From an uncultured virus (IMG/VR IMGVR_UViG_3300044633_000491) (lineage: Duplodnaviria; Heunggongvirae; Uroviricota; Caudoviricetes), in IMG/VR virus record IMGVR_UViG_3300044633_000491, positions 1 through 64,000 of that record: 64,000 bases of DNA, one strand, 5' to 3'. The notes under the pieces were generated by a model, which ran no database searches, was not told the DNA's origin, and saw only the letters and a program-made list of their open reading frames with translations. Position numbers and translations under genes: made by a program. Position 1 is the stretch's first letter. Every line of letters begins with the position of its first letter. This document shows positions 1 through 64,000 of the stretch, piece by piece.

Positions 1-72
1 AAGATTACCTGTGAGAATTACATCAGTAGTATCAATTGTATACGAGGAGTTAAGTTTCTTAACTGTGGCCAT
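1..72 (-). CDS. 5' end of a late, probably structural gene running off the window edge (MATVKKLNSSYTIDTTDVILTGNL...)
   Basis: ATG at 72 (-), frame open to base 1, preceded by late-promoter-like CATAAATA (92-99). Not in the ORF track. Confidence 0.6.
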   Translation of the reverse strand, partial: MATVKKLNSSYTIDTTDVILTGNL

Positions 73-91
73 TTTTTATTCCAGTTTCTAT

Positions 92-99
92 TATTTATG
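92..99 (-). promoter_or_regulatory. T4-type late promoter (CATAAATA)
   Basis: Matches the TATAAATA-like core that recurs upstream of many genes here; lies just downstream of a terminator. Confidence 0.65.
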
Positions 100-120
100 C
101 TAATTGTAGATAGTGTAGTC

Positions 121-150
121 AAAAAAAATAACAGCCGAAGCTGTTATTTT
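121..150 (-). terminator. Intrinsic terminator
   Basis: AAAATAACAGC-TTCG-GCTGTTATTTTTTTT on the - strand, downstream of ORF 165..1112. Confidence 0.85.
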
Positions 151-164
151 TAAGTTGACTAAAA

Positions 165-1112
165 TTAGTCGTTTGTTGCTAGTTTTACTGTTGTGTTTAC
201 AACTGCTGAACCTGTTGAAGTCCATCTTGCGTGGCTATTTGCAGCAAATTGTGTACCTGCTGTGTATCCATCAATATCTGCCGGGAATAACAATGCTGTA
301 CGTGATTCAAGTTTACCGACTACATAACTACCGTTGTCAGAATCAAACGCTGTTAGTGTCATTTCGCCTGCGGCTGTTGGGCCACCTGCAGCAACAACTT
401 GCGCTACTGTTGGGCTGTTAACACCGTTAACACCTGTTGGAACTAAACGAACTACATCAGTACCATCAGCATTAGTTACGCGATAACGACGTGAACTGCG
501 TTGACTAACGATATCAGCTTGTTTACCAATTGTGCCACCGGTAATCCGTGCGTTAGCACGGATTGTGTTAGCTGTAACTGTTGAAGCTGCTAATACTGCT
601 GTTAATGAACCTGCAGATCCAATATCACCAAAGCTAATTAATGTTGTACTTGTTGCGCTGGTATTAGCGGCACTCATTGTAACATTACCTGTGCCGATAG
701 CTGTGATTGTAGTAGTTGCTGCAAATGCTGTATTTGCGGCCATACCGACAAATAAACCTACAGTAGTTGAAACTGTTAGTACATTTGAACCACTAATTGC
801 TCCGCCTGTGACTACTACGTTAGCCGGTTTAACTAAGGTAATTACCGGTGCAGTTGTGTAACCAGTACCTGCTGTTGTAACACTAGCTGTATCGATACGA
901 CCGTTAGCTGTACTAACTGCATCGACTGTCACTCTGGCAACTGTGCCACCGATTGGGCTAAGTGCCACTGTAGCTGTTAAACCTTGTGAGTAGTTTGTAC
1001 CACGGTTTGTGTAAGTAATACTCGAAATACCTTCACCACCTGCAGCACTGTATGTTAAACCATCATTAACATTATCTGAACCAAAAAACTTTTTCTTAAT
1101 AGGACGTCCCAT
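165..1112 (-). CDS. Putative virion structural/decoration protein (Gly/Thr/Ala/Val-rich)
   Basis: Likely start is ATG 1112 (MGRPIKKKFFG) with AAGGAG SD; follows the MCP gene; beta-rich composition with a GTGYTTAP-type motif. Confidence 0.6.
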   Translation of the reverse strand: MGRPIKKKFFGSDNVNDGLTYSAAGGEGISSITYTNRGTNYSQGLTATVALSPIGGTVARVTVDAVSTANGRIDTASVTTAGTGYTTAPVITLVKPANVVVTGGAISGSNVLTVSTTVGLFVGMAANTAFAATTTITAIGTGNVTMSAANTSATSTTLISFGDIGSAGSLTAVLAASTVTANTIRANARITGGTIGKQADIVSQRSSRRYRVTNADGTDVVRLVPTGVNGVNSPTVAQVVAAGGPTAAGEMTLTAFDSDNGSYVVGKLESRTALLFPADIDGYTAGTQFAANSHARWTSTGSAVVNTTVKLATND

Positions 1113-1194
1113 TTGTTTTCTCCTTATATATTTAATTGTTCTACAATCTACGCGGTTGGGACCGCATAAACTCTCATTCAAGAGCGAACTCTAG
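1106..1194 (-). promoter_or_regulatory. Structured late 5' leader (three-way junction, loop complementary to start-codon region)
   Basis: Stems GTTC/GAAC, GCTCTT/GAGAGT and TTATGCGGT/ACCGCGTAG; GTCCCA is complementary to (A)TGGGAC at the start codon. Confidence 0.55.
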
Positions 1195-1202
1195 TATTTA
1201 TC
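1195..1202 (-). promoter_or_regulatory. T4-type late promoter (GATAAATA)
   Basis: TAAATA core just downstream of the MCP terminator. Confidence 0.7.
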
Positions 1203-1224
1203 GTTTTTAATAGTTATAGCCAAC

Positions 1225-1247
1225 AAAAAGCCCCTTGCGGGGCTTTT
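1225..1247 (-). terminator. Intrinsic terminator of the capsid operon
   Basis: AAAAGCCCC-GCAA-GGGGCTTTTT (GNRA loop, T tract) ~30 nt after the MCP stop. Confidence 0.9.
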
Positions 1248-1274
1248 CTTATCGTTACCTCTAAGAAGTTAATC

Positions 1275-2444
1275 TTATTGGAATGATAGGTTAGAAACAC
1301 CAATTGTTTCTAAGTAATCAGCTGCGTTACCTAGAGATGAAGCAGTGTTTGTTAACTCAGCGTAGCCATAACGTGTCATAAAGCCAACTACTGGTTCGAA
1401 AGTAGCTGGATCTAATACAACGCCAGAGCTCATTAGAGGCACGTATGGGCAGTAGAACGCAGCTGCATCAGCTTCGCTAGAACCTTTGTAACCTACTAAT
1501 ACTGAAGTACCTGTGTTAGCATAGCTGTCAACATAGATCTTCATAGCATTGTTTAAAGTACCAACAAATTTAGTGTTTGTCGGAGCTTCGAATGTACCTT
1601 CTGTACTACGAGCAAAAGCTGAAGTAGTTGCAGATTGTAACACTGTTAACGCTTCTGAACTTACAACTGCCCAGTTAGCTGCACCGCGACGTGTACGTTG
1701 AGCGATTAAGTTAGCAGCGCGGTTGATAACAACTGCTAATGCTGCGTGTTCATCACCTACGAATGTAGCTGTACCACTTACTGTTGATTGGTTGTAGTTG
1801 AATGAATTACCAGCCAATGAACGTAGACTTGCTAAGATCTCTTGGTCGATTTCAACTGTGATTTCTTGTGCTAAAGCTGCCATGATTTCTGCTTCAACAT
1901 CTAAACCGTGCATAGATTGTGCATCTTGCGCAGCTTCAAATGTCCAACGTGCAGACAATTTACGTGTTTTAGCTTCAACAACTTGTTTCAAGATTTGAAC
2001 GTTAATACGGTTACCTGGTGTGCCTTCTAAAGTGCTTGTTGAAGCAGCTTTACCAGCTGTTGTACCAGAGTATGCAGTAGCGATCTTAAATGGGCTCAAT
2101 GCTTCATCACCTGGTGTTGTGCTGTCACCGCTGGTTGCAGAAACTGCATCAGCATAACGTACACGTAGAGTGTGAATTTGTGCCACTGGGCCAGTCATTG
2201 GTTGTACACCAACGATTTCGTTTGCAATAACTGTCGGCATTACACGACGGATTACTGGAAGAATAACGCGGTTTAATGTAGCTACGTTACCAACAGCAGT
2301 TGCGCCGCCAGATGCAGTTTCCATCAAGTGTTTCTTAGTATTTTCTAAGATAATAGCCATTGTAGTTCTTTTCGAACCTTGTAGACCTTCTAACAGGGCG
2401 TCTTTGGTCTCGTTCCAACGGCCTTCTAATAGTTGGGTTGTCAT
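1275..2444 (-). CDS. gp23: Major capsid protein (T4 gp23 family)
   Basis: Motifs IVGVQPMTGP, VEAKTRKLSARWTFEAAQD, AAFYCPYVPL and DPATFEPVVGFMTRYG; position after the scaffold and protease genes. Confidence 0.97.
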   Translation of the reverse strand: MTTQLLEGRWNETKDALLEGLQGSKRTTMAIILENTKKHLMETASGGATAVGNVATLNRVILPVIRRVMPTVIANEIVGVQPMTGPVAQIHTLRVRYADAVSATSGDSTTPGDEALSPFKIATAYSGTTAGKAASTSTLEGTPGNRINVQILKQVVEAKTRKLSARWTFEAAQDAQSMHGLDVEAEIMAALAQEITVEIDQEILASLRSLAGNSFNYNQSTVSGTATFVGDEHAALAVVINRAANLIAQRTRRGAANWAVVSSEALTVLQSATTSAFARSTEGTFEAPTNTKFVGTLNNAMKIYVDSYANTGTSVLVGYKGSSEADAAAFYCPYVPLMSSGVVLDPATFEPVVGFMTRYGYAELTNTASSLGNAADYLETIGVSNLSFQ

Positions 2445-2471
2445 TTCTTTATTTTCCTTTAAAAAAGTTTA

Positions 2472-3575
2472 TTACTTTAGCCCTGCTAAACGACGAATTT
2501 CAACAACGTTGTTGTCGGACTCGGTAACGTTTGCTTTAGCAGATTTATCACCAGTTACTTCTACACGTGATTCAGCAAGCACTGACTTTTCAGTCGTTTG
2601 TGTTTTTGCTGGAGCATTATTTAGAACTGCTGGCAGATACTTGTCGTATGCATTTTGAAGTTTTTCAGTTTGCACACCTTCGAGTAAGCTAGACATTACA
2701 CTTGCTTTCTCTTTATTCAACGTACTCAATAATCCATTTAGTGTTTCCTTACGGCTAACACTTTCTTTGATTACTCGAACTTCACGTTCTTTAGACTCAA
2801 CAAGAGCTTCTTTTTCTGCAATTGCCTGTTGACTTTCAGCTATCATAGCGTCTTTCGTTGCTAATTCTGCTTTAAGTTTTGCGAATTCTTTGTTCTCATT
2901 TAAGTGAGTGACAGCAAATTCATTTGCAAATGCTTCAAATAAGCGACGACCAAACATGTTCTCACGAGCCATTTGGATGTCTTCTTTAAGTTGAGCTAAC
3001 TCTGAGCCTAGATTTTTTGCTACTGCTTCTTTTACAAGACCAGCACTGCGTTTAACAAAAGCTGTTTGTAGATCTGCTAATTTATTTTTAGCTTCAGCTA
3101 CAAGTTTAACTTTAGTTTCAACAACATCACGTTTGTCTTGTTCAAACTCTTTGATTTCTTCAGCTAACGCACGAATAACAAATTTTTCTAACTTAGCGGT
3201 TGCTTCGTTTTGAATTTTGCGATCAGCACGTAATTCTTTGATTTCTTCAGCTAATTTACTAGTCATAAAACTATTAAATTTACCTGTACTTTCAACCATA
3301 TGACGTTTAAATTTCACACGGTCTTCTGCAAGAGCTTGTTTCTCATCGGCGAACTCAGTAAGTTCAGCGGTAAGTGATTCAGTAACCATTTTGTCTAGAG
3401 CTTCAACCATTACATTTTTATCGTGTTCATAGCGGCGAGCGAACTCTTCGCGCAATTCAGCGCGAACAACTTCACGTGCTTCATTAATTTGTGTTTCCCA
3501 AGCTTCTGTAATAGCAGTTTGAGTAGCTTCATTAATGATGCCACTATCTAACAATGGTTTGATAGCATCTAACAT
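2472..3575 (-). CDS. gp22: Prohead core scaffolding protein (gp22-like)
   Basis: Glu/Lys-rich coiled coil located between the protease and MCP genes, as in T4. Confidence 0.85.
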   Translation of the reverse strand: MLDAIKPLLDSGIINEATQTAITEAWETQINEAREVVRAELREEFARRYEHDKNVMVEALDKMVTESLTAELTEFADEKQALAEDRVKFKRHMVESTGKFNSFMTSKLAEEIKELRADRKIQNEATAKLEKFVIRALAEEIKEFEQDKRDVVETKVKLVAEAKNKLADLQTAFVKRSAGLVKEAVAKNLGSELAQLKEDIQMARENMFGRRLFEAFANEFAVTHLNENKEFAKLKAELATKDAMIAESQQAIAEKEALVESKEREVRVIKESVSRKETLNGLLSTLNKEKASVMSSLLEGVQTEKLQNAYDKYLPAVLNNAPAKTQTTEKSVLAESRVEVTGDKSAKANVTESDNNVVEIRRLAGLK

Positions 3576-3584
3576 TACGATCTC

Positions 3585-4226
3585 CTATTTAATTTTTAGA
3601 TCTTTGATCAAGCGTGTAACTTGCTCTTTCAAATACTTCTGTACTCTTTGATCTGCGCTGGCTTCTTTTGCCATTTCGAATACCTTTTCGCCACCACGCA
3701 TATTCATCAGTCCTTCGTAAATCGCTGTTGGATATGCATTAGGAGCACTAGGTTGCGCAACTACATCTACAGTGACTATTTCAAAGTCACTTACTTTGCC
3801 GTCACCTTCTACGTTGCCGGAGCCACGAGAGCTAACACCAAGTTTTACACCAGAATCCAACATAGTCTGAACTAACTGACCCATTGGAGTAGGTAATATT
3901 TTTAATTTGCCGAAACCGTTAGGACCGTCCATCCACATATCTGTAATCATGTGACTAACACGGTCTAGATTAATTTTCAAATCATCGGGGTGATCCACTT
4001 CGCCTAAAACGCTGTAACCACCTTTGATTTGTTCATTAATAGCTGTAACGGCTTTAGAAATCTCATTAACTGGATATACACGTTCATTGTGATTTTTAAC
4101 ACCACCTTGAATGAATATACCTTTCATGTAACATGTTTTGCCGCCGCGGCCGGAAGCGTCGTCTTCTAACAACACTTCCATTCTAGCTGCATCAAATGTT
4201 AAATTTTCTTTAAGATATAAAGCCAT
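3585..4226 (-). CDS. gp21: Prohead protease (T4 gp21 family)
   Basis: GIFIQGGVKNHNERVYP, GEVDHP, LGVSSRGSG and DVVAQPSAPNA motifs. Confidence 0.95.
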   Translation of the reverse strand: MALYLKENLTFDAARMEVLLEDDASGRGGKTCYMKGIFIQGGVKNHNERVYPVNEISKAVTAINEQIKGGYSVLGEVDHPDDLKINLDRVSHMITDMWMDGPNGFGKLKILPTPMGQLVQTMLDSGVKLGVSSRGSGNVEGDGKVSDFEIVTVDVVAQPSAPNAYPTAIYEGLMNMRGGEKVFEMAKEASADQRVQKYLKEQVTRLIKDLKIK

Positions 4227-4238
4227 TGACTTTTCCTA

Positions 4239-5102
4239 TTAACGTGCTAACGGGCTTTTTGTGTTTACGCCACCAACAGCTTTACCTGTTGTTTGACCTT
4301 CACCTGTTTTACCTGTTTCTTTCTTAGCAAAAGCATTACCTGCTCTAGCACCAGGTTTGTTTAATGGATTATTTACTAATGTGCCTTTTGGTTTTTCGCT
4401 AGCTGCAGGGCGATTACCGTCTTGGTTAGCTGTAGCGCCTTTACCTGTTACAATATTAGCAGCTGTACCGCCCATATCGTTTTTACCAGCTACAGTAGAC
4501 TTAGCGTTAACGCTTGCACGTTTACCTACACCAACTTCTCCACCTTCTGCTTTTTGATTTGTTTCACCAACTCTTTCTACGTATTCGCGAACAATTGATT
4601 CATCAACTTCATCTTCTTCATCTTCTTCATCTGATTCAGCTTCCATGAATTGTTGTTCACCCATGTTGTCATCATCCATGTTGTCATCACCGTGAATGCC
4701 TGGGAATTGTTCTTCTTCTTGCTCTTCACCTGCCATTAAAGCATCGAATTCTGCTTTAAGTTCATCAAGTGCTGACTCTAGATCTTGTACGCGATCTTCA
4801 ACATCACCGTGCTCTTCTTCGTGGTCGTCTAAGTCACCACTGTCATCAAAGTCCATAGAATCAGAATCTTCGTCGTCTATGTCCATCATGTCTTCTTCTT
4901 CGCTTAGACCTTCTTCGTCGTGGCTAACTTCGTCTACTAGATCTTCAACTTCGTTACCGCCAACTTCATTCAAATCGTTTTCATCGATTAGGCTTTCATA
5001 AATGTCACGTGATTTTTCTACAACAATGTTGTGGAACAATTCGCGGGCCTTGTCGGTTTCATCATTAATGATGAATTCAACTAACTGTTCGTACTTGTTC
5101 AT
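4239..5102 (-). CDS. Highly acidic prohead core/internal protein (gp67/68-like position)
   Basis: Very Asp/Glu-rich middle and basic Gly-rich C-terminus; lies between portal and protease; TGTAAATA upstream at 5168-5175. Confidence 0.6.
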   Translation of the reverse strand: MNKYEQLVEFIINDETDKARELFHNIVVEKSRDIYESLIDENDLNEVGGNEVEDLVDEVSHDEEGLSEEEDMMDIDDEDSDSMDFDDSGDLDDHEEEHGDVEDRVQDLESALDELKAEFDALMAGEEQEEEQFPGIHGDDNMDDDNMGEQQFMEAESDEEDEEDEVDESIVREYVERVGETNQKAEGGEVGVGKRASVNAKSTVAGKNDMGGTAANIVTGKGATANQDGNRPAASEKPKGTLVNNPLNKPGARAGNAFAKKETGKTGEGQTTGKAVGGVNTKSPLAR

Positions 5103-5231
5103 AAGAACTCCTTAATATTAAGTGTTATAATTGTGATATACAATTAATGGATATGTCTTTGTAATATTATTTACAAATTAGTTGTCAAATTGGGGTTAAA
5201 TGCGTTGTTTTTGATTCAAAACGAAAGATAA

Positions 5232-5456
5232 TTACATACCTGCGTTAGGTTCGGGCGGTGGAGTGAATTGAGTCTGTACTGCTTCTATTTTCTTTTCTTT
5301 TTCTAATTTACGCACATCATTCATAATACGTAGACGATTAAGTTGTTTAAGTGTTAGTTTGGTTTTACGCAGGTCACTTAGTTTCAAAGTGGTATTGTCG
5401 TCCTTTTCAGTACGATACCCAGGTAAATTGTTGTCAAACATTTCAAATAATTGCAT
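5232..5456 (-). CDS. Small head-module hypothetical protein
   Basis: ATG 5456 lies 5 nt after GGTAAATA (5462-5469); basic RKTKLTLKQLNRLR segment. Confidence 0.7.
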   Translation of the reverse strand: MQLFEMFDNNLPGYRTEKDDNTTLKLSDLRKTKLTLKQLNRLRIMNDVRKLEKEKKIEAVQTQFTPPPEPNAGM

Positions 5457-5476
5457 ATAGTTATTTACCAAAATAC

Positions 5477-7195
5477 TTAAATTGCAGCGGCCCCGGCAGG
5501 TGCTGCACCTGCGCTGGCAATAGGACTAGCTGTACCAGGAGTGCCGGGTACTGCACCTTCTGCTCCTTGATCTTGTGCGGCGGGGTCAGCACCAAATGTA
5601 TCCATATCTTGCTGTAGACCAGCAGTTGTTACATCTACTGCACGTAGTCCTGCTTCCGCCGCCGCACCATCGTCAACTATTCCACGTTCCTCTTTCCATA
5701 ATTCAGAGTTACGTTGTAGTTCTTCTTCGCTTAGATCTAAGTATCGCTCCATTAAGAAACGTTTGCTCAGATATGGGTATGCTTCTAACGAAGTAAACGT
5801 ACCAATACGTACTTGATCAATTTCAGCTTGGCGATACTTGGCAAAATTTTGTGGTTCATTAAATCGTAGTTCGAATAAACTACTATCAATGTTTATTCCT
5901 CTCCAACGCATAAACATTTTGAATTCTTGATCTAACTTGTCTACTATTAAACTTTGTAGACGCATACAGTATTGATTAAACCGCCATTCTTGAATAAGAG
6001 CAGTTGTAGCACGCCCGTCATTAAATGCTTGGCTACTTTCATCATCTCCTGTAGGCAAGTAACTACTAGGAATACGCAGTCCACGGAACATTTTATTAGT
6101 AAAGAATCTTAAGTCAGTGATTTCACCTAGATTAGTACCGCCCGGAAATGGTTCTACTGTAGATCCTCTACCATCTGCGGTCACAGGAAAGAAATAGTCT
6201 TCGTTTGTGCTCAATGGGTTATATGTAGCATCCATCATGTTCTGCCCACCACCCGTTTGTGTAGGTATACGACGTTGATGTATTTCGTTCTTAACACGGT
6301 CAACATAGGCCATGGCCATGTGTGTGGGCATGTTACCTACATCAATTTTAAACACACGACGTTCTGGTGCACGCTGTATACGATAGATAATAATTGCATC
6401 TTCTAACAGTTCTTTTTGTTTAAAAATCTTAAAGATACTTTCTAAAATGCTAGTACCAAATGGCCAATTAACATCCAGCCCTTCTGTTAGGCTTACATGT
6501 AATATGTGTTCTGCATTAAGGCACGATTCATTTTGTGCATGACTAAAACGACTACCGCCACTGAATGGAGCATTGGGTTGTGTATAACTACCGCTAGGTC
6601 CACCTATTTGAGGATGATTAGTATAGGTATCTGTGCTGGCCACTGCAGTAGCAGTCAAATTTTGAAAGTTAATATTCATATCTTTAATGATATATTGTTC
6701 TGGTTCTTTACCTTTGGCTTCATTGACAATTACCTTGGTAATTTTATGTGTTTCTGTCCAATAAAGTTTGAAGGTTTCTGGATCACGTAAGAATACTTGA
6801 TCGCCATATTTTAATACATTACGAAATAATTTAAACAGGCGTTTGTTTAGGTCGTTTAGACTGACCCACTCTTGTAGTTGATCTTTAAGAATTTTGATTT
6901 CGTTATCTGTAGGATCTTCTTTAAAAAATAAGTCAAATCCTGTGCCATTTTCAATATTAGTCTGTGTACTAAATTCAGCTATGATGTCTAATGCAGCATT
7001 AACTTCACTGTCCATGTCCATTTGTTCATATTGATTGTATCGCTCTGTACGATTAGGATGCCCAATATAAACTTCCGGTAACTGACTGGCAAAGTTTCGA
7101 TATCCTGTATCGGGTAGTGTACCACTAGCGCCGCTTATCGGACTTAGTGTTCCGCTGCTGTTATTTGCCGTTTTAAAATATTTCTTCCATGCCAT
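5477..7195 (-). CDS. gp20: Portal protein (T4 gp20 family)
   Basis: LLEDAIIIYRIQRAPERRVFKIDVGNMP, EDYFFP, GGTNLGEITD and LRIPSSYL motifs; CTTAAATA upstream at 7218-7225. Confidence 0.97.
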   Translation of the reverse strand: MAWKKYFKTANNSSGTLSPISGASGTLPDTGYRNFASQLPEVYIGHPNRTERYNQYEQMDMDSEVNAALDIIAEFSTQTNIENGTGFDLFFKEDPTDNEIKILKDQLQEWVSLNDLNKRLFKLFRNVLKYGDQVFLRDPETFKLYWTETHKITKVIVNEAKGKEPEQYIIKDMNINFQNLTATAVASTDTYTNHPQIGGPSGSYTQPNAPFSGGSRFSHAQNESCLNAEHILHVSLTEGLDVNWPFGTSILESIFKIFKQKELLEDAIIIYRIQRAPERRVFKIDVGNMPTHMAMAYVDRVKNEIHQRRIPTQTGGGQNMMDATYNPLSTNEDYFFPVTADGRGSTVEPFPGGTNLGEITDLRFFTNKMFRGLRIPSSYLPTGDDESSQAFNDGRATTALIQEWRFNQYCMRLQSLIVDKLDQEFKMFMRWRGINIDSSLFELRFNEPQNFAKYRQAEIDQVRIGTFTSLEAYPYLSKRFLMERYLDLSEEELQRNSELWKEERGIVDDGAAAEAGLRAVDVTTAGLQQDMDTFGADPAAQDQGAEGAVPGTPGTASPIASAGAAPAGAAAI

Positions 7196-7228
7196 ATTAT
7201 TTCTCTCTGAGATACTGTATTTAAGCCG

Positions 7229-10063
7229 TTAGTAGCTGTTTTGTAATAATCCTGATGCGTACTTGTTATTTTGTTGCATTGCTGACAAAATACTATTTAA
7301 TATATCAGATTGTGCTCGAAGTGCACCAGTTATTGCACTGCCTTCTAAGTTTACAGGAATTGACTTGTTATCCGGTAATGGCACTACTGCTTCAGTTCCG
7401 TGCAAGGTTGCAGAATACCCGCTTAATGACCCGCTGGCAATACCACCTTTGGCAAAGCCTGTAGCATAGTCAGACATTTTTGCACCAGCACTAGACTCTG
7501 TCAGGCCAGTAACATAGTCTGACATTTTTGTACTACCGCCAGACTCCAGGCCAGTAACATAGTCTGACATTTTTGTACTACCGCCAGTCTCTTTTATTGA
7601 TGCATCAAGTTTAGAACCGCCTTCACCTATTAGATCTTTGGCTTTGTCTAACTCACTTTGTATTTCTTGTTTTAGTTTTGGCCAACCGCGTGCAAAATCT
7701 AATATCTCTCGTGCGGTGTTTTGATCAACAACTTCACCGCCAAGAGTCCAAGATCCGTTATCTTTATCTCCTACCCACTTAAGTGCAGCGGCTGCTTCTA
7801 AGAAATAACCGGCGATTGACCCTTTACCTTCAGAAGTTATCGCTTGCATACTATTCATTGCTTGGCTAGTTAGTTGACCTACTGATAAATTTCCTAATTT
7901 ACCTAAGATTTCTTTAGATTCTTTAGCATCAGAAGTTATCGCTTGCATACTATTCATTGCTTGGCTAGTTAGTTGACCTCCTGATAAATTTCCTAATTTA
8001 CCTAAGATTTCTTTAGATTCTTTAGCACTAGTAACTTCTGCAGGACCTTTAACAATTTCTGGTCCAGCTTCACCTACTATACCTGTTTCGCCGGCTGGAA
8101 TAGTACCTCCTTCAGCGTACAAGGCAGGTCCCGAATCATTAATCATCTGTTGGTATTTTTCATCAGATGATTTCATTCCTTCAGTACGTTTTTTCTCGTC
8201 TTTAGCCGCTTCTTGTTTATATTTTTTAGGATCAGATTTTTTAAGTTGTTCTAATTCTTCTTGGCGTCTTTTCTTTTCGTCAAGCACTCGCTCAGCAGCT
8301 TCGTCTATAGCTTTGTTGCCGCTCTGACCAAATGTTTTGTCAATGATTGATTGTAAGCCTTCGAGCATTGCCTTACTAACATCAGCAAATTTCTTAATAG
8401 GTACATCCATCATTTCTTGCATTTTAATTTTTAATTGTTGTGCCGCTTGTTCTGCAGCCATTAGACTTTCTTGGTATCCGCCTGCAGCCCCCGCTGCTTT
8501 ATCTCCTTGAGCAATTGATTTTTTAAGATTTTCGCTGTTAAGTTTTAGACTTTGTTGTCCTTGACTATCAAATGCCGCTGCAAGATCTGCGTTTTTACCA
8601 GTAGCAATGGCAGCCATACTCACTGCACGCCCTACTTCATCTGTAGCTTTTAAATATCTATCACCTTGTTGTGCAAACCCGCCAACCATATCTACTACTT
8701 GTGCGCCACCACTATTTAATGAATCAGCAAATACTCTACCACCATCTGCGGCACCTGTTAAGTTAGCGCCTACATCTGTAACTGCACCTCCTAGCACTGT
8801 AGCTTGTATGGCGGCTCTACGTTGAGTTTCGTCCATTAGCGCAAGACTAGCTTTTACCCGACTAGGTAGTCCAGGATCGTTAGTTTTACGAGCAATTTCG
8901 TTTACTTTAGAAAAGAATGCATATTGCTCAGCTTGTTTTTTTGCTTGATCCATTCGCTGTTTAGCATCTTCACCTGTAATGTTTGCTACAATACGCATGT
9001 TTTTAGCTAGATCAAGAGTAGCTTCTGCTACTGCTTTATTAGTAGTTGTACCGCCTGTACCTGTTCTACGCAAATCACTGATAATTTGTGCAGAAAGTTC
9101 TGCTTGTTCTTGAAATCCAAATCCTAAGTTTTGCATTTCTCTTTGTAAGGTTTGTCCACTGCGGCCAGTAGTTCTTGCAAACTGACTAGTAACATTGGCC
9201 ATCATCTTAGCACCATCGCTAACTGTATAGCCTGCTTCTGCTAATAAAGGTGCTGTATTTTTTACTGCACCAGAGAATTGCTCCACAGTCAGTCCTGCCA
9301 TACTACTGTAGCGGCGCATGTCATTCATACCATTAGCAAACATTGCGCCTGCACTGTTCATTTCATGGAAAGATTTTACTGTTTTTTCTACTTCTTTTTG
9401 TAGTATTTCAACTCCAAACTTAGCCAGTTTGTTCATTGAATCGGCACTCTTATCTAAGACGATACCGAATATCTCTAAGGCAGCAGCCGCAACCATACCG
9501 GCTGGACCAAATCTCATCAGCATAGGTGCAGCGGCTTGTAATCCCTGGCCTAAGGCTTTGGTTCCTGCTGTTGCTACATCAATACCAGCAGTCATTAGTC
9601 CCGAGGCTAAGTCTACACCAGTAGCATTACTTTGTAACCCTTTAACAAAGTCACCAGCACCTTTTACTGCCGCAGATGCCATGCCCGAGGCAGCTTTTGT
9701 TGTGGCTTCTTGCATTCCTTTCATGCTAGCTGACGTTTGTAGTGCGTCGCGTTGTGCTAACAATGCTGCTTTTGTTTGTTCTGCGGCTAATTTTTTAGTA
9801 GCGTCTTGCTCATCTTCCATTGAATCGGTTAGATCCTCAATAGCAGAGTCAAGTTTGTTCAGCATGTCTACTTGATCTTTGTAGCCTTTAGCTCCCTTGG
9901 CTACTTCTTTGTTAAGTTTACCAAGCTCTTTTTGGAAATCAGCAGAATTTTTTTGAATATTTTTGACAAAAGACGATAGAGTTTTGTCGCTTATTCCAAA
10001 CTTTTCTTGAAGTTGATCTAGAGCTTGCTGTAAGCCTTCAATATCTATTTCTTGATCTGCCAT
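7229..10063 (-). CDS. Tape-measure-like tail protein
   Basis: 944-aa Ala/Gly/Gln-rich helical protein with AEGG...VGEAGPE and FAKGG...LHGTEAVVPL motifs typical of TMP C-termini; divergent from the gp26-like gene. Confidence 0.7.
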   Translation of the reverse strand: MADQEIDIEGLQQALDQLQEKFGISDKTLSSFVKNIQKNSADFQKELGKLNKEVAKGAKGYKDQVDMLNKLDSAIEDLTDSMEDEQDATKKLAAEQTKAALLAQRDALQTSASMKGMQEATTKAASGMASAAVKGAGDFVKGLQSNATGVDLASGLMTAGIDVATAGTKALGQGLQAAAPMLMRFGPAGMVAAAALEIFGIVLDKSADSMNKLAKFGVEILQKEVEKTVKSFHEMNSAGAMFANGMNDMRRYSSMAGLTVEQFSGAVKNTAPLLAEAGYTVSDGAKMMANVTSQFARTTGRSGQTLQREMQNLGFGFQEQAELSAQIISDLRRTGTGGTTTNKAVAEATLDLAKNMRIVANITGEDAKQRMDQAKKQAEQYAFFSKVNEIARKTNDPGLPSRVKASLALMDETQRRAAIQATVLGGAVTDVGANLTGAADGGRVFADSLNSGGAQVVDMVGGFAQQGDRYLKATDEVGRAVSMAAIATGKNADLAAAFDSQGQQSLKLNSENLKKSIAQGDKAAGAAGGYQESLMAAEQAAQQLKIKMQEMMDVPIKKFADVSKAMLEGLQSIIDKTFGQSGNKAIDEAAERVLDEKKRRQEELEQLKKSDPKKYKQEAAKDEKKRTEGMKSSDEKYQQMINDSGPALYAEGGTIPAGETGIVGEAGPEIVKGPAEVTSAKESKEILGKLGNLSGGQLTSQAMNSMQAITSDAKESKEILGKLGNLSVGQLTSQAMNSMQAITSEGKGSIAGYFLEAAAALKWVGDKDNGSWTLGGEVVDQNTAREILDFARGWPKLKQEIQSELDKAKDLIGEGGSKLDASIKETGGSTKMSDYVTGLESGGSTKMSDYVTGLTESSAGAKMSDYATGFAKGGIASGSLSGYSATLHGTEAVVPLPDNKSIPVNLEGSAITGALRAQSDILNSILSAMQQNNKYASGLLQNSY
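7456..7591 (-). repeat. 45-bp in-frame tandem repeat (ESGGSTKMSDYVTGL), 2 near-exact copies plus 1 degenerate copy
   Basis: CAGGCCAGTAACATAGTCTGACATTTTTGTACTACCGCCAG occurs at 7502 and 7547. Confidence 0.9.
7830..8027 (-). repeat. 99-bp in-frame tandem duplication (33 aa)
   Basis: Units start at 7830 and 7929 and are near-identical (AKESKEILGKLGNLS[G/V]GQLTSQAMNSMQAITS). Confidence 0.92.
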
Positions 10064-10086
10064 TTTTTAACCCCATTTTTACGCAC

Positions 10087-10121
10087 CATAAATAATATTA
10101 TGGTACTATCAATTATTTATA
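10087..10121. promoter_or_regulatory. Face-to-face pair of late promoters serving divergent genes
   Basis: CATAAATA on + (10087-10094) and TATAAATA on - (10114-10121) in the gap between the TMP-like and gp26-like genes. Confidence 0.7.
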
Positions 10122-10132
10122 GGATTTAAATC

Positions 10133-10996
10133 ATGGATCAAACATCGCAACCTACAGTAAGTCATAACCCGTTAGTAAAGCATTTTAGACAACCAGCAAT
10201 TTATTTAAAACTGCCTAGCGGTGGTCAATTTTGGCCTGAAGGGAGTTTAGACCTACCGTTAAATGGTGAGATTCCTATTTTACCAATGAGTACCAAAGAT
10301 GAAATTACGCTTAAAACACCAGATGCACTTATGAACGGTCAAGGTGTAGTAAACGTAATTGAAAGTTGTTGTCCGAGTATCAAGGACGCATGGAAAACTC
10401 CTAGCATTGATGTAGATGCACTAATTATTGCTATACGTATTGCTAGTTATGGTAATGCTATGGATATAGAATCTTCATGTCCTAAATGCAACGAAGCTAA
10501 CGAATATAGTATTGATCTAGGTAATGTATTATCTAATATAACTCCAGCAACATACGGTGGAAAAATATCCGCGGACGAATTAAAAATTAAACTGCGGCCA
10601 CAGGCTTATGTTAATGCTAACAAATCAAGCATGATATCATTCGAAGAGCAACAGATTCTAAGAACCTTGGCGCAAATCGAAGACAATCCAGAAGAAGCTA
10701 AAAAAGCATTTGATCAGCAGCTAGCTAAACTGATCAATATAAACATTAGTATGTTAGCTACTAGCACAGATTATATCGAAACACCCGACGGACAGATTGT
10801 AACAGATCCTACGTATATTGAAGAATTTTATAATAATTGCAATAGTGGTGTTATCAAAGCGGTTAGAACACAACTAACTGAATTTAATAATGCCAGCGGA
10901 ATTAAACCAGTAGCTGTAAAATGCAATCACTGCGAACATGATTTTGAAATTGGTATCATGTTTGATTATTCAAGTTTTTTCGGAAAAGGCTCTTAA
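10133..10996 (+). CDS. Baseplate hub/tail assembly protein (T4 gp26-like)
   Basis: LKLPSGG, PMSTKDEI and DVDALIIAIRIASYG motifs, CPKC and CNHC zinc pairs, C-terminal SFF. Confidence 0.75.
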   Translation: MDQTSQPTVSHNPLVKHFRQPAIYLKLPSGGQFWPEGSLDLPLNGEIPILPMSTKDEITLKTPDALMNGQGVVNVIESCCPSIKDAWKTPSIDVDALIIAIRIASYGNAMDIESSCPKCNEANEYSIDLGNVLSNITPATYGGKISADELKIKLRPQAYVNANKSSMISFEEQQILRTLAQIEDNPEEAKKAFDQQLAKLININISMLATSTDYIETPDGQIVTDPTYIEEFYNNCNSGVIKAVRTQLTEFNNASGIKPVAVKCNHCEHDFEIGIMFDYSSFFGKGS

Positions 10997-11022
10997 CACT
11001 AGAGAACAACGCAGTTCTAGCT

Positions 11023-11211
11023 ATGATACAGGGCTATGAACGTGATGTAAGAGCCTTAAAAGATGATGCGTTACGAATGAGTTGGTATATGCGTGGTGGT
11101 TTAAGCTACGACGATGCTATGATGTTAAGCGTAACTGAACGCGAACTGATAGGTAAGATAATCAAAGATAATATGGAAACTACACAGAAATCAAGGCTGC
11201 CTTTTTTTTAG
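11023..11211 (+). CDS. gp51-like small baseplate/tail assembly protein, possibly made as a -1 frameshift fusion to the upstream ORF
   Basis: WYMRGGLSYDDAMMLSVTERELI motif; frame open from 10966; no obvious SD before ATG 11023. Confidence 0.65.
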   Translation: MIQGYERDVRALKDDALRMSWYMRGGLSYDDAMMLSVTERELIGKIIKDNMETTQKSRLPFF

Positions 11212-11235
11212 ACGTAGTTGTTCTTAAAGTAAGTT

Positions 11236-11262
11236 AAAGGCTATATTCGTATAGTCTTTTTT
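11236..11262 (+). terminator. Intrinsic terminator
   Basis: AAAGGCTATA-TTCG-TATAGTCTTTTTT after the gp51-like ORF. Confidence 0.8.
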
Positions 11263-11379
11263 ATTGACTAGTGTTTAAGATGTCTTAACGACATCTGCAT
11301 TTATCGCTTGCGCTCAAATGCTTTTTCTTCTAATCTAATTAATCTAATTTACTTTGAACTACTGTATGTTCTTCTAATG

Positions 11380-11758
11380 CTTTATCCAGATGTAGGTCAT
11401 ACTTCACCTATCCGCTAGGCAAAGTATAAGAGACTCTTTATCCGAGTGCTACTATCATACTAACTAAAAGAGATTGTATTCAATTACACGGAGGCGGTCA
11501 GCCGGTACCCCCTACTCTTGCTTCATCTGGCGGATGCTAATATAGCCGTAGTTAGCCAACTATATTAGTCACGTGGGTTGTATCTTTTTCACAGTGCCCA
11601 CATCATTTGGTTTTTACACCTAATTTTATATTGTTTGATCGCTTTTTACAGCACAATACGGTTCTTGCCATCAAGTGTGTAGTCTAGTCTACACGTTCCA
11701 TTCGGGGCCATTACGCGACCGAAATCTCCTCTTGATACAGCGCATGCTGCAGCAGTGG
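11380..11758 (-). ncRNA. Candidate large structured non-coding RNA, family unassigned
   Basis: No ORF of 60 aa or more. At least 10 complementary stems, several closing only through G-U pairs on the - strand, plus two loop-to-distal pairings (pseudoknots). Confidence 0.7.
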
Positions 11759-12193
11759 CTATTTTGTAATCTTTAAGTCTTTTACGGAATTTTTACCAAG
11801 TTTAAGTTGAATAATGCCATTGTAGTTGTTTTCACGCAACAATACATCTTCCTTAAATTGATAATAGGCTTCCAAGTAATTAGTTTCGCCTCGGGAGTTG
11901 CACAGATGTACAATTTCACGAGTAAATTTCTCTTTGCCTAGTGCGCTAATGTCTTCCATTAAACGCTGTGATGAGCCCCAATATGTTTTCCAGTCTGTTT
12001 CTATGACTTCGTGTCTTTTGTTTTTCTTGCCTTTTAGAGGTGGTCTCTTTTTGATAGTAATGAAGTATTTGCGGCCAATGTAATCATGACCATTTACTGT
12101 GTTGGTAATTCTATATATAAAGCCATAATAAGTTTGAATATCCTCGGAGTTAAATATTGTGCCATTATAAGTCCAAGGATAATCGTATACCAT
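11759..12193 (-). CDS. Stand-alone GIY-YIG family nuclease domain protein
   Basis: GFIYRITNTVNGHDYIGRK, DWKTYWGSS, conserved E (YLEA) and YN; only 144 aa with no evident C-terminal DNA-binding repeats; AATAAATA 5 nt upstream. Confidence 0.85.
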   Translation of the reverse strand: MVYDYPWTYNGTIFNSEDIQTYYGFIYRITNTVNGHDYIGRKYFITIKKRPPLKGKKNKRHEVIETDWKTYWGSSQRLMEDISALGKEKFTREIVHLCNSRGETNYLEAYYQFKEDVLLRENNYNGIIQLKLGKNSVKDLKITK

Positions 12194-12201
12194 ACTGCTA
12201 T

Positions 12202-12387
12202 TTATTTCGCAGACATTGCATTTTTCTTCTCTTGGATTTCTGCTCTTCTTGCTTTGGCTAATTTAGCTAAATCACCTAATGCACCACGAGCACGTGCCGC
12301 TGCTGCTTTAACGCCTTTGTCTTCAAACTTTGCGCTTTCTTCTGTGTAAACAGCTACCGCTGCTAAAATATCTTCATGAATTGACAT
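12202..12387 (-). CDS. Small basic Hc1/histone-H1-like nucleoid protein
   Basis: KGVKAAAARARGALGDLAKLAKARRAEIQ resembles Hc1-family peptides; AAGGAG SD and GTTAAATA (12410-12417) upstream. Confidence 0.65.
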   Translation of the reverse strand: MSIHEDILAAVAVYTEESAKFEDKGVKAAAARARGALGDLAKLAKARRAEIQEKKNAMSAK

Positions 12388-12432
12388 TATATGTCTCCTT
12401 GTTGTTGTGTATTTAACCGCCTATAGTGGTGG

Positions 12433-13113
12433 TTAAATTATTTTCTTACAGTTGATACCATGCCACCTTGCATAATTTCCAATTGATACTGTTTTATCAC
12501 AATATGGGCATGTTTTTGGAGGTAGTTTATTAATTCTGTCAGCTACCTCCGGTTTACCCCACGATGGATTCTTTTCTTTCTTAAAACCAACGTTTGGGTT
12601 TCCTTTGAGAGCCTTGCTTAAATTTTTATTATGTTCGGCCGGCCTATTTTTATTATATTCTTTTAACTTAATGCTTTTCTTTTGTCTAGTTTCTATAGAA
12701 TCAGTATGTCCGAACAATGGAGATAATTCTCCTCTTTTTCCGTAAGATGGATTTTTATCTCCTTGCCTTGCTAAACTTTTCTTTTGTTTAGTCGCTTCAG
12801 AATCCTTACTTCCAAGTCGATTCCCTGCATCAAAACAAGCATTGCTTCTATTATAGCTCAATGGATGATTTTTAGCATCTAACAGTATTAGGTACTTTGT
12901 TTCTAATTCTCTAATATACTTGGCTTCTCCTATAGCTAAAATTTCATAGCACCACTCATTACGATTTTCTAAAATAAGAGGTTTAACAATAAGACTTGAG
13001 CAAATATATTTTTCATGACGGTTAGGATTCCATCCTTTTTGTGTTTTAGATCCAACATACCACATTCCTGTGGGGAGGTGAGTCCATCTATATAGATAAG
13101 GTATTGTATTCAT
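12433..13113 (-). CDS. Seg-like GIY-YIG homing endonuclease with NUMOD3-type repeats
   Basis: PYLYRWTHLPTGMWYVGSK; HTDSIETRQKKS and KNPSYGK repeats; C-terminal CPYC..RWH..C; start reassigned to ATG 13113 (GGAG SD). Confidence 0.8.
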   Translation of the reverse strand: MNTIPYLYRWTHLPTGMWYVGSKTQKGWNPNRHEKYICSSLIVKPLILENRNEWCYEILAIGEAKYIRELETKYLILLDAKNHPLSYNRSNACFDAGNRLGSKDSEATKQKKSLARQGDKNPSYGKRGELSPLFGHTDSIETRQKKSIKLKEYNKNRPAEHNKNLSKALKGNPNVGFKKEKNPSWGKPEVADRINKLPPKTCPYCDKTVSIGNYARWHGINCKKII

Positions 13114-13117
13114 AAGA

Positions 13118-13197
13118 TACTCCAGTAAAGTAATAAGGGCTATCTGTGTTACTGGCACAGAAGGATGATCAAGTCCGTTCGCCCATTAATATTTATG
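13118..13197 (-). promoter_or_regulatory. Late promoter plus structured leader with a pseudoknot onto the Shine-Dalgarno
   Basis: CATAAATA (13190-13197); stems GGGC/GCCC, GGA/TCC and TCTGTG/CACAGA; loop CCAGTAA is complementary to TTACTGG overlapping GGAG. Confidence 0.6.
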
Positions 13198-14965
13198 CAA
13201 TATCTACATCAGTCGAATATGACGTGAAACCATTCTCCTTAACTACACGCATTACATTGTCAACTCGACCTGCTAATTCATCTTTATGACTTATGAGCCA
13301 AACTGACTTACTACTTTCTCTAGTCATTTTCTTAAGCATAGCAAGAGCATTTTCAGTACCACTAGAATCAAACCCGTTGTCTATTAATTCATCGATGAAT
13401 ACTAAGTTAATTGGTTGATATAATGATTCATATACATCTCTAAAAGCAAAACTTAGACTCAATATTACTCTGGTCATCTCACCGCGGCTAAGATTGTAGA
13501 AGTCTAACTCTCTGCCTAATTCTTGTATTTCTACACTTAGATCATTTAAAAATTTAACACTGTGTGGTAAGCCAATTTTATCTAAGTAATAGCCTAATCG
13601 AGCATTTAAGTAGCTTAAGTTTTGATCAATAATACGTTTACGTATAAACGAATCTTTGTTTGTTAATAGTTTTAATAAAAACTCTTGATGTTCCTTGACA
13701 CGCATTAGTTCATTCATTACGGCGTAATCAATTTCAGCTAAGGCTGTAGTCTTCATCTCTTCAATTTGTTCATCGTAAGGGTCAGTTTCAGCAACTTTGC
13801 CCGCTAGCTGTGTTTGTAAGCTAGCTACTGTGCTACGATGATGGATAGCATCTTCTTCCTTATCGTAGAACACATTAGGTTGTTGACCCAACTCGCCTAG
13901 CTCTTTTCTAGTTGCTTGGAATAATTGTAGTTGACCGAACAACTCAATGTACTGTTGGTGTGCTTCTGCTAAGATAGCTTTTTTACCTGCTAGTACTTCT
14001 TCATGTTTATTATCGTGGAATGTTTGCCCACAAGCATAACAAGTATGCGCTTCCAAATCACTAATTTCTTTTTCTGTCTTGTCTACGAGCTTTTGTTCTC
14101 TGACACAATCTGCGTCAGCACGTAAGATAGCTTTATCTAAGTCACCCAAATCTTTACGCTTTTGATTATATGCTGTAAGGTCTTTGTGTGCTTGTATTTC
14201 ACTATCGATATCGATCTTTAATAGTTCATCTAAGGCAGTTTGCAGTTTTGTTACGTCTTCTGCATGTTTGGTAGTCCACATAGTTTGTCGACGCTTTAGG
14301 CTCTCAATTTGCTCTTGAATACGGCCATTTGCGTCAGTAATCGCCTTAATATTGAACTCTTCTTGTTGAATTGCATCCTTAGTAGCCTTACTCTGTTCTT
14401 TTAGTAGATCAGCTTTTTCACTAAGCAAGGTAATACCAAGCAACTGCTCAATAATAGTACGTTGTTCATTTGCCTTAAGGCTTAGGAACGGTTCTGTATA
14501 GGTATTAAGTGCTACAATATGCTTGAACATATCGTGGCTCATACCTAGCAAGCGTTCAATTTCCTGCTGTGTTTCGCGGCTGTCACCTTGGCTGTTATCG
14601 TCTTTGCTTTCCTGTTCTTGATCACCGATATAAAACTTTAGTACATTGTGTTTACGGCCACGCTCGATACGATAGCTTTCACCTTGTACTTCAAAATCAA
14701 TAGTAACCAGCATACCTTTGGCATTGGTCTTGTTAATTAAATTATCTTTACGAATATTAGTAAGTGCTGTACCGTACAGAGCGTAGCTTAGTGCATTAAT
14801 GATGGTAGTTTTGCCTGTACCATTACGTGCTCCGCTGTCGTCTCCACCTAAGTCAATGTTCTCACCTAAGACTAAGGTCAAGTCTCTACGGTCAAACTCA
14901 ACTGCTTGAGTAGCATTACCTACACTCATAAAGTTGCGTACGGTTAAATTCTTAATTCTAAACAT
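13193..14965 (-). CDS. gp46: Recombination ATPase subunit (T4 gp46, Rad50/SbcC-like)
   Basis: NFMSVGN, Walker A NGTGKTT, coiled coil with CYAC zinc hook, LSRGE signature, Walker B FIDE, SH loop. Confidence 0.95.
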   Translation of the reverse strand: MFRIKNLTVRNFMSVGNATQAVEFDRRDLTLVLGENIDLGGDDSGARNGTGKTTIINALSYALYGTALTNIRKDNLINKTNAKGMLVTIDFEVQGESYRIERGRKHNVLKFYIGDQEQESKDDNSQGDSRETQQEIERLLGMSHDMFKHIVALNTYTEPFLSLKANEQRTIIEQLLGITLLSEKADLLKEQSKATKDAIQQEEFNIKAITDANGRIQEQIESLKRRQTMWTTKHAEDVTKLQTALDELLKIDIDSEIQAHKDLTAYNQKRKDLGDLDKAILRADADCVREQKLVDKTEKEISDLEAHTCYACGQTFHDNKHEEVLAGKKAILAEAHQQYIELFGQLQLFQATRKELGELGQQPNVFYDKEEDAIHHRSTVASLQTQLAGKVAETDPYDEQIEEMKTTALAEIDYAVMNELMRVKEHQEFLLKLLTNKDSFIRKRIIDQNLSYLNARLGYYLDKIGLPHSVKFLNDLSVEIQELGRELDFYNLSRGEMTRVILSLSFAFRDVYESLYQPINLVFIDELIDNGFDSSGTENALAMLKKMTRESSKSVWLISHKDELAGRVDNVMRVVKENGFTSYSTDVDIA

Positions 14966-16146
14966 TAATTATCTCTATATAAATCTAAAGTTATGCAATG
15001 AAGTCCGCCGTCAACAAAAAATCGATGTCTCCATGGAATCACTATACATTCTATATTATGCTGTCTTAATTTCTCTTTTACAACGGGCGTGATGTTCGAA
15101 ACACAGATCGTATTGGCATCTAATGCCAATACATTAACATCAAATACAGATTCTGCAATGTAACCAACCCAAGATTTAAGATTACCTTCGACAAATTTAA
15201 TAAATTCGTCGTTGTGCTCTTCGCCTGCCAGCCACCATTTTCCGTTAACCTTTTCTCTCATCAACTTAAATTTAGTAATTAAATTTTGATATTCACTAGG
15301 CGGAATACCTATTACTGTATAGTCCGAAAAATAATTTTGATAATCAATTAAAGGATCGATACCTAGAATAACATTATTTCCTAGCACAGCAAAACATCCG
15401 TCTACGTGTCCTGCTTTTGAAGTAAATTGACGTATTGGACGAGGATCATTGATATGTTTAGCTAACCATTGGGGATAATCACAATATTCTGGTGCGTCAA
15501 CATATATGTTATGATTAGTGTTAATGACATTTGGCCCCTGTAACGCACCCATTTCTTTAGTTTCGTATTCTAATGCCTGTTGAAAAGATTTTATTTCGTT
15601 AACAATAGATAGATCGTTAGGCCAGCATCCAGATACATAGTCTTGATACTGTGGCCAATCCGATCCCGCTAATTCAACATACTTTTCGTGTGAATACCAA
15701 ATATCTTTTTCTTGATTGTAATTATTTGATGCTGCAGACATCGAAGCAGAATAAAATTCATCATTTTGATTTACTAAATTAATAACATTAGGGCAATATT
15801 TTTCTAATATTGGAGTAATTGGATTATAAAAATCTGGACTGAATTGATACATAGTATCACCAATAACAGCGTGCAAGTTTCTTACATGTAACGGTGGAAC
15901 ATACGCATTATCTGAATCAAAATAACCTGTAGGAGTATCTGGTCTGATAACAGTACAACCGTAGTCTTTGAGAGTCTTTTCAAAAATTTCAAGATCTTCA
16001 TTAATCTCATGCGACATACGCATCAATGGCTCTCGCACTGAAGCAGATTTAATTTTTGAAAAAAATTCCGGATAAACGTAAGATCCTAACATTACGGATC
16101 TTAACTGTCCGTAGGTATTAAATTTTTGATAGGTATTATAACTCAT
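14965..16146 (-). CDS. Amidinotransferase (pentein) family protein
   Basis: N-terminal GQLRSVMLG, HVDG, FDVNVL and C-terminal GGLHCITLDLYR, matching the His/Asp/Cys catalytic motifs. Confidence 0.8.
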   Translation of the reverse strand: MSYNTYQKFNTYGQLRSVMLGSYVYPEFFSKIKSASVREPLMRMSHEINEDLEIFEKTLKDYGCTVIRPDTPTGYFDSDNAYVPPLHVRNLHAVIGDTMYQFSPDFYNPITPILEKYCPNVINLVNQNDEFYSASMSAASNNYNQEKDIWYSHEKYVELAGSDWPQYQDYVSGCWPNDLSIVNEIKSFQQALEYETKEMGALQGPNVINTNHNIYVDAPEYCDYPQWLAKHINDPRPIRQFTSKAGHVDGCFAVLGNNVILGIDPLIDYQNYFSDYTVIGIPPSEYQNLITKFKLMREKVNGKWWLAGEEHNDEFIKFVEGNLKSWVGYIAESVFDVNVLALDANTICVSNITPVVKEKLRQHNIECIVIPWRHRFFVDGGLHCITLDLYRDN

Positions 16147-16234
16147 CAGGCCAATTTCCTAAACCAGGGTGTGATTGCTCTACAAATTCTTCCATCCACT
16201 TAAGCAGTTGTTGAGATATTTCTTCTTGATGCAT
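16136..16234 (-). pseudogene. 32-aa ORF, probable truncated gene remnant (MHQEEISQQLLKWMEEFVEQSHPGLGNWPDEL)
   Basis: ATG coupled to the gp47 stop (TAATG); ends overlapping the amidinotransferase start. Confidence 0.45.
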
Positions 16235-17250
16235 TATAGGTGTCTGTAGATATCAAGTAAAAGTTTTGGATCATAATGATCGCTGTTGATATTAGTCAAT
16301 TGATTAGTTACAATAGTGTCGATACTTTCAAACTGTATATTTCCTAATTGTATATCTTGTCCAATATCCATATTCTTAACAGGAATCAATGTAAGCTCAC
16401 GTAGATTGTATGTACCTACAAATGTTTCTTTGATAAACGTAGCTTCTTCATAGGTAATGTCTACGTCGATGTTTACACGACAGTGCATACTTGGTAATAG
16501 CAAAGTTTCTGGAGTGCGTAACATATCGCTTAGATTATATACTCGATATTTGGGCTGGTCGGGCCAAGCATGAAACTCTGGTTCAGCACCCCAAGTGAGT
16601 ATCATCATACCACGTTCATCATCACCTGCATCTGCATAATTATGTGGAAACGCATTACCAATGTATGTGATATTCTTATTAGTCTGGCGTTTGTGAAAGT
16701 GTCCGCTGAACATATGATCAACGTGACCAAAGTGTTCACCGCGTAGCTCGCCGTGTTCGGGCATCTGTACCATAGCATTCATAAAGAAGTGCGGCAATTC
16801 AAAATGCCCAAACATATACTTGGCATTCATTTTAGGAATCTTTTTGTAGTCGTCGCCTACTAGCCAAGGCACAATAGCTACATCACCTTCTGAGTAGAAA
16901 TCATTTACAATTTCAATGTTAGGAATGTGCCTAGCCCATTCAGCTGACTGTATATCACGCTTATCTCTATAGTATAGGTCATGATTGCCTGGAATAAAGA
17001 TAACACGGTCGAAGGCTTTGCCTAACAATTCTAAGGCTGTTAGACTGTAGTTCAAAGTAACGATGTTAATAGCTGCACGGTTGTTATGCCAGTCACCTAG
17101 CATAAAGCAAGTATCGCATCCTTCTGCCTTTGCTTCTTCAATAAACCATTTAACAAAGTTTAAACAATCATCGTTATGTAGTTGACTGTTGGACTTTAGG
17201 CCAAAATGGATGTCGGTTAATACTGCTGCTTTTTTAAATAAGTTTGCCAT
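16234..17250 (-). CDS. gp47: Recombination nuclease subunit (T4 gp47, Mre11/SbcD-like)
   Basis: Metallophosphoesterase motifs TDIHFG, LGDW, GNHD, GHFE and SGHFH. Confidence 0.95.
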   Translation of the reverse strand: MANLFKKAAVLTDIHFGLKSNSQLHNDDCLNFVKWFIEEAKAEGCDTCFMLGDWHNNRAAINIVTLNYSLTALELLGKAFDRVIFIPGNHDLYYRDKRDIQSAEWARHIPNIEIVNDFYSEGDVAIVPWLVGDDYKKIPKMNAKYMFGHFELPHFFMNAMVQMPEHGELRGEHFGHVDHMFSGHFHKRQTNKNITYIGNAFPHNYADAGDDERGMMILTWGAEPEFHAWPDQPKYRVYNLSDMLRTPETLLLPSMHCRVNIDVDITYEEATFIKETFVGTYNLRELTLIPVKNMDIGQDIQLGNIQFESIDTIVTNQLTNINSDHYDPKLLLDIYRHL

Positions 17251-17256
17251 AGTTTA

Positions 17257-18201
17257 TTATATGATAGATACTCCGCAGTGTCTAATAGTTTGGTTAATTG
17301 AATAAGAATAAATTGATTGGTATTTACTAGTTATTATATGGTTAACTTCTTCAGTATTCAAAACTAAATCTGTATCTGTGTAAGGATTTTTAATATAATT
17401 AATTTTGTCGAAATGTTCTGTTAAGTACTCTAAAAAAGTAAAGGAAATAGATTTCTTATAAAAAATTTTTAAAAGTAGCAGTAAGTTAATAAATGTAATA
17501 ATACTTTTGAGAGAATGCTTGATGTCAGTTTCACTTATAGTAAACGGAGCAGAACTTTTTATTAATTTAAGATTTTGATTGTATGACGCTGTTGTAGTTG
17601 TCATACAAAAGTTTAAATTTTGAGCGATTGATTGGCTGATGACCGTAGGATACAAGTTTATCCTAAGTATTGAAAAAATATTTTTACTATTAGTTAGTTT
17701 TTTAAAGTTATTAGATTCAAATAATGTCTCACTATGGTGTAAATACGGTAATTTTAAAATGTCCGCTAACACATGTGTTCCGGTTCTGCCAGGCGAAAAT
17801 ATAATTGCCTCAGAGCAATTGCTTGCATTTAAATCAAGTTGATCCATCCAGTAGAACTCATCAACTGCCCATAGTCTTAAAGTCAGACCTTGAAGCCATA
17901 TACTATACGTGAAATCTTCAACGTTAACTACATTTTCAAGACAAGTTACATCGTTGTCGTATGAGGTTATTATCTTTATAACCCGACAAAAATCTTTTAA
18001 TTGAAATAATTCTGTATCCTCTATCGTGTCTGCCGACGTCAAATCAGTGACAGAATTTGGATTATTTTTCAAAAACTGTATCTTACTATCTAATGTTTTG
18101 TAATTTGCAATAGTGTTAATTGGTGTTAATTTTGAAATAACTGCAAATTTATTTTTAACAGTAGAATTTCCGTTGTGCAATAACAAAACAGGTTTACTCA
18201 T
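17257..18201 (-). CDS. AT-rich hypothetical protein with a sulfotransferase-like loop
   Basis: IIFSPGRTGTHVL resembles the PAPS-binding loop; likely start is ATG 18201, overlapping the gp55 stop. Confidence 0.45.
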   Translation of the reverse strand: MSKPVLLLHNGNSTVKNKFAVISKLTPINTIANYKTLDSKIQFLKNNPNSVTDLTSADTIEDTELFQLKDFCRVIKIITSYDNDVTCLENVVNVEDFTYSIWLQGLTLRLWAVDEFYWMDQLDLNASNCSEAIIFSPGRTGTHVLADILKLPYLHHSETLFESNNFKKLTNSKNIFSILRINLYPTVISQSIAQNLNFCMTTTTASYNQNLKLIKSSAPFTISETDIKHSLKSIITFINLLLLLKIFYKKSISFTFLEYLTEHFDKINYIKNPYTDTDLVLNTEEVNHIITSKYQSIYSYSINQTIRHCGVSII

Positions 18202-19069
18202 CGGCACCCCAACCACCACCGCCCCAATCACCTTGTCTAGTATACGAAGGAGCATAATTATTCATCTCTAAGATGTCATCTCGAATGTTTTGATTGCGTT
18301 TTTCGATGTTTAATACACGGGTAAAGCTGTTGGTAATTGCCGCGGTGTAGTAGGCAAATGGGTTTTGACTTTTGGCTTCATCAAACTGTAGACCAATTTG
18401 ACTTAGTTGCAACAGAGCTTGACTACGCATTTCATCATTGTAGGTATAACCACGCCAGTTTGAACGGGTAGCATAGCGTTCACATAACTTCACAAACATG
18501 TGCGCTAATTTAGGAGTCATCTGTCCGTGATCTTTACTGAATTCTCCCGGAGTGATACCACCTTTCCAGTGACTTTTGCCTACTAATACTGGAGTTAGAT
18601 CTTGATCAACGCAGTAATGTTGAAATGGAGGAAAATTTATTTTAACATATTTGGCCGCACCTTTGACTACAACTGGTTCGTCGTATTCTGTTTCAAAATT
18701 ATCTTCGTCGTATTCTTCTTGTGCTTTAGCATCAGCTTTGCGCTGTTTAACGGTGTCGATGGGTATGTGTTCCCAGGTCATAACACGAAATACCACATCA
18801 GTAACTGGAATATTTTCTACAGGAATAGCAAACTCATCTAATTTTCTTTTATTACCTAGCAATAGTTCAGCATCTTGCTGTTCTTTGGCTAATCGTTCGC
18901 TACGTAGTTTTCTAGCTTCTGCTACTGCTTTTTTGGTAATATTTGCAACTCCACTAACAATAGTATCATAGTTGGCTACTCCGGGATCAGAGAATGTACA
19001 GTAGGTTAATTTACTTTTGTGGATTTCTTTAAGAATATCTTTATTATTCAAATAATTTACGCGACGCAT
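18194..19069 (-). CDS. gp55: Late-transcription sigma factor (T4 gp55 family)
   Basis: NYLNNKD, SNWRGYTYNDEM and FDEAKSQNPFAYYT...NSFTRVLNIEKRNQ motifs; upstream of gp47/gp46 as in T4. Confidence 0.93.
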   Translation of the reverse strand: MRRVNYLNNKDILKEIHKSKLTYCTFSDPGVANYDTIVSGVANITKKAVAEARKLRSERLAKEQQDAELLLGNKRKLDEFAIPVENIPVTDVVFRVMTWEHIPIDTVKQRKADAKAQEEYDEDNFETEYDEPVVVKGAAKYVKINFPPFQHYCVDQDLTPVLVGKSHWKGGITPGEFSKDHGQMTPKLAHMFVKLCERYATRSNWRGYTYNDEMRSQALLQLSQIGLQFDEAKSQNPFAYYTAAITNSFTRVLNIEKRNQNIRDDILEMNNYAPSYTRQGDWGGGGWGADE

Positions 19070-19149
19070 CTACTTTCCTTTTAATTTATCTGCTTCCTTT
19101 CTAGCTTAACAGCCTTTTTCATAGATTGGGTTTTCTTTTAACTACTACT

Positions 19150-19178
19150 ATTATATAGCCTATAAATACACTATACAA
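19150..19178 (-). promoter_or_regulatory. Sigma70-type promoter for the gp55-47-46 operon
   Basis: TTGTAT (19178-19173), 17-nt spacer, TATAAT (19155-19150) on the - strand. Confidence 0.55.
19161..19168 (+). promoter_or_regulatory. T4-type late promoter (TATAAATA)
   Basis: Exact T4 late consensus upstream of the baseplate operon. Confidence 0.8.
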
Positions 19179-19192
19179 GAGGTAATTGGATT

Positions 19193-20596
19193 ATGGCAAT
19201 TTTTGTTTACGACACTGTGGTTAAAGATCCGGACACTGGACAAGATATCCAGTTTGGTCAATTGAGTGAACGTGATCAACGACAAATTCTAGCAGAGGAT
19301 GAAGCTGCATCTGATGCTTCAATGAGTGAGTCGTTTAGGCAGTTCAAAGCTAGTACAGGAACGGCCAGTTACGAAATAGCAACACCTGGGTATGTTGCTG
19401 GACCAGTTACAGCAACCAGTGGAAGTTACAGTCGTGAAACAGGATACAAGCCTACTGAAAGTACAGCTCCGGATTCTGAAGGTGGATTTGCTGGTGATCA
19501 AACTGTAGCGTCAGGTGGCGGGTATGATCCTCGAGCGTTAGAGCCATATACAGGAGCACCCGATTTTAACGCAACAACCACATGGACTGGCGGAGGTTAT
19601 GATCCAGATGCTCGAGCCGGTGGATATGATCCAACAACAGGTTATGTAGAAAGTGCAGGTAACAGTCTTGGCGGGCAGGCAGCCATATCAGAGAATTATA
19701 CAGGAGCTCCAGATTTTCGTGGCGGCGGGTACGACCCAAGTATTGAGGGATTAAGTGATCCAAAAAACCAGCGACTTGCTGCCGCAGGTATTAAAGAAGG
19801 TGGAGAAGCTAGCAATCCCGCAGCGGAACCTAGTGTTGCGTTCAGCACAGAACCGGATACCGGCAATGCTAACATGGATAAAGATTGGCGAGTGCGCATA
19901 AGTCTGTCAGAACGTGCTAGATTTTTTTATAATGCAGTAGAAGGCAACCAACTATTAATTCCACTAAAAAGCACCAACGGAGTTATTTTTCCTTATACTC
20001 CTAATATCACTGTGTCGCACGTTGCCACTTACTCACCAGTAAATCCAACACACAGTAACTACGCACAGAACTTTTATAATAACAGTGATGTAAGTGACAT
20101 AACTATCCAGGGTGATTTTACTGTGCAAAATATAGAAGAAGGAAAATATCTAATGGCTGTTATATACTTTTTTCGTGCAGCTACCAAGATGTTTTTTGGG
20201 CAAGGTCAGGGAGTAGGCAATCCTCCACCGATAGTGTTCTTAGACGGTTACGGCAGTCACTACTTTCCGCATGTTCCTTGTGTGATTACAAACTTTACTC
20301 ACACATTGGCTGCGGATGTAGACTACATGGAAATTCCTATGCTGGTCAAAACATTAACTAGTACTCAGACAGGAGTAAATCCTGAGCGAGCAGATAATTT
20401 GCCTGGACCGAGACTTGGTGTTGTTCAAAAGAACTTTGATACCGAGATCACCAGGTTACCCACTAGCAGTTCTATAAGTATTACATTGAAACCACAGTAT
20501 AGTCGCAAAAATCTTCATGACAGATTTGATCTTACTAAATTTGCCGCAGGCGAATTATTGCGTGATAAAACTAACGGGTATGGAGGATTCTTATAA
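19193..20596 (+). CDS. Baseplate/tail-tube-initiator-like protein with a low-complexity N-terminal extension
   Basis: C-terminal half has GVIFPYTP, GNPPPIVFLDGYG and VPCVITNF; directly precedes the gp53-like gene; N-terminal half has GGYDP x4 and YTGAPDF x2. Confidence 0.6.
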   Translation: MAIFVYDTVVKDPDTGQDIQFGQLSERDQRQILAEDEAASDASMSESFRQFKASTGTASYEIATPGYVAGPVTATSGSYSRETGYKPTESTAPDSEGGFAGDQTVASGGGYDPRALEPYTGAPDFNATTTWTGGGYDPDARAGGYDPTTGYVESAGNSLGGQAAISENYTGAPDFRGGGYDPSIEGLSDPKNQRLAAAGIKEGGEASNPAAEPSVAFSTEPDTGNANMDKDWRVRISLSERARFFYNAVEGNQLLIPLKSTNGVIFPYTPNITVSHVATYSPVNPTHSNYAQNFYNNSDVSDITIQGDFTVQNIEEGKYLMAVIYFFRAATKMFFGQGQGVGNPPPIVFLDGYGSHYFPHVPCVITNFTHTLAADVDYMEIPMLVKTLTSTQTGVNPERADNLPGPRLGVVQKNFDTEITRLPTSSSISITLKPQYSRKNLHDRFDLTKFAAGELLRDKTNGYGGFL

Positions 20597-20898
20597 TGTC
20601 AGTAGCTTACAGTAGACACAGTCCTTATTTTAATAATGAGTCGTTTGGACCATTTTTAGATGTGTCAACCTTGCCTAGTATACCGTATGATCCCACGGAT
20701 GTAGTCTACGAAATTGATGCTATCTATAAGCATCGTCCGGACTTATTGGCCTATGATTTGTACGATAACAGCGCCTTATATTGGGTATTTTCGGCACGTA
20801 ACCCTAATACAATGAAAGATCCAATTTTTGATTTCTTGCCTGGTGCTACTATATACATTCCAAAAAAAGCCACACTCACAGCAATACTAGGAATATAA
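20596..20898 (+). CDS. gp53: Baseplate wedge subunit (gp53/LysM-like)
   Basis: RPDLLAYDLY..SALYWVF..RN...DP...G..IYIP pattern. Confidence 0.85.
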   Translation: MSVAYSRHSPYFNNESFGPFLDVSTLPSIPYDPTDVVYEIDAIYKHRPDLLAYDLYDNSALYWVFSARNPNTMKDPIFDFLPGATIYIPKKATLTAILGI

Positions 20899-20901
20899 TT
20901 A

Positions 20902-23900
20902 ATGGCAGAAAATGCATTAGTCAAAGTAATTTCCAATAGCCCGGGTTATGGTATTTTTGAAGACTCTACAGGAGCCACTGTTAAACGCGCCGGTGATAGA
21001 AACTGGCGCAATAATAATCCAGGAAACCTTGAATTTGGTAGCTTCGCCCAGTCTAATGGAGCAATAGGAACCGACGGAAGATTTGCTATTTTTCCTACTT
21101 ACGCTGCGGGACGTGCTGCTAAAGAGAAATTACTGTTTGGGGACACGCGATATCGAGGCAAAACTATTGCAGAAGCAATTTCAATATATGCTCCAGAATC
21201 TGAAAATAATACCACGTCTTATATTAACAGCGTTACTAAGGCAGTAGGTTTACCATCTAGTACTCAAATGAGCAGACTAACCCCTGCTCAAAGAACAACA
21301 ATGTTAGATGCAGTGCAGAAAGTAGAAGGGTTTAAGGTAGGAACTATATCAGAAATTGACCCAGCAAAAATTCCTGTAGTGCCGCCACCGCCCGCAGTAG
21401 GTGAAACAATAATTGATCCGGCTACAGGACAAAGACTCAGAGTAGCCACTGAAGAAGATATTAGACGTAACGGTGTACTGGGCGGAACTAATAACGCAAG
21501 AAAAACAGTAGAACCACCTTCAGAATCCGGAGTAAGGCAAACAATAAACGTAACACCAATACCTAATCCGTTACATGCCTATGCTAGTTATACCTATGGT
21601 TTAAGTTTAGCTATGCTGACAATTGAAGAATACAACGATGTTATTAAAACACAAAACTATATACCTAAAAGAGTGTTAATAGCCAGTGCAGGCAGGCATA
21701 ATCAAACAAAAGAGCCCAATGGTCCTGCCGAATTTACTCGAGCACAGTATTTCAGTGAAGATTTCTTTTTTGAAAGTCTTGAAGTAGAAACAGTAATTGG
21801 TCTTAATGAAAGAACTCGCGCCACTAATGCTTTAACTTTTAACTTTACTATAATTGAACCATTTGGTATAAGTTTAATAGATAGAATTATTAAATTAGCT
21901 AGTTCTCCAGAAGTTAAATCTAGAAATTATCTAGAACAACCATATCTACTGCAGATTGATTTTTTTGCAATTAATGACGCAGGTATAATTATAGGAGCTC
22001 TTCCTACTCAAACAAAACGTATCCCCATACAAATTTTGACCTTAGACATAGATGCTAGCAACAAAGGTGCAGTCTATAAGATTGCAGCAACAGTGTACAG
22101 TCACAGTGCATATAGCGTAAACACAATGGCTACGCCAGCACACTTTGAAATAGTAGCCGGAACAGTCGCTAGTTTCTTTCAAAGTACAGAAACTGAATCA
22201 TCGCTAACTGGCGCTAAAAAACAACGCGAGCCAATCAGAAAAGATATTACTATAGGCGCCGACGGACTAGCACGTGGGCCCACCGGAGAAGTTGTGCCGT
22301 TAACCGCAGTAGATCAAAGAACTGCGGCTATTGTTAGTGCAGACCCTATTTACAAAGTTAAAAGCTACGGCAGTGCGTACAACGCATACTACAATGATCT
22401 AGTTAGAACTAATAAAATTAAAGTTGCTGATAAAATTTATTTTAAGTTTGCTGAAGAATTTCAAAAAGCTAAATTTATATTAGGCAAAAAATTAAGTCCT
22501 AAAGATACTCCAATGGCTGAAGCCAGCACAGAGATTACAATACGTGCTGGAAAAACTGATGCAGCCAACGCTAACTTGGATTATAAAACAGCCATCTTTA
22601 GTATTAACGCTGGTACTAGCATTGACATGGTTATTAATTATGTAATACGTAATAGTGATTATATACAAAATCAACTGACTGTTCCGGAAGATTATGGGTC
22701 AGATGTTGAATCATTCTTGGCTAAGAAAAAATCAAATAAAGATTTACCGTTAAAGTGGTTTAAGATAATCCCGCAGGTTGTACTAATAGAATATGATGGT
22801 ATTAGAAAAGTTTGGGGTAGGGAAATTACCTATAATATTATTCCTTATGAAGTATACAATACTAAAATTTCAGCGGCGCCACAAGGAACATGGAGCCATC
22901 CGATCAAACAATATAACTATTACTATACAGGAAAAAATGTAGATGTATTAGATTTCAAAATAGAATTTAACGCACTATATTTCACTGCGGTTACTGCATA
23001 TAAAAACCACATGTCTCAAACCTACGGGCTAACGGATTATGACGATAGAGAACTTAATCCAGACAACTATGTTGGCATGGAAAGTGGGCCCAACGCTATA
23101 CAACCTATGAAAGAGTCTCGAGTTATTATTGATAGTCAGGCTAGGGCCACTGGCGGTAGTTACACTCCTAAGGCAGCCGCAGCTGCAGATGTACAGCAGA
23201 GTATATATACCACAGCCAATGGTGATATGATACAAGGTAGTTTGCGAATAATTGGTGATCCTCAATTTATCAAACAGGATGATGTTTTTTATCCACCGTT
23301 TGATGTTATAGATCCTATTTCAGGAAAAAAAGGAACTCCGCCGGCAACGTCGGATCAAAGATTAATTGCAGACGGAAGTTTGCAAATGGACAATAGAGAA
23401 GTGTATGTTAGTGTTACCTTCAAAACACCAAATGATGTAAGTGAAGTTACTGGCTTAGCTAATTTTTCATCTGACTTTCAGCAGACAAGTATGTTTTCGG
23501 GTATGTATAGAGTACTTACTGTTAAAAATACTTTCAGCGGCGGAAGATTTGAACAGGTGCTTGAGATAGTAAGATTGCCTAGACAAACAAGTCTTGAGTA
23601 TAATACTAATAATCAAACCACTCAACGTTCTGAAACTGATGAAAAATCCACAGTGGCAAATGCTATACCGGCACCACCAACAACAGCAACTAATAACACA
23701 GCGACTCCCTTACCCGAAGCAACACCAGCACCTGGTAATAAACCTGTAGAAGAAACTGCAGCACCAGTACAATCAGCTGAACAAAAAGAACTAGCAAAAG
23801 TTGCAGACACTGCAGAAGAAAAACCAATTACTCAAGCTACAGTAGTTGAAGAACCACCGGCTGTTCCTCCAGCGCATGGGCCTGGCCCAGAGAAATTGGC

Positions 23901-24225
23901 ATTAAAAGCTACATCCGATCAAGCCAGAGCCGCAAGAGATCAAGCACAATCTGCAGCAAATGCTGCGTTAGATGCAGTTGCGCAAATTGAATCTAGAATT
24001 GAGACTATACGTGCTAACCTTGATAGATATCCCGACAGAGTAGCACGGGGAGTATTAACACAAGCCGAAGCTGACCCATTAATTGCTAATAATCAACAAT
24101 CCTTGGCTCTAGCACAGAATCAGTTAGCAACTGCACAAGCTAAGTATGCACCTCTAGATGCAGCCAATAAAGCTGCACAAACTGCATTTGTTAACGCATT
24201 AGATGCATACGCAAGAGCATCATAA
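20902..24225 (+). CDS. Baseplate hub-like protein with an N-terminal lysozyme-like domain and C-terminal coiled coil
   Basis: RNNNPGNL...RFAIF...YAPESENNT N-terminal domain; IIGDP and FSGMYRVLTVKNTFSGGRFEQVL hub-type motifs; lies between gp53 and gp5. Confidence 0.65.
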   Translation: MAENALVKVISNSPGYGIFEDSTGATVKRAGDRNWRNNNPGNLEFGSFAQSNGAIGTDGRFAIFPTYAAGRAAKEKLLFGDTRYRGKTIAEAISIYAPESENNTTSYINSVTKAVGLPSSTQMSRLTPAQRTTMLDAVQKVEGFKVGTISEIDPAKIPVVPPPPAVGETIIDPATGQRLRVATEEDIRRNGVLGGTNNARKTVEPPSESGVRQTINVTPIPNPLHAYASYTYGLSLAMLTIEEYNDVIKTQNYIPKRVLIASAGRHNQTKEPNGPAEFTRAQYFSEDFFFESLEVETVIGLNERTRATNALTFNFTIIEPFGISLIDRIIKLASSPEVKSRNYLEQPYLLQIDFFAINDAGIIIGALPTQTKRIPIQILTLDIDASNKGAVYKIAATVYSHSAYSVNTMATPAHFEIVAGTVASFFQSTETESSLTGAKKQREPIRKDITIGADGLARGPTGEVVPLTAVDQRTAAIVSADPIYKVKSYGSAYNAYYNDLVRTNKIKVADKIYFKFAEEFQKAKFILGKKLSPKDTPMAEASTEITIRAGKTDAANANLDYKTAIFSINAGTSIDMVINYVIRNSDYIQNQLTVPEDYGSDVESFLAKKKSNKDLPLKWFKIIPQVVLIEYDGIRKVWGREITYNIIPYEVYNTKISAAPQGTWSHPIKQYNYYYTGKNVDVLDFKIEFNALYFTAVTAYKNHMSQTYGLTDYDDRELNPDNYVGMESGPNAIQPMKESRVIIDSQARATGGSYTPKAAAAADVQQSIYTTANGDMIQGSLRIIGDPQFIKQDDVFYPPFDVIDPISGKKGTPPATSDQRLIADGSLQMDNREVYVSVTFKTPNDVSEVTGLANFSSDFQQTSMFSGMYRVLTVKNTFSGGRFEQVLEIVRLPRQTSLEYNTNNQTTQRSETDEKSTVANAIPAPPTTATNNTATPLPEATPAPGNKPVEETAAPVQSAEQKELAKVADTAEEKPITQATVVEEPPAVPPAHGPGPEKLALKATSDQARAARDQAQSAANAALDAVAQIESRIETIRANLDRYPDRVARGVLTQAEADPLIANNQQSLALAQNQLATAQAKYAPLDAANKAAQTAFVNALDAYARAS

Positions 24226-24243
24226 TAAACAAGGTAATTATAA

Positions 24244-26382
24244 ATGGCAATAGATCAAAGACAGGGTAATAAAGTTGTTAAATCACAGCGTAGAGAAGAT
24301 GCGCCAGGTACTCGAGTTGACCCGTATCCGTATATTGGCATCGTTAAAAACAATTTAGATCCTACACGCTGTGGTCGCCTACAGGTGTGGATAGCTGATC
24401 TAGGCGGAAATCAAGACGACAGTAAAAATTGGCGTACTGTTAGCTATGCTAGTCCTTTTATGGGCGTAACTAACATCTCACAAAAAGATGCAGGCCGAGC
24501 ACAAAACACTGCTAATAAATTTACTAACACTCCTAATACCTACGGATTTTGGGCAGTACCACCAGATATCGGAGTTGAAGTATTGGTAATGTTTATTGCA
24601 GGCGATCCTATGCGCGGCTACTGGTTTGCCTGCGTGAATAGTAGTATTAGTAGATTTATGATACCTGCAATAGCGGGCAGTACCAACACTGATCTTAGCG
24701 GAGCAAGTGCAGACATTAAAAATTCCTACAGACCCGGAAATCCAGCGCCAGTAACTGAATTTAACGATAACGATCCTACTATCAATCAAAAAGCCGACTT
24801 TTTTAACAATCCGAAACCAATTCACGAGCCACAGTATAGAGTTATGGTCAATCAAGGATTAGACCGAGACACTGTTAGAGGACCTATCAGCAGCAGTAGT
24901 CAGCGTGAAACTCCTAGTCAAGTATTTGGTATCAGTACTCCTGGTCGTCCTTTTCCGGACCCAGGAGTTAGAGATCCTGATAATTTTCTAGCCAAGGTGG
25001 CCAAAGGACAGCTGACTGAAGCAGATTATGCCTACACCACTAGACAAGGTGGACATAGTTTCATCATGGATGACGGTAACCTCACAGGACGTGATCAACT
25101 AATACGATTACGTACAGCGCAAGGTCATCAAATTATGATGCATGATGCAGAAAACTCATTGTACATCAATCATGCAGATGGTACTAGTTGGATTGAAATG
25201 ACTAATACAGGTGCAATTAATGTTTACTCGAACAACGGAGTCAACGTTCGCACTGAAGGTAGTATTAATTTACATGCTGATCGCGATATTAATATGAACG
25301 CTGGCGGCAAAATTAATATAAAAGCAAGCAGCAGTTTTCAGATTGACGCCTCAAGTATAAATGCGCTTAGTGGTGCCGCTATAGTGGTAAGTGCAGGCGG
25401 TACTATAGGCTTAAAAGCAGGAGGGCAATTCAATGTAGATGCTGGTCCTATATCTCTAAAAGCCGGCAGTGATCTATCAATGGAAGGCAGCAGTATTAAA
25501 CAAAATAGTGGAGGTACAAAAGCAGTTACTCCGCCTAAACCTATACAGGTAAATTCGCTAACTGATACAGTAAAAGAATCTTCTACAGGACTGTGGGTAG
25601 CTGCATCTAGTTTAAGTTCTATTGTTCGAGTAGCACCGAGTCATGAGCCGTATGCTAGAGGGCAACTACCGCCATTCGCTGAACCGACTGCGTTAGGAAT
25701 AACTCCTGCAGCGGCATACAAGGACGCTGTTGATAAGACCAAAGCAGTGGCGGGCACTGCACCTACAGGAGCCACCGAATTAGATCTTCGCGCACAATCT
25801 AGTTCTGACTGTGCAATAGGTCCATTGACTGCTCAACAGATGACAGCTTATTTTGCACAAGTGGCCAAAACAACCAGCGGTGGCGCACTAGGATTCGACA
25901 AAACTAAGTTTGCTAGCGAATACGAAGTAGTTAACACTGCTAATGCTGTTGGCAAATATCAATTTAGCTATCAGGCTCTTAAGGATCTAGGATATTTAAC
26001 CAGCGATTGCTCAAGTAATGCAGAGATGTCTAATTCTAATAAATGGAAGGGAAAAAACGGAATAGATAGTTTAGATACATTTTTAAAAACGTCAGCAGGT
26101 AAAGCAGAACAAGAAACGGCCATAGGTGAACACACCCTAAGAAATTATACCAGTTTGGTACAACGTGGTGCAATAACCTCAGAATTAAAATCTGAAGAAG
26201 TTGGTGGTTTACTAGCAGTGGCACATCTATTAGGTGCAGGCGGCGCCAATCAGTGGCGTAAAGGTGCAGGTGGTGCTGATCAGTACGGAACAACAGGTGA
26301 CAAATATTTTCAAAATGGCAAATATGCAATAGCAGTGCTGGCACCAAAACTTGCAACTATAGATCAACCAAAAACAGCATAG
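24244..26382 (+). CDS. gp5: Baseplate central spike (gp5/VgrG-like) with a C-terminal lysozyme-like domain
   Basis: DPTRCGRLQVWI and PPDIGVEVLVMF OB-fold; GHSFIMDD, IRLRTAQGHQIMM and beta-helix repeats; AVGKYQF...AHLLGAGGA at the C-terminus. Confidence 0.85.
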   Translation: MAIDQRQGNKVVKSQRREDAPGTRVDPYPYIGIVKNNLDPTRCGRLQVWIADLGGNQDDSKNWRTVSYASPFMGVTNISQKDAGRAQNTANKFTNTPNTYGFWAVPPDIGVEVLVMFIAGDPMRGYWFACVNSSISRFMIPAIAGSTNTDLSGASADIKNSYRPGNPAPVTEFNDNDPTINQKADFFNNPKPIHEPQYRVMVNQGLDRDTVRGPISSSSQRETPSQVFGISTPGRPFPDPGVRDPDNFLAKVAKGQLTEADYAYTTRQGGHSFIMDDGNLTGRDQLIRLRTAQGHQIMMHDAENSLYINHADGTSWIEMTNTGAINVYSNNGVNVRTEGSINLHADRDINMNAGGKINIKASSSFQIDASSINALSGAAIVVSAGGTIGLKAGGQFNVDAGPISLKAGSDLSMEGSSIKQNSGGTKAVTPPKPIQVNSLTDTVKESSTGLWVAASSLSSIVRVAPSHEPYARGQLPPFAEPTALGITPAAAYKDAVDKTKAVAGTAPTGATELDLRAQSSSDCAIGPLTAQQMTAYFAQVAKTTSGGALGFDKTKFASEYEVVNTANAVGKYQFSYQALKDLGYLTSDCSSNAEMSNSNKWKGKNGIDSLDTFLKTSAGKAEQETAIGEHTLRNYTSLVQRGAITSELKSEEVGGLLAVAHLLGAGGANQWRKGAGGADQYGTTGDKYFQNGKYAIAVLAPKLATIDQPKTA

Positions 26383-26395
26383 GATAAATATTGTT

Positions 26396-26773
26396 ATGGC
26401 TAATTTTTATAGAGGTTTCAGTACACTAGTTCCTAATAAAAAATTCCGTCTGACAGACATGGAATTGATTAAACAGGATATCATCAATCACTTTAACATT
26501 CGCAAGGGTGAAAAGCTGATGAATCCAAATTTTGGTACTATTATCTGGAACGTGTTACACGAACCTTTCACTGAAGAATTAAAAAGCGTTATAACAGAAG
26601 ACATCAAAGCCATAGCCAAATACGATCCTCGTGTTAGTTTTGATAACATTATTGTTACAGAATACGAAAGAGGACTGCAAATAGTTTTAGATCTTAGATA
26701 TCTGCAGACTAATCAGAGCAATACCATGAGTCTACAGTTTGATAATCAAGCTAGAACACTTTTCTCTAGTTAA
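26396..26773 (+). CDS. gp25: Baseplate wedge subunit (gp25 family)
   Basis: RKGEKLMNPNFGT...YDPRV motif; GATAAATA 5 nt upstream (26383-26390). Confidence 0.92.
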   Translation: MANFYRGFSTLVPNKKFRLTDMELIKQDIINHFNIRKGEKLMNPNFGTIIWNVLHEPFTEELKSVITEDIKAIAKYDPRVSFDNIIVTEYERGLQIVLDLRYLQTNQSNTMSLQFDNQARTLFSS

Positions 26774-26824
26774 TTAAATACCTACTTTTTCCTTATAATA
26801 AATACATTATAACAGGAAATTCGT

Positions 26825-29800
26825 ATGGCTATCACCACAAGACAAACAGGGTTACTAGTTGCTGAAGATTGGACTAGACTCTATCAGACCTTCCGCAACG
26901 CAGACTTTCAAAGTTACGATTTTGAAACGTTACGTGCTAGTATGATCAACTATTTAAGATTATATTATCCTGAAGACTTCAACGACTATATTGATTCCAG
27001 CGAATTTGTAGCATTAATTGATCTAATTGCATTTTTAGGACAGAGTCTTGCATTCCGCAGTGATTTAAATGCACGTGAAAACTTCATTGATACTGCACAG
27101 CGTCGTGATAGTATATTGAAACTTGCACGTCTAATATCTTATAATCCTAAACGTAATATTGCCGCCAGTGGCTTTTTAAAAGTCGACAGTGTCAGCACCA
27201 CTGAAGCAGTATTTGACAGCAACGGTATTAATCTTGGAGGATTAGTTATTACCTGGGCAGATTCTGGTAATGACAATTGGTTAGAACAATTTACCGCAGT
27301 GATTAATTCTAGTCTAGTTTCAAATCAAATCATCGGCAAACCTAGTAACAGTCAACTAATTAACGGGATTATTAATGAAGAATATCAAATTCGCTTGGTG
27401 CCTAGTATTGTACCAACATACAGTTTTAACAGTGCAGTTGGCGGAACTGAAAATGTTTTTGAAATAGTAAGTCCTACAAGTTCCGGAGAAGGTATACTTT
27501 ATGAAGTTGCTCCTCGCCCTAATTTACCATTCAATCTACTTTACAAAAACGATAATTTAGGTAATAGCAGCATCAATACTGGTTTCTTTATGATGTTTAA
27601 GCAAGGCTCATTACGATCAGCCGATGTAGCATTTACAGAAAGTATTCCAAATCGAGTTTACAGTGTAACAATTGACAATATCAACAATAATGATATTTGG
27701 GTTTATAGATTAGATGCTGACGGTAACCCGATTGAATTGTGGGAACAAGTACCTGCGGTTAATAATACCAATGTTATCTATAATCAAAGTAATGTGCGTT
27801 CCATTTATCAAGTGGCAACTAGGGCAGGTGATCAAGTTGATTTGATATTTGGTGATGGCGCATTTAGTAATATTCCCCAAGGTAACTTCCGTATATATTA
27901 TCGTGTCAGTAACGGGCTAGACTATAAAATTACTCCTAGTGAGATGCAGGGTATTATAGTACCTATTAACTATGTAAGTAGAACCGGTAGAATTGAAACC
28001 ATTACTATCAGAGGTAGTTTACAATATACAGTGGCTAATGCTACTAGTCGTGACACCATTGAGGACATCAGACAAAAAGCGCCGCAACAATTTTATACAC
28101 AGAATCGCATGGTCACCGGTGAAGACTATAATATTTTACCTTACACCTTGTTCAATGATATTTTAAAAATTAAAGCAGTCAATCGTACCAGCTCAGGCAT
28201 CAGTCGTTATCTTGATGTCATTGACGTAACAGGCAAGTACTCTAGCACTAACATATTCTGTCAAGATGGCATGCTATATCGTGACTCAATCATTGCAACG
28301 TTTAACTTTGACTATAATACAACCAATGACATTTATAAAACCATGTATAATCAAGTAGTTCCATTGGTACAACAAAAAGAAATGCTACAGTACTATTATG
28401 CAAACTTTCCGTTGATTTCAGTGTCGAATATACTTTGGAATTACAGTTCTGCAATATCAAACGGCTGCACAGGGTATTTTTACGATCCGTTAGATAAAAT
28501 CCTACAAGTAGGCCCCACTGTAGATAGCAATTTTAAATTTATACGCCAAGGTGCTATTGTAAGATTTTCAGCTGGTCAGGGCAATTATTTTGACGCACGT
28601 AATAACATACAAACAGGTATGCCAAGCAAAGCTGGCGATAAAATTTATATCTACGCTACCATTGAGCAATTACTCAGTGACGGTACTAACGGAGGGCAAG
28701 GCAACTTAGCCAACGGAACAGGTCCGGTAATTATAAATCAAATTGTACCACAAGGTGCTATTGCTGACAGAGTGTTTAGTGTATTTAATATTGATTTTTC
28801 TGAATCACTGATCAATACCATGGTAGGATATGTGCAGGCCTACGAAGATTTTGGACTAAGGTATGATGTTAATACCAGCAGTTGGAGAATTATTTTACCA
28901 AACGACGTTAGTACCAGCGAAATTTTTGACCCAACTAATAGCGGTAATACCAGTGGCCAATCATTAGACAGCAGTTGGTTAATTAGATTCCAAACAGTAG
29001 GGCAAACTTATACTGTTTATTATCGTAATCTAAATTATATATTCGAAAGCGTATTAGAAACAGATTTCTATTTTGATGAAGCTGTTAAGATTTTTGATGC
29101 TGCAACAGGCACTACAGTATACGACCAAATTAAAATTTTAAAAACTAATAACAATCCAGATGACAGTGCGCCATTGGCGTTAGATTACATATGGTATATT
29201 TTTAAAAGTATTGTAGCATCAGACGGCTATGAGAATTCTAGTAAGATTTTAATTACATTTCCAGACACAGACAACGATGGAATACCAGATAATCCTGAAT
29301 TATTTGAACTGATAGTAGCACCAGAAATTTCAACCAGTAGCAAATATGTTTATTTTCGCAGCGAAGCAGGATACGATAATTTTATCGTACAGACACCAGT
29401 CGATAACAACACAGTGCTAAGCAATTATGCAACTTTACAAGATGCACAAATTGATGCCACTCTATATAGAAATGGGCAATTATTCTATTTGCCGTCTACT
29501 GATGAGTTTTATCAATTGTCAGTAGTTGGCTCAACCTACACTTTAAATTTAGTAACTAACTATATCGCTAAAATTGGTCGACAAGATTTGTATTTTCAGT
29601 ATCGACATAATAGTCCTAACTATCGTCGTATTGACCCAAGTCCGAATAACATTATAGACTTGTATGTATTAACTAAACAATATGCAATTGATTACACCGC
29701 TTGGATTCGGGATACAAGCAATACAGTGGCCAAACCTATACACCCGACTAACGAAGAATTGAGTTTAACCTACAATAGTTTGGAAAATTTTAAAAGTATT

Positions 29801-30262
29801 AGTGATACAATTATCTATAATCCTGCAAAATTCAAACCAATTTTTGGTGCTAAAGCTGATCCTAGTCTTCAAGCAACATTTAAAGTTATTAAAAATCCTA
29901 ATATTGTTATCAGCGACTATGATATTCAAACTTCGGTTATTGCAGCCATTGACAATTATTTTGCTGTAGATAACTGGGACTTTGGTGAAACGTTTTATTT
30001 TAGTGAACTAGCTGCATATCTGCACACTACATTAGCTCCTAATGTAGCCAGTGTGCTAATTGTGCCTGCAAGTACAAGTAGTGCATTTGGTAGTTTGATG
30101 CAGATCAATGCTGATGTAAATGAAATAGTTGTTAGTGCTGCAACTGTAGATAATGTACAGATAATTTCATCAATCACAGCCGCGCAACTTAATCAAAGAG
30201 CAGGTACCGTGATTACCGATGTTACTAATGCTGGAAGTAGCAGTGGCGGCGGGTACTATTAA
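26825..30262 (+). CDS. gp6: Baseplate wedge protein (gp6/baseplate-J family)
   Basis: DFETLR, ENFIDTAQRRDSILKLARLISYNPKR, FGDG and QNRMVTGEDY motifs. Confidence 0.9.
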   Translation: MAITTRQTGLLVAEDWTRLYQTFRNADFQSYDFETLRASMINYLRLYYPEDFNDYIDSSEFVALIDLIAFLGQSLAFRSDLNARENFIDTAQRRDSILKLARLISYNPKRNIAASGFLKVDSVSTTEAVFDSNGINLGGLVITWADSGNDNWLEQFTAVINSSLVSNQIIGKPSNSQLINGIINEEYQIRLVPSIVPTYSFNSAVGGTENVFEIVSPTSSGEGILYEVAPRPNLPFNLLYKNDNLGNSSINTGFFMMFKQGSLRSADVAFTESIPNRVYSVTIDNINNNDIWVYRLDADGNPIELWEQVPAVNNTNVIYNQSNVRSIYQVATRAGDQVDLIFGDGAFSNIPQGNFRIYYRVSNGLDYKITPSEMQGIIVPINYVSRTGRIETITIRGSLQYTVANATSRDTIEDIRQKAPQQFYTQNRMVTGEDYNILPYTLFNDILKIKAVNRTSSGISRYLDVIDVTGKYSSTNIFCQDGMLYRDSIIATFNFDYNTTNDIYKTMYNQVVPLVQQKEMLQYYYANFPLISVSNILWNYSSAISNGCTGYFYDPLDKILQVGPTVDSNFKFIRQGAIVRFSAGQGNYFDARNNIQTGMPSKAGDKIYIYATIEQLLSDGTNGGQGNLANGTGPVIINQIVPQGAIADRVFSVFNIDFSESLINTMVGYVQAYEDFGLRYDVNTSSWRIILPNDVSTSEIFDPTNSGNTSGQSLDSSWLIRFQTVGQTYTVYYRNLNYIFESVLETDFYFDEAVKIFDAATGTTVYDQIKILKTNNNPDDSAPLALDYIWYIFKSIVASDGYENSSKILITFPDTDNDGIPDNPELFELIVAPEISTSSKYVYFRSEAGYDNFIVQTPVDNNTVLSNYATLQDAQIDATLYRNGQLFYLPSTDEFYQLSVVGSTYTLNLVTNYIAKIGRQDLYFQYRHNSPNYRRIDPSPNNIIDLYVLTKQYAIDYTAWIRDTSNTVAKPIHPTNEELSLTYNSLENFKSISDTIIYNPAKFKPIFGAKADPSLQATFKVIKNPNIVISDYDIQTSVIAAIDNYFAVDNWDFGETFYFSELAAYLHTTLAPNVASVLIVPASTSSAFGSLMQINADVNEIVVSAATVDNVQIISSITAAQLNQRAGTVITDVTNAGSSSGGGYY

Positions 30263-30325
30263 TGTCAAAAATAGTTAGATTACGTTAGGTTAAATACTGT
30301 ATAACTTTAGAGAATGGTATAATAA

Positions 30326-33300
30326 ATGGCTGTTAAAAAAACTTTAGATTTTCTTCCAACGATATTCAGATCTGACACGAATAATAAATTCTTGTCAGCA
30401 ACAATGGATCAACTAGTTGAAGAACCCAATTTAACTAGACTGCACGGATATATAGGTAGAAAATTTGCTCCTACATATAAAGTAAACGATAGTTACATTT
30501 CTGAATCATCAGGGGATCGACAAAATTATCAACTTGAACCGGGTGTGGTCGTAAAAAATAAACAAGATGAAATCACATTTTTTAGCAGCTATCCTGATCT
30601 TTTAAATAAAATTAGATATTATGGTGGTAACATTGACGATCATAGTCGTTTATTTGATAGTCAATACTATAGCTTCGATCCACAAATTAGTTATGACAAG
30701 CTAGTTAATTTTAGTCAGTACTATTGGCTACCCGACGGACCCGATGCTGTGGAAGTTAATACCACGGGCATCAACTTAATTGAAACCTATATTGTTACTC
30801 GTGATGCGGCCACAAACAGCTACATTTTTAGATCGGAAGGAAAAATAGACTACAGCATTACTCTTGCACGTGGCGGTACTTATCGATTCATTGTTGATCA
30901 ACCGGGCTTTCCGTTTTGGATTCAAACAGAGTTAGGAGCCGACGGAAGAGTAACAGCAACACCTACTCTAAGTGCAAGAGATGTTCTAGGAGTCGAAAAC
31001 AACGGTATAGATTCGGGTATTGTTACTTTCCGTGTACCATTAGACACAGCGCAAGATAGATTTATTATTATGCAAACTGTGTATAATGTTGACTATGCAG
31101 TGCCTTTAGAATATACTAGTCTACAAAACAAATTTTTAAGTCAATTTTTGGCCAATTATCCGCAATATTCTGGCATTACAGGAACACTTGATGGCAAATA
31201 TCTAGTGTTTATATTACCAGAAGGGACTGTTAATCGAAGTCAGGCAGCATTTACGAATGATGCAGTTGTTGACCCAGTAACTAATGCTATAATACCTGGA
31301 TATGATGTGGGTTATGTTGTACCTTCTTCAATTCACTACGGAGTGTGGCAGGTTAAATTTGTTGATGTTCCTGGGGTAGCTGAAAAGCTAATTCGTTTGG
31401 TACATATTCAAAATGTGGCTATAAATGAAAAAGTATACATTAGATACGGTGTACTTAATGCTAACAAAGAATACTTTAAAGATTATGACGGGTTCTTCTA
31501 CGAAGTTCCTTTACTATCAAGTATATTGGATACACTATACGTACAAGATGCGGCATCTGCTGGTATGTACGAGGCAGTGAAAATTATTAACTATGTTGGT
31601 TGGAATATCGATGTTGAAAATGATATTATAGGCAAAGTAAATTACACTAGCCCCAATGGTGTGCAGTTTACCTCAGGATTAAAAATTGAATTTGGCTCTG
31701 ACGTAATTCCTGCTAGCTATCAAAACAAACAGTATTATGCAGAAAACATTGGCGATTCTATTAGATTAGTCTGGGTAGATTTATTAGTCACACCTGAACC
31801 GTATCGAGCCGAGTTAGCATTAAATTATCCCTTAGGTATAGGAGAAAACTCATCTAACGCAGAATACATAACTATTAATCGCGCTAGTAGAGACCTAAAT
31901 GCGTGGAGTCGCAATAATCGTTGGTTTCATAGGGACGTTATTGTTGCCACAGCAACTTATAATAACACTGTTCCTCTAATAGATCAACGAAATCGTGCAA
32001 AACGACCAATCATTCAATTTGAATTAGATCTACAATTAGTCAACCAAGGAAGAATTGGTAAACAAGCAGTTGATATCTTAGATCTGTTTACGTTGGATCC
32101 TTTTACTGAATTACAAGGCACAGTTGCGTTAACAGCATTTGGCACGACTTTAACCAACGGACTTCGTGTGCTGTTTGCAGGCGCAGTGGACCCTTTAGTA
32201 AAGAATAAAATTTATACTATAGAATTAGTACAATACGGATACGACACAGAGCTACGACAACCCTCAGGTGAATTTTACGTTAATTTAGTAATTGCTGAAG
32301 ATGGAGCAAGTGAAGCATATGACACTGTGGTAATTACACAGGGAAGATTCAAAGGAACACAGTGGTATTTTGACGGTATTGACTGGAAAGAAAGTCAACA
32401 AAAAACAAATCTGCAACAAGCACCGTTATTTGACGTAGCAGATATCAATGGCAAAAGTTTCACTGAATTTGAACGTACTACCTTTGCAGGTACTAAGTTA
32501 TTTGGTTATGCAGAATCGTCTGCAGCTGTACTTGACCCAGTACTACAACTACCATTAAGTTATAGAAACTTAGCTACTCAAGGAGAATTAGAGTTTAATA
32601 CATTTTTTAATACTGATACCTTTAGTTATCTACTTGATGGAGTTTCTGTAACCAACGCTGTATCTACCGGATTCGTGCAAAGAGTTATCAGTAGAGATGT
32701 ACTAAGTCCTAAGAATACCTGGAGAACGGTAGTAGAAGATACTAAACAATATCAACTGATCGGATATAATGCAGACGGAATCAACAGTGCATTTACCTTA
32801 GACGTAAGAACTGCTCCTAGCCAATCAGTGCCGTATTTAAAAGTCTTTAAAAATTATGTTTATCAAACAACAGATCGATGGATACTAATTGACAACACTG
32901 TTCGATTAGTACAAAGTTTAAATTTTACTGGTGACGGAGTTACTGCATCTTTTACAGTGGATAACACTCTCAACGGTATAATAGTTAGTATAGATGGAGT
33001 CTTGCAAACACCGAGTCTATTTGGTATTGCGGGCAATGTAGTTACTTTTGAAGTACCTCCTTCAAAAAATAGTATAATACTAATTAGAACTATACAACTT
33101 CCTACTATAAATGATAAAATTGATATTTTAATCTATAGTAAACAACCTAGCGAGTTTGGAGTCTATCAAATTCCGTTGAACTTAGAATTAAATGCAAGAA
33201 ATACCAACATCGAATCAGTAACTTTAGGTCAGATGCGCAATCATTTAGTGGCTATGTCTCAAAATAGTACTACGCTAATCGGTGACCCATTGGGTATTAG

Positions 33301-36300
33301 TAATCTTCGAGATGTTGAGATTAAACAACAAGGCGGTACTATTTTACAAAACAGTGCACCTGTTCCGCATGCGAGTCTTTTCCTACTAGATGAAAAAGCT
33401 AATTTTATCAATGCTCTTCGTCTTGCTCAACGCGAATATAGCAAATTTAAAAACAAATTTTTAGGATTAGCTACAACGTTATCGGGTATTAATCCTACTG
33501 ATCCTGTTGCTAGTGTAGACTTAATTCTAACCAGTATTAACAGTATTAAGAATACTACATTCCCGTGGTATTACAGCGATATGGTACCGTACGGCACATT
33601 AAAAAATACAATTACATACACGGTATTTAATACGTTGGATAGTGATTACGAAATTACAAATGTTTTTAATGATCAAAATCTAAGCAATCAAGCGGTATTA
33701 GTTTATCTAAATGATGTACAATTAACTAAAAATATTGATTATATATTCTTACAGGATCGTCCCGCAGTTAGATTTATTGGCGCTACCTTAGAGGGTTTAG
33801 AAGTCGATGATATTATTCAGTTAGTTGAATACACTAATACTGATGGTAACTACATTCCAGAGACTCCAACAAAATTAGGATTATGGCCAAAATATGTTCC
33901 TCAGATATTTTTAGATGATACCTATAGACAACCGATTAATGTTCTCCAAGGACACGACGGTAGTATTACTCCAACGTTTGGCGATTACCGAGATAATTTT
34001 TTATTAGAATTAGAGAAACGTATCTACAATAACATAAAAGTATTAGATACTGCTTATGAAAATGTTGTTGACGTAGTTCCTGGAAAATTTAGAGAAACTG
34101 ACTACAATCTGACAGAAATGACACAGATATTATCTCAAGGATTTTTAAATTGGGTAGGCAACAACAAAATTGATTTTAGCTCAAACGATTCATTTAGACC
34201 CAACGATGCTTTTACTTGGAACTATAATGCGTTTCCTGACAGAGTCGACGGTGAAATACTGCCAGGCAGCTGGCGTGCTTGTTATCAATATTTTTATGAT
34301 ACTTTCCGCCCTCACTTAACACCTTGGGAAATGTTAGGATTTTCTGAAAAACCCGATTGGTGGGAGGAATTCTACGGACCGGCACCATATACCGGCAGCA
34401 ACAAATTGCTATGGGACGACCTAGAAGCTGGACGTATTCGCGAAGGCAAGAGATCATTGATTGATCTAGGGCTGGGATTAGGTATAGATCCACGTTATGC
34501 TCGTCCGGGATTATCTGCATTAATACCAGTAGATGAAAACGGACAATTATTAAGCCCAGTGGCAGCAATAACTGGAGCATATAAATCTAATAGAGCAGGA
34601 GGTAGCTGGACTGTAGGTCAATATGGGCCTGTAGAGTATGCTTGGCGCACAAGTAGTGACTATCCATTTGCAATGCAAAGGGCTGCGGCCTTGGCTAAAC
34701 CAGGCAGATATTTTGGTTTATTAGCAGATGCGTTTAATTACTATTACGACGAGACGTTAGATCAATATTTAACAAGAGGTACTAATAGACATATAACTCA
34801 ATTTGACATAAATTACAACGGTAACTCTATCAACGGTCGTGTCTACAGAAGTGCAGGCTGGATAAACTGGGTAGCTGATTATTTGGTCAATCAAGGAATA
34901 AATCCTGCATCTGAAATACTTACAAAAATACAAAATTATGAAATTAAACTGTCATATAAAACTGCAGGCTTTACCGATCAAAAATATCTTCAGATATTAG
35001 CAGAACAAGTAAGTCCAAGCAGTTTTGGTGACAGTATTGCAATACCTAACGAAAATTATCAAGTTCATTTGTATAAATCGACTCCTGTTAACACGCTTCG
35101 TTATAGTGCAGTTATTGTTGAAAAAACATCCAATGGATATACTGTCAGAGGATATGATTTAAATAATCCATTCTTTGTAATAATACCTAGTCAGGCAAAT
35201 AATAATGCTACTAGAATCAATGTACTGAATAGTAGTGCTTCTATCTATAATAATTTTCAAAATCTTAGATTAACTGTGCCTTACGGTTATGAATTTACTA
35301 CACAACAACAAATAGTTGACTTTCTGATTGGATATGAAAGAAATCTAAAAGGCAGAGGATTCACATTCGAAGAATTAGACAATCAACTAGGACAGGTTAA
35401 GAGTTTTAGATTAAGCGCAGAAGAATTTTTGTTTTGGGCACAACAGGGATGGAAGGCAGGTAGTATATTAGTGTTAAGCCCGGTAATTAATACTGTTCGA
35501 GCTACAACTATAAGCGGAATTACAGATGGAATCACGGATAGTCAATACGGTAGCAAAGTATTAGATGTTAATTTCCAAATGGTTAAAAATAATAATTATG
35601 ATGTAATGCGATCAGCAACAGAATTTAAACTAACACTAACTGGTGACGGTGCAGTTGTGGGTTATTTAGAAGTTGATGTAGTACAATATGAACATGTATT
35701 AATCTTTGACAATAATACTGTGTTCAACGATGTTATTTATGAACCAGAGTCCGGTAGTCGTCAGTACAGACTTAGATTAATTGGACAAAAAACAGGTGCC
35801 TGGGATGGTAGTCTGTATGCTCCGGGATTTATATATAATTCGGGTGTAGTTGATTTATGGAATCAAGGTAAGGATTATCTCAAAGGTGATCTAGTAGAAT
35901 TTAAAAATCAATATTATGTTGCATTGGAAAATATTATTGCAGCTCCAGAATTTCAATTTGGATTGTGGCAAATTATTGCGTCTAGTGAAATTAAAAAAGG
36001 ACTTTTACCAAACTTTAGTACGCTGGCCAGTGCTGCAGAAGACTACTACGACAGTTACGGTAGTATCAAAGATAAAAACCAAATACAACAAAGTCATAGC
36101 CTAATAGGATTCAAACCAAGACAGTATTTGAGTGATCTGGGACTAAGTGAAACTAGTCAAATTGAATTTTACAAGGGATTTATCAATCAAAAAGGTAGTG
36201 CAAATGCAGTAAACCAACTGCTTAATGCAGTGTTTAACAACTTAAACAGTAACATTGAATTCTATGAAGAATGGGCAGTGCGAGTAGGTGAATACGGAGC

Positions 36301-39300
36301 ACTACAAAGTAATCCTTATGTGGAAATACCGTTAGCTGAAAATGAATACTCAGCTAATCCTGCAATTGCACGTTTTGTTGCTGGCGCACAGTTTAACGAC
36401 GGCGACGGTATATCGGTATTTAACGAAACTCAATTGTACAAATCCGAAGGAGTGTTTACTGCTAGTATTGCATTAAATCGTACAAGTGCTAGTAACTATG
36501 ACAACGATATTACCACTGCAGGTTACGTGAATATCAATGATGTTGACCTAACAATATTCGATCTAGCCAACTACCAAAACATAGCGGGCGAAAATAGTCT
36601 AGATCGAATTGGTAGTGGGTTTACCATCTGGTGCGCCAAAGATTTCCAACAACGCTGGAACGTTTATCGTGTTACAGAAACAAGAAATACAGTACTAAGT
36701 GTAACTAATAGTTTAGATGGATTTATTACATTTACAACAAAATTGCCACACAAATTAATTTTAGACGAAATATTTGTTATTAAGAGTTTTGATCCGGCAT
36801 TTGATGGTTTTTATCAAGTGCGCACTGTTGTAAGTCTAACAGAGATTATGGTTCAATATACCGGAGATACTGCAGATCTAACTACGTTAGAAGGTGATGG
36901 ACTACTGTTTGTTTTAGACAGTCTACGTTTCCAATACATGGAAGATGCACGTAAATATCTTCCGCCGCACGGTTGGCAAGTGGGAGAAAAGATTTGGATT
37001 GATGAAGATGCAGCTACTAACTTAATACAAGGGCAACCTATTGCAACTCCAAATAACACATGGAAAGTTTATGAAAAAACGAGACCATGGAACGTAACTC
37101 AAGATTTAGATCGCATATCTACATTTGACAATGCCAACGGATTTGGTACTAGTATCAAAATGACGCAGGATAATCGAGTGATTGTCAGTGGAGCACCTTA
37201 TCAAAATCTCGGAGTAGGTATAGTAAATACATTCTTGAAAGATAGTCAAGACAATTTCAATGAGGGGTTTGTTGTTGCTCCGGATACTGGCAACGCCACT
37301 GTTACCACAGCTAGCTTTGGATCAGTTGTAGATTTAGCACAGCTGAGAGGAATTACGTATCTAGCAGTAGGTGCCCCTCTAAGCAGCATCAATTCTAATA
37401 CTAACATTGGGTTAGTGTATATCTATAAGAAAGACTCCAATGTAGCTGGATTTAGCAAAGCACAAGTGTTAGTAGGTATAGCAGGCCAAGATCAATTCGG
37501 TACAAGTTTAGCATTTAATCAAGATGGTAGTTGGTTATATGTAGGCGGAGTTGGAAATAATGGTAAGGTTAGCTTATATGGTTTAAAACGTTTTGTTGAA
37601 AAAAATACCGGAATAGTAGTAGCTAGCTTAGGTAGTTCGACTGTAACAGTTCCGTTTGTTAGAGACCCTAATGTAAATTCAACTGATGCTAACAGTTTAT
37701 TGATAACGTCATTTGGCAGAACATATATTCCGGTTATTGATTATACCGTTAATGGGCAAACAATAACGTTTAAAAATGCCTTTGCGGCAAATACAGAAAT
37801 TACAGTAAGTCAAGGTCCGTACTATGCAATGTTAAATAACGGAGTGCCGTTGACACATCCATTAGGTACAACTGGTACACAATATGGGTACGCACTGTCT
37901 AGCAGTTTTGACGGAGCACAACTTGCTGTAGGAGCTCCTAATGACACTGTGCAAGGCAAACTAGGCGCTGGTAGTGTTTGGGCATACGATCGATTAATTG
38001 AAGCGTTTAAGGCAGATGGTGGTATAGATTATGTAACTCAAAGCAATATAGCTGAAGTATACCGTGTTACAATCGAAGATGTTGAAGTAAATGATTACAA
38101 AATTATCGGAAGTAATACAGTAAGATTCCTTACTCCTCCACCGATTGGCAAAGTTATTTTTGTTGAAACTAATCAATTTGTTTTATTAGAACGTATTACA
38201 GGCAAAGATGAGTTCATTCAAGCCAATGCTGCATTAGGTACTAGTTTAACAATTTGTTCAAACAATTGTGCGATTTATGTTGGTGCTCCATACTATGATA
38301 ATGGAACAGCATACAACACTGGTGCAGTGTATAAATTCCACAATAGAGGTCGTTTATACGGAACCAATACTGGTACTACAGTAAACCCAACATTTACGCC
38401 AGGCGATAGTATTCGTTTAGATAACTTTGAAGTAACGGCAACAGGAACTACATTAGATGATCTAGTTAATGATATTAATAATGCAGGTATTTTGGGTGTT
38501 AGTGCATTGAACGATCAAGGCAGACTAAGATTAAATTCTGATAAAACTGTAGCTAAAAACTTATTGCGTATGCTAGCAGGAACTGGTACAATATATGTTG
38601 ATGCTGGTTTAGAAATTTTTGCACAAATGCAACTTATTACTAATCCATTTGATACTCCCGGTGAATACTTTGGTACTAAAGTTAAATTAGCAGCCAATGC
38701 CACCATGTTGGTAATTGGCAGTGGTCGCGGGACAACCAAAACATTCACTACATTAGATAATGAAACAACAAATTTTGACTTTAACGCAACAGTATTCCGT
38801 GACGATATAGTAGGTAGTGGAAGTGTATACATTTACGAACTATACGATGATCCTCGAGATGCAGTTGAATATCCGGGTCGATATCAATACTGTCAACAGC
38901 TTAGTGTTATAAATCCACTACATCCTGATGACCCTGATTATAATCCGCAAGAAGGATTAAATCCGGGCGACCAGTTTGGCTATGCGTTAGATATTGAAGG
39001 CACGTACATTATTATTAGTTCGCTAAAAGATAGTACTGCAGGCGCTAATGCAGGTGATGTCTATGTGTTTAATAATCCTACAATGACTCGAGGATGGAAT
39101 TTAATACATTACCAAGAAGAAACTGTAGATCCTGACAGTGTAAGTAGAATGTACTTGTACGATAGTACTGCTAGCACAATTTTAAGTAACCTACAATTTA
39201 TCGATCCTGCCAAAGGACGTATCTTAGGGCAAGCAGAACAAGAAATTACATATAAAACAGAATATGATCCTGCTCTGTATAATGCGGGAACAAATAACAC

Positions 39301-42300
39301 AACCGACATTAATTCTCAACTCTATTGGGGAGCGAATCACGTTGGGCAAGTATGGTGGGATTTAAGTACTGTGCGTTTCATTGATTACGAACAGGGCACG
39401 TTAACATATCGTAGTATTAACTGGGGAGGAGTTTTTCCTGGCTCATCAATTGACGTTTACGAATGGGTAGAAAGTGATGTTATTCCTAGTCAATATGTTG
39501 AAAATGACGGAAACGGGATTCCTAAATTCGAAAATGACGGTGCGTATGTAGAAGAAATATTTGTAGATCCTACAAGTAATATCATTTCTACTAGATATTA
39601 TTTCTGGGTCAGAGACAAAACTATAGTAGATCCAAATAATCCTACACGTCGATTACCGATTCAATCAGTGGCTAGTATTATCGAAAATCCTAAAGCTCAA
39701 GGTATAGCCTACGGTGCGATCGTACGCAATGATGCAGTAATATTATATAATGTAACTCCGTTCTTAACAGCAGACGATACAGTATTGCATATCGATTATC
39801 AGAAAACTATTAACTCTAATATTATTCACAGTGAATATGAACTTATACAAAAAGGTAATGCAAGTGCAATACTGCCTGCTAAAATAATCAATAAATTAGT
39901 AGATAGTTTAAGTGGTGTTGATGTTGAGGGTAACAGCGTACCAGATCCAACGCTGAGTCCTGCAGAACAATACGGTATAGGTGTACGCCCAAGACAAAGT
40001 ATGTTTGTTAATCGTTTAGTTGCAGTAGCACAGTTAGTATCTTTTGTAAATGCAGTTTTTCAAGAAACTCCAATTACAGGCAATGCCGATCTTAGTGCTT
40101 TAAGTGCTGAGGATCCGCTACCTACTGACAAATTAGGCGAATACAATTTAAGAGTAGCAACTGATATTGAGTTAGCATACATCGATAGAGAACCATTGTC
40201 TGTGGGAACTATTGCGCTGGTCGAAAACGACACAACGCAGAGCGGATTGTGGGTATTATATAGATTAGACGAAAACAGACAATGGGTAATTGATCGTGTT
40301 CAAAGTTACAAAAATAGTCTATACTGGGATTACGTTGACTGGTACGCTGTTGGATATGATTCCTCAACGAAACCTACTTTTAGTGTGGACTCGGTTGTTG
40401 ATGCATTAAAACAACCAGTTGCTGCAAATGATCTAATCAAAGTTAACAATGTAGGAAACGGTCAGTGGCGCTTATTTTTAGTAGCGTTTAACGGAGCATT
40501 GATTACAGTTGGTATTCAAAATGGCACTATTCAACTTAATAGTGTGTTAGGTAACTACGAAGACAATGGAATTGGTTATGGTAATCAAGGATTTGATCTA
40601 AGTAGGCATGACCAAAGTCCTAATACTGAAATCCGTGGTATTATTATTGCTATTATTGAAACAATTTTTGTTGGAGATCTAGCTGGTAAAGTGAATGAAT
40701 TGTTCTTTACCCTAATTAATTATCTGTTAACTGAACAACCTTATGTAGACTGGTTATTTAAGAGCAGTTTTATTAGTGTGAAACATCAATTGAGAACATT
40801 GAGTCAATTCCCTAGCTATGTTCGAGATAATCAAACATACTACCAAGATTATATCAACGAAGTTAAACCTTATAGAACTAAAATTCGAGAATATTTAATT
40901 AACTATACTGGATCCGACGAATTTGAGGGTAGTATTACTGACTTTGATTTACCTGCATATTATGACAGATCTTTAGGGCTGTTCCGTAGCCCAAGCGGTG
41001 AACAAGTGGTAGCTGACTTAGCAAGATGGCAGACACAACCGTATAATGAGTGGTATAATAATCGTGCATTAGAAATTAGTAGTATTGTAGTAAGCACCGC
41101 AGGTGCAGGATACACTACTCCACCAGTAGTTACTATTACTGGAGGTGGTGGCGTAGGTGCCACAGCCGAAGCTGTTATTGATGGCAACAACGGATCAGTG
41201 ATCGGTATTACTGTAACAAACAGCGGTGGTGGATATTCAACCACCCCTACTATCAATCTTAACGGTAGTGCAACTACTACTGCTGAAGCTGTTCCGGTTA
41301 TGGCTAATAGACTCATAAGAAGTTTTGACACTCGTATTAAATTTGATAGAATAACTTATCATACTACAATAAAAGAGTGGGCAGCTAACACCGCATATCG
41401 TGCAGGAGACATAGTCGCGCACTCGCAATTAGATGGCAATAAGTCTATTAGAAAAGCATATACTGTAAATGTAGACATTATCACAGGTACAACTTTTGTA
41501 GCAACAGACTACACAGTATACGGTGCCGGCGAATTTAGTACAGCCAATGATCGCATATTAGGTTATTACGAGCCAAGAGATACAATGCCGGCTATAGAAA
41601 CAATTACACGATCTATAGATGTAGTGCAAGATGTTACTAACGCAAATATTATGTTTGTGACAGCTTTACCAGGTCTACGTAGAGATATGACTATCAGCGG
41701 AAGTGGTGCTAATGCAGCAACTATCACTGAAGTGGTATCAGGTGTGTTATTATTAAGCGGAAACATAACAGCTAATATTGGTAATTACCTAACACAAACA
41801 AGATTTTCAAATACATATATCAATACTGGAAATGTTAGCACTTCAAAATGGGCTAATGTTGTTGCTACAGCTAATGTACAAATTACTGCAGAATTCCCTA
41901 CAACATATGGCAACATAACTAATGCATATCGTGTAAGTTCTTATATTACTGAGCACGAATTTGATTTTGCTAATGTTGTTACTATAGTTGATACAACAAC
42001 ATTACCAGAGTCAACAGTAACTATTACATCAGTTTACCCTGTGGCCAACGACGTAATCGCGGTACAACTTGATAGAGAACAAACTCAAGATTCGGGCAAC
42101 ATAATAACTGCAACTTACAAAAATCTAAGTCAATTAGTATCTGATTTAGAGTATCCTGGAGTTCAATTACAAGGAAGTCAATTTGTACAAGGACCAGGAT
42201 ACGATGCACCGTTTGGCAGCGTATTTGACAATATAGATTATAACAGTGACGGAACTCCGTTGCTAAGTGAAGCATCATTAGATTCTGTAATCCGTAGTAC

Positions 42301-43033
42301 ATATTCGGACTTGTTATTAGGCACCCGTGCGGAAGATATTAATATAGAAGGTGGAGAATATGTTGATACGTACTCAAGCCATGCGCCAGAAGAACTAGTA
42401 CCGGGGCGAGTATATGACGCATTGGATATGCAGATATATACAAAAATTAATGGTAATACAGAAGTTTTGGGATATCGCGTATTTACAAACATGCTAGACT
42501 ATGTAACGTATACACGAATAGCAGATGCGCATTCAACAACACTAACGCAGGTATTACTACCAACAGATACAGAAATTCATGTAGATGATGCTACCGTTTT
42601 AATGGAGCCAAATCCAGCAGCAAACTTACCCGGTATAGTGTTTATTGGTTGCGAAAGAATTGTCTACTATAGAATTAACAGAACTACTAACGTAATTGGC
42701 CTTATTCGTCGAGGCACACACGGTACGGCAATTATGCCAATACATGGCATAGGTGCACGTGTAATTGACAGTGGACAAACACAGCATATACCTACAATAA
42801 CAGTTGGCACAAATAACGCTAATGTTAGTGTTTGGTTTAACAGTGGAGCAAACGTTGCCACCGACGGTACTGGCTTCGAAGGTTCGACAACTGAGGCTGT
42901 TAATTTCTTAAAAGCCGCTACCGCAGGAAATGTACAAATAGCAACCGTTTCTGAGATGATTATCACCGAGGATGCGGTAAATACATTAACGACTGAAGAC
43001 GGCCAGATACTCATTGAGGAAGACCAAGCATGA
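30326..43033 (+). CDS. Giant (4235-aa) baseplate/tail structural protein with FG-GAP-like propeller repeats
   Basis: Single ORF after gp6; repeated FGxS...VGAP blades (~37100-39100); [13 protein letters not shown] motif; GTTAAATA upstream (30289-30296). Confidence 0.75.
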
Positions 43034-44151
43034 CAATAAAAATTAGCGAATTAAGCAGTTTAACCACGGTACAGGGCAATGTACAAATACCGTTGGTTGC
43101 CAACGTCGCAGGAACACTAACTACAGTTAGGGGAAATGTTGCCCAACTAACTGACTACATATTAGGTACCTCTGGTATTGACTATGCTAATATTATAGCT
43201 AATGCAGCAACGCAGGCAGGGCAAATTTCTAATCTGACTAGTAATGCTGCAGTACAGTCGGGGCTGATAGCAGAACTACAAAGTAATGTAACAATATTAC
43301 AGGGTGATATTATTACACTAACAGCCAATGCGGCTACACAGTCAGGTGAACTAGCAACACTAACAGCCAATGCGGCTACACAGTCAGGTGAACTAGCAAC
43401 ACTAACAGCCAATGCGGCTACACAGTCAGGTGAGCTAGCAACACTAACAGCCAATGCGGCTACACAATCAGGTGAGCTAGCAACACTAACAGCCAATGCG
43501 GCAGTGCAATCAGGTGAGCTAGCAACACTAACAGCCAATGCGGCTACACAGTCAGGTGAGCTAGCAACACTAACAGCCAATGCGGCTACACAGTCAGGTG
43601 AGCTAGCAACACTAACAGCCAATGCGGCAGTTCAATCTGGATTACTAACAGACTTATTAGCTAATGCGTCAGAGCAAACTACGGAAATAACTTCAGTAAC
43701 CGCAAATGTTGCAATATTGCAAAGTAACGTAGCTACTTTATTTGTTAATGCTTCTACATTGGCCAACGTAGCCTCTAGTGGTGACTATAATGATCTGATT
43801 AATTCTCCTACGTTAAGCAATGTGGCAATCAGTGGTGACTATAATGATCTGATTAATTCTCCTACGTTAAGCAACGTAGCCTCTAGTGGTAACTATAATG
43901 ATCTGATTAATTCTCCTATATTAAGCAACGTAGCCTCTAGTGGTAACTATGATGATTTATTTAATTCTCCTATATTAAGCAATGTAGCAATCAGTGGTGA
44001 CTATAATGATCTGATTAATTTACCAAATCTAGAGGCTATTACTAATTTTGTTCCAGGCAACGTCGAACATTGGACTGACTTCATCACTACGATTTTTGAC
44101 GCAGTTAATAATCTAGCGCAACGTGTATCGGATTTAGAAAATCCAACATAA
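43030..44151 (+). CDS. Fibre-like coiled-coil protein with tandem repeats
   Basis: N-terminal KISEL motif; 14-aa and 18-aa repeat arrays. Confidence 0.7.
43315..43641 (+). repeat. 42-bp tandem repeat (TLTANAA[T/V]QSGELA), 7 full copies plus 1 partial
   Basis: ACACTAACAGCCAATGCGGCTACACAGTCAGGTGARCTAGCA repeated in frame. Confidence 0.95.
43759..44028 (+). repeat. 54-bp tandem repeat ([21 protein letters not shown]), 5 copies
   Basis: Five in-frame 18-aa units. Confidence 0.9.
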
Positions 44152-44166
44152 AATAGAGGCAAAAAC

Positions 44167-44334
44167 TTGACAACAAACACGATAAATAATACTATTGAAG
44201 AAAATAAACAACAATCTGAGATTCAACAACCTCAAACGAAACAGCCAGATGAGCGTAGTGGGATTCATGTACAGGGGCATATAAAAATATTTGACCCACA
44301 AACAAAAGAAGTTTTCGTAAACGGACGAGCATAA
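44167..44334 (+). CDS. Unannotated 55-aa ORF whose C-terminus resembles the N-terminus of the next gene
   Basis: TTG start with GAGG SD; ends ...GIHVQGHIKIFDPQTKEVFVNGRA*; internal GATAAATA at 44181-44188. Confidence 0.65.
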   Translation: MTTNTINNTIEENKQQSEIQQPQTKQPDERSGIHVQGHIKIFDPQTKEVFVNGRA

Positions 44335-44335
44335 T

Positions 44336-44962
44336 ATGAGTTTAACAATGAATTTAGACGTTATTGGAATGGTAAAGATTTTTGATCCTAAAACAAACGA
44401 AGTGTTTGTGGACAAGAAAAATGCCATCCACTACGAAAATATGAGTAAGGCTATTGCTAATTGTTTAGGAAACAAAAATACTGAACCTGGATTCGGCGGA
44501 TTTATTACAGAAATGCATTTTGGCAACGGCGGCACCACAGTTGACCCTACTGGAGTTATCACATACTTGCCTACTAATACTAATGTGCAGAGTGCAGATT
44601 TGTACAGTCCTACATACTATAAAATTGTAGATAATACCAGTGCCGCAAATAGCGACAAAGCAAGAAATAAAATAGAAATTAGTCATATTGCAGGATTGAT
44701 TTACACTGACATTATTGTTAGTTGTTTACTAGACTACGGTGAGCCAGCAGGGCAAGCTGTGTTTGACAATAGCCAAGATTTGAGTGGCGAGTTTATTTTC
44801 GACGAGTTAGGATTAAAAGGGTTTAGTAACGACGGAGAAGGACTTGGTCCTTTACTCACTCACGTTATCTTTAGTCCAGTGCAAAAATCATTGAATAGAT
44901 TGATTCAAATTGATTACACAGTGCGTATACAGACACTGACGAATTTAAGTACAAACGCATAA
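44336..44962 (+). CDS. Baseplate/tail-fibre attachment-type structural protein
   Basis: FGNGG, FDELGL and THVIFSPVQKS...IDYTVRI motifs; lies between the giant protein and the fibres. Confidence 0.6.
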   Translation: MSLTMNLDVIGMVKIFDPKTNEVFVDKKNAIHYENMSKAIANCLGNKNTEPGFGGFITEMHFGNGGTTVDPTGVITYLPTNTNVQSADLYSPTYYKIVDNTSAANSDKARNKIEISHIAGLIYTDIIVSCLLDYGEPAGQAVFDNSQDLSGEFIFDELGLKGFSNDGEGLGPLLTHVIFSPVQKSLNRLIQIDYTVRIQTLTNLSTNA

Positions 44963-44975
44963 TTAGGATAATAAG

Positions 44976-46373
44976 ATGGCATATACTATAACCACAAGAG
45001 ACGGACAACTGCTAGGTACCATAGCAGATGGTACCGTAAATACTGTCAATACTGATTTAATTTTAGTAGGTCGTAACTACAGTAACTATGGGCAAATAAA
45101 GCTCGATAACATGGTAAGGTTACTTGAGAATTTTAGCAACAGTGCAGAACCTGTAAGCCCATTGATAGGACAGTTATGGTGGGATTCTGGCGAAAAAAGA
45201 TTAAAAATCTGGGGTAATTCAACAACAGACACTAGTCCGGGCGCAGGTAATTGGCGTAACGTGGGCAGTGCAACTGTATCAACAGCACCTCCTAACACAA
45301 CTGTAGCAGGCGACATGTGGTTGAATTCATCTACTAGTCAGTTTTATGTATATGATGGTACAACTCCGTTTAATGCCAACGGATGGGTGTTAGTAGGACC
45401 AGGATATAATATTACCAACGGCAAAAGTACTGCACTTTGGGAACAAATTGCTGATACTGCCGCAGTATTGCATAATGTTGTTAGCATTTATCTTGATGGT
45501 GTTAGAACTGCAATAATTAGCAAAGATCCAGAATTCCAGCCACAGGTAGCTATATCAGGATTTGGTAATATACAACTTGGGTATAACATGAACAGCAGTT
45601 ATACTATCTACGGAACTGCTAATAATGCTAGTTTCTTAGGTAATCAGCCTGCTGCTAACTATTTCCGTAATAATATCAACAACACAGGAACCGGTACACT
45701 AAGCATTGTTAACGATAGTGGAATTACTATCGGAACTGGCTCAGACTTAACATTATCAGTTAATAGTATTCATGCCAGAGTTATTAATAATACCAATGGG
45801 GGCAATGTTGAGATTTTTGCAACAGTTGGCGGAGTTTCGACAAGATACATTACAATCAATGGTACTACTGGCACGGTAGAGGTTGCAGCAGATCCTACTA
45901 CTGCATTAGGGGTTGCTACTAAGCAATATGTAGACAATAGATTTATTAATGCAACTTTAACAGGGGTGTCAACTGCAATAACAGCGCCGGTCAATACTGC
46001 TAATACTATGATTGCTACTACTGAATTCGTTATAAATAATTCAGGATTTTTTACAAACAAGATTTACCAAGGCGATAGCTACATGGAAATCTTGGATACA
46101 GGTACAGGGTCTGCTAATTTAGTAGTAGACGGTACTAGTGTAATGACTGCTAGTCAGTCAGGAGTTAATCTTAGAAATGGTGCATTGGCAGTGACTCAAC
46201 CTGATATTTACAATGGTACAGGTAATACTAGAGTAGCCACTACACAATTTGTTAAAAACGCTACCCAGTGGTGGGGAGGCAGTGCCAAATATGTTAGTAC
46301 TGATGCTCCGCAACTAGGAGTAAATGATGCTGGTTCTAATAACGGTGATTTCTGGTTCCAGTATTCTGTATAA
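44976..46373 (+). CDS. Tail fibre-like protein, paralogue 1
   Basis: Shared N-terminus (MAYTI...L.GRNY..YG...LLENF...GQLWWD); VATKQYVD and IATTEFV fibre motifs. Confidence 0.75.
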   Translation: MAYTITTRDGQLLGTIADGTVNTVNTDLILVGRNYSNYGQIKLDNMVRLLENFSNSAEPVSPLIGQLWWDSGEKRLKIWGNSTTDTSPGAGNWRNVGSATVSTAPPNTTVAGDMWLNSSTSQFYVYDGTTPFNANGWVLVGPGYNITNGKSTALWEQIADTAAVLHNVVSIYLDGVRTAIISKDPEFQPQVAISGFGNIQLGYNMNSSYTIYGTANNASFLGNQPAANYFRNNINNTGTGTLSIVNDSGITIGTGSDLTLSVNSIHARVINNTNGGNVEIFATVGGVSTRYITINGTTGTVEVAADPTTALGVATKQYVDNRFINATLTGVSTAITAPVNTANTMIATTEFVINNSGFFTNKIYQGDSYMEILDTGTGSANLVVDGTSVMTASQSGVNLRNGALAVTQPDIYNGTGNTRVATTQFVKNATQWWGGSAKYVSTDAPQLGVNDAGSNNGDFWFQYSV

Positions 46374-46409
46374 AATAGTAAGATAAATATAATATAATAG
46401 GTAACAACA

Positions 46410-47726
46410 ATGGCATATAACATTACTTTAACAAATAGCACTACTATTGGTACCATCTCAGACGGTACAGTTAATAGTTCGGCTACTAGCTTAACCCTAA
46501 TAGGAAAAAACTATGCCGGATATGGTAACTTTTTAAATCAAAATTTTTTAAAGTTACTCGAAAACTTTTCTTTTGGAACACCGCCGATAGCGCCGCAGAC
46601 AGGTCAGCTATGGTATGATTCAGCAAATAAAATTCTTAAAATTTCTGCAGATGGTAGCAGCAATCAATGGAAACCTGTTGCTAGTTTGACAAGATCAACA
46701 ACCACTCCTACTGTGCCGGCACCGATCGAAGGTGACATGTGGTGGGACCAAACCGCGTTACAGCTTAAAGTATACGGTGGTGGAATTAGTGATTGGATTA
46801 CAATAGGTCCTGCATTTAGTACTGTGGGCGGCACTAGCGGATCTGTTGTAGAGACAGTTTTAGATAATTTAGGCAACAGCCAGATTATTATTAAATTATA
46901 TATTTCAGGTAGTGTAGTAGGCATTATTAGTGGAAATATAGCTGGATTTACCCCACAGACAACTATTACAGGTTTTTCTAATATTAATTATGGTTTTAAT
47001 GTGCATTCAAGTGCAACTTTTGCAGGCGGTGACGCAGCTAATGCAACAACAATAAACGGACTGGCATCAAATCAATTTTTACGCAGTGATGTAAATGACA
47101 ACAACAGCGGATATAATCTGACTGTTGGTAGTTTAACAGTGGGCGGATTTTTTACTCAAACAGAAAATGCAGCTAATGTTGAATTGAGAAATACAAAAAA
47201 TAACAGCGACTTAAGTTTTTACGTAAACAGCGCAAATACTGTTTCGAAAGTTTTTAGCATCACAGGAACTACTAAAGCCGCAACATTATCTAACGCATTA
47301 TTAGTTCAAGGTGCATTAACTGCCAGCACTACCTTAGCAGTAACCGGAGCCGCAACACTATCGTCTACACTACAGGTTACTGGAAATATAACTCCTCAAA
47401 GCAATGGCACAGGCAGTGTAGGTACTAATACCAACAGATTTGCCAATGTATTTGCTAACATAGTAACAGCGACTGATGCAATAACTACCACAGTAACAGC
47501 AAATACAGTAACATCAAACCTAGTAACAGCAAACACAATAACAGTGGCCAATACAGTAGCAGCTGCTAACTTAACAGCATCTTCAACGTTTAAAACAGCA
47601 GTCTACGCTACAACAACAGCAAGAGACTCGGCTATTCCAAGTCCACAGGCTGGGATGATTGTTTTTGTAACCACAGGCACAACATTCTGGGGATATAATG
47701 GCAGCGCATGGGTAGCATTAAATTAA
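46410..47726 (+). CDS. Tail fibre-like protein, paralogue 2
   Basis: Same N-terminal domain, FLRSD motif, C-terminal RDSAIPSPQAGM...WVALN; GATAAATA upstream (46382-46389). Confidence 0.75.
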   Translation: MAYNITLTNSTTIGTISDGTVNSSATSLTLIGKNYAGYGNFLNQNFLKLLENFSFGTPPIAPQTGQLWYDSANKILKISADGSSNQWKPVASLTRSTTTPTVPAPIEGDMWWDQTALQLKVYGGGISDWITIGPAFSTVGGTSGSVVETVLDNLGNSQIIIKLYISGSVVGIISGNIAGFTPQTTITGFSNINYGFNVHSSATFAGGDAANATTINGLASNQFLRSDVNDNNSGYNLTVGSLTVGGFFTQTENAANVELRNTKNNSDLSFYVNSANTVSKVFSITGTTKAATLSNALLVQGALTASTTLAVTGAATLSSTLQVTGNITPQSNGTGSVGTNTNRFANVFANIVTATDAITTTVTANTVTSNLVTANTITVANTVAAANLTASSTFKTAVYATTTARDSAIPSPQAGMIVFVTTGTTFWGYNGSAWVALN

Positions 47727-47740
47727 GATAACGGAACAAT

Positions 47741-49288
47741 ATGCCATACATTATAACAACAACAGCAGGTGCAACGCTAACAACTGTAGCAGACGACGTC
47801 GTTAACACCACAAGTACTAGCCTAAGTTTAATTGGTAAAAACTATGCTGGCTATGGTATATTCTTAAATGAAAATTTTGTAAGTCTATTAGAAAACTTTA
47901 ATAACAGTACTGCACCTGCAGCACCTTTAACTGGACAATTATGGTTTGACAACTCTGGCGGCATATTAAAGTTTTACACAGGGGTTGTATGGAAACCGAT
48001 CAGCACCAGTGCAGCCAGTGCAACTGAACCAAATAACCCTATAGTGGGTGATTTATGGTGGAATACTCTAACATCACAGCTTAATGTTCGTGGTCCTAGT
48101 AATTGGGTGGTGATCGGACCGGCATTTACTTCGATAGCAGGAACATCAGGCGCCATTATAGAAACCATTTTAGATACTGTTTTATTAAGTCATGTTGTGG
48201 TTAACTTTTACATTAGTAATACCGTAGTTTCTATTCTAAGCAAAGACTCGTCGTTTACTCCTCAAGTACCAATACCAGGATTTCCTACAATTAATCCCGG
48301 ATTAAATTTAATATCAAGTTCGGTGCTGCCATCCAGTCAATTCTGGGGTAATTCTGTCAGCGCAGGTAGCGTAAGCGGAGTTAGCTTGACTAACTTCCTT
48401 AGATCAGATCAGGCTTCTACTAACGGTAGTAATACATTGACCGTGGGCAAACTTCAAGCAAATGCACATTTGCTTATTGATCCTACTCCAGCTGACGTAC
48501 AGATTTATAGCAATAGTCCTGGTACATCTAAAGATATTGGAATATATGTCAACAGAGGCGGTACTCCGACATTAACTCAACGCTCAATTGCCACCACTGG
48601 CGGCACACAGTTTTATGCAAACTTAACTACAGTAAATGTAAATCCAACCAGCGACAACGTAAGTGTAATTGGCAGTGGGACTACAAGATATGCAAATGTG
48701 CATAGCGTATCATTTACTGGAACAAACTTTTTCGGTACTGTGGGCACATTAACTACATTAGGTGTAAGTGGTGTAACTACAGTTAACAGTGGTAATAATG
48801 TTACTGCTATTGTCAACGGTGGTACCAGCGGGATTGGTAATATCGGAACAGCGGCTAAGCCGTTTAACACAATTTTTGCTAGATCAACTTCGGCACAATA
48901 CGCTGACTTGGCAGAACGTTTTGAAACTGACAGTCCTTTAATGCCAGGAACTGTGGTTGAACTTGGCGGTGCTAAAGAAATTACGCAAGCAGTTCAAGAA
49001 CTAAGTGAAGAAGTGTTTGGTGTTATAAGTACATTACCAGGCTTCTTATTAAACGGTAATGCAGGAACAGATATAACTCATCCTCCGATTGCAGTTAATG
49101 GTCGAGTACCAGTGAGAGTAATAGGTACTTGTAGGAAAGGTGATCGATTAGTCAGCGCCGGCCGTGGTGTAGCACGTGCAGCTCAGAGAAGTGAACTTAC
49201 TGCATTTAATGTAATTGGCCGCGCACTACAAGATAAAATTACCAACGAAGAAGGGTTGGTAGAAGCAATAGTTAAATTAAACAGTTAA
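47741..49288 (+). CDS. Tail fibre-like protein, paralogue 3, with an intramolecular-chaperone-like C-terminus
   Basis: Same N-terminal domain; C-terminal ADLAERF..GTVV..GVIST..GRVPVRVIG..KGDRLV..IGRAL. Confidence 0.75.
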   Translation: MPYIITTTAGATLTTVADDVVNTTSTSLSLIGKNYAGYGIFLNENFVSLLENFNNSTAPAAPLTGQLWFDNSGGILKFYTGVVWKPISTSAASATEPNNPIVGDLWWNTLTSQLNVRGPSNWVVIGPAFTSIAGTSGAIIETILDTVLLSHVVVNFYISNTVVSILSKDSSFTPQVPIPGFPTINPGLNLISSSVLPSSQFWGNSVSAGSVSGVSLTNFLRSDQASTNGSNTLTVGKLQANAHLLIDPTPADVQIYSNSPGTSKDIGIYVNRGGTPTLTQRSIATTGGTQFYANLTTVNVNPTSDNVSVIGSGTTRYANVHSVSFTGTNFFGTVGTLTTLGVSGVTTVNSGNNVTAIVNGGTSGIGNIGTAAKPFNTIFARSTSAQYADLAERFETDSPLMPGTVVELGGAKEITQAVQELSEEVFGVISTLPGFLLNGNAGTDITHPPIAVNGRVPVRVIGTCRKGDRLVSAGRGVARAAQRSELTAFNVIGRALQDKITNEEGLVEAIVKLNS

Positions 49289-49297
49289 GGAACTAAG

Positions 49298-50215
49298 ATG
49301 GCATACTCACAAGGTGGACTGATTGAAGCAACGGATTATAACAATCTTATCAACGGTTCCAATCAATTAAACACAGTATGGGGTGTAGGCAACGGAGACG
49401 CGGGCTACGGACAAACTGCCATTGGCACAGTGGTAGCTGGAACTACAGTAACAGCTACACAGTGGGCAACATTGATTAATACCTTAAACAGTGCTAGAAA
49501 TCATCAGAGTGGAGTAGGGTCCGGTATTAGTGCTGTTACAGCTGGCCAGACTATTAACCACTTAAACACCTTACAAACAGAAATTAACACAGCATTTACT
49601 AACCGAGGATTGCGTAATGCAACGGGCAGCACAACCACAGGCACAACTGATACAACCAATCCAACAGCAGGTGCTACATCAGCATTTAGTTATTTTAGAG
49701 ACACCAACGTAACATTTAGCAGTGCTAACGCTGCTCGCTACTTCTTCAACGCTGGCGGGCAGATTAACTTTGTATGCAGTGCTACAGACAATGCTGGCAC
49801 TAGTCGCAGTCAAACACTCAGGGATATGATAAATCAAGTTGGCGGCTTAAGTGCATTCCGTAATACTACCAATACTGGTCGCACTGGTACTGGTGGTACT
49901 ATAGTTACTAATAACACCAGCTTTGGTTACAGAAATTTAACAGCCAGTGCCCAAAATGTAGTTGACAATGATATTAGTGGCACATACTCAGCACACGATG
50001 TTAAATTACAATTATTCTCAAACGGTATAGATACAACCGACGGCTCAAACGGCGCATCAGTTGTGTTTAGGCTGTTAGCAACCGCAGCCGCAGATGATAG
50101 TTTTGGTGGTGGTATTAATATCTCTCTGTCAGTCAGAGCAGACATAGTGTTTCCATCAACTGCACACCTGACTAATGTGTGGGGCACACCTACAATCTCA
50201 TTCGACGGTGCATAA
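49298..50215 (+). CDS. Thr/Gly/Asn-rich virion structural protein
   Basis: GYGQ, TVTATQW and ARYFFNAGG motifs; last gene of the tail operon. Confidence 0.6.
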   Translation: MAYSQGGLIEATDYNNLINGSNQLNTVWGVGNGDAGYGQTAIGTVVAGTTVTATQWATLINTLNSARNHQSGVGSGISAVTAGQTINHLNTLQTEINTAFTNRGLRNATGSTTTGTTDTTNPTAGATSAFSYFRDTNVTFSSANAARYFFNAGGQINFVCSATDNAGTSRSQTLRDMINQVGGLSAFRNTTNTGRTGTGGTIVTNNTSFGYRNLTASAQNVVDNDISGTYSAHDVKLQLFSNGIDTTDGSNGASVVFRLLATAAADDSFGGGINISLSVRADIVFPSTAHLTNVWGTPTISFDGA

Positions 50216-50221
50216 AATCTA

Positions 50222-50251
50222 TTGACATACTATAGTAATATGTGTTATAAT
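50222..50251 (+). promoter_or_regulatory. Consensus sigma70 promoter with extended -10
   Basis: TTGACA (50222-50227), 18-nt spacer, TGnTATAAT (-10 at 50246-50251). Confidence 0.8.
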
Positions 50252-50282
50252 AAAGGTAAGTTTTTTCCGCTTACCTTTTTTT
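50252..50282 (+). terminator. Intrinsic terminator of the tail operon, overlapping the predicted transcription start
   Basis: AAAGGTAAG-(9 nt)-CTTACCTTT followed by a T run. Confidence 0.7.
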
Positions 50283-50298
50283 ACGGCTATATACTTAT

Positions 50299-50613
50299 AT
50301 GACAGAATTAGATCAACTAACCAAACAAATACGTCAAGCAACTGACTACCAAACTAACAAGCAGATCCTGCGTGAAAAAATTCAAGCAGATTTACATTTT
50401 GCCTATAACGGAGGATTGTTCAAAACTTCGCCAGAACTAATTGGATTTATCAATGCCTGGGATAGTGAAACATTGTATTTAGAAGATACCTACGAAAATC
50501 CAATTGAAATCAATCGAGACGAATTTTTATCTTTGTGCCGGCAACAATACCAACAGGTAATGAACACTTGGCATATAGAACATGAAGAACTTAAACGTGC
50601 CCGCAAAGTCTAG
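50299..50613 (+). CDS. Hypothetical protein
   Basis: 104-aa ORF, first gene of an overlapping operon. Confidence 0.75.
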   Translation: MTELDQLTKQIRQATDYQTNKQILREKIQADLHFAYNGGLFKTSPELIGFINAWDSETLYLEDTYENPIEINRDEFLSLCRQQYQQVMNTWHIEHEELKRARKV

Positions 50614-51391
50614 AGGTGTTATATTATTTGCCTTTAATACTGCGGCAGTTGACTATGTGGCAATTGCAGATCAATCAGCGCGGCTTATACATCACACGCT
50701 AAATTTGCCTGTGACGCTGATAACTGACAAAGAAACAACTACTGAACACATTGATCAAACATTTGTAGTTGAAAACAATATAAACAATGTTCGCAAAGGT
50801 TATGCTAATTTAACAGCTTGGCGCAATGGCAATAGATACCAAGCATACGAACTAAGTCCTTATGATGAAACCTTACTCATTGACAGCGACTACCTAATGT
50901 TAGATCAGTCATTGTTAAAGTTGCTTGACTTAACTCAAGATTACCAAATTATGGGCAGTAATAAATTTCTCAAAGCAGTGTCGCCTACTCTGATGTCCGC
51001 TACCAGCATACCACAGGTATGGGCCACTGCGGTACTATTCAAAAAGACCTTAAAGTCTCAACTGTTATTTGCCCTAGTAGGAAGAATACAGCGCAATTAT
51101 GATTACTATAGACGACTATACAACATAACTGCTACTAACTTTCGCAATGATTTTGCCTTTGCCATAGCCAACAACATTATCAACGGCTACGCACAAGACA
51201 ACTTAATACCTTGGGCTATGCTGACCGCAGAAAATCCCGTAGTCAATATAGAAACAACAACAAATGGATTAATAGTTAGAGAAGAGTCGCAGGCATATCT
51301 AATACCTCGTCAGAATCTACACATCATTGATAAAGATTATCTAACATCACCTAAGTTTGAACTATTTGTAGACAGTCTATGCCAAGAATAA
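50582..51391 (+). CDS. Glycosyltransferase-like protein (GT-A fold)
   Basis: SPYDETLLIDSDY DxD motif, WATAVLF, RNDFAF. Confidence 0.7.
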   Translation: MKNLNVPAKSRGVILFAFNTAAVDYVAIADQSARLIHHTLNLPVTLITDKETTTEHIDQTFVVENNINNVRKGYANLTAWRNGNRYQAYELSPYDETLLIDSDYLMLDQSLLKLLDLTQDYQIMGSNKFLKAVSPTLMSATSIPQVWATAVLFKKTLKSQLLFALVGRIQRNYDYYRRLYNITATNFRNDFAFAIANNIINGYAQDNLIPWAMLTAENPVVNIETTTNGLIVREESQAYLIPRQNLHIIDKDYLTSPKFELFVDSLCQE

Positions 51392-52239
51392 CATCACACC
51401 AAGAACAGCAGGGATTTTTAACTATTGCTCAGAACACAGTAGATACTGACTATCTAAAGTTAGCCTATGTTCAAGCCATGAGCATTAAACTTGTAATGCC
51501 GCAGAGCAAATATGCAGTATTAGTTGATCACAATACTTTAGCGAGCGTAACTGAACAACATAGACGAGTATTTGACTATGTTATCACTATTGACAATGAC
51601 ATGGCTGCCGACGAAACTTGGAAACTCAGTAATGAGTGGCAGGTGTTTGAACTAACTCCATTCAAAGAAACTATTAAATTAGAAAGTGATATTGTGTTTA
51701 CTCGTAGTATCGAGCATTGGTGGACAGCGTTCAGACTGCGTGACATAGTGTTAAGCACCGGCTGTAGAGATTATCGAGGTCAGTTGAGCACAGCAAGAGA
51801 CTATCGTCGAGTATTTGATGATAACCAACTGCCTGATGTATACAATGGTCTAATGTATTTTAGATACACAAGAACAGCTACGCAGTTTTTTAACATAGCT
51901 CAACAGATATATGCTAATTGGGATTATGTCAGTCAACAACTTTTAAAGAATTGTAGAGACCCGAGCCCAACCACTGACGTGGTCTATGCACTATCAGCAA
52001 AGATATTGGGAGTACAGTTATGCACGTTGCCTTCGGCAGACTTTATTAACTTTACTCATATGAAGCCTGCTATTAATGCATGGTCTATTCGACCTTGGTG
52101 TGAACAGGTAGTATGTGAAACTGACCTACCTATGTTGCGCATAGCCAATCAAAATCAATATCACCCAGTACACTATCATGACAAGACATGGGTTACTGAT
52201 GACATTGTTAAGGAGTATGAGCATGAATTCTTTAGATGA
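51379..52239 (+). CDS. Glycosyltransferase-like protein (GT-A fold, paralogue)
   Basis: TPFKETIKLESD (ExD variant), VYNGLMYF, TDVVYA, FTHMK, HYHDK. Confidence 0.65.
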   Translation: MPRITSHQEQQGFLTIAQNTVDTDYLKLAYVQAMSIKLVMPQSKYAVLVDHNTLASVTEQHRRVFDYVITIDNDMAADETWKLSNEWQVFELTPFKETIKLESDIVFTRSIEHWWTAFRLRDIVLSTGCRDYRGQLSTARDYRRVFDDNQLPDVYNGLMYFRYTRTATQFFNIAQQIYANWDYVSQQLLKNCRDPSPTTDVVYALSAKILGVQLCTLPSADFINFTHMKPAINAWSIRPWCEQVVCETDLPMLRIANQNQYHPVHYHDKTWVTDDIVKEYEHEFFR

Positions 52240-52570
52240 ATTAATTAAGGCATTTAGTTTAATAGAAGAAATAGTTGAAGAGCCATTTGAATACAGAATA
52301 CATTATGACGACGCTGGTAATATTACCATGTGCACCATGCAGGATCATCCTGTAGAAACTGATTATATTGTAGTGACTAAAGAAGAATATGATAACTACT
52401 ATCAATACACTGTAGTCGACGCTAAACTTAAAAAGATTGACAGGAATCCAGGATATAATGTACAATTAATTAAGAGCAATAGTGGATATCGAGTGGTAAA
52501 GAACCACGCCGGCCTTATTGTAGAAGGCAACGAAATCTATGAGAATATAGAATACTATGCCGCTAATTGA
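52223..52570 (+). CDS. Hypothetical protein; 3' end overlaps the HNH insertion
   Basis: AAGGAG SD 7 nt before ATG 52223. Confidence 0.7.
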   Translation: MNSLDELIKAFSLIEEIVEEPFEYRIHYDDAGNITMCTMQDHPVETDYIVVTKEEYDNYYQYTVVDAKLKKIDRNPGYNVQLIKSNSGYRVVKNHAGLIVEGNEIYENIEYYAAN

Positions 52571-53232
52571 CGGCGTTTTTCTTGAGCCAATTTAACTCCG
52601 GCCGAAATCCTTGCTTTTGTTTCGTCTGATACTCCGCGAGTTCTATTAGATTCTGCAATTTTTGCTTTAGATTCAGCTGTGTGTTGTGGTCCAGAAATTT
52701 TACCTTTCTTATGTGATGGCCGACCTTTTAGTGTATTTGATATTTTAGCTTTGTTTTCTTCTGACATTGGCCCTTTTAATTTTCCTTTTAATCTTGCAGC
52801 TATATTAGCCGCATGTTCTGCGGTTTTCTTTTTACCCTTGCTTGCTGATGACATTTTTGCTTTAGTCTCGGCAGATAAAGGAATACCTATACAGCGGAGT
52901 GTTAATAGTATAGCATATTCTTTTTTGATTTGGTTATACAACCTAGAATTTATATATCGTTGTTGATATAATCTGCTGCGTTTCATTCCTATTGCGGCAT
53001 GTATCATTTTTTTGTATGCTGTACCCGATGTCATTTTTGGCAACAACATATGACATATAAAATGCTCACGTCCAGTTAATTTAACTAAATTGGCGCTACT
53101 ATTGTTGCCGCCTAGGGATTTAGGAATAATATGATGTTTTTCGATATAAACATCTTCTAATAACTCTCTTGACTTTGCTTTATTAATGATGTTATAATAT
53201 ATGTTAGTGTATTTGTTGTTTATAAATATCAT
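52555..53232 (-). mobile_element. HNH homing endonuclease gene with NUMOD3-type repeats, inserted antisense in the operon
   Basis: EKHHIIPKSLGGNN...NLVKLTGREHFICH HNH motif; SAETKAKMS and HTAESKAKI repeats; opposite orientation to both neighbours. Confidence 0.88.
53221..53228 (+). promoter_or_regulatory. Late promoter TATAAATA inside the first codons of the HNH gene
   Basis: Exact consensus 19 nt upstream of ATG 53248, with AGGA SD in between. Confidence 0.6.
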
Positions 53233-53247
53233 ACAGGACCTTTAAAA

Positions 53248-54150
53248 ATGACTACTATTGTAGATGTGGCAGATTTATCAACTATTTATCTAAGTTATGA
53301 CGAGCCGAGAAAAGAAGAGTTTTGGATTAAGATTCAAAACATGGTTCCGTGGGCTAAACGTGTAGATGGGGTTAAGGGCAGTGATGCCGCGCACAAAGCC
53401 GCAGCGTCAGCCAGTGATACCGATCGCTTTGTGTTAATCGACGGAGATAACATACCAGACCCTGCCTTCTTTAATCTTCAGTTGGTATTGGATAACATAT
53501 CCAGTAATAAAGTTTTTCGGTGGCGAGCCAAGAATCAAATAAACGGACTACAGTACGGTAACGGTGGACTAAGCTGCTGGACTAAAGAGTTTATAGAAAA
53601 TATGCAGACACATGAAGCCAGCGATGGCAGTGCGGCTAACGATGTAGAGTTTTGCTTCTATCCTAATTATTGGGCAATGAGTGATTGCTACAGTACAACA
53701 TACCCTAACGCTACACCATTTCAAGCATGGCGAGCAGGATTCCGCGAAGGCGTTAAGATGTGTTTAGATCGTGGAGCAAAGCCCCCAATGGAAGAATTTG
53801 AGCGACGTGTACATAGTCGTAACTATGATAACTTATGTATTTGGCAAACCGTCGGAGCAGATGTTGAGAATGGATTTTGGGCTATACTCGGAGCACGTCA
53901 AGGTACGTATCTAACAATGTTAGAAGATCAATGGGACTACAAACAAGTACAAAATTTTGATGCGCTTGAAAAACTATGGAATGAATACGAAAGTATCAAT
54001 GAACCCATAGATCACTGTAACCACTTAGGTGATGTATTACGTACTCGTTTAGGGTTGCCTATTGTAGACATGAATCCAGATGAAAGCAAGTTCTTTAAAC
54101 ATCATTATAAAAGTAACTTTAAGAATCAAGGCATAATGGTGCGTGAATAA
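53248..54150 (+). CDS. Glycosyltransferase-like protein (GT-A fold)
   Basis: LSYDEP, VDGVKG..AAHKAAA, FVLIDGDN DxD motif, YGNGG, AWRAGFREGVK. Confidence 0.7.
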   Translation: MTTIVDVADLSTIYLSYDEPRKEEFWIKIQNMVPWAKRVDGVKGSDAAHKAAASASDTDRFVLIDGDNIPDPAFFNLQLVLDNISSNKVFRWRAKNQINGLQYGNGGLSCWTKEFIENMQTHEASDGSAANDVEFCFYPNYWAMSDCYSTTYPNATPFQAWRAGFREGVKMCLDRGAKPPMEEFERRVHSRNYDNLCIWQTVGADVENGFWAILGARQGTYLTMLEDQWDYKQVQNFDALEKLWNEYESINEPIDHCNHLGDVLRTRLGLPIVDMNPDESKFFKHHYKSNFKNQGIMVRE

Positions 54151-55096
54151 ATACACATTAGAATTAGAAAATGACCAATTATTAAATATAATTCCACTGG
54201 TTAAATTCTTAAAAGATCACGAAGGAAAAGATATATCTTTATCTGTAAATCAAGAATCGCATTGCCTTGAACATTGCAGAGTTTACGAGTTGCTTGATCT
54301 GTTTAATTTTAAGTCGGTAGTAATATATACGCAAAACTCTATTGAACAGCACAAGAAATATATTATAGTATCGCGAGCAAGATTTTATTGGCTTCGCAAA
54401 GCAAAACTAGAAGCAGACCTAACAAAAAATTATGTATGGGATCAAACAAAAGTGTTTGGGTGCTTTTATGGCAGACCGTCTGCTGTTAGATTAGGTATAG
54501 CAGGTTATCTAACTAAAAATTATTTAGAAAAGTCATTAATAAAAATTAAATTTGATACAACACACGAAGATTTAAGAAAACAATTTGAAATGACTAAAAT
54601 ATTTTCTTGGGATGTTAACAGTTTAAATAACATAGACTTATTATTATCTACTATACAGTTATCTACAGATTATGCATATAATTTACAGTCGGGTGAATAT
54701 GATTACACCCATACTCTATCTAACGATTATAGAAGTATTTTTGTTGACATCATAAGTGAGCCTAACAATATAGGAAATAGCTTTTATCCGTCTGAAAAGT
54801 TTGCTCGTGCGGTGCTTTGTAAAAAACCTTTTATCGTTATGGCTCCAAAACATTATTTAAAATATCTTAAACAAATGGGATTTAAAACATTTAACAATTG
54901 GTGGAGTGAATCATACGATGATTTAGAAGTTAAGGATAGATATTTTGCTATACTACAGTTAATAGATCAAATAGCTTTATTAACAATAAATCAATTGGAA
55001 GAACTAAATTCTGAGATGTCGTCTGTCACAGAGCACAACTATCAATTATTGATTAGCGGTAATTATAGTGAAATTATAAAACCAATTAATGAATAA
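54143..55096 (+). CDS. Putative glycosyltransferase-related protein, paralogue A
   Basis: C-terminal FVDIISE...SEK..R.....KPF.......L..MGFKTF..WW.E.YD module, reminiscent of a GT10-like C-terminal domain. Confidence 0.5.
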   Translation: MNKYTLELENDQLLNIIPLVKFLKDHEGKDISLSVNQESHCLEHCRVYELLDLFNFKSVVIYTQNSIEQHKKYIIVSRARFYWLRKAKLEADLTKNYVWDQTKVFGCFYGRPSAVRLGIAGYLTKNYLEKSLIKIKFDTTHEDLRKQFEMTKIFSWDVNSLNNIDLLLSTIQLSTDYAYNLQSGEYDYTHTLSNDYRSIFVDIISEPNNIGNSFYPSEKFARAVLCKKPFIVMAPKHYLKYLKQMGFKTFNNWWSESYDDLEVKDRYFAILQLIDQIALLTINQLEELNSEMSSVTEHNYQLLISGNYSEIIKPINE

Positions 55097-55937
55097 ACCT
55101 ATATTACCGTTTGTTGAAACTATGATTACACAGGTATGTAATTTAAGTTGTCACGGCTGCACTAACTACAGTGACCTACAACATGAAGGTTATGTTTCGT
55201 GGACGCAGGGCAAACAGGAATTAGAAGCATGGCTTACTCGAGTCGATATTTTAGATTTTGGTATATTGGGTGGTGAACCGCTAGTTAATCCAGAAGTGGA
55301 CAAATGGATTGTCGGCCTACGAGAATTGATGCCCAATGCACAGATACGTTTTACTACTAACGGTATCAAGTTGGATAAAAAGTTTCATCTGATTCAATTA
55401 CTGCACGATATCGGTAACTGCGTGATTAAGATTGGCGTACACGTAACCGATCCTAAATTAGAAGCAACTATACAACGCATATATGACAGTTATGATTGGG
55501 AACCAGTTACTGAATACGGTATAGACAGACATATTACAGGCGACCGTGTACGCTTTCATGTTAAACGACCGGACACGTTCTATAAAACATATCAGAGCAC
55601 TTATGCTGATATGAAACCACATAATAGTAATCCTGCAGAAGCGTTTGCTATTTGCTGTCAACAAACCTGTCCACTATTATATCAAGGCAAGCTGCATAAA
55701 TGTAGTACTGCTGGGCTAATAAAAGAAACATTAGCTAAAGTGGGCAATCCTAACATGGATCTGTGGGAGCCAGTTATTGATCATGGTATAGGAACCGATT
55801 GTAGTGATACGGAATTAGAGAGATTTTTGGATAACTTCGGCAAACCTAATGACATTTGCCGCCAATGTCCCACCTTAGCGGATACCAATGCTAAAATTAT
55901 TCATATTGACAATGTATCAACAAAAAAGATTAAATGA
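55089..55937 (+). CDS. Radical SAM protein with a C-terminal Cys cluster
   Basis: CNLSCHGC, GGEP, TTNG; C-terminal C..KC..CRQC. Confidence 0.9.
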   Translation: MNKPILPFVETMITQVCNLSCHGCTNYSDLQHEGYVSWTQGKQELEAWLTRVDILDFGILGGEPLVNPEVDKWIVGLRELMPNAQIRFTTNGIKLDKKFHLIQLLHDIGNCVIKIGVHVTDPKLEATIQRIYDSYDWEPVTEYGIDRHITGDRVRFHVKRPDTFYKTYQSTYADMKPHNSNPAEAFAICCQQTCPLLYQGKLHKCSTAGLIKETLAKVGNPNMDLWEPVIDHGIGTDCSDTELERFLDNFGKPNDICRQCPTLADTNAKIIHIDNVSTKKIK

Positions 55938-56959
55938 ATATAAGCATACAAACATTGGATAGAAAGATTTGGCGCAAAGATTTACTAGTAGATGCGTTAC
56001 GTCAATGCTACAGCACAAATCAGCCAATTCTATTAGATTTTAGCCCAGAGGGATCTTGCGCAGAAGCGTTGGGATTATACAAACTATTGGATGATTTCTG
56101 TCATCGATCAGGGTATAGCAAGCAACTTATTACAATTAAAACAGCTAATATGCTTGAGCATCATGCTGAATATAATATTATTAAAGATGTTAGCTGCTGG
56201 TATGAAGTAGCTAAAATTAAAAAATGGCTGATAGGCAAGACTTTAGATATCCGCTATACCCCAACTAAACATTTTGCTAATTTTTCTAGTAGAAGTAATT
56301 GGTATAGATTATGGATTGCAACTATATTAGACAAATATTATGCTGATAAAACGCTACAAACATATCATTATGATCCGCTGAGAGAAAATTTTAATGGTAA
56401 CGGTTATGTTGGATTAGATGATTTAATAAATTATAAATGTGACATTGTAACTGACGCTGTGGAATTTATTAAAACTTGTCCGCGCACCTTAGATATAGAA
56501 TATTTACAAAATTTAGATAATTGTAAAGATAGCATATTTCAACATGAAAATAGTTATTATCCAATACAACACCCATCAAATTTAAATTTGTTGCAATATT
56601 ATAATGATATATTTGTTGATGTTGTATGTGAACCAAATGTTAGTGGTAATTGTTTTCTAGTAACGGAAAAACTATGGAGATGCATTGTCGCACGTCGTCC
56701 ATTTATAGTAATGTCAAATCCTAATTACCTTGCTAATCTACATAAATTAGGATTTAAAACATTCAACGACTACTGGTCCGAGGAATATGATTATTATAGG
56801 CAAACAAACCGCATACATAAAATTGAATCATTATTAGCTAGTATTGTAACAATGGATACCGGTGAATCATTGACTAAAATGAAAGATCTATTAGATCATA
56901 ATTATAATGTATTCATGATGTTGAATCAGTTTAAACTTCGAGGGGCATTTATTCGATGA
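55934..56959 (+). CDS. Putative glycosyltransferase-related protein, paralogue B
   Basis: FVDVVCE...TEKLWR.....RPF...LGFKTF.DYW.E.YD. Confidence 0.5.
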   Translation: MNISIQTLDRKIWRKDLLVDALRQCYSTNQPILLDFSPEGSCAEALGLYKLLDDFCHRSGYSKQLITIKTANMLEHHAEYNIIKDVSCWYEVAKIKKWLIGKTLDIRYTPTKHFANFSSRSNWYRLWIATILDKYYADKTLQTYHYDPLRENFNGNGYVGLDDLINYKCDIVTDAVEFIKTCPRTLDIEYLQNLDNCKDSIFQHENSYYPIQHPSNLNLLQYYNDIFVDVVCEPNVSGNCFLVTEKLWRCIVARRPFIVMSNPNYLANLHKLGFKTFNDYWSEEYDYYRQTNRIHKIESLLASIVTMDTGESLTKMKDLLDHNYNVFMMLNQFKLRGAFIR

Positions 56960-58110
56960 AAATAACTGTGTGGGCACGCGACCCGTGGTGGGATCAATAT
57001 TACTACGGACTATTTAAAGATATGGCTGAAATTATGCCCGACAATAGCGAGATGCATTATATTATATACGATCCTATCTCACGTAATTTTGAAAAAATAA
57101 AAAAAACTACCTACACTGAAAAATTAGTAGGATTGATGATTATAGAAGAACTACAGTACGAATGTGACTACACTAGTAATCAATTCTCTCCCGCTGCGGC
57201 ACACATTATCGATTTATGTAATTTAAATCCCAATACACAGTTTATTATATTTACGGAAATTGAATATTTTAATAAAGAAGTTCCGGAGATCAGTAATCTC
57301 CGGATTGTGCCAGTGGGCACCGGCATAATGTTTGAGCATGCGCATCGTGATACAATAATCCCAGTAACTGAAAAGAATTTGTTATCTACTCAAACATTTG
57401 TGAGTTTAAATAGATCAGTTCGACCTAGTAGAGTTACATTACTAAGTTATCTATTAGGAACAAGCCTGGCGGACTGCGGATACCTTTCATTTAATTCAAT
57501 GGATTTAATTAAAGATCATTCTTCTTGGTTGAGTTATTGTCCGTGGGGTATACCGGATAAATACCGTCAGGAAATATTAGATGGTTTTGAATTATTAAAA
57601 GTTGGCCACGGGATTACCCAATCGATAACTGCTGTTGATAATCTCTATAATATACAGGCTTGCGATAATGTTACTAATTTTAATGAATTTTTGCGAAGTA
57701 TTTATAAAAATACATTTGTGGAAATTGTGTCAGAAACAACGTTTACTTTACCGGGTATATTAGTTACAGAAAAAACAAAAAATAGTATATACGGATATAA
57801 CTTTCCTATTTTTGTTGCTGGAAAAGGCATAGTTAATCATTTAAAAAATGATCTTGGATTAGATATGTTTGACGATATTATTGATCATAGTTACGATACT
57901 ATTGAAGATAATGTTACACGCATCACTACAGCTATAGATTCTAATAAACGACTGCTAACAGATTCTTCGTATATTAAGAGTTGCTGGCAAAATAATTTTG
58001 ATAGATTTACTAGTAACGTACACATATTACGTACCCAAATTGAAAAATTTTATCGGCAACGAGCATGGTCTAAATTAACTGATATATTGAGAGAATGTGG
58101 CTATAATTAA
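56956..58110 (+). CDS. Putative glycosyltransferase-related protein, paralogue C
   Basis: FVSLNR..RP.R and FVEIVSET...TEKT......FP...GLDMFDDIIDHSYD. Confidence 0.5.
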   Translation: MKITVWARDPWWDQYYYGLFKDMAEIMPDNSEMHYIIYDPISRNFEKIKKTTYTEKLVGLMIIEELQYECDYTSNQFSPAAAHIIDLCNLNPNTQFIIFTEIEYFNKEVPEISNLRIVPVGTGIMFEHAHRDTIIPVTEKNLLSTQTFVSLNRSVRPSRVTLLSYLLGTSLADCGYLSFNSMDLIKDHSSWLSYCPWGIPDKYRQEILDGFELLKVGHGITQSITAVDNLYNIQACDNVTNFNEFLRSIYKNTFVEIVSETTFTLPGILVTEKTKNSIYGYNFPIFVAGKGIVNHLKNDLGLDMFDDIIDHSYDTIEDNVTRITTAIDSNKRLLTDSSYIKSCWQNNFDRFTSNVHILRTQIEKFYRQRAWSKLTDILRECGYN

Positions 58111-58119
58111 AATATATGT

Positions 58120-58148
58120 TTGACCAATATACCGTTAGAATATATACT
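58120..58148 (+). promoter_or_regulatory. Sigma70-type promoter for the radical-SAM array
   Basis: TTGACC (58120-58125), 17-nt spacer, TATACT (58143-58148). Confidence 0.6.
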
Positions 58149-58184
58149 TAGTAATGTGGGCTCCAAATAAACAAATATAATATT

Positions 58185-59576
58185 ATGATAAAAAGTAATT
58201 TCCTGACTGCTGCAGAAGAAATGAAGGACAAGTTAGGTCCTGCTCTCTGCTTGGCTAAGTGGCAACAGGTAAGTCTACACTTGCCTACAGGACTTACTAA
58301 CAGTTGCTATCACCCACCCTTACATGAGATCGACAGTGCTCCGTTGCTATTCAATCCCGGTGCGCTACATAATACTGATTACAAGAAACAACAGCGCAAA
58401 CTCATGCTAGAGCAAACACGCCCGGCTGAATGCAGCTACTGCTGGAGTGCCGAAGATAACCAGCAACTAAGCGATAGACACTATCGTTCCGGTGAGCCGT
58501 GGGCGGCTGAACACTATGAAACGATAGTAAACGCACCATGGGACCAAGACGTTGTACCAAGTTATGTTGAAGTAAACTTCAGTCATGGCTGTAACTTAGC
58601 TTGTTCATATTGCAGTCCGCAGTACAGTACAGAATGGGGCAAAGATATTGGCAGATGGGGAGCATACCCAACTAGTACTCCGCACAATGCGCCCGAACAC
58701 TTTCAAGGTCGACGTAAACCTATTCCAGTTCGTGAAGCTAATCCCTATGTAGAAGCATTTTGGCGTTGGTGGCCTGAATTATACCCTAAACTTAAACATT
58801 TCCGTATGACAGGTGGTGAACCACTTATGGATAAGAATACGCATCGTGTGTTTGATTATATACTTGCCTTGCCTAAGAGTGACCTGCACGTAGATGTTAC
58901 TAGCAACTTCAGTGTTGAGCCTGAACTGTTTGACAAGTATCTAGACAAAGTAAAACAGCTATGTGAGGGTGAACGCATCGAACACTTTATGCAATATGTT
59001 AGCTTAGATACCGGACTTCCTGAACATGCAGAATATATACGCGATGGGCTATATTGGGATAGAGTCATGCGCTATACTAACGATTTCCTAGCAGTAGTGC
59101 CATACCGCAATAGCCTAACGTTTATTATTACAATGAACAATTTAAACATACTTGGACTAAAACTTTTATTGACACAGATATTAGAGATGCGTAACAAATA
59201 CAGCACAACTTATCAACGTGTGTGGTTTGATACGCCACTATTACGTAGCCCAACCTATCAAAGTTTACAAATACTACCAGCAAGTTATGTTCGCATATTA
59301 GAAGATGTTGTTACATTTATGCGAGCAAATCAAGCAGATGAAACTGCTGATAACTTTGGGGGCTTTAAAGATTACGAAATACAACGTATGGAACGTAATG
59401 TAGATTGGATGAAACAAGGTTGCGAACTTGCCGCAGACTATGTTACAATACAAAGAGCAGACTTCTATAGATTTTTTAATGAATACGATAAACGCAGAGG
59501 GTTAAACTTTTTGGAAACATTTCCACAAATGAAAGAGTTTTGGCAGGAGTGCAAATACCATGCCGAAACTAACTAA
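58185..59576 (+). CDS. Radical SAM protein with an N-terminal twitch/SPASM-like Cys domain
   Basis: CLAKW..SCYH..CSYCW followed by CNLACSYC and TGGEP. Confidence 0.9.
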   Translation: MIKSNFLTAAEEMKDKLGPALCLAKWQQVSLHLPTGLTNSCYHPPLHEIDSAPLLFNPGALHNTDYKKQQRKLMLEQTRPAECSYCWSAEDNQQLSDRHYRSGEPWAAEHYETIVNAPWDQDVVPSYVEVNFSHGCNLACSYCSPQYSTEWGKDIGRWGAYPTSTPHNAPEHFQGRRKPIPVREANPYVEAFWRWWPELYPKLKHFRMTGGEPLMDKNTHRVFDYILALPKSDLHVDVTSNFSVEPELFDKYLDKVKQLCEGERIEHFMQYVSLDTGLPEHAEYIRDGLYWDRVMRYTNDFLAVVPYRNSLTFIITMNNLNILGLKLLLTQILEMRNKYSTTYQRVWFDTPLLRSPTYQSLQILPASYVRILEDVVTFMRANQADETADNFGGFKDYEIQRMERNVDWMKQGCELAADYVTIQRADFYRFFNEYDKRRGLNFLETFPQMKEFWQECKYHAETN

Positions 59577-60936
59577 CGAAACAGATGTAGAATATAAGCG
59601 CAGAGTGATTGACATTAAGTCAGCGAGCTTCTGTGCGGCTAAATGGTATAACGCTACTATATGGTTAGGGTCGGGACAGACTACTAGCTGTCATCACCCA
59701 TTGCCTCATGCTATTGACCTAGAAGCAATTAAAACTAATCCCAGTGCTATCCATAACACTCCGCAAAAGAAATTAGAGCGTAAACAGATGCAGGTGGGTG
59801 AACGTCCCAGTGGATGCGAATACTGCTGGAAGATTGAAGACATGTACAAGGATCCTAAATATACCGGAGTTGATGTTGGCACTCCAATTAGTGATCGTGT
59901 ATACAAAACAGTAATTTATGATGATAAGGATTTAGATCTTGCCTACAACACCGACTACCAAGAAGATGTTAATTTACAAACTTTGGAAATCGCATTCGAC
60001 AGAACTTGTCAGCTTGCTTGTAGCTACTGTAACCCTGCTTTCAGTACCGCCTGGGTTAGAGATATTAAACGCAATGGAGCCTATGAACACCTTGTATCTG
60101 ACGGACGCAATCACTTTACTCACACTCACGATCATAGCCAACTGTTTACTATTGATCAAGTCAATCCTTACGTTGAAGCATTCTTTAAGTGGTGGGAGTC
60201 AGACCTACACAAAACATTAAAAGAACTGCGTATCACCGGCGGCGAACCGCTTATGTCGGGGTACACATGGCGCCTAATAGAATGGTTCCAACAGAATAAA
60301 GGACAAAGCACCACACGTCTTGCTATCAACAGCAACTTGTGCTTTGAACAAGATAAGTTAGAGAGGTTATTAGATGCTACACAAGGTATCGAACTGGATT
60401 TGTACACTAGCAACGAAAGCTGGGGTCGCCACGCAATGTATATACGCGATGGTTTGGATTGGGATCAGTGGGTTAATAATGTTATGTTCTTATTGGATAG
60501 CGGTAAGTTGCGTGGCCTACATGTTATGTGTACCATCAATGCTCTATGCTTATTAAGCATAACAGATCTACTATGGATGATTGTTAAATTTAAACGCAAA
60601 TACGGTAAGGATAGTATTAACTTTAGCCTAAATATCCTACGTTTTCCTAGTTTTCAAAGCCCACTAATATTACCGTTAGAATTGCGCAAACAGTTTGCCA
60701 AGGATCTAGGACAGTTTGGTACTGCGGCACACGAACATCTACATGAATATGAATTCAATCAATTACAAAGATTAATTGAATACCTGAACACAGTAGACAG
60801 TCCACATAGCGGAGCATTATCACGTGAAATATTACAGCGTGACTTTAAGAACTTTTATCAGCAATACGACCAACGCCGCGGTCTAGACTTTAAATATACA
60901 TTTACACAATTAGCTAACTGGTACGATACACTATGA
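59560..60936 (+). CDS. Radical SAM protein with an N-terminal twitch/SPASM-like Cys domain (paralogue)
   Basis: CAAKW..SCHH..CEYCW followed by CQLACSYC and TGGEP. Confidence 0.9.
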   Translation: MPKLTNETDVEYKRRVIDIKSASFCAAKWYNATIWLGSGQTTSCHHPLPHAIDLEAIKTNPSAIHNTPQKKLERKQMQVGERPSGCEYCWKIEDMYKDPKYTGVDVGTPISDRVYKTVIYDDKDLDLAYNTDYQEDVNLQTLEIAFDRTCQLACSYCNPAFSTAWVRDIKRNGAYEHLVSDGRNHFTHTHDHSQLFTIDQVNPYVEAFFKWWESDLHKTLKELRITGGEPLMSGYTWRLIEWFQQNKGQSTTRLAINSNLCFEQDKLERLLDATQGIELDLYTSNESWGRHAMYIRDGLDWDQWVNNVMFLLDSGKLRGLHVMCTINALCLLSITDLLWMIVKFKRKYGKDSINFSLNILRFPSFQSPLILPLELRKQFAKDLGQFGTAAHEHLHEYEFNQLQRLIEYLNTVDSPHSGALSREILQRDFKNFYQQYDQRRGLDFKYTFTQLANWYDTL

Positions 60937-63488
60937 GCGACGAGCCAAGCAAAAAATTAACAGTACATCACAAAAATCACAATTACAATACTCGTAAACC
61001 TGTTTATATACACGAAGATGATTTAACCAAAGATCATACATATAAACTGATAGAAAGTAAACACTTCTGCATGATACCGTGGACGCACATGCATGGTATT
61101 CCCGATGGTCGAGCATATCCCTGCTGTCTGGGTGAAATGCATTTGCCGATTGGTAATTTCAAAGACAATACCATGAAGGAAGTATGGAATGGAACTCCGT
61201 ACAAACAGATGCGTCTAAACATGTTAGAAGATAAACCCAGCAAAGAATGCACACGCTGTTACGAGCAAGAAGATAATGGATTCTTTAGTATGCGCAATAG
61301 CCAAAATAAAAACTTTGGTCATCATATTGCATTAACAGATAAAACCAATGCCGATGGAAGTTTAGATGACTTTAAACTACGCTACTATGATGTACGTTTC
61401 TCTAATCTATGTAACTTTAGTTGTCGTACCTGTGGTAGTTTGTTCAGCAGTAGTTGGTACGCAGAAGAAACTAAACTATTTGGTAAATTAAACCATCCTC
61501 AGATTATGTTTGCTGGTAAAAATAAAGATGACATGTGGGAACAGATGCAGGAACATATCCCATACCTAGAACAGATTTACTTTGCCGGCGGTGAACCATT
61601 GATTATGGAAGAACACTATCGCATTCTCGAAGAATTAGTCAAACGTGAAATGTTCCATGTACGATTGATCTATAATACAAACTTTAGTCACATACGTCTT
61701 AAAGATAAGATGGTGTTTGAATACTGGAAACTGTTTGATACAGTTTGTGTAGGTGCAAGTTTAGATGACTCGTATCTCCGCGGAGAGTACATACGTAAAG
61801 GTACAGACTGGGCAGAAACAGTAGAAAACCGTCGCAAAATGATTGAAATTTGCCCCAATGTTGACTTTTATGTTAGCAGTACAGTTAGTATACTCAATGC
61901 CTGGCATTTGACTGAATTCCATAAAGAATGGGTCGACCTTGGTTTGATTAGAGCAATGGATTGGAATGTAAATATTTTGCAAAGTCCAGAACGTGATCGA
62001 ATTGATGTATTACCAATTCAATTTAAAGACAGAATTAAACAACGAGTTGAAGAACATATTGCCTGGCTAGCTCCAATAGATCAACTGCAACGGGCTACTT
62101 CTGGTTATAAAGCTATTATTACATTCATGTATCAAGATGATAAGAGTCACTTATTGGGAGAATTCTTTAAGATAAATGATCAAACTGATGAATTCCGTAG
62201 AGAAAAATTTGAAACGATATTTCCTGAATATCGAGAGTTGCGCAATCACTTAGGCATTAATAAAACGCATGATAGTATTTGTATGTTGCCGTGGGTCAGT
62301 TTAGAAGCTAGCCCAGTGGGTACTGCTCGTCCGTGTTGTCTGGCTAAAGATGAAATTACCAAACCCAACGGCACTCCGTATAAACTAAAAGAAAGTTCAT
62401 TGGCAGAAATTTATAACAGTGAATATATGCAGAATCTTCGACAACAATTTCGACGCGGTGAAAAGCCTAGTACATGTAATCGTTGTTGGAGTGAAGAAGA
62501 TGCCGGCATAGTTAGTAAACGTATCAACAGTAGAATTAGACTTAAAGAATTCTATCCTATCGTTGATTGGAAAAATGACACGCCAGATCAACTATGGTTT
62601 ATTGATTTAAAACTAGGTAATATCTGTAATCTTAAATGTCGTATATGTGGATCATGGTCTAGTAGTAAATGGGCCAAAGAAGAAATTGATTACGAGTCTA
62701 GGAAATACAAAGAGGTACAAGGATACAATCGCAAACAACATAGTGCATACAAATTTCTACAAGATGGCACATGGCCAAGAGAAAGCGAAGTATTTTGGGA
62801 AAATTTAAAAGAACTACTGCCCAATATCAAGTACTTTGAATTTACCGGTGGAGAACCATTCTTAATTGAAGAACATTTTAAACTATTACGCTATGCAGTC
62901 GACCACGGGTACAGTAGTCGTATAGATATACACTATAATACCAATGGTACAGTATATCCGACAGATGAAGAAGCTAGTCTATGGGGTAAATTTCGAAATG
63001 TTGAGATCGCTGTTAGCATAGATAATACCGAAGAACGATTTGAATATGAACGTTACGGTGCCAACTGGAAAGAAGTAACAGTCAATGTAGTTAAATTTAA
63101 TGCAATGAGAACTAATTTAATTAAAACACAAGTTTGTATGACTGTAAACATACAAAATGTTTATTACTTGCCAGAATTGTGTGATTGGGTTAATACTCAA
63201 TCTTTTGATATGGTGCATTTTAATATGTTACATGATCCCAATGTAATGTGTATTAATCGTATGACTCCTGTTGCACAAAAATTAGTTATAGATAGATTAA
63301 CCGTTTATCCGTTCAATGTCAAACATCGAGTAGAAATTGATAAAATAATTCAATTTATTGAAAACGGCCAAGGCAGCGATGGTACAGAATTTGTACAGAA
63401 AATGCAACAGACTGATGTGTATCGTGAGCAGAGTATGTTAACTACACATAGAGAAATTGCACTAGCAATGGGCTATGTTGAAGCCTAG
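60933..63488 (+). CDS. Tandem double radical SAM protein
   Basis: Two units: CMIPW..CC..CTRC..CNFSCRTC..GGEP and CMLPW..CC..CNRC..CNLKCRIC..GGEP; the second begins near 62280. Confidence 0.9.
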   Translation: MSDEPSKKLTVHHKNHNYNTRKPVYIHEDDLTKDHTYKLIESKHFCMIPWTHMHGIPDGRAYPCCLGEMHLPIGNFKDNTMKEVWNGTPYKQMRLNMLEDKPSKECTRCYEQEDNGFFSMRNSQNKNFGHHIALTDKTNADGSLDDFKLRYYDVRFSNLCNFSCRTCGSLFSSSWYAEETKLFGKLNHPQIMFAGKNKDDMWEQMQEHIPYLEQIYFAGGEPLIMEEHYRILEELVKREMFHVRLIYNTNFSHIRLKDKMVFEYWKLFDTVCVGASLDDSYLRGEYIRKGTDWAETVENRRKMIEICPNVDFYVSSTVSILNAWHLTEFHKEWVDLGLIRAMDWNVNILQSPERDRIDVLPIQFKDRIKQRVEEHIAWLAPIDQLQRATSGYKAIITFMYQDDKSHLLGEFFKINDQTDEFRREKFETIFPEYRELRNHLGINKTHDSICMLPWVSLEASPVGTARPCCLAKDEITKPNGTPYKLKESSLAEIYNSEYMQNLRQQFRRGEKPSTCNRCWSEEDAGIVSKRINSRIRLKEFYPIVDWKNDTPDQLWFIDLKLGNICNLKCRICGSWSSSKWAKEEIDYESRKYKEVQGYNRKQHSAYKFLQDGTWPRESEVFWENLKELLPNIKYFEFTGGEPFLIEEHFKLLRYAVDHGYSSRIDIHYNTNGTVYPTDEEASLWGKFRNVEIAVSIDNTEERFEYERYGANWKEVTVNVVKFNAMRTNLIKTQVCMTVNIQNVYYLPELCDWVNTQSFDMVHFNMLHDPNVMCINRMTPVAQKLVIDRLTVYPFNVKHRVEIDKIIQFIENGQGSDGTEFVQKMQQTDVYREQSMLTTHREIALAMGYVEA

Positions 63489-64000
63489 TACACTTTGTCT
63501 TGCGCCCTGGGTACATACATACCTAAGCCCTCAGACCGAACGACGTATGTGCTGTGCCAGTCGCGAACCTGCGCAAAATTTTGAACAATATATTGACGTC
63601 TCGGCGGGTACAGGGCGTTATATACCAATAACTCTGGATGAACACTGGAATAGCGAGCACATGCGGTCGGTCCGTCGTCGCATGATTGCTGGGGAAACCC
63701 TCCCAGAGTGTGAGGTATGTAATGATAAGCTGTTGAACACATCAGTTTACCGTAGTTATTTTGATTCTATGTTCGGACATAAATATTTACAAGTAACAGA
63801 CACAACAGATTCAACAGGTTACACAACTATGCGCCCTGTGAGTTGGGATTATAGATTTAGTAACTTATGTAACTTTAAATGTCGTATGTGTGGTGATATG
63901 TTATCAAGTGCTTGGGAAACTGAGCAACGTCAACATAATATGATTAACTGGCATAACCCCAAGAACAATTGGATGAAGCCAGAAGTAAAGCAAGAAATTA
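63475..64000 (+). CDS. Radical SAM protein, truncated by the window edge
   Basis: Manual translation: MLKPSTLCLAPW...MCC...CEVC...RFSNLCNFKCRMC; not in the ORF track. Confidence 0.88.
   Translation, partial: MLKPSTLCLAPWVHTYLSPQTERRMCCASREPAQNFEQYIDVSAGTGRYIPITLDEHWNSEHMRSVRRRMIAGETLPECEVCNDKLLNTSVYRSYFDSMFGHKYLQVTDTTDSTGYTTMRPVSWDYRFSNLCNFKCRMCGDMLSSAWETEQRQHNMINWHNPKNNWMKPEVKQEI

What the first reader, a model, noticed from the sequence alone, without database searches (positions are those of the whole stretch)
11380..12206. Large pseudoknotted RNA directly downstream of a minimal GIY-YIG nuclease gene: candidate RNA-protein system
Seen: the ~380 nt after the GIY-YIG stop (TAG at 11759) have no ORF but fold extensively on the - strand. 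Stems in + coordinates: 11670-75/11731-36, enclosing hairpins 11701-23 and 11677-94; twin hairpins with identical GUAAAA loops (11641-52, 11609-20); 11573-601; a 12-bp stem at 11537-68; 11490-512; a 12-bp stem at 11399-427; and long-range CCAGAUG/CAUCUGG (11524-30/11386-92). Two loops have distal partners: GCUAACUA (11549-56) with UAGUUAGU (11459-66), and GCGGAU (11410-15) with AUCCGC (11530-35). Several stems close only through G-U pairs on the - strand, which points to selection on RNA rather than DNA. No terminator separates it from the gene, which has its own late promoter. The protein is a bare 144-aa catalytic domain, unlike the neighbouring Seg-like enzyme with NUMOD repeats. Knowledge: nuclease-plus-RNA pairs (IscB/HEARO) and large phage RNAs (GOLLD, ROOL) exist, but I cannot assign this RNA to any family. 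Inference: the RNA may guide or scaffold the nuclease, or act as an R-loop replication primer.
Basis: partly seen in the sequence, partly recalled or inferred. Interest (0 to 1): 0.88.

Follow-up and report, generated by a model that had tools for sequence, protein, structure and literature searches.

The report
New large structured jumbo-phage RNA
A previously undescribed folded RNA gene of about 480 bases is conserved in a group of giant lake-water phages, usually but not always beside a small nuclease gene, and it carries two short identical segments that always change together, which hints at a built-in recognition code.

Summary
The RNA is real. The ORF-free stretch after the GIY-YIG gene is part of a roughly 482-nt element (window 11279-11760, minus strand).

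It recurs in at least 161 IMG/VR loci (130 unique sequences) and is single-copy in the four phage records searched. Compensatory base changes support most helices and one pseudoknot (GCUAACUA/UAGUUAGU). The second proposed pseudoknot is not conserved. G-U versus A-C counts fix the minus strand. No Rfam family matches and there is no coding signal.

The nuclease link is frequent but not obligate:
- In 66 loci fetched by the RNA motif alone, 48 have the GIY-YIG gene adjacent, 9 have it one gene away, and 9 have none within the ≤2 kb fetched.
- Two of the GIY-less loci place a consensus sigma-70 promoter directly before the RNA.
- Homologous domain-only GIY-YIG genes occur in 767 phage records; four inspected lack the RNA.

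A new finding: two 7-nt segments about 55 nt apart are identical in 116 of 117 sequences, although the 7-mer changed at least 39 times. No complementary partner was found.

I favour, at about 30%, a ColE1-RNA-II-like R-loop pre-primer. Function remains untested.

The parts
11279..11760 (-). Whole conserved structured RNA element, about 482 nt. RNA position p corresponds to window coordinate 11761-p.
   Evidence: blastn to relatives covers query positions 1-549 with the conserved part about 1-482. Covariation. No ORF. No coding signal.
11664..11760 (-). 5' domain. An outer helix (GCC/GGC plus AUCAAG/CUUGAU) encloses two hairpins. It starts at the stop codon of the GIY-YIG gene.
   Evidence: Alignment A3 of 39 clade-1 sequences: 23 predicted pairs, 16 with both-sides changes.
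11624..11660 (-).
   Evidence: Present in the window and 6 of the 46 other sequences of the 47-sequence alignment; absent as a gap in the rest.
11378..11625 (-). Conserved core, 237-259 nt in most of the 121 unique sequences. It is the basis of covariance model R1.
   Evidence: Alignment A1 of 117 sequences. 76.3% of cells paired against 66.0 +/- 0.3 in shuffles, 957 double-change cells against 395 +/- 17, slid controls 38-48%. R1 scores the window at 224.6 bits, E = 2.4e-51.
11549..11556 (-). Pseudoknot strand 1: the loop GCUAACUA of the 12-bp hairpin.
   Evidence: Pairs with 11459-11466. 94.5% of cells paired and 8 of 8 pairs covary.
11459..11466 (-). Pseudoknot strand 2: UAGUUAGU.
   Evidence: As for strand 1. 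The two clades carry entirely different but mutually complementary sequences.
11437..11443 (-). Repeat copy 1 of the co-varying 7-mer (GGAUAAA in the window), preceded by the invariant ACUC. It sits in a local hairpin loop.
   Evidence: Identical to copy 2 in 116 of 117 sequences. Enclosed by a stem in the local MFE in 116 of 117.
11381..11387 (-). Repeat copy 2 of the 7-mer (GGAUAAA), preceded by AUCU, which is the 3' strand of the long-range helix. It is followed by the A-rich linker.
   Evidence: The two copies lie 49-64 nt apart.
11398..11428 (-). 12-bp hairpin lying between the two 7-mer copies.
   Evidence: 88.9% of cells paired; 7 of 12 pairs show both-sides changes.
11326..11380 (-). 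A-rich linker of variable length and sequence.
   Evidence: Across 125 sequences: 46% A, 65% purine, 64% A+T; the core has 29% A.
11279..11325 (-). 3' domain: a helix enclosing a small GCAA-type hairpin, then the terminal hairpin AGAUGUC/GACAUCU.
   Evidence: Alignment A4 of 42 sequences. The terminal hairpin is 93.4% paired and 7 of 7 pairs show both-sides changes. Overall 87.0% paired against 63.7 +/- 1.5 in shuffles.
11759..12193 (-). Domain-only GIY-YIG nuclease gene (144 aa). It is the usual but not obligate upstream neighbour.
   Evidence: Pfam SegE_GIY-YIG, 8.2e-38. phrog_447. The motif tyrosines, Arg92, Glu108 and Asn125 are invariant in 13 diverse homologues. Model pLDDT 86; best fold match is the I-TevI catalytic domain.
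11239..11262 (+). Terminator-like hairpin plus T-run ending the convergent plus-strand operon. It is not part of the RNA.
   Evidence: Read from the sequence. The stem has a G-U on the plus strand but an A-C mismatch on the minus strand. The scan does not list it because it has fewer than 3 G-C pairs.

Best explanation
What it is (near certain): a new family of single-copy, structured non-coding RNA genes, about 415-480 nt. It belongs to a clade of lake-water jumbo phages distantly related to Pseudomonas phage PA5oct and is transcribed in the same direction as the upstream GIY-YIG gene. It is a gene in its own right, not an appendage of the nuclease.

How it most likely works (inferred, about 30%): it acts in cis as a folded pre-primer, or R-loop-forming origin transcript, in the manner of ColE1 RNA II.
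1. The conserved core folds co-transcriptionally, and the long-range helix closes it.
2. This presents 7-mer copy 1 in a hairpin loop next to the site where copy 2 is being transcribed.
3. Copy 1 has the same sequence as copy 2, so it is complementary to the template DNA strand at copy 2. It can anneal there behind the polymerase.
4. That anchors the transcript and nucleates a persistent RNA-DNA hybrid over the A-rich linker. A nuclease could then process the hybrid into a primer, or the hybrid could open the duplex.

In this model the partner of copy 1 is the DNA under copy 2. That explains why the two RNA segments co-vary in parallel and why no third, complementary segment exists. Fast turnover of the 7-mer would then act as a specificity (incompatibility-like) code among co-infecting relatives.

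Shown: the RNA family, its structure, its strand, its single copy, the parallel covariation and the promoters. Inferred: R-loop formation, priming, and any role of the neighbouring nucleases.
For: Family and structure:
- 74 of 80 loci fetched through the GIY-YIG protein have the homologous RNA region. The 6 misses all run off the contig.
- 161 loci hold the full region, giving 130 unique sequences.
- Covariation is shown. The strand is fixed by 399 G-U against 26 A-C pairs.
- There is one copy in each of the 4 records searched, including a complete 346,856-bp genome.

Autonomy:
- A 12/12 (L094) and an 11/12 (L128) sigma-70 consensus promoter lie about 96-97 nt before the core, in loci without a GIY-YIG gene.

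Parallel covariation:
- The 7-mers are identical in 116 of 117 sequences.
- At the three main variable positions the paired states across 130 sequences are 76 A/A + 54 G/G; 68 G/G + 60 A/A + 2 C/C; and 91 U/U + 38 A/A + 1 mixed.
- At least 39 changes occur on the tree. L154 and L180 are 98.2% identical elsewhere yet differ at both copies.

No complementary partner:
- Own-7-mer complements in cis: 1 of 125 against 1.1 in controls (7-nt), 13 against 14.7 (6-nt), 74 against 76.8 (5-nt).

Geometry:
- Copy 1 sits in a hairpin loop in 116 of 117 sequences.
- Copy 2 is single-stranded directly after the closing helix and is followed by an A-rich, AT-rich variable linker.

Context:
- The locus lies beside the gp46/47-type recombination nuclease genes.
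- The upstream slot holds a nuclease gene, either GIY-YIG or, in L085, L111, L112 and L157, a PD-(D/E)XK-like protein.

Precedent:
- In ColE1 an rG stretch of the transcript must pair with a dC stretch of the template strand to form the persistent hybrid, and early T4 replication uses R-loops. These are passages of the review PMC4412123.
- That the ColE1 rG stretch lies in an upstream loop is recalled, not read.
Against: - There is no direct evidence of an R-loop, a primer or an origin here.
- The cumulative GC skew of the complete relative G006 shows no origin-like turning point at the locus, only the change of gene orientation.
- The linker is A-rich rather than G-rich, so its RNA-DNA hybrid would be weak.
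- The 3' domain beyond the linker is conserved with covariation. That argues that a full-length stable RNA matters and fits a trans-acting RNA better.
- About 30 invariant core nucleotides suggest a conserved protein or catalytic partner that the model does not need.
- The strict absence of G/A mixed states is not fully explained, because an rG-dT wobble should be tolerable.
- Transcription itself is not demonstrated. Metatranscriptome contigs over the region are thin and could be DNA.
- A consensus sigma-70 promoter is seen in only 2 of 121 sequences.
Confidence: 0.3

Rival explanations
1. A stable trans-acting RNA, of the ornate kind like ROOL or GOLLD, or a sponge/decoy. Its two identical single-stranded 7-mers bind two copies of one external partner: a phage or host RNA, a DNA site, or a dimeric factor. 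The 7-mer would diversify in an arms race or with the partner.
For: - The 3' domain and its terminal hairpin are conserved, which suggests a protected full-length RNA.
- The core sequence is strongly conserved.
- The RNA has its own strong promoter in two lineages.
- Both 7-mers are exposed.
- The 7-mer turns over fast: at least 39 changes.
Against: - No partner was found. In G007, 16 sites carry the 7-mer or its complement; 7 aligned to another genome. Only the RNA's own two sites show the matching 7-mer in the other genomes (at the second site in G000 only; the G008 alignment has a gap); the other 5 do not.
- The 7-mer is not enriched in the window: 6 and 6 occurrences against 7.3 and 6.0 expected.
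- RNA-RNA pairing tolerates G-U, so mixed G/A states between the copies would be expected. None is seen in 130 sequences.
- A protein partner does not explain identity at freely varying positions.
Confidence: 0.25
2. One reading: the RNA guides or scaffolds the adjacent domain-only GIY-YIG nuclease as an RNA-protein system.
For: - Adjacency holds over a wide range of protein divergence. The gene is directly upstream in 88 of 115 unique loci, at 36-100% identity.
- In the sample fetched by the RNA motif alone it is adjacent in 48 of 66.
- The RNA starts at the stop codon.
- The protein has no DNA-binding domain and its catalytic residues are invariant.
- The complete genome G006 has exactly one such gene, and it lies beside the RNA.
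Against: - 9 of 66 loci have no GIY-YIG within the ≤2 kb fetched, and 9 of 66 have another gene inserted between.
- No PF19835 match was found in five GIY-less contigs, though these are only 5-26% complete.
- The family occurs in 767 isolate-phage records.
- In four inspected records the next gene follows within 29-149 nt and model R1 finds nothing.
- No variable guide-like segment lies at either end of the RNA.
- No RNA-guided GIY-YIG turned up among the 35 titles and abstracts listed by two literature searches.
Confidence: 0.08
3. The two 7-mers are a DNA-level feature: core sites of a site-specific recombination or excision event, iteron-like protein-binding repeats, or repeats kept identical by templated conversion across the intervening hairpin. 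This feature would be superimposed on an RNA gene.
For: - Strict identity without wobble tolerance is what DNA strand exchange requires.
- The repeats flank a perfect hairpin.
Against: - The complete relative G006 encodes no tyrosine recombinase, serine recombinase or reverse transcriptase.
- None of the 130 unique sequences lacks the intervening segment.
- DNA-run contigs cross the segment without a joint.
- The flanks of the 7-mers are not inverted repeats, as recombinase sites would be.
Confidence: 0.08
4. A cis-acting 3' untranslated region that stabilises the upstream operon's mRNA or controls its translation.
For: - The RNA abuts the stop codon, with no terminator between.
- It keeps this position after whatever gene lies upstream.
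Against: - Its size, its pseudoknot and its sequence conservation far exceed known stabilisers.
- It keeps its structure behind unrelated upstream genes, and behind its own promoter where no gene is co-transcribed.
Confidence: 0.05

Closest known systems
ColE1 RNA II pre-primer (persistent hybrid at the plasmid origin)
   Same: - A folded transcript several hundred nucleotides long.
- A segment of the transcript must pair with the template DNA strand further downstream. The RNA therefore contains the same short sequence twice.
- Specificity loops can drift quickly.
- Basis: passages of PMC4412123, plus recall for the position of the rG stretch.
   Different: - No sequence or Rfam similarity.
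- The paired element is a variable 7-mer, not a G-run.
- No antisense RNA-I-like regulator was seen.
- It is a phage, not a plasmid.
- Hybrid formation and priming are untested here.
Phage T4 oriF/oriG R-loop origins
   Same: - T4-type phage biology.
- A transcript from an early or middle promoter forms an R-loop that primes replication (PMC4412123 passage).
- The locus lies beside replication and recombination genes.
   Different: As far as I recall, the T4 origins need only a promoter and an unwinding element, not a large conserved folded RNA. No homology was tested or found.
GOLLD and ROOL large ornate phage-associated RNAs
   Same: - Large, highly structured, pseudoknotted RNAs found in phage or prophage DNA and in lake or rumen metagenomes.
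- Their function is unknown. This is from the abstract of bioRxiv 10.1101/2024.12.08.627333, seen in the listing.
   Different: - No match to any Rfam family at E <= 10.
- No tRNA genes in the 64-kb window.
- No self-complementary loops pointing to homo-oligomers were identified.
- The paired identical 7-mers have no counterpart that I know of.
IscB/TnpB omega-RNAs (HEARO) and other nuclease-plus-guide-RNA pairs
   Same: A structured RNA is encoded directly beside a small nuclease gene in a mobile-element-rich setting.
   Different: - The nuclease is GIY-YIG, not RuvC/HNH.
- There is no terminal variable guide.
- The RNA occurs without the nuclease, and the nuclease without the RNA.
Free-standing GIY-YIG endonucleases next to RNA genes (T4 SegB in the tRNA cluster; recalled)
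   Same: - A GIY-YIG gene sits beside conserved RNA genes in a variable region that also collects other endonuclease genes.
- Here these are a NUMOD3-bearing GIY-YIG gene in the window and 232-237-aa proteins with a GIY-YIG-like motif (by eye, not scanned) inserted in L015, L030 and L051.
   Different: - This GIY-YIG lacks any DNA-binding domain.
- It is single-copy in the complete relative G006 and in three partial records and adjacent to the RNA in most loci.
- It belongs to a family (phrog_447) found in 767 isolate-phage records, so it behaves like a resident gene rather than a recent invader.

Membership tests
Any Rfam 15 family (including GOLLD, ROOL, HEARO, group I/II introns, RNase P, tmRNA, 6S) | Covariance-model match at or near the family's gathering score | tested here: not met
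   At gathering thresholds the only hit in the window is freshwater-2 at 1110-1185. At E <= 10 over 11000-12500 there are three noise hits of 13-21 bits (mir-9 twice, HOXB13-AS1). ARAGORN finds no tRNA or tmRNA.
Group I intron carrying a GIY-YIG homing endonuclease | The intron RNA flanks the endonuclease ORF and interrupts a host gene, leaving exons on both sides | tested here: not met
   The GIY-YIG ORF starts 8 nt after the stop of an upstream 61-aa gene. The RNA is followed by a convergent operon. No split gene is present, and there is no Intron_gpI hit.
Omega-RNA / guide-RNA nuclease systems | Obligate co-occurrence of the RNA and its nuclease | tested here: not met
   9 of 66 RNA loci have no GIY-YIG within the ≤2 kb fetched. 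Four isolate phages carry the nuclease without the RNA.
Omega-RNA / guide-RNA nuclease systems | A hypervariable guide segment at one end of a conserved scaffold | tested here: not met
   The only fast-evolving defined elements are the two internal identical 7-mers. The ends of the RNA are conserved helices.
ColE1-RNA-II-type pre-primer (works-like comparison only) | An upstream transcript segment able to pair with the template DNA strand at a downstream site | tested here: met
   Copy 1 equals copy 2 in 116 of 117 sequences, so it is complementary to the template strand at copy 2. Copy 1 lies in a hairpin loop in 116 of 117.
ColE1-RNA-II-type pre-primer (works-like comparison only) | A persistent RNA-DNA hybrid, nuclease processing, and DNA synthesis starting at the site | not testable with these tools
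   This needs wet-lab R-loop and origin mapping. The GC skew of G006 is uninformative.
ColE1-RNA-II-type pre-primer (works-like comparison only) | A dedicated promoter driving the transcript | tested here: inconclusive
   A consensus sigma-70 promoter (11-12 of 12 matches) is found in 2 of 121 sequences. The rest score 9 or fewer and are probably co-transcribed or use phage-specific promoters.
GIY-YIG nuclease superfamily (the protein) | The GIY and YIG motifs plus catalytic Arg, Glu and Asn on the GIY-YIG fold | tested here: met
   Pfam PF19835, 8.2e-38. Y27, Y38, G40, R92, E108 and N125 are invariant. Fold match to the I-TevI catalytic domain: probability 0.99, TM-score 0.67 normalised to the target.
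Typical Seg/I-TevI-type homing endonuclease (the protein) | A C-terminal DNA-binding module (NUMOD, zinc finger or helix-turn-helix) tethered to the catalytic domain | tested here: not met
   The Pfam domain covers residues 7-124 of 144 and no second domain is found. Residues 138-144 of the model are disordered.
T4 endonuclease II (DenA) orthologue (the protein) | Detectable sequence or fold similarity to DenA | tested here: not met
   A profile search of PDB sequences returned no GIY-YIG nuclease chain at E <= 1. Foldseek's top hits are I-TevI, not endonuclease II. That a solved DenA structure exists is recalled.

The most novel reading that the evidence does not exclude
The paired 7-mers are a programmable recognition code in a new RNA-based mechanism. 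One version is a phage replication origin fired by a large folded pre-primer RNA whose loop reads its own template DNA, with the 7-mer acting as a rapidly diversifying self-specificity (incompatibility) determinant among co-infecting phages. The other is a dual-site guide that recognises an as yet unseen nucleic-acid target, possibly handing it to the neighbouring nuclease.
Probability: 0.3. Interest if true: 0.9.

Novelty: new variant of a known kind. Interest (0 to 1): 0.75.

Why it matters
Large structured RNAs without a known function are rare, and each new class has opened new biology. This class has at least 130 distinct natural sequences, strong covariation and a verified pseudoknot, so it is ready for structure determination and for building a family model.

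The two 7-nt segments stay identical through at least 39 changes and have no complementary partner. I know of no described RNA family with this pattern. It narrows the mechanism to a few testable ideas: pairing to the RNA's own template DNA, a dual-site external target, or DNA-level exchange.

If the R-loop pre-primer reading holds, it would give a defined origin element for uncultured jumbo phages and a natural example of a programmable RNA-DNA recognition step outside CRISPR-like systems.

It also corrects a tempting over-reading. The adjacent minimal GIY-YIG nuclease belongs to a widespread phage family that mostly stands without this RNA.

Tried and rejected
- **Known RNA families.** Rfam at gathering and at E <= 10, and ARAGORN, found nothing in the region.
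- **Similarity to isolate phages.** blastn of 989 bases against 50,697 phage records gave no match. Model R1 on the whole PA5oct genome gave only 12.2 bits, E = 0.47, taken as noise.
- **Protein-coding reading.** The longest stop-free stretch in the core has a median of 50 codons. Column entropy is flat by phase (0.81, 0.81, 0.84). 811 of 886 indel runs are not multiples of three.
- **A cis partner for the 7-mers.** Exact reverse complements within +/-2 kb fall at no consistent place. A wobble-tolerant scan found only a local AUCU/AGAU palindrome and near-control signals. Mutual information with other columns is at most 0.45 bits, against 0.88-1.10 for the repeat itself. An alignment-free comparison of own against other sequences' complements showed no enrichment.
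- **A trans partner.** Of 16 sites in G007, 9 did not align to the other genomes. None of the 5 aligned non-RNA sites had the matching 7-mer. This is inconclusive because the genomes overlap little.
- **7-mer enrichment in the window.** None.
- **Genome ends.** The 134-nt terminal repeat of G006 holds no copy of the 7-mer.
- **Enzymes for copying or recombination models.** G006 has no reverse transcriptase, tyrosine recombinase or serine recombinase.
- **GC skew of G006.** No origin-like extreme at the locus.
- **Translational bypass (gene-60-like) and mini-ORF readings.** The frames upstream of copy 1 are not conserved, read.
- **Antiparallel self-pairing of the 7-mers.** Positions 1 and 7 do not covary as a pair; all 8 combinations of the three biallelic positions occur.
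- **Expression.** Contigs of two metatranscriptome runs cover parts of the RNA (11459-11700) and of the GIY-YIG gene at depth 2-5. The tool warns that DNA may be present and that contigs show neither strand nor ends. One joint (11700 to 11767, one contig, side 26) looks like a relative with a shorter 5' region. No joint links the two 7-mers. I draw no conclusion on transcription.
- **DenA orthology of the nuclease.** Not supported.
- **Earlier notes of this scan.** None found by place, words or sequence.
- **Literature.** Three searches found no description of this RNA or of an RNA-guided GIY-YIG: GIY-YIG with structured or noncoding RNA; large structured RNA, jumbo phage, GOLLD, ROOL; and GIY-YIG with RNA-guided. 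I read only titles and abstracts in the listings.
- **Not done.** I did not scan the metagenome-contig collection, and I did not use complex prediction, which does not take RNA.
Full report
**Setting.** The window is part of a 75,868-base IMG/VR virus contig estimated at 19% complete. Its gp46-type recombination nuclease subunit is 50% identical to that of the jumbo Pseudomonas phage PA5oct. The minus strand carries four genes in a row: the gp46-like gene (13193-14965), a GIY-YIG gene with a NUMOD3 motif (12433-13158), a 61-aa Hc1-like gene (12202-12387) and a 144-aa domain-only GIY-YIG gene (11759-12193). After these, no minus-strand ORF of 30 aa or more follows until the convergent plus-strand baseplate-hub gene and a 62-aa gene end at 11211.

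On the plus strand they reach only -92.2 (z = -0.48; 25 of 100). Rfam 15 reports nothing credible: only freshwater-2 elsewhere in the window at gathering thresholds, and three 13-21-bit noise hits at E <= 10. ARAGORN finds no tRNA or tmRNA.

**Relatives.**
- A search of IMG/VR with the GIY-YIG protein found 276 relatives and kept 80 loci.
- blastn of the 549 bases after the stop codon hit 74 of these 80 at about 70-100% identity.
- The six misses all run off their contig. Five end within about 100 bases. L046 carries an inserted 265-aa gene and ends 85 bases later.
- In all, 161 loci held the full 550-base region, giving 130 unique sequences.
- The same pattern hit three contigs in two MAGs labelled Haliscomenobacter and Flavobacterium. 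These have the phage gene context and are probably co-binned phage contigs.
- Sequencing runs that hold the stretch are mostly lake-water metagenomes: 20 of 24 listed runs, from 17 studies.

**Extent.** Conservation starts at the stop codon (window 11760). The element is therefore about 482 nt in the window and about 415 nt in the second clade.

**Structure.** I aligned 117 of the 121 unique core sequences. Four with long insertions (L121, L130, L137, L146) were left out to stay within the model's column limit.
- It shows 957 double-change cells against 395 +/- 17 in shuffles.
- Well supported: the GUGGG/CCCAC helix (88% paired; its inner two pairs 100%), the AGAG/CUCU helix (100%, one covarying pair), the GGGGG/CCUCC hairpin (90-100%) and the 12-bp hairpin at 11398-11428 (88.9%).
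- The pseudoknot between the loop at 11549-56 and 11459-66 is 94.5% paired and all eight pairs covary. RNAalifold chose this pairing on its own.
- The 5' domain has 16 of 23 pairs with compensatory changes in 39 clade-1 sequences.
- The terminal 3' hairpin is 93.4% paired and all seven pairs covary in 42 sequences.
- Not supported family-wide: the second pseudoknot (31% paired).
- Only partly supported: the long-range CCAGAUG/CAUCUGG helix (59-90%).
- The 12-bp stem at 11537-68 scores 52% because MAFFT misaligns the two clades there.
- G-U pairs outnumber A-C by 399 to 26 among 3,802 cells, so the RNA is read from the minus strand.
- There is no coding signal.

**Copy number and reach.** A covariance model of the core (R1) finds one copy in each of four virus records, including a complete 346,856-base genome, G006. 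It finds nothing credible in PA5oct.

**Link to the nuclease.**
- In 115 unique loci with at least 1.5 kb upstream, a GIY-YIG homologue (36-100% identical, mostly 142-152 aa) is the immediate upstream gene in 88. Many of those loci were fetched through the protein, which biases this count.
- In the 66 unique loci fetched by the RNA pattern alone, 48 have the gene adjacent, 9 have it about 1.0-1.2 kb further with one gene inserted, and 9 have none within the ≤2 kb fetched.
- The inserted or replacing genes vary. Pfam-checked: a PD-(D/E)XK endonuclease (L085), a Mtd_N-bearing protein (L094) and a nucleoside-phosphorylase-like protein (L128). Judged by eye or by similarity to those: GDSL/SGNH-like proteins, 232-237-aa proteins with a GIY-YIG-like motif, PD-(D/E)XK-like proteins in L111, L112 and L157, and a MazG-like protein in L087 (no Pfam hit).
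- L094 and L128 place a 12/12 and an 11/12 sigma-70 consensus promoter about 96-97 bases before the core on the RNA strand. The other 119 sequences score 9 or fewer.
- Conversely, tblastn finds the protein family in 767 isolate-phage records at under 60% identity.
- In Melnitz-3, P-RSM4, phiN3 and Synechococcus phage B23 the next annotated gene starts 149, 52, 29 and 112 bases downstream. Model R1 finds nothing in these 21,524 bases.
- The protein keeps all catalytic residues, models with pLDDT 86, and best resembles the I-TevI catalytic domain. It belongs to phrog_447, which is labelled 'NAD synthetase', evidently a mislabel.
- The RNA is therefore an autonomous gene that usually shares a conserved neighbourhood with a resident nuclease gene. 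An obligate RNA-nuclease system is not supported.

**A new feature: two 7-mers that change together.**
- Two segments preceded by ACUC and AUCU (window 11437-43 and 11381-87) carry the same 7-mer in 116 of 117 core sequences. The one exception differs by a single-A indel.
- The 7-mer itself takes 14 forms.
- At its three main variable positions the two copies agree in 130 of 130, 130 of 130 and 129 of 130 sequences. All eight combinations of these three positions occur.
- On a tree built with the repeats masked, at least 39 changes of the 7-mer are needed. L154 and L180, 98.2% identical elsewhere, differ at both copies.
- The copies lie 49-64 bases apart and flank the 12-bp hairpin.
- Copy 1 sits in a hairpin loop closed by variable, compensating stems in 116 of 117 sequences. 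Copy 2 follows the long-range helix and precedes the A-rich linker.
- No complementary partner exists in cis. None was found among alignable sites of three related genomes. The 7-mer is not enriched in the window.
- G006 encodes no reverse transcriptase and no tyrosine or serine recombinase.

**Interpretation.** Identity of two RNA segments, as opposed to complementarity, is expected when the complement of one must pair with the other. The simplest case needs no third partner: the loop copy pairs with the template DNA strand under the downstream copy. ColE1 replication works in this way. There an rG stretch of RNA II must pair with a dC stretch of the template to make the persistent hybrid that RNase H turns into a primer, and early T4 replication also starts from R-loops (passages of PMC4412123). 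That the ColE1 stretch is an upstream loop is recalled, not read.

I therefore favour a folded pre-primer or R-loop origin transcript, at about 30%. Points in favour:
- the geometry of the two copies;
- the strong early-type promoters in two lineages;
- the single copy per genome;
- the replication and recombination neighbourhood;
- the nuclease gene that usually sits upstream.

Points against:
- the conserved 3' domain, which suggests a stable full-length RNA;
- the A-rich linker, which would make a weak hybrid;
- the uninformative GC skew;
- the absence of any direct evidence, including firm evidence of transcription.

A trans-acting RNA with two identical recognition sites is nearly as likely, at about 25%. 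The nuclease-guide reading, a DNA-level repeat function and a 3'-UTR role are less likely. The remainder is unexplained.

**Novelty.** No Rfam family matches. Neither the three literature searches nor earlier notes of this scan describe it. It joins the small set of large structured phage RNAs of unknown function as a new family, and to my knowledge the parallel-covarying repeat pair is an unusual feature for such RNAs.

Noticed in passing
window 1110-1185 (-): A freshwater-2 RNA motif (Rfam RF02980) scores 57.8 bits against a gathering score of 49.9. It is the only Rfam hit in the window.
   Followed up: no
window 12202-12387 (-); also L046 2307-2492 and L121 269-466: A 61-65-aa gene matches the chlamydial histone-H1-like Hc1 family (Pfam PF07432, 1.3e-10 for the window copy). 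It sits just upstream of the GIY-YIG gene in several relatives. A histone-like protein in a jumbo phage may be worth a look.
   Followed up: no
window 7229-10063 (-): The 944-aa protein holds internal tandem duplications: a block of about 33 aa (AKESKEILGKLGNLS.GQLTSQAMNSMQAITS) occurs twice and GGSTKMSDYVTGL recurs. An exact TATAAATA lies at 10114-10121 on its strand, about 50 bases before its start codon.
   Followed up: no
L087 and L157, about 100-170 bases before the RNA core: Three to four direct repeats of a roughly 10-base unit (CACACTTAGG-like) sit directly upstream of the RNA in two loci without a GIY-YIG gene. They may be a phage-specific promoter or a protein-binding array.
   Followed up: no
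L203, L204 and L205 (contigs of two MAGs labelled Haliscomenobacter and Flavobacterium): Contigs of 148 kb, 183 kb and 6 kb carry the RNA and phage genes, so they are probably jumbo-phage contigs binned with bacterial genomes. This is a weak host hint at best. The two large contigs in one MAG carry different versions of the RNA.
   Followed up: partly
L246 (Prochlorococcus phage P-RSM4) 2465-3145, and other cyanophage records: The homologous domain-only GIY-YIG gene is widely annotated as 'NAD synthetase' (phrog_447 carries the same label), which looks like a propagated mislabel. In P-RSM4 a tRNA-Arg gene follows it by about 150 bases.
   Followed up: partly
L094 2311-3201 (-): In one GIY-less locus the gene upstream of the RNA's promoter has a Mtd_N (major tropism determinant N-terminal) domain at 5.1e-14, probably a tail-fibre gene. 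This shows that the RNA also occurs in a quite different gene context.
   Followed up: no
L015, L030 and L051 (between the GIY-YIG gene and the RNA); window 12433-13158: The space around the RNA collects further endonuclease-type genes. In the window this is a Pfam-checked NUMOD3-bearing GIY-YIG gene. In L015, L030 and L051 it is 232-237-aa proteins with a GIY-YIG-like motif, judged by eye and not scanned. This behaves like a homing-endonuclease hot spot beside a conserved RNA gene.
   Followed up: partly
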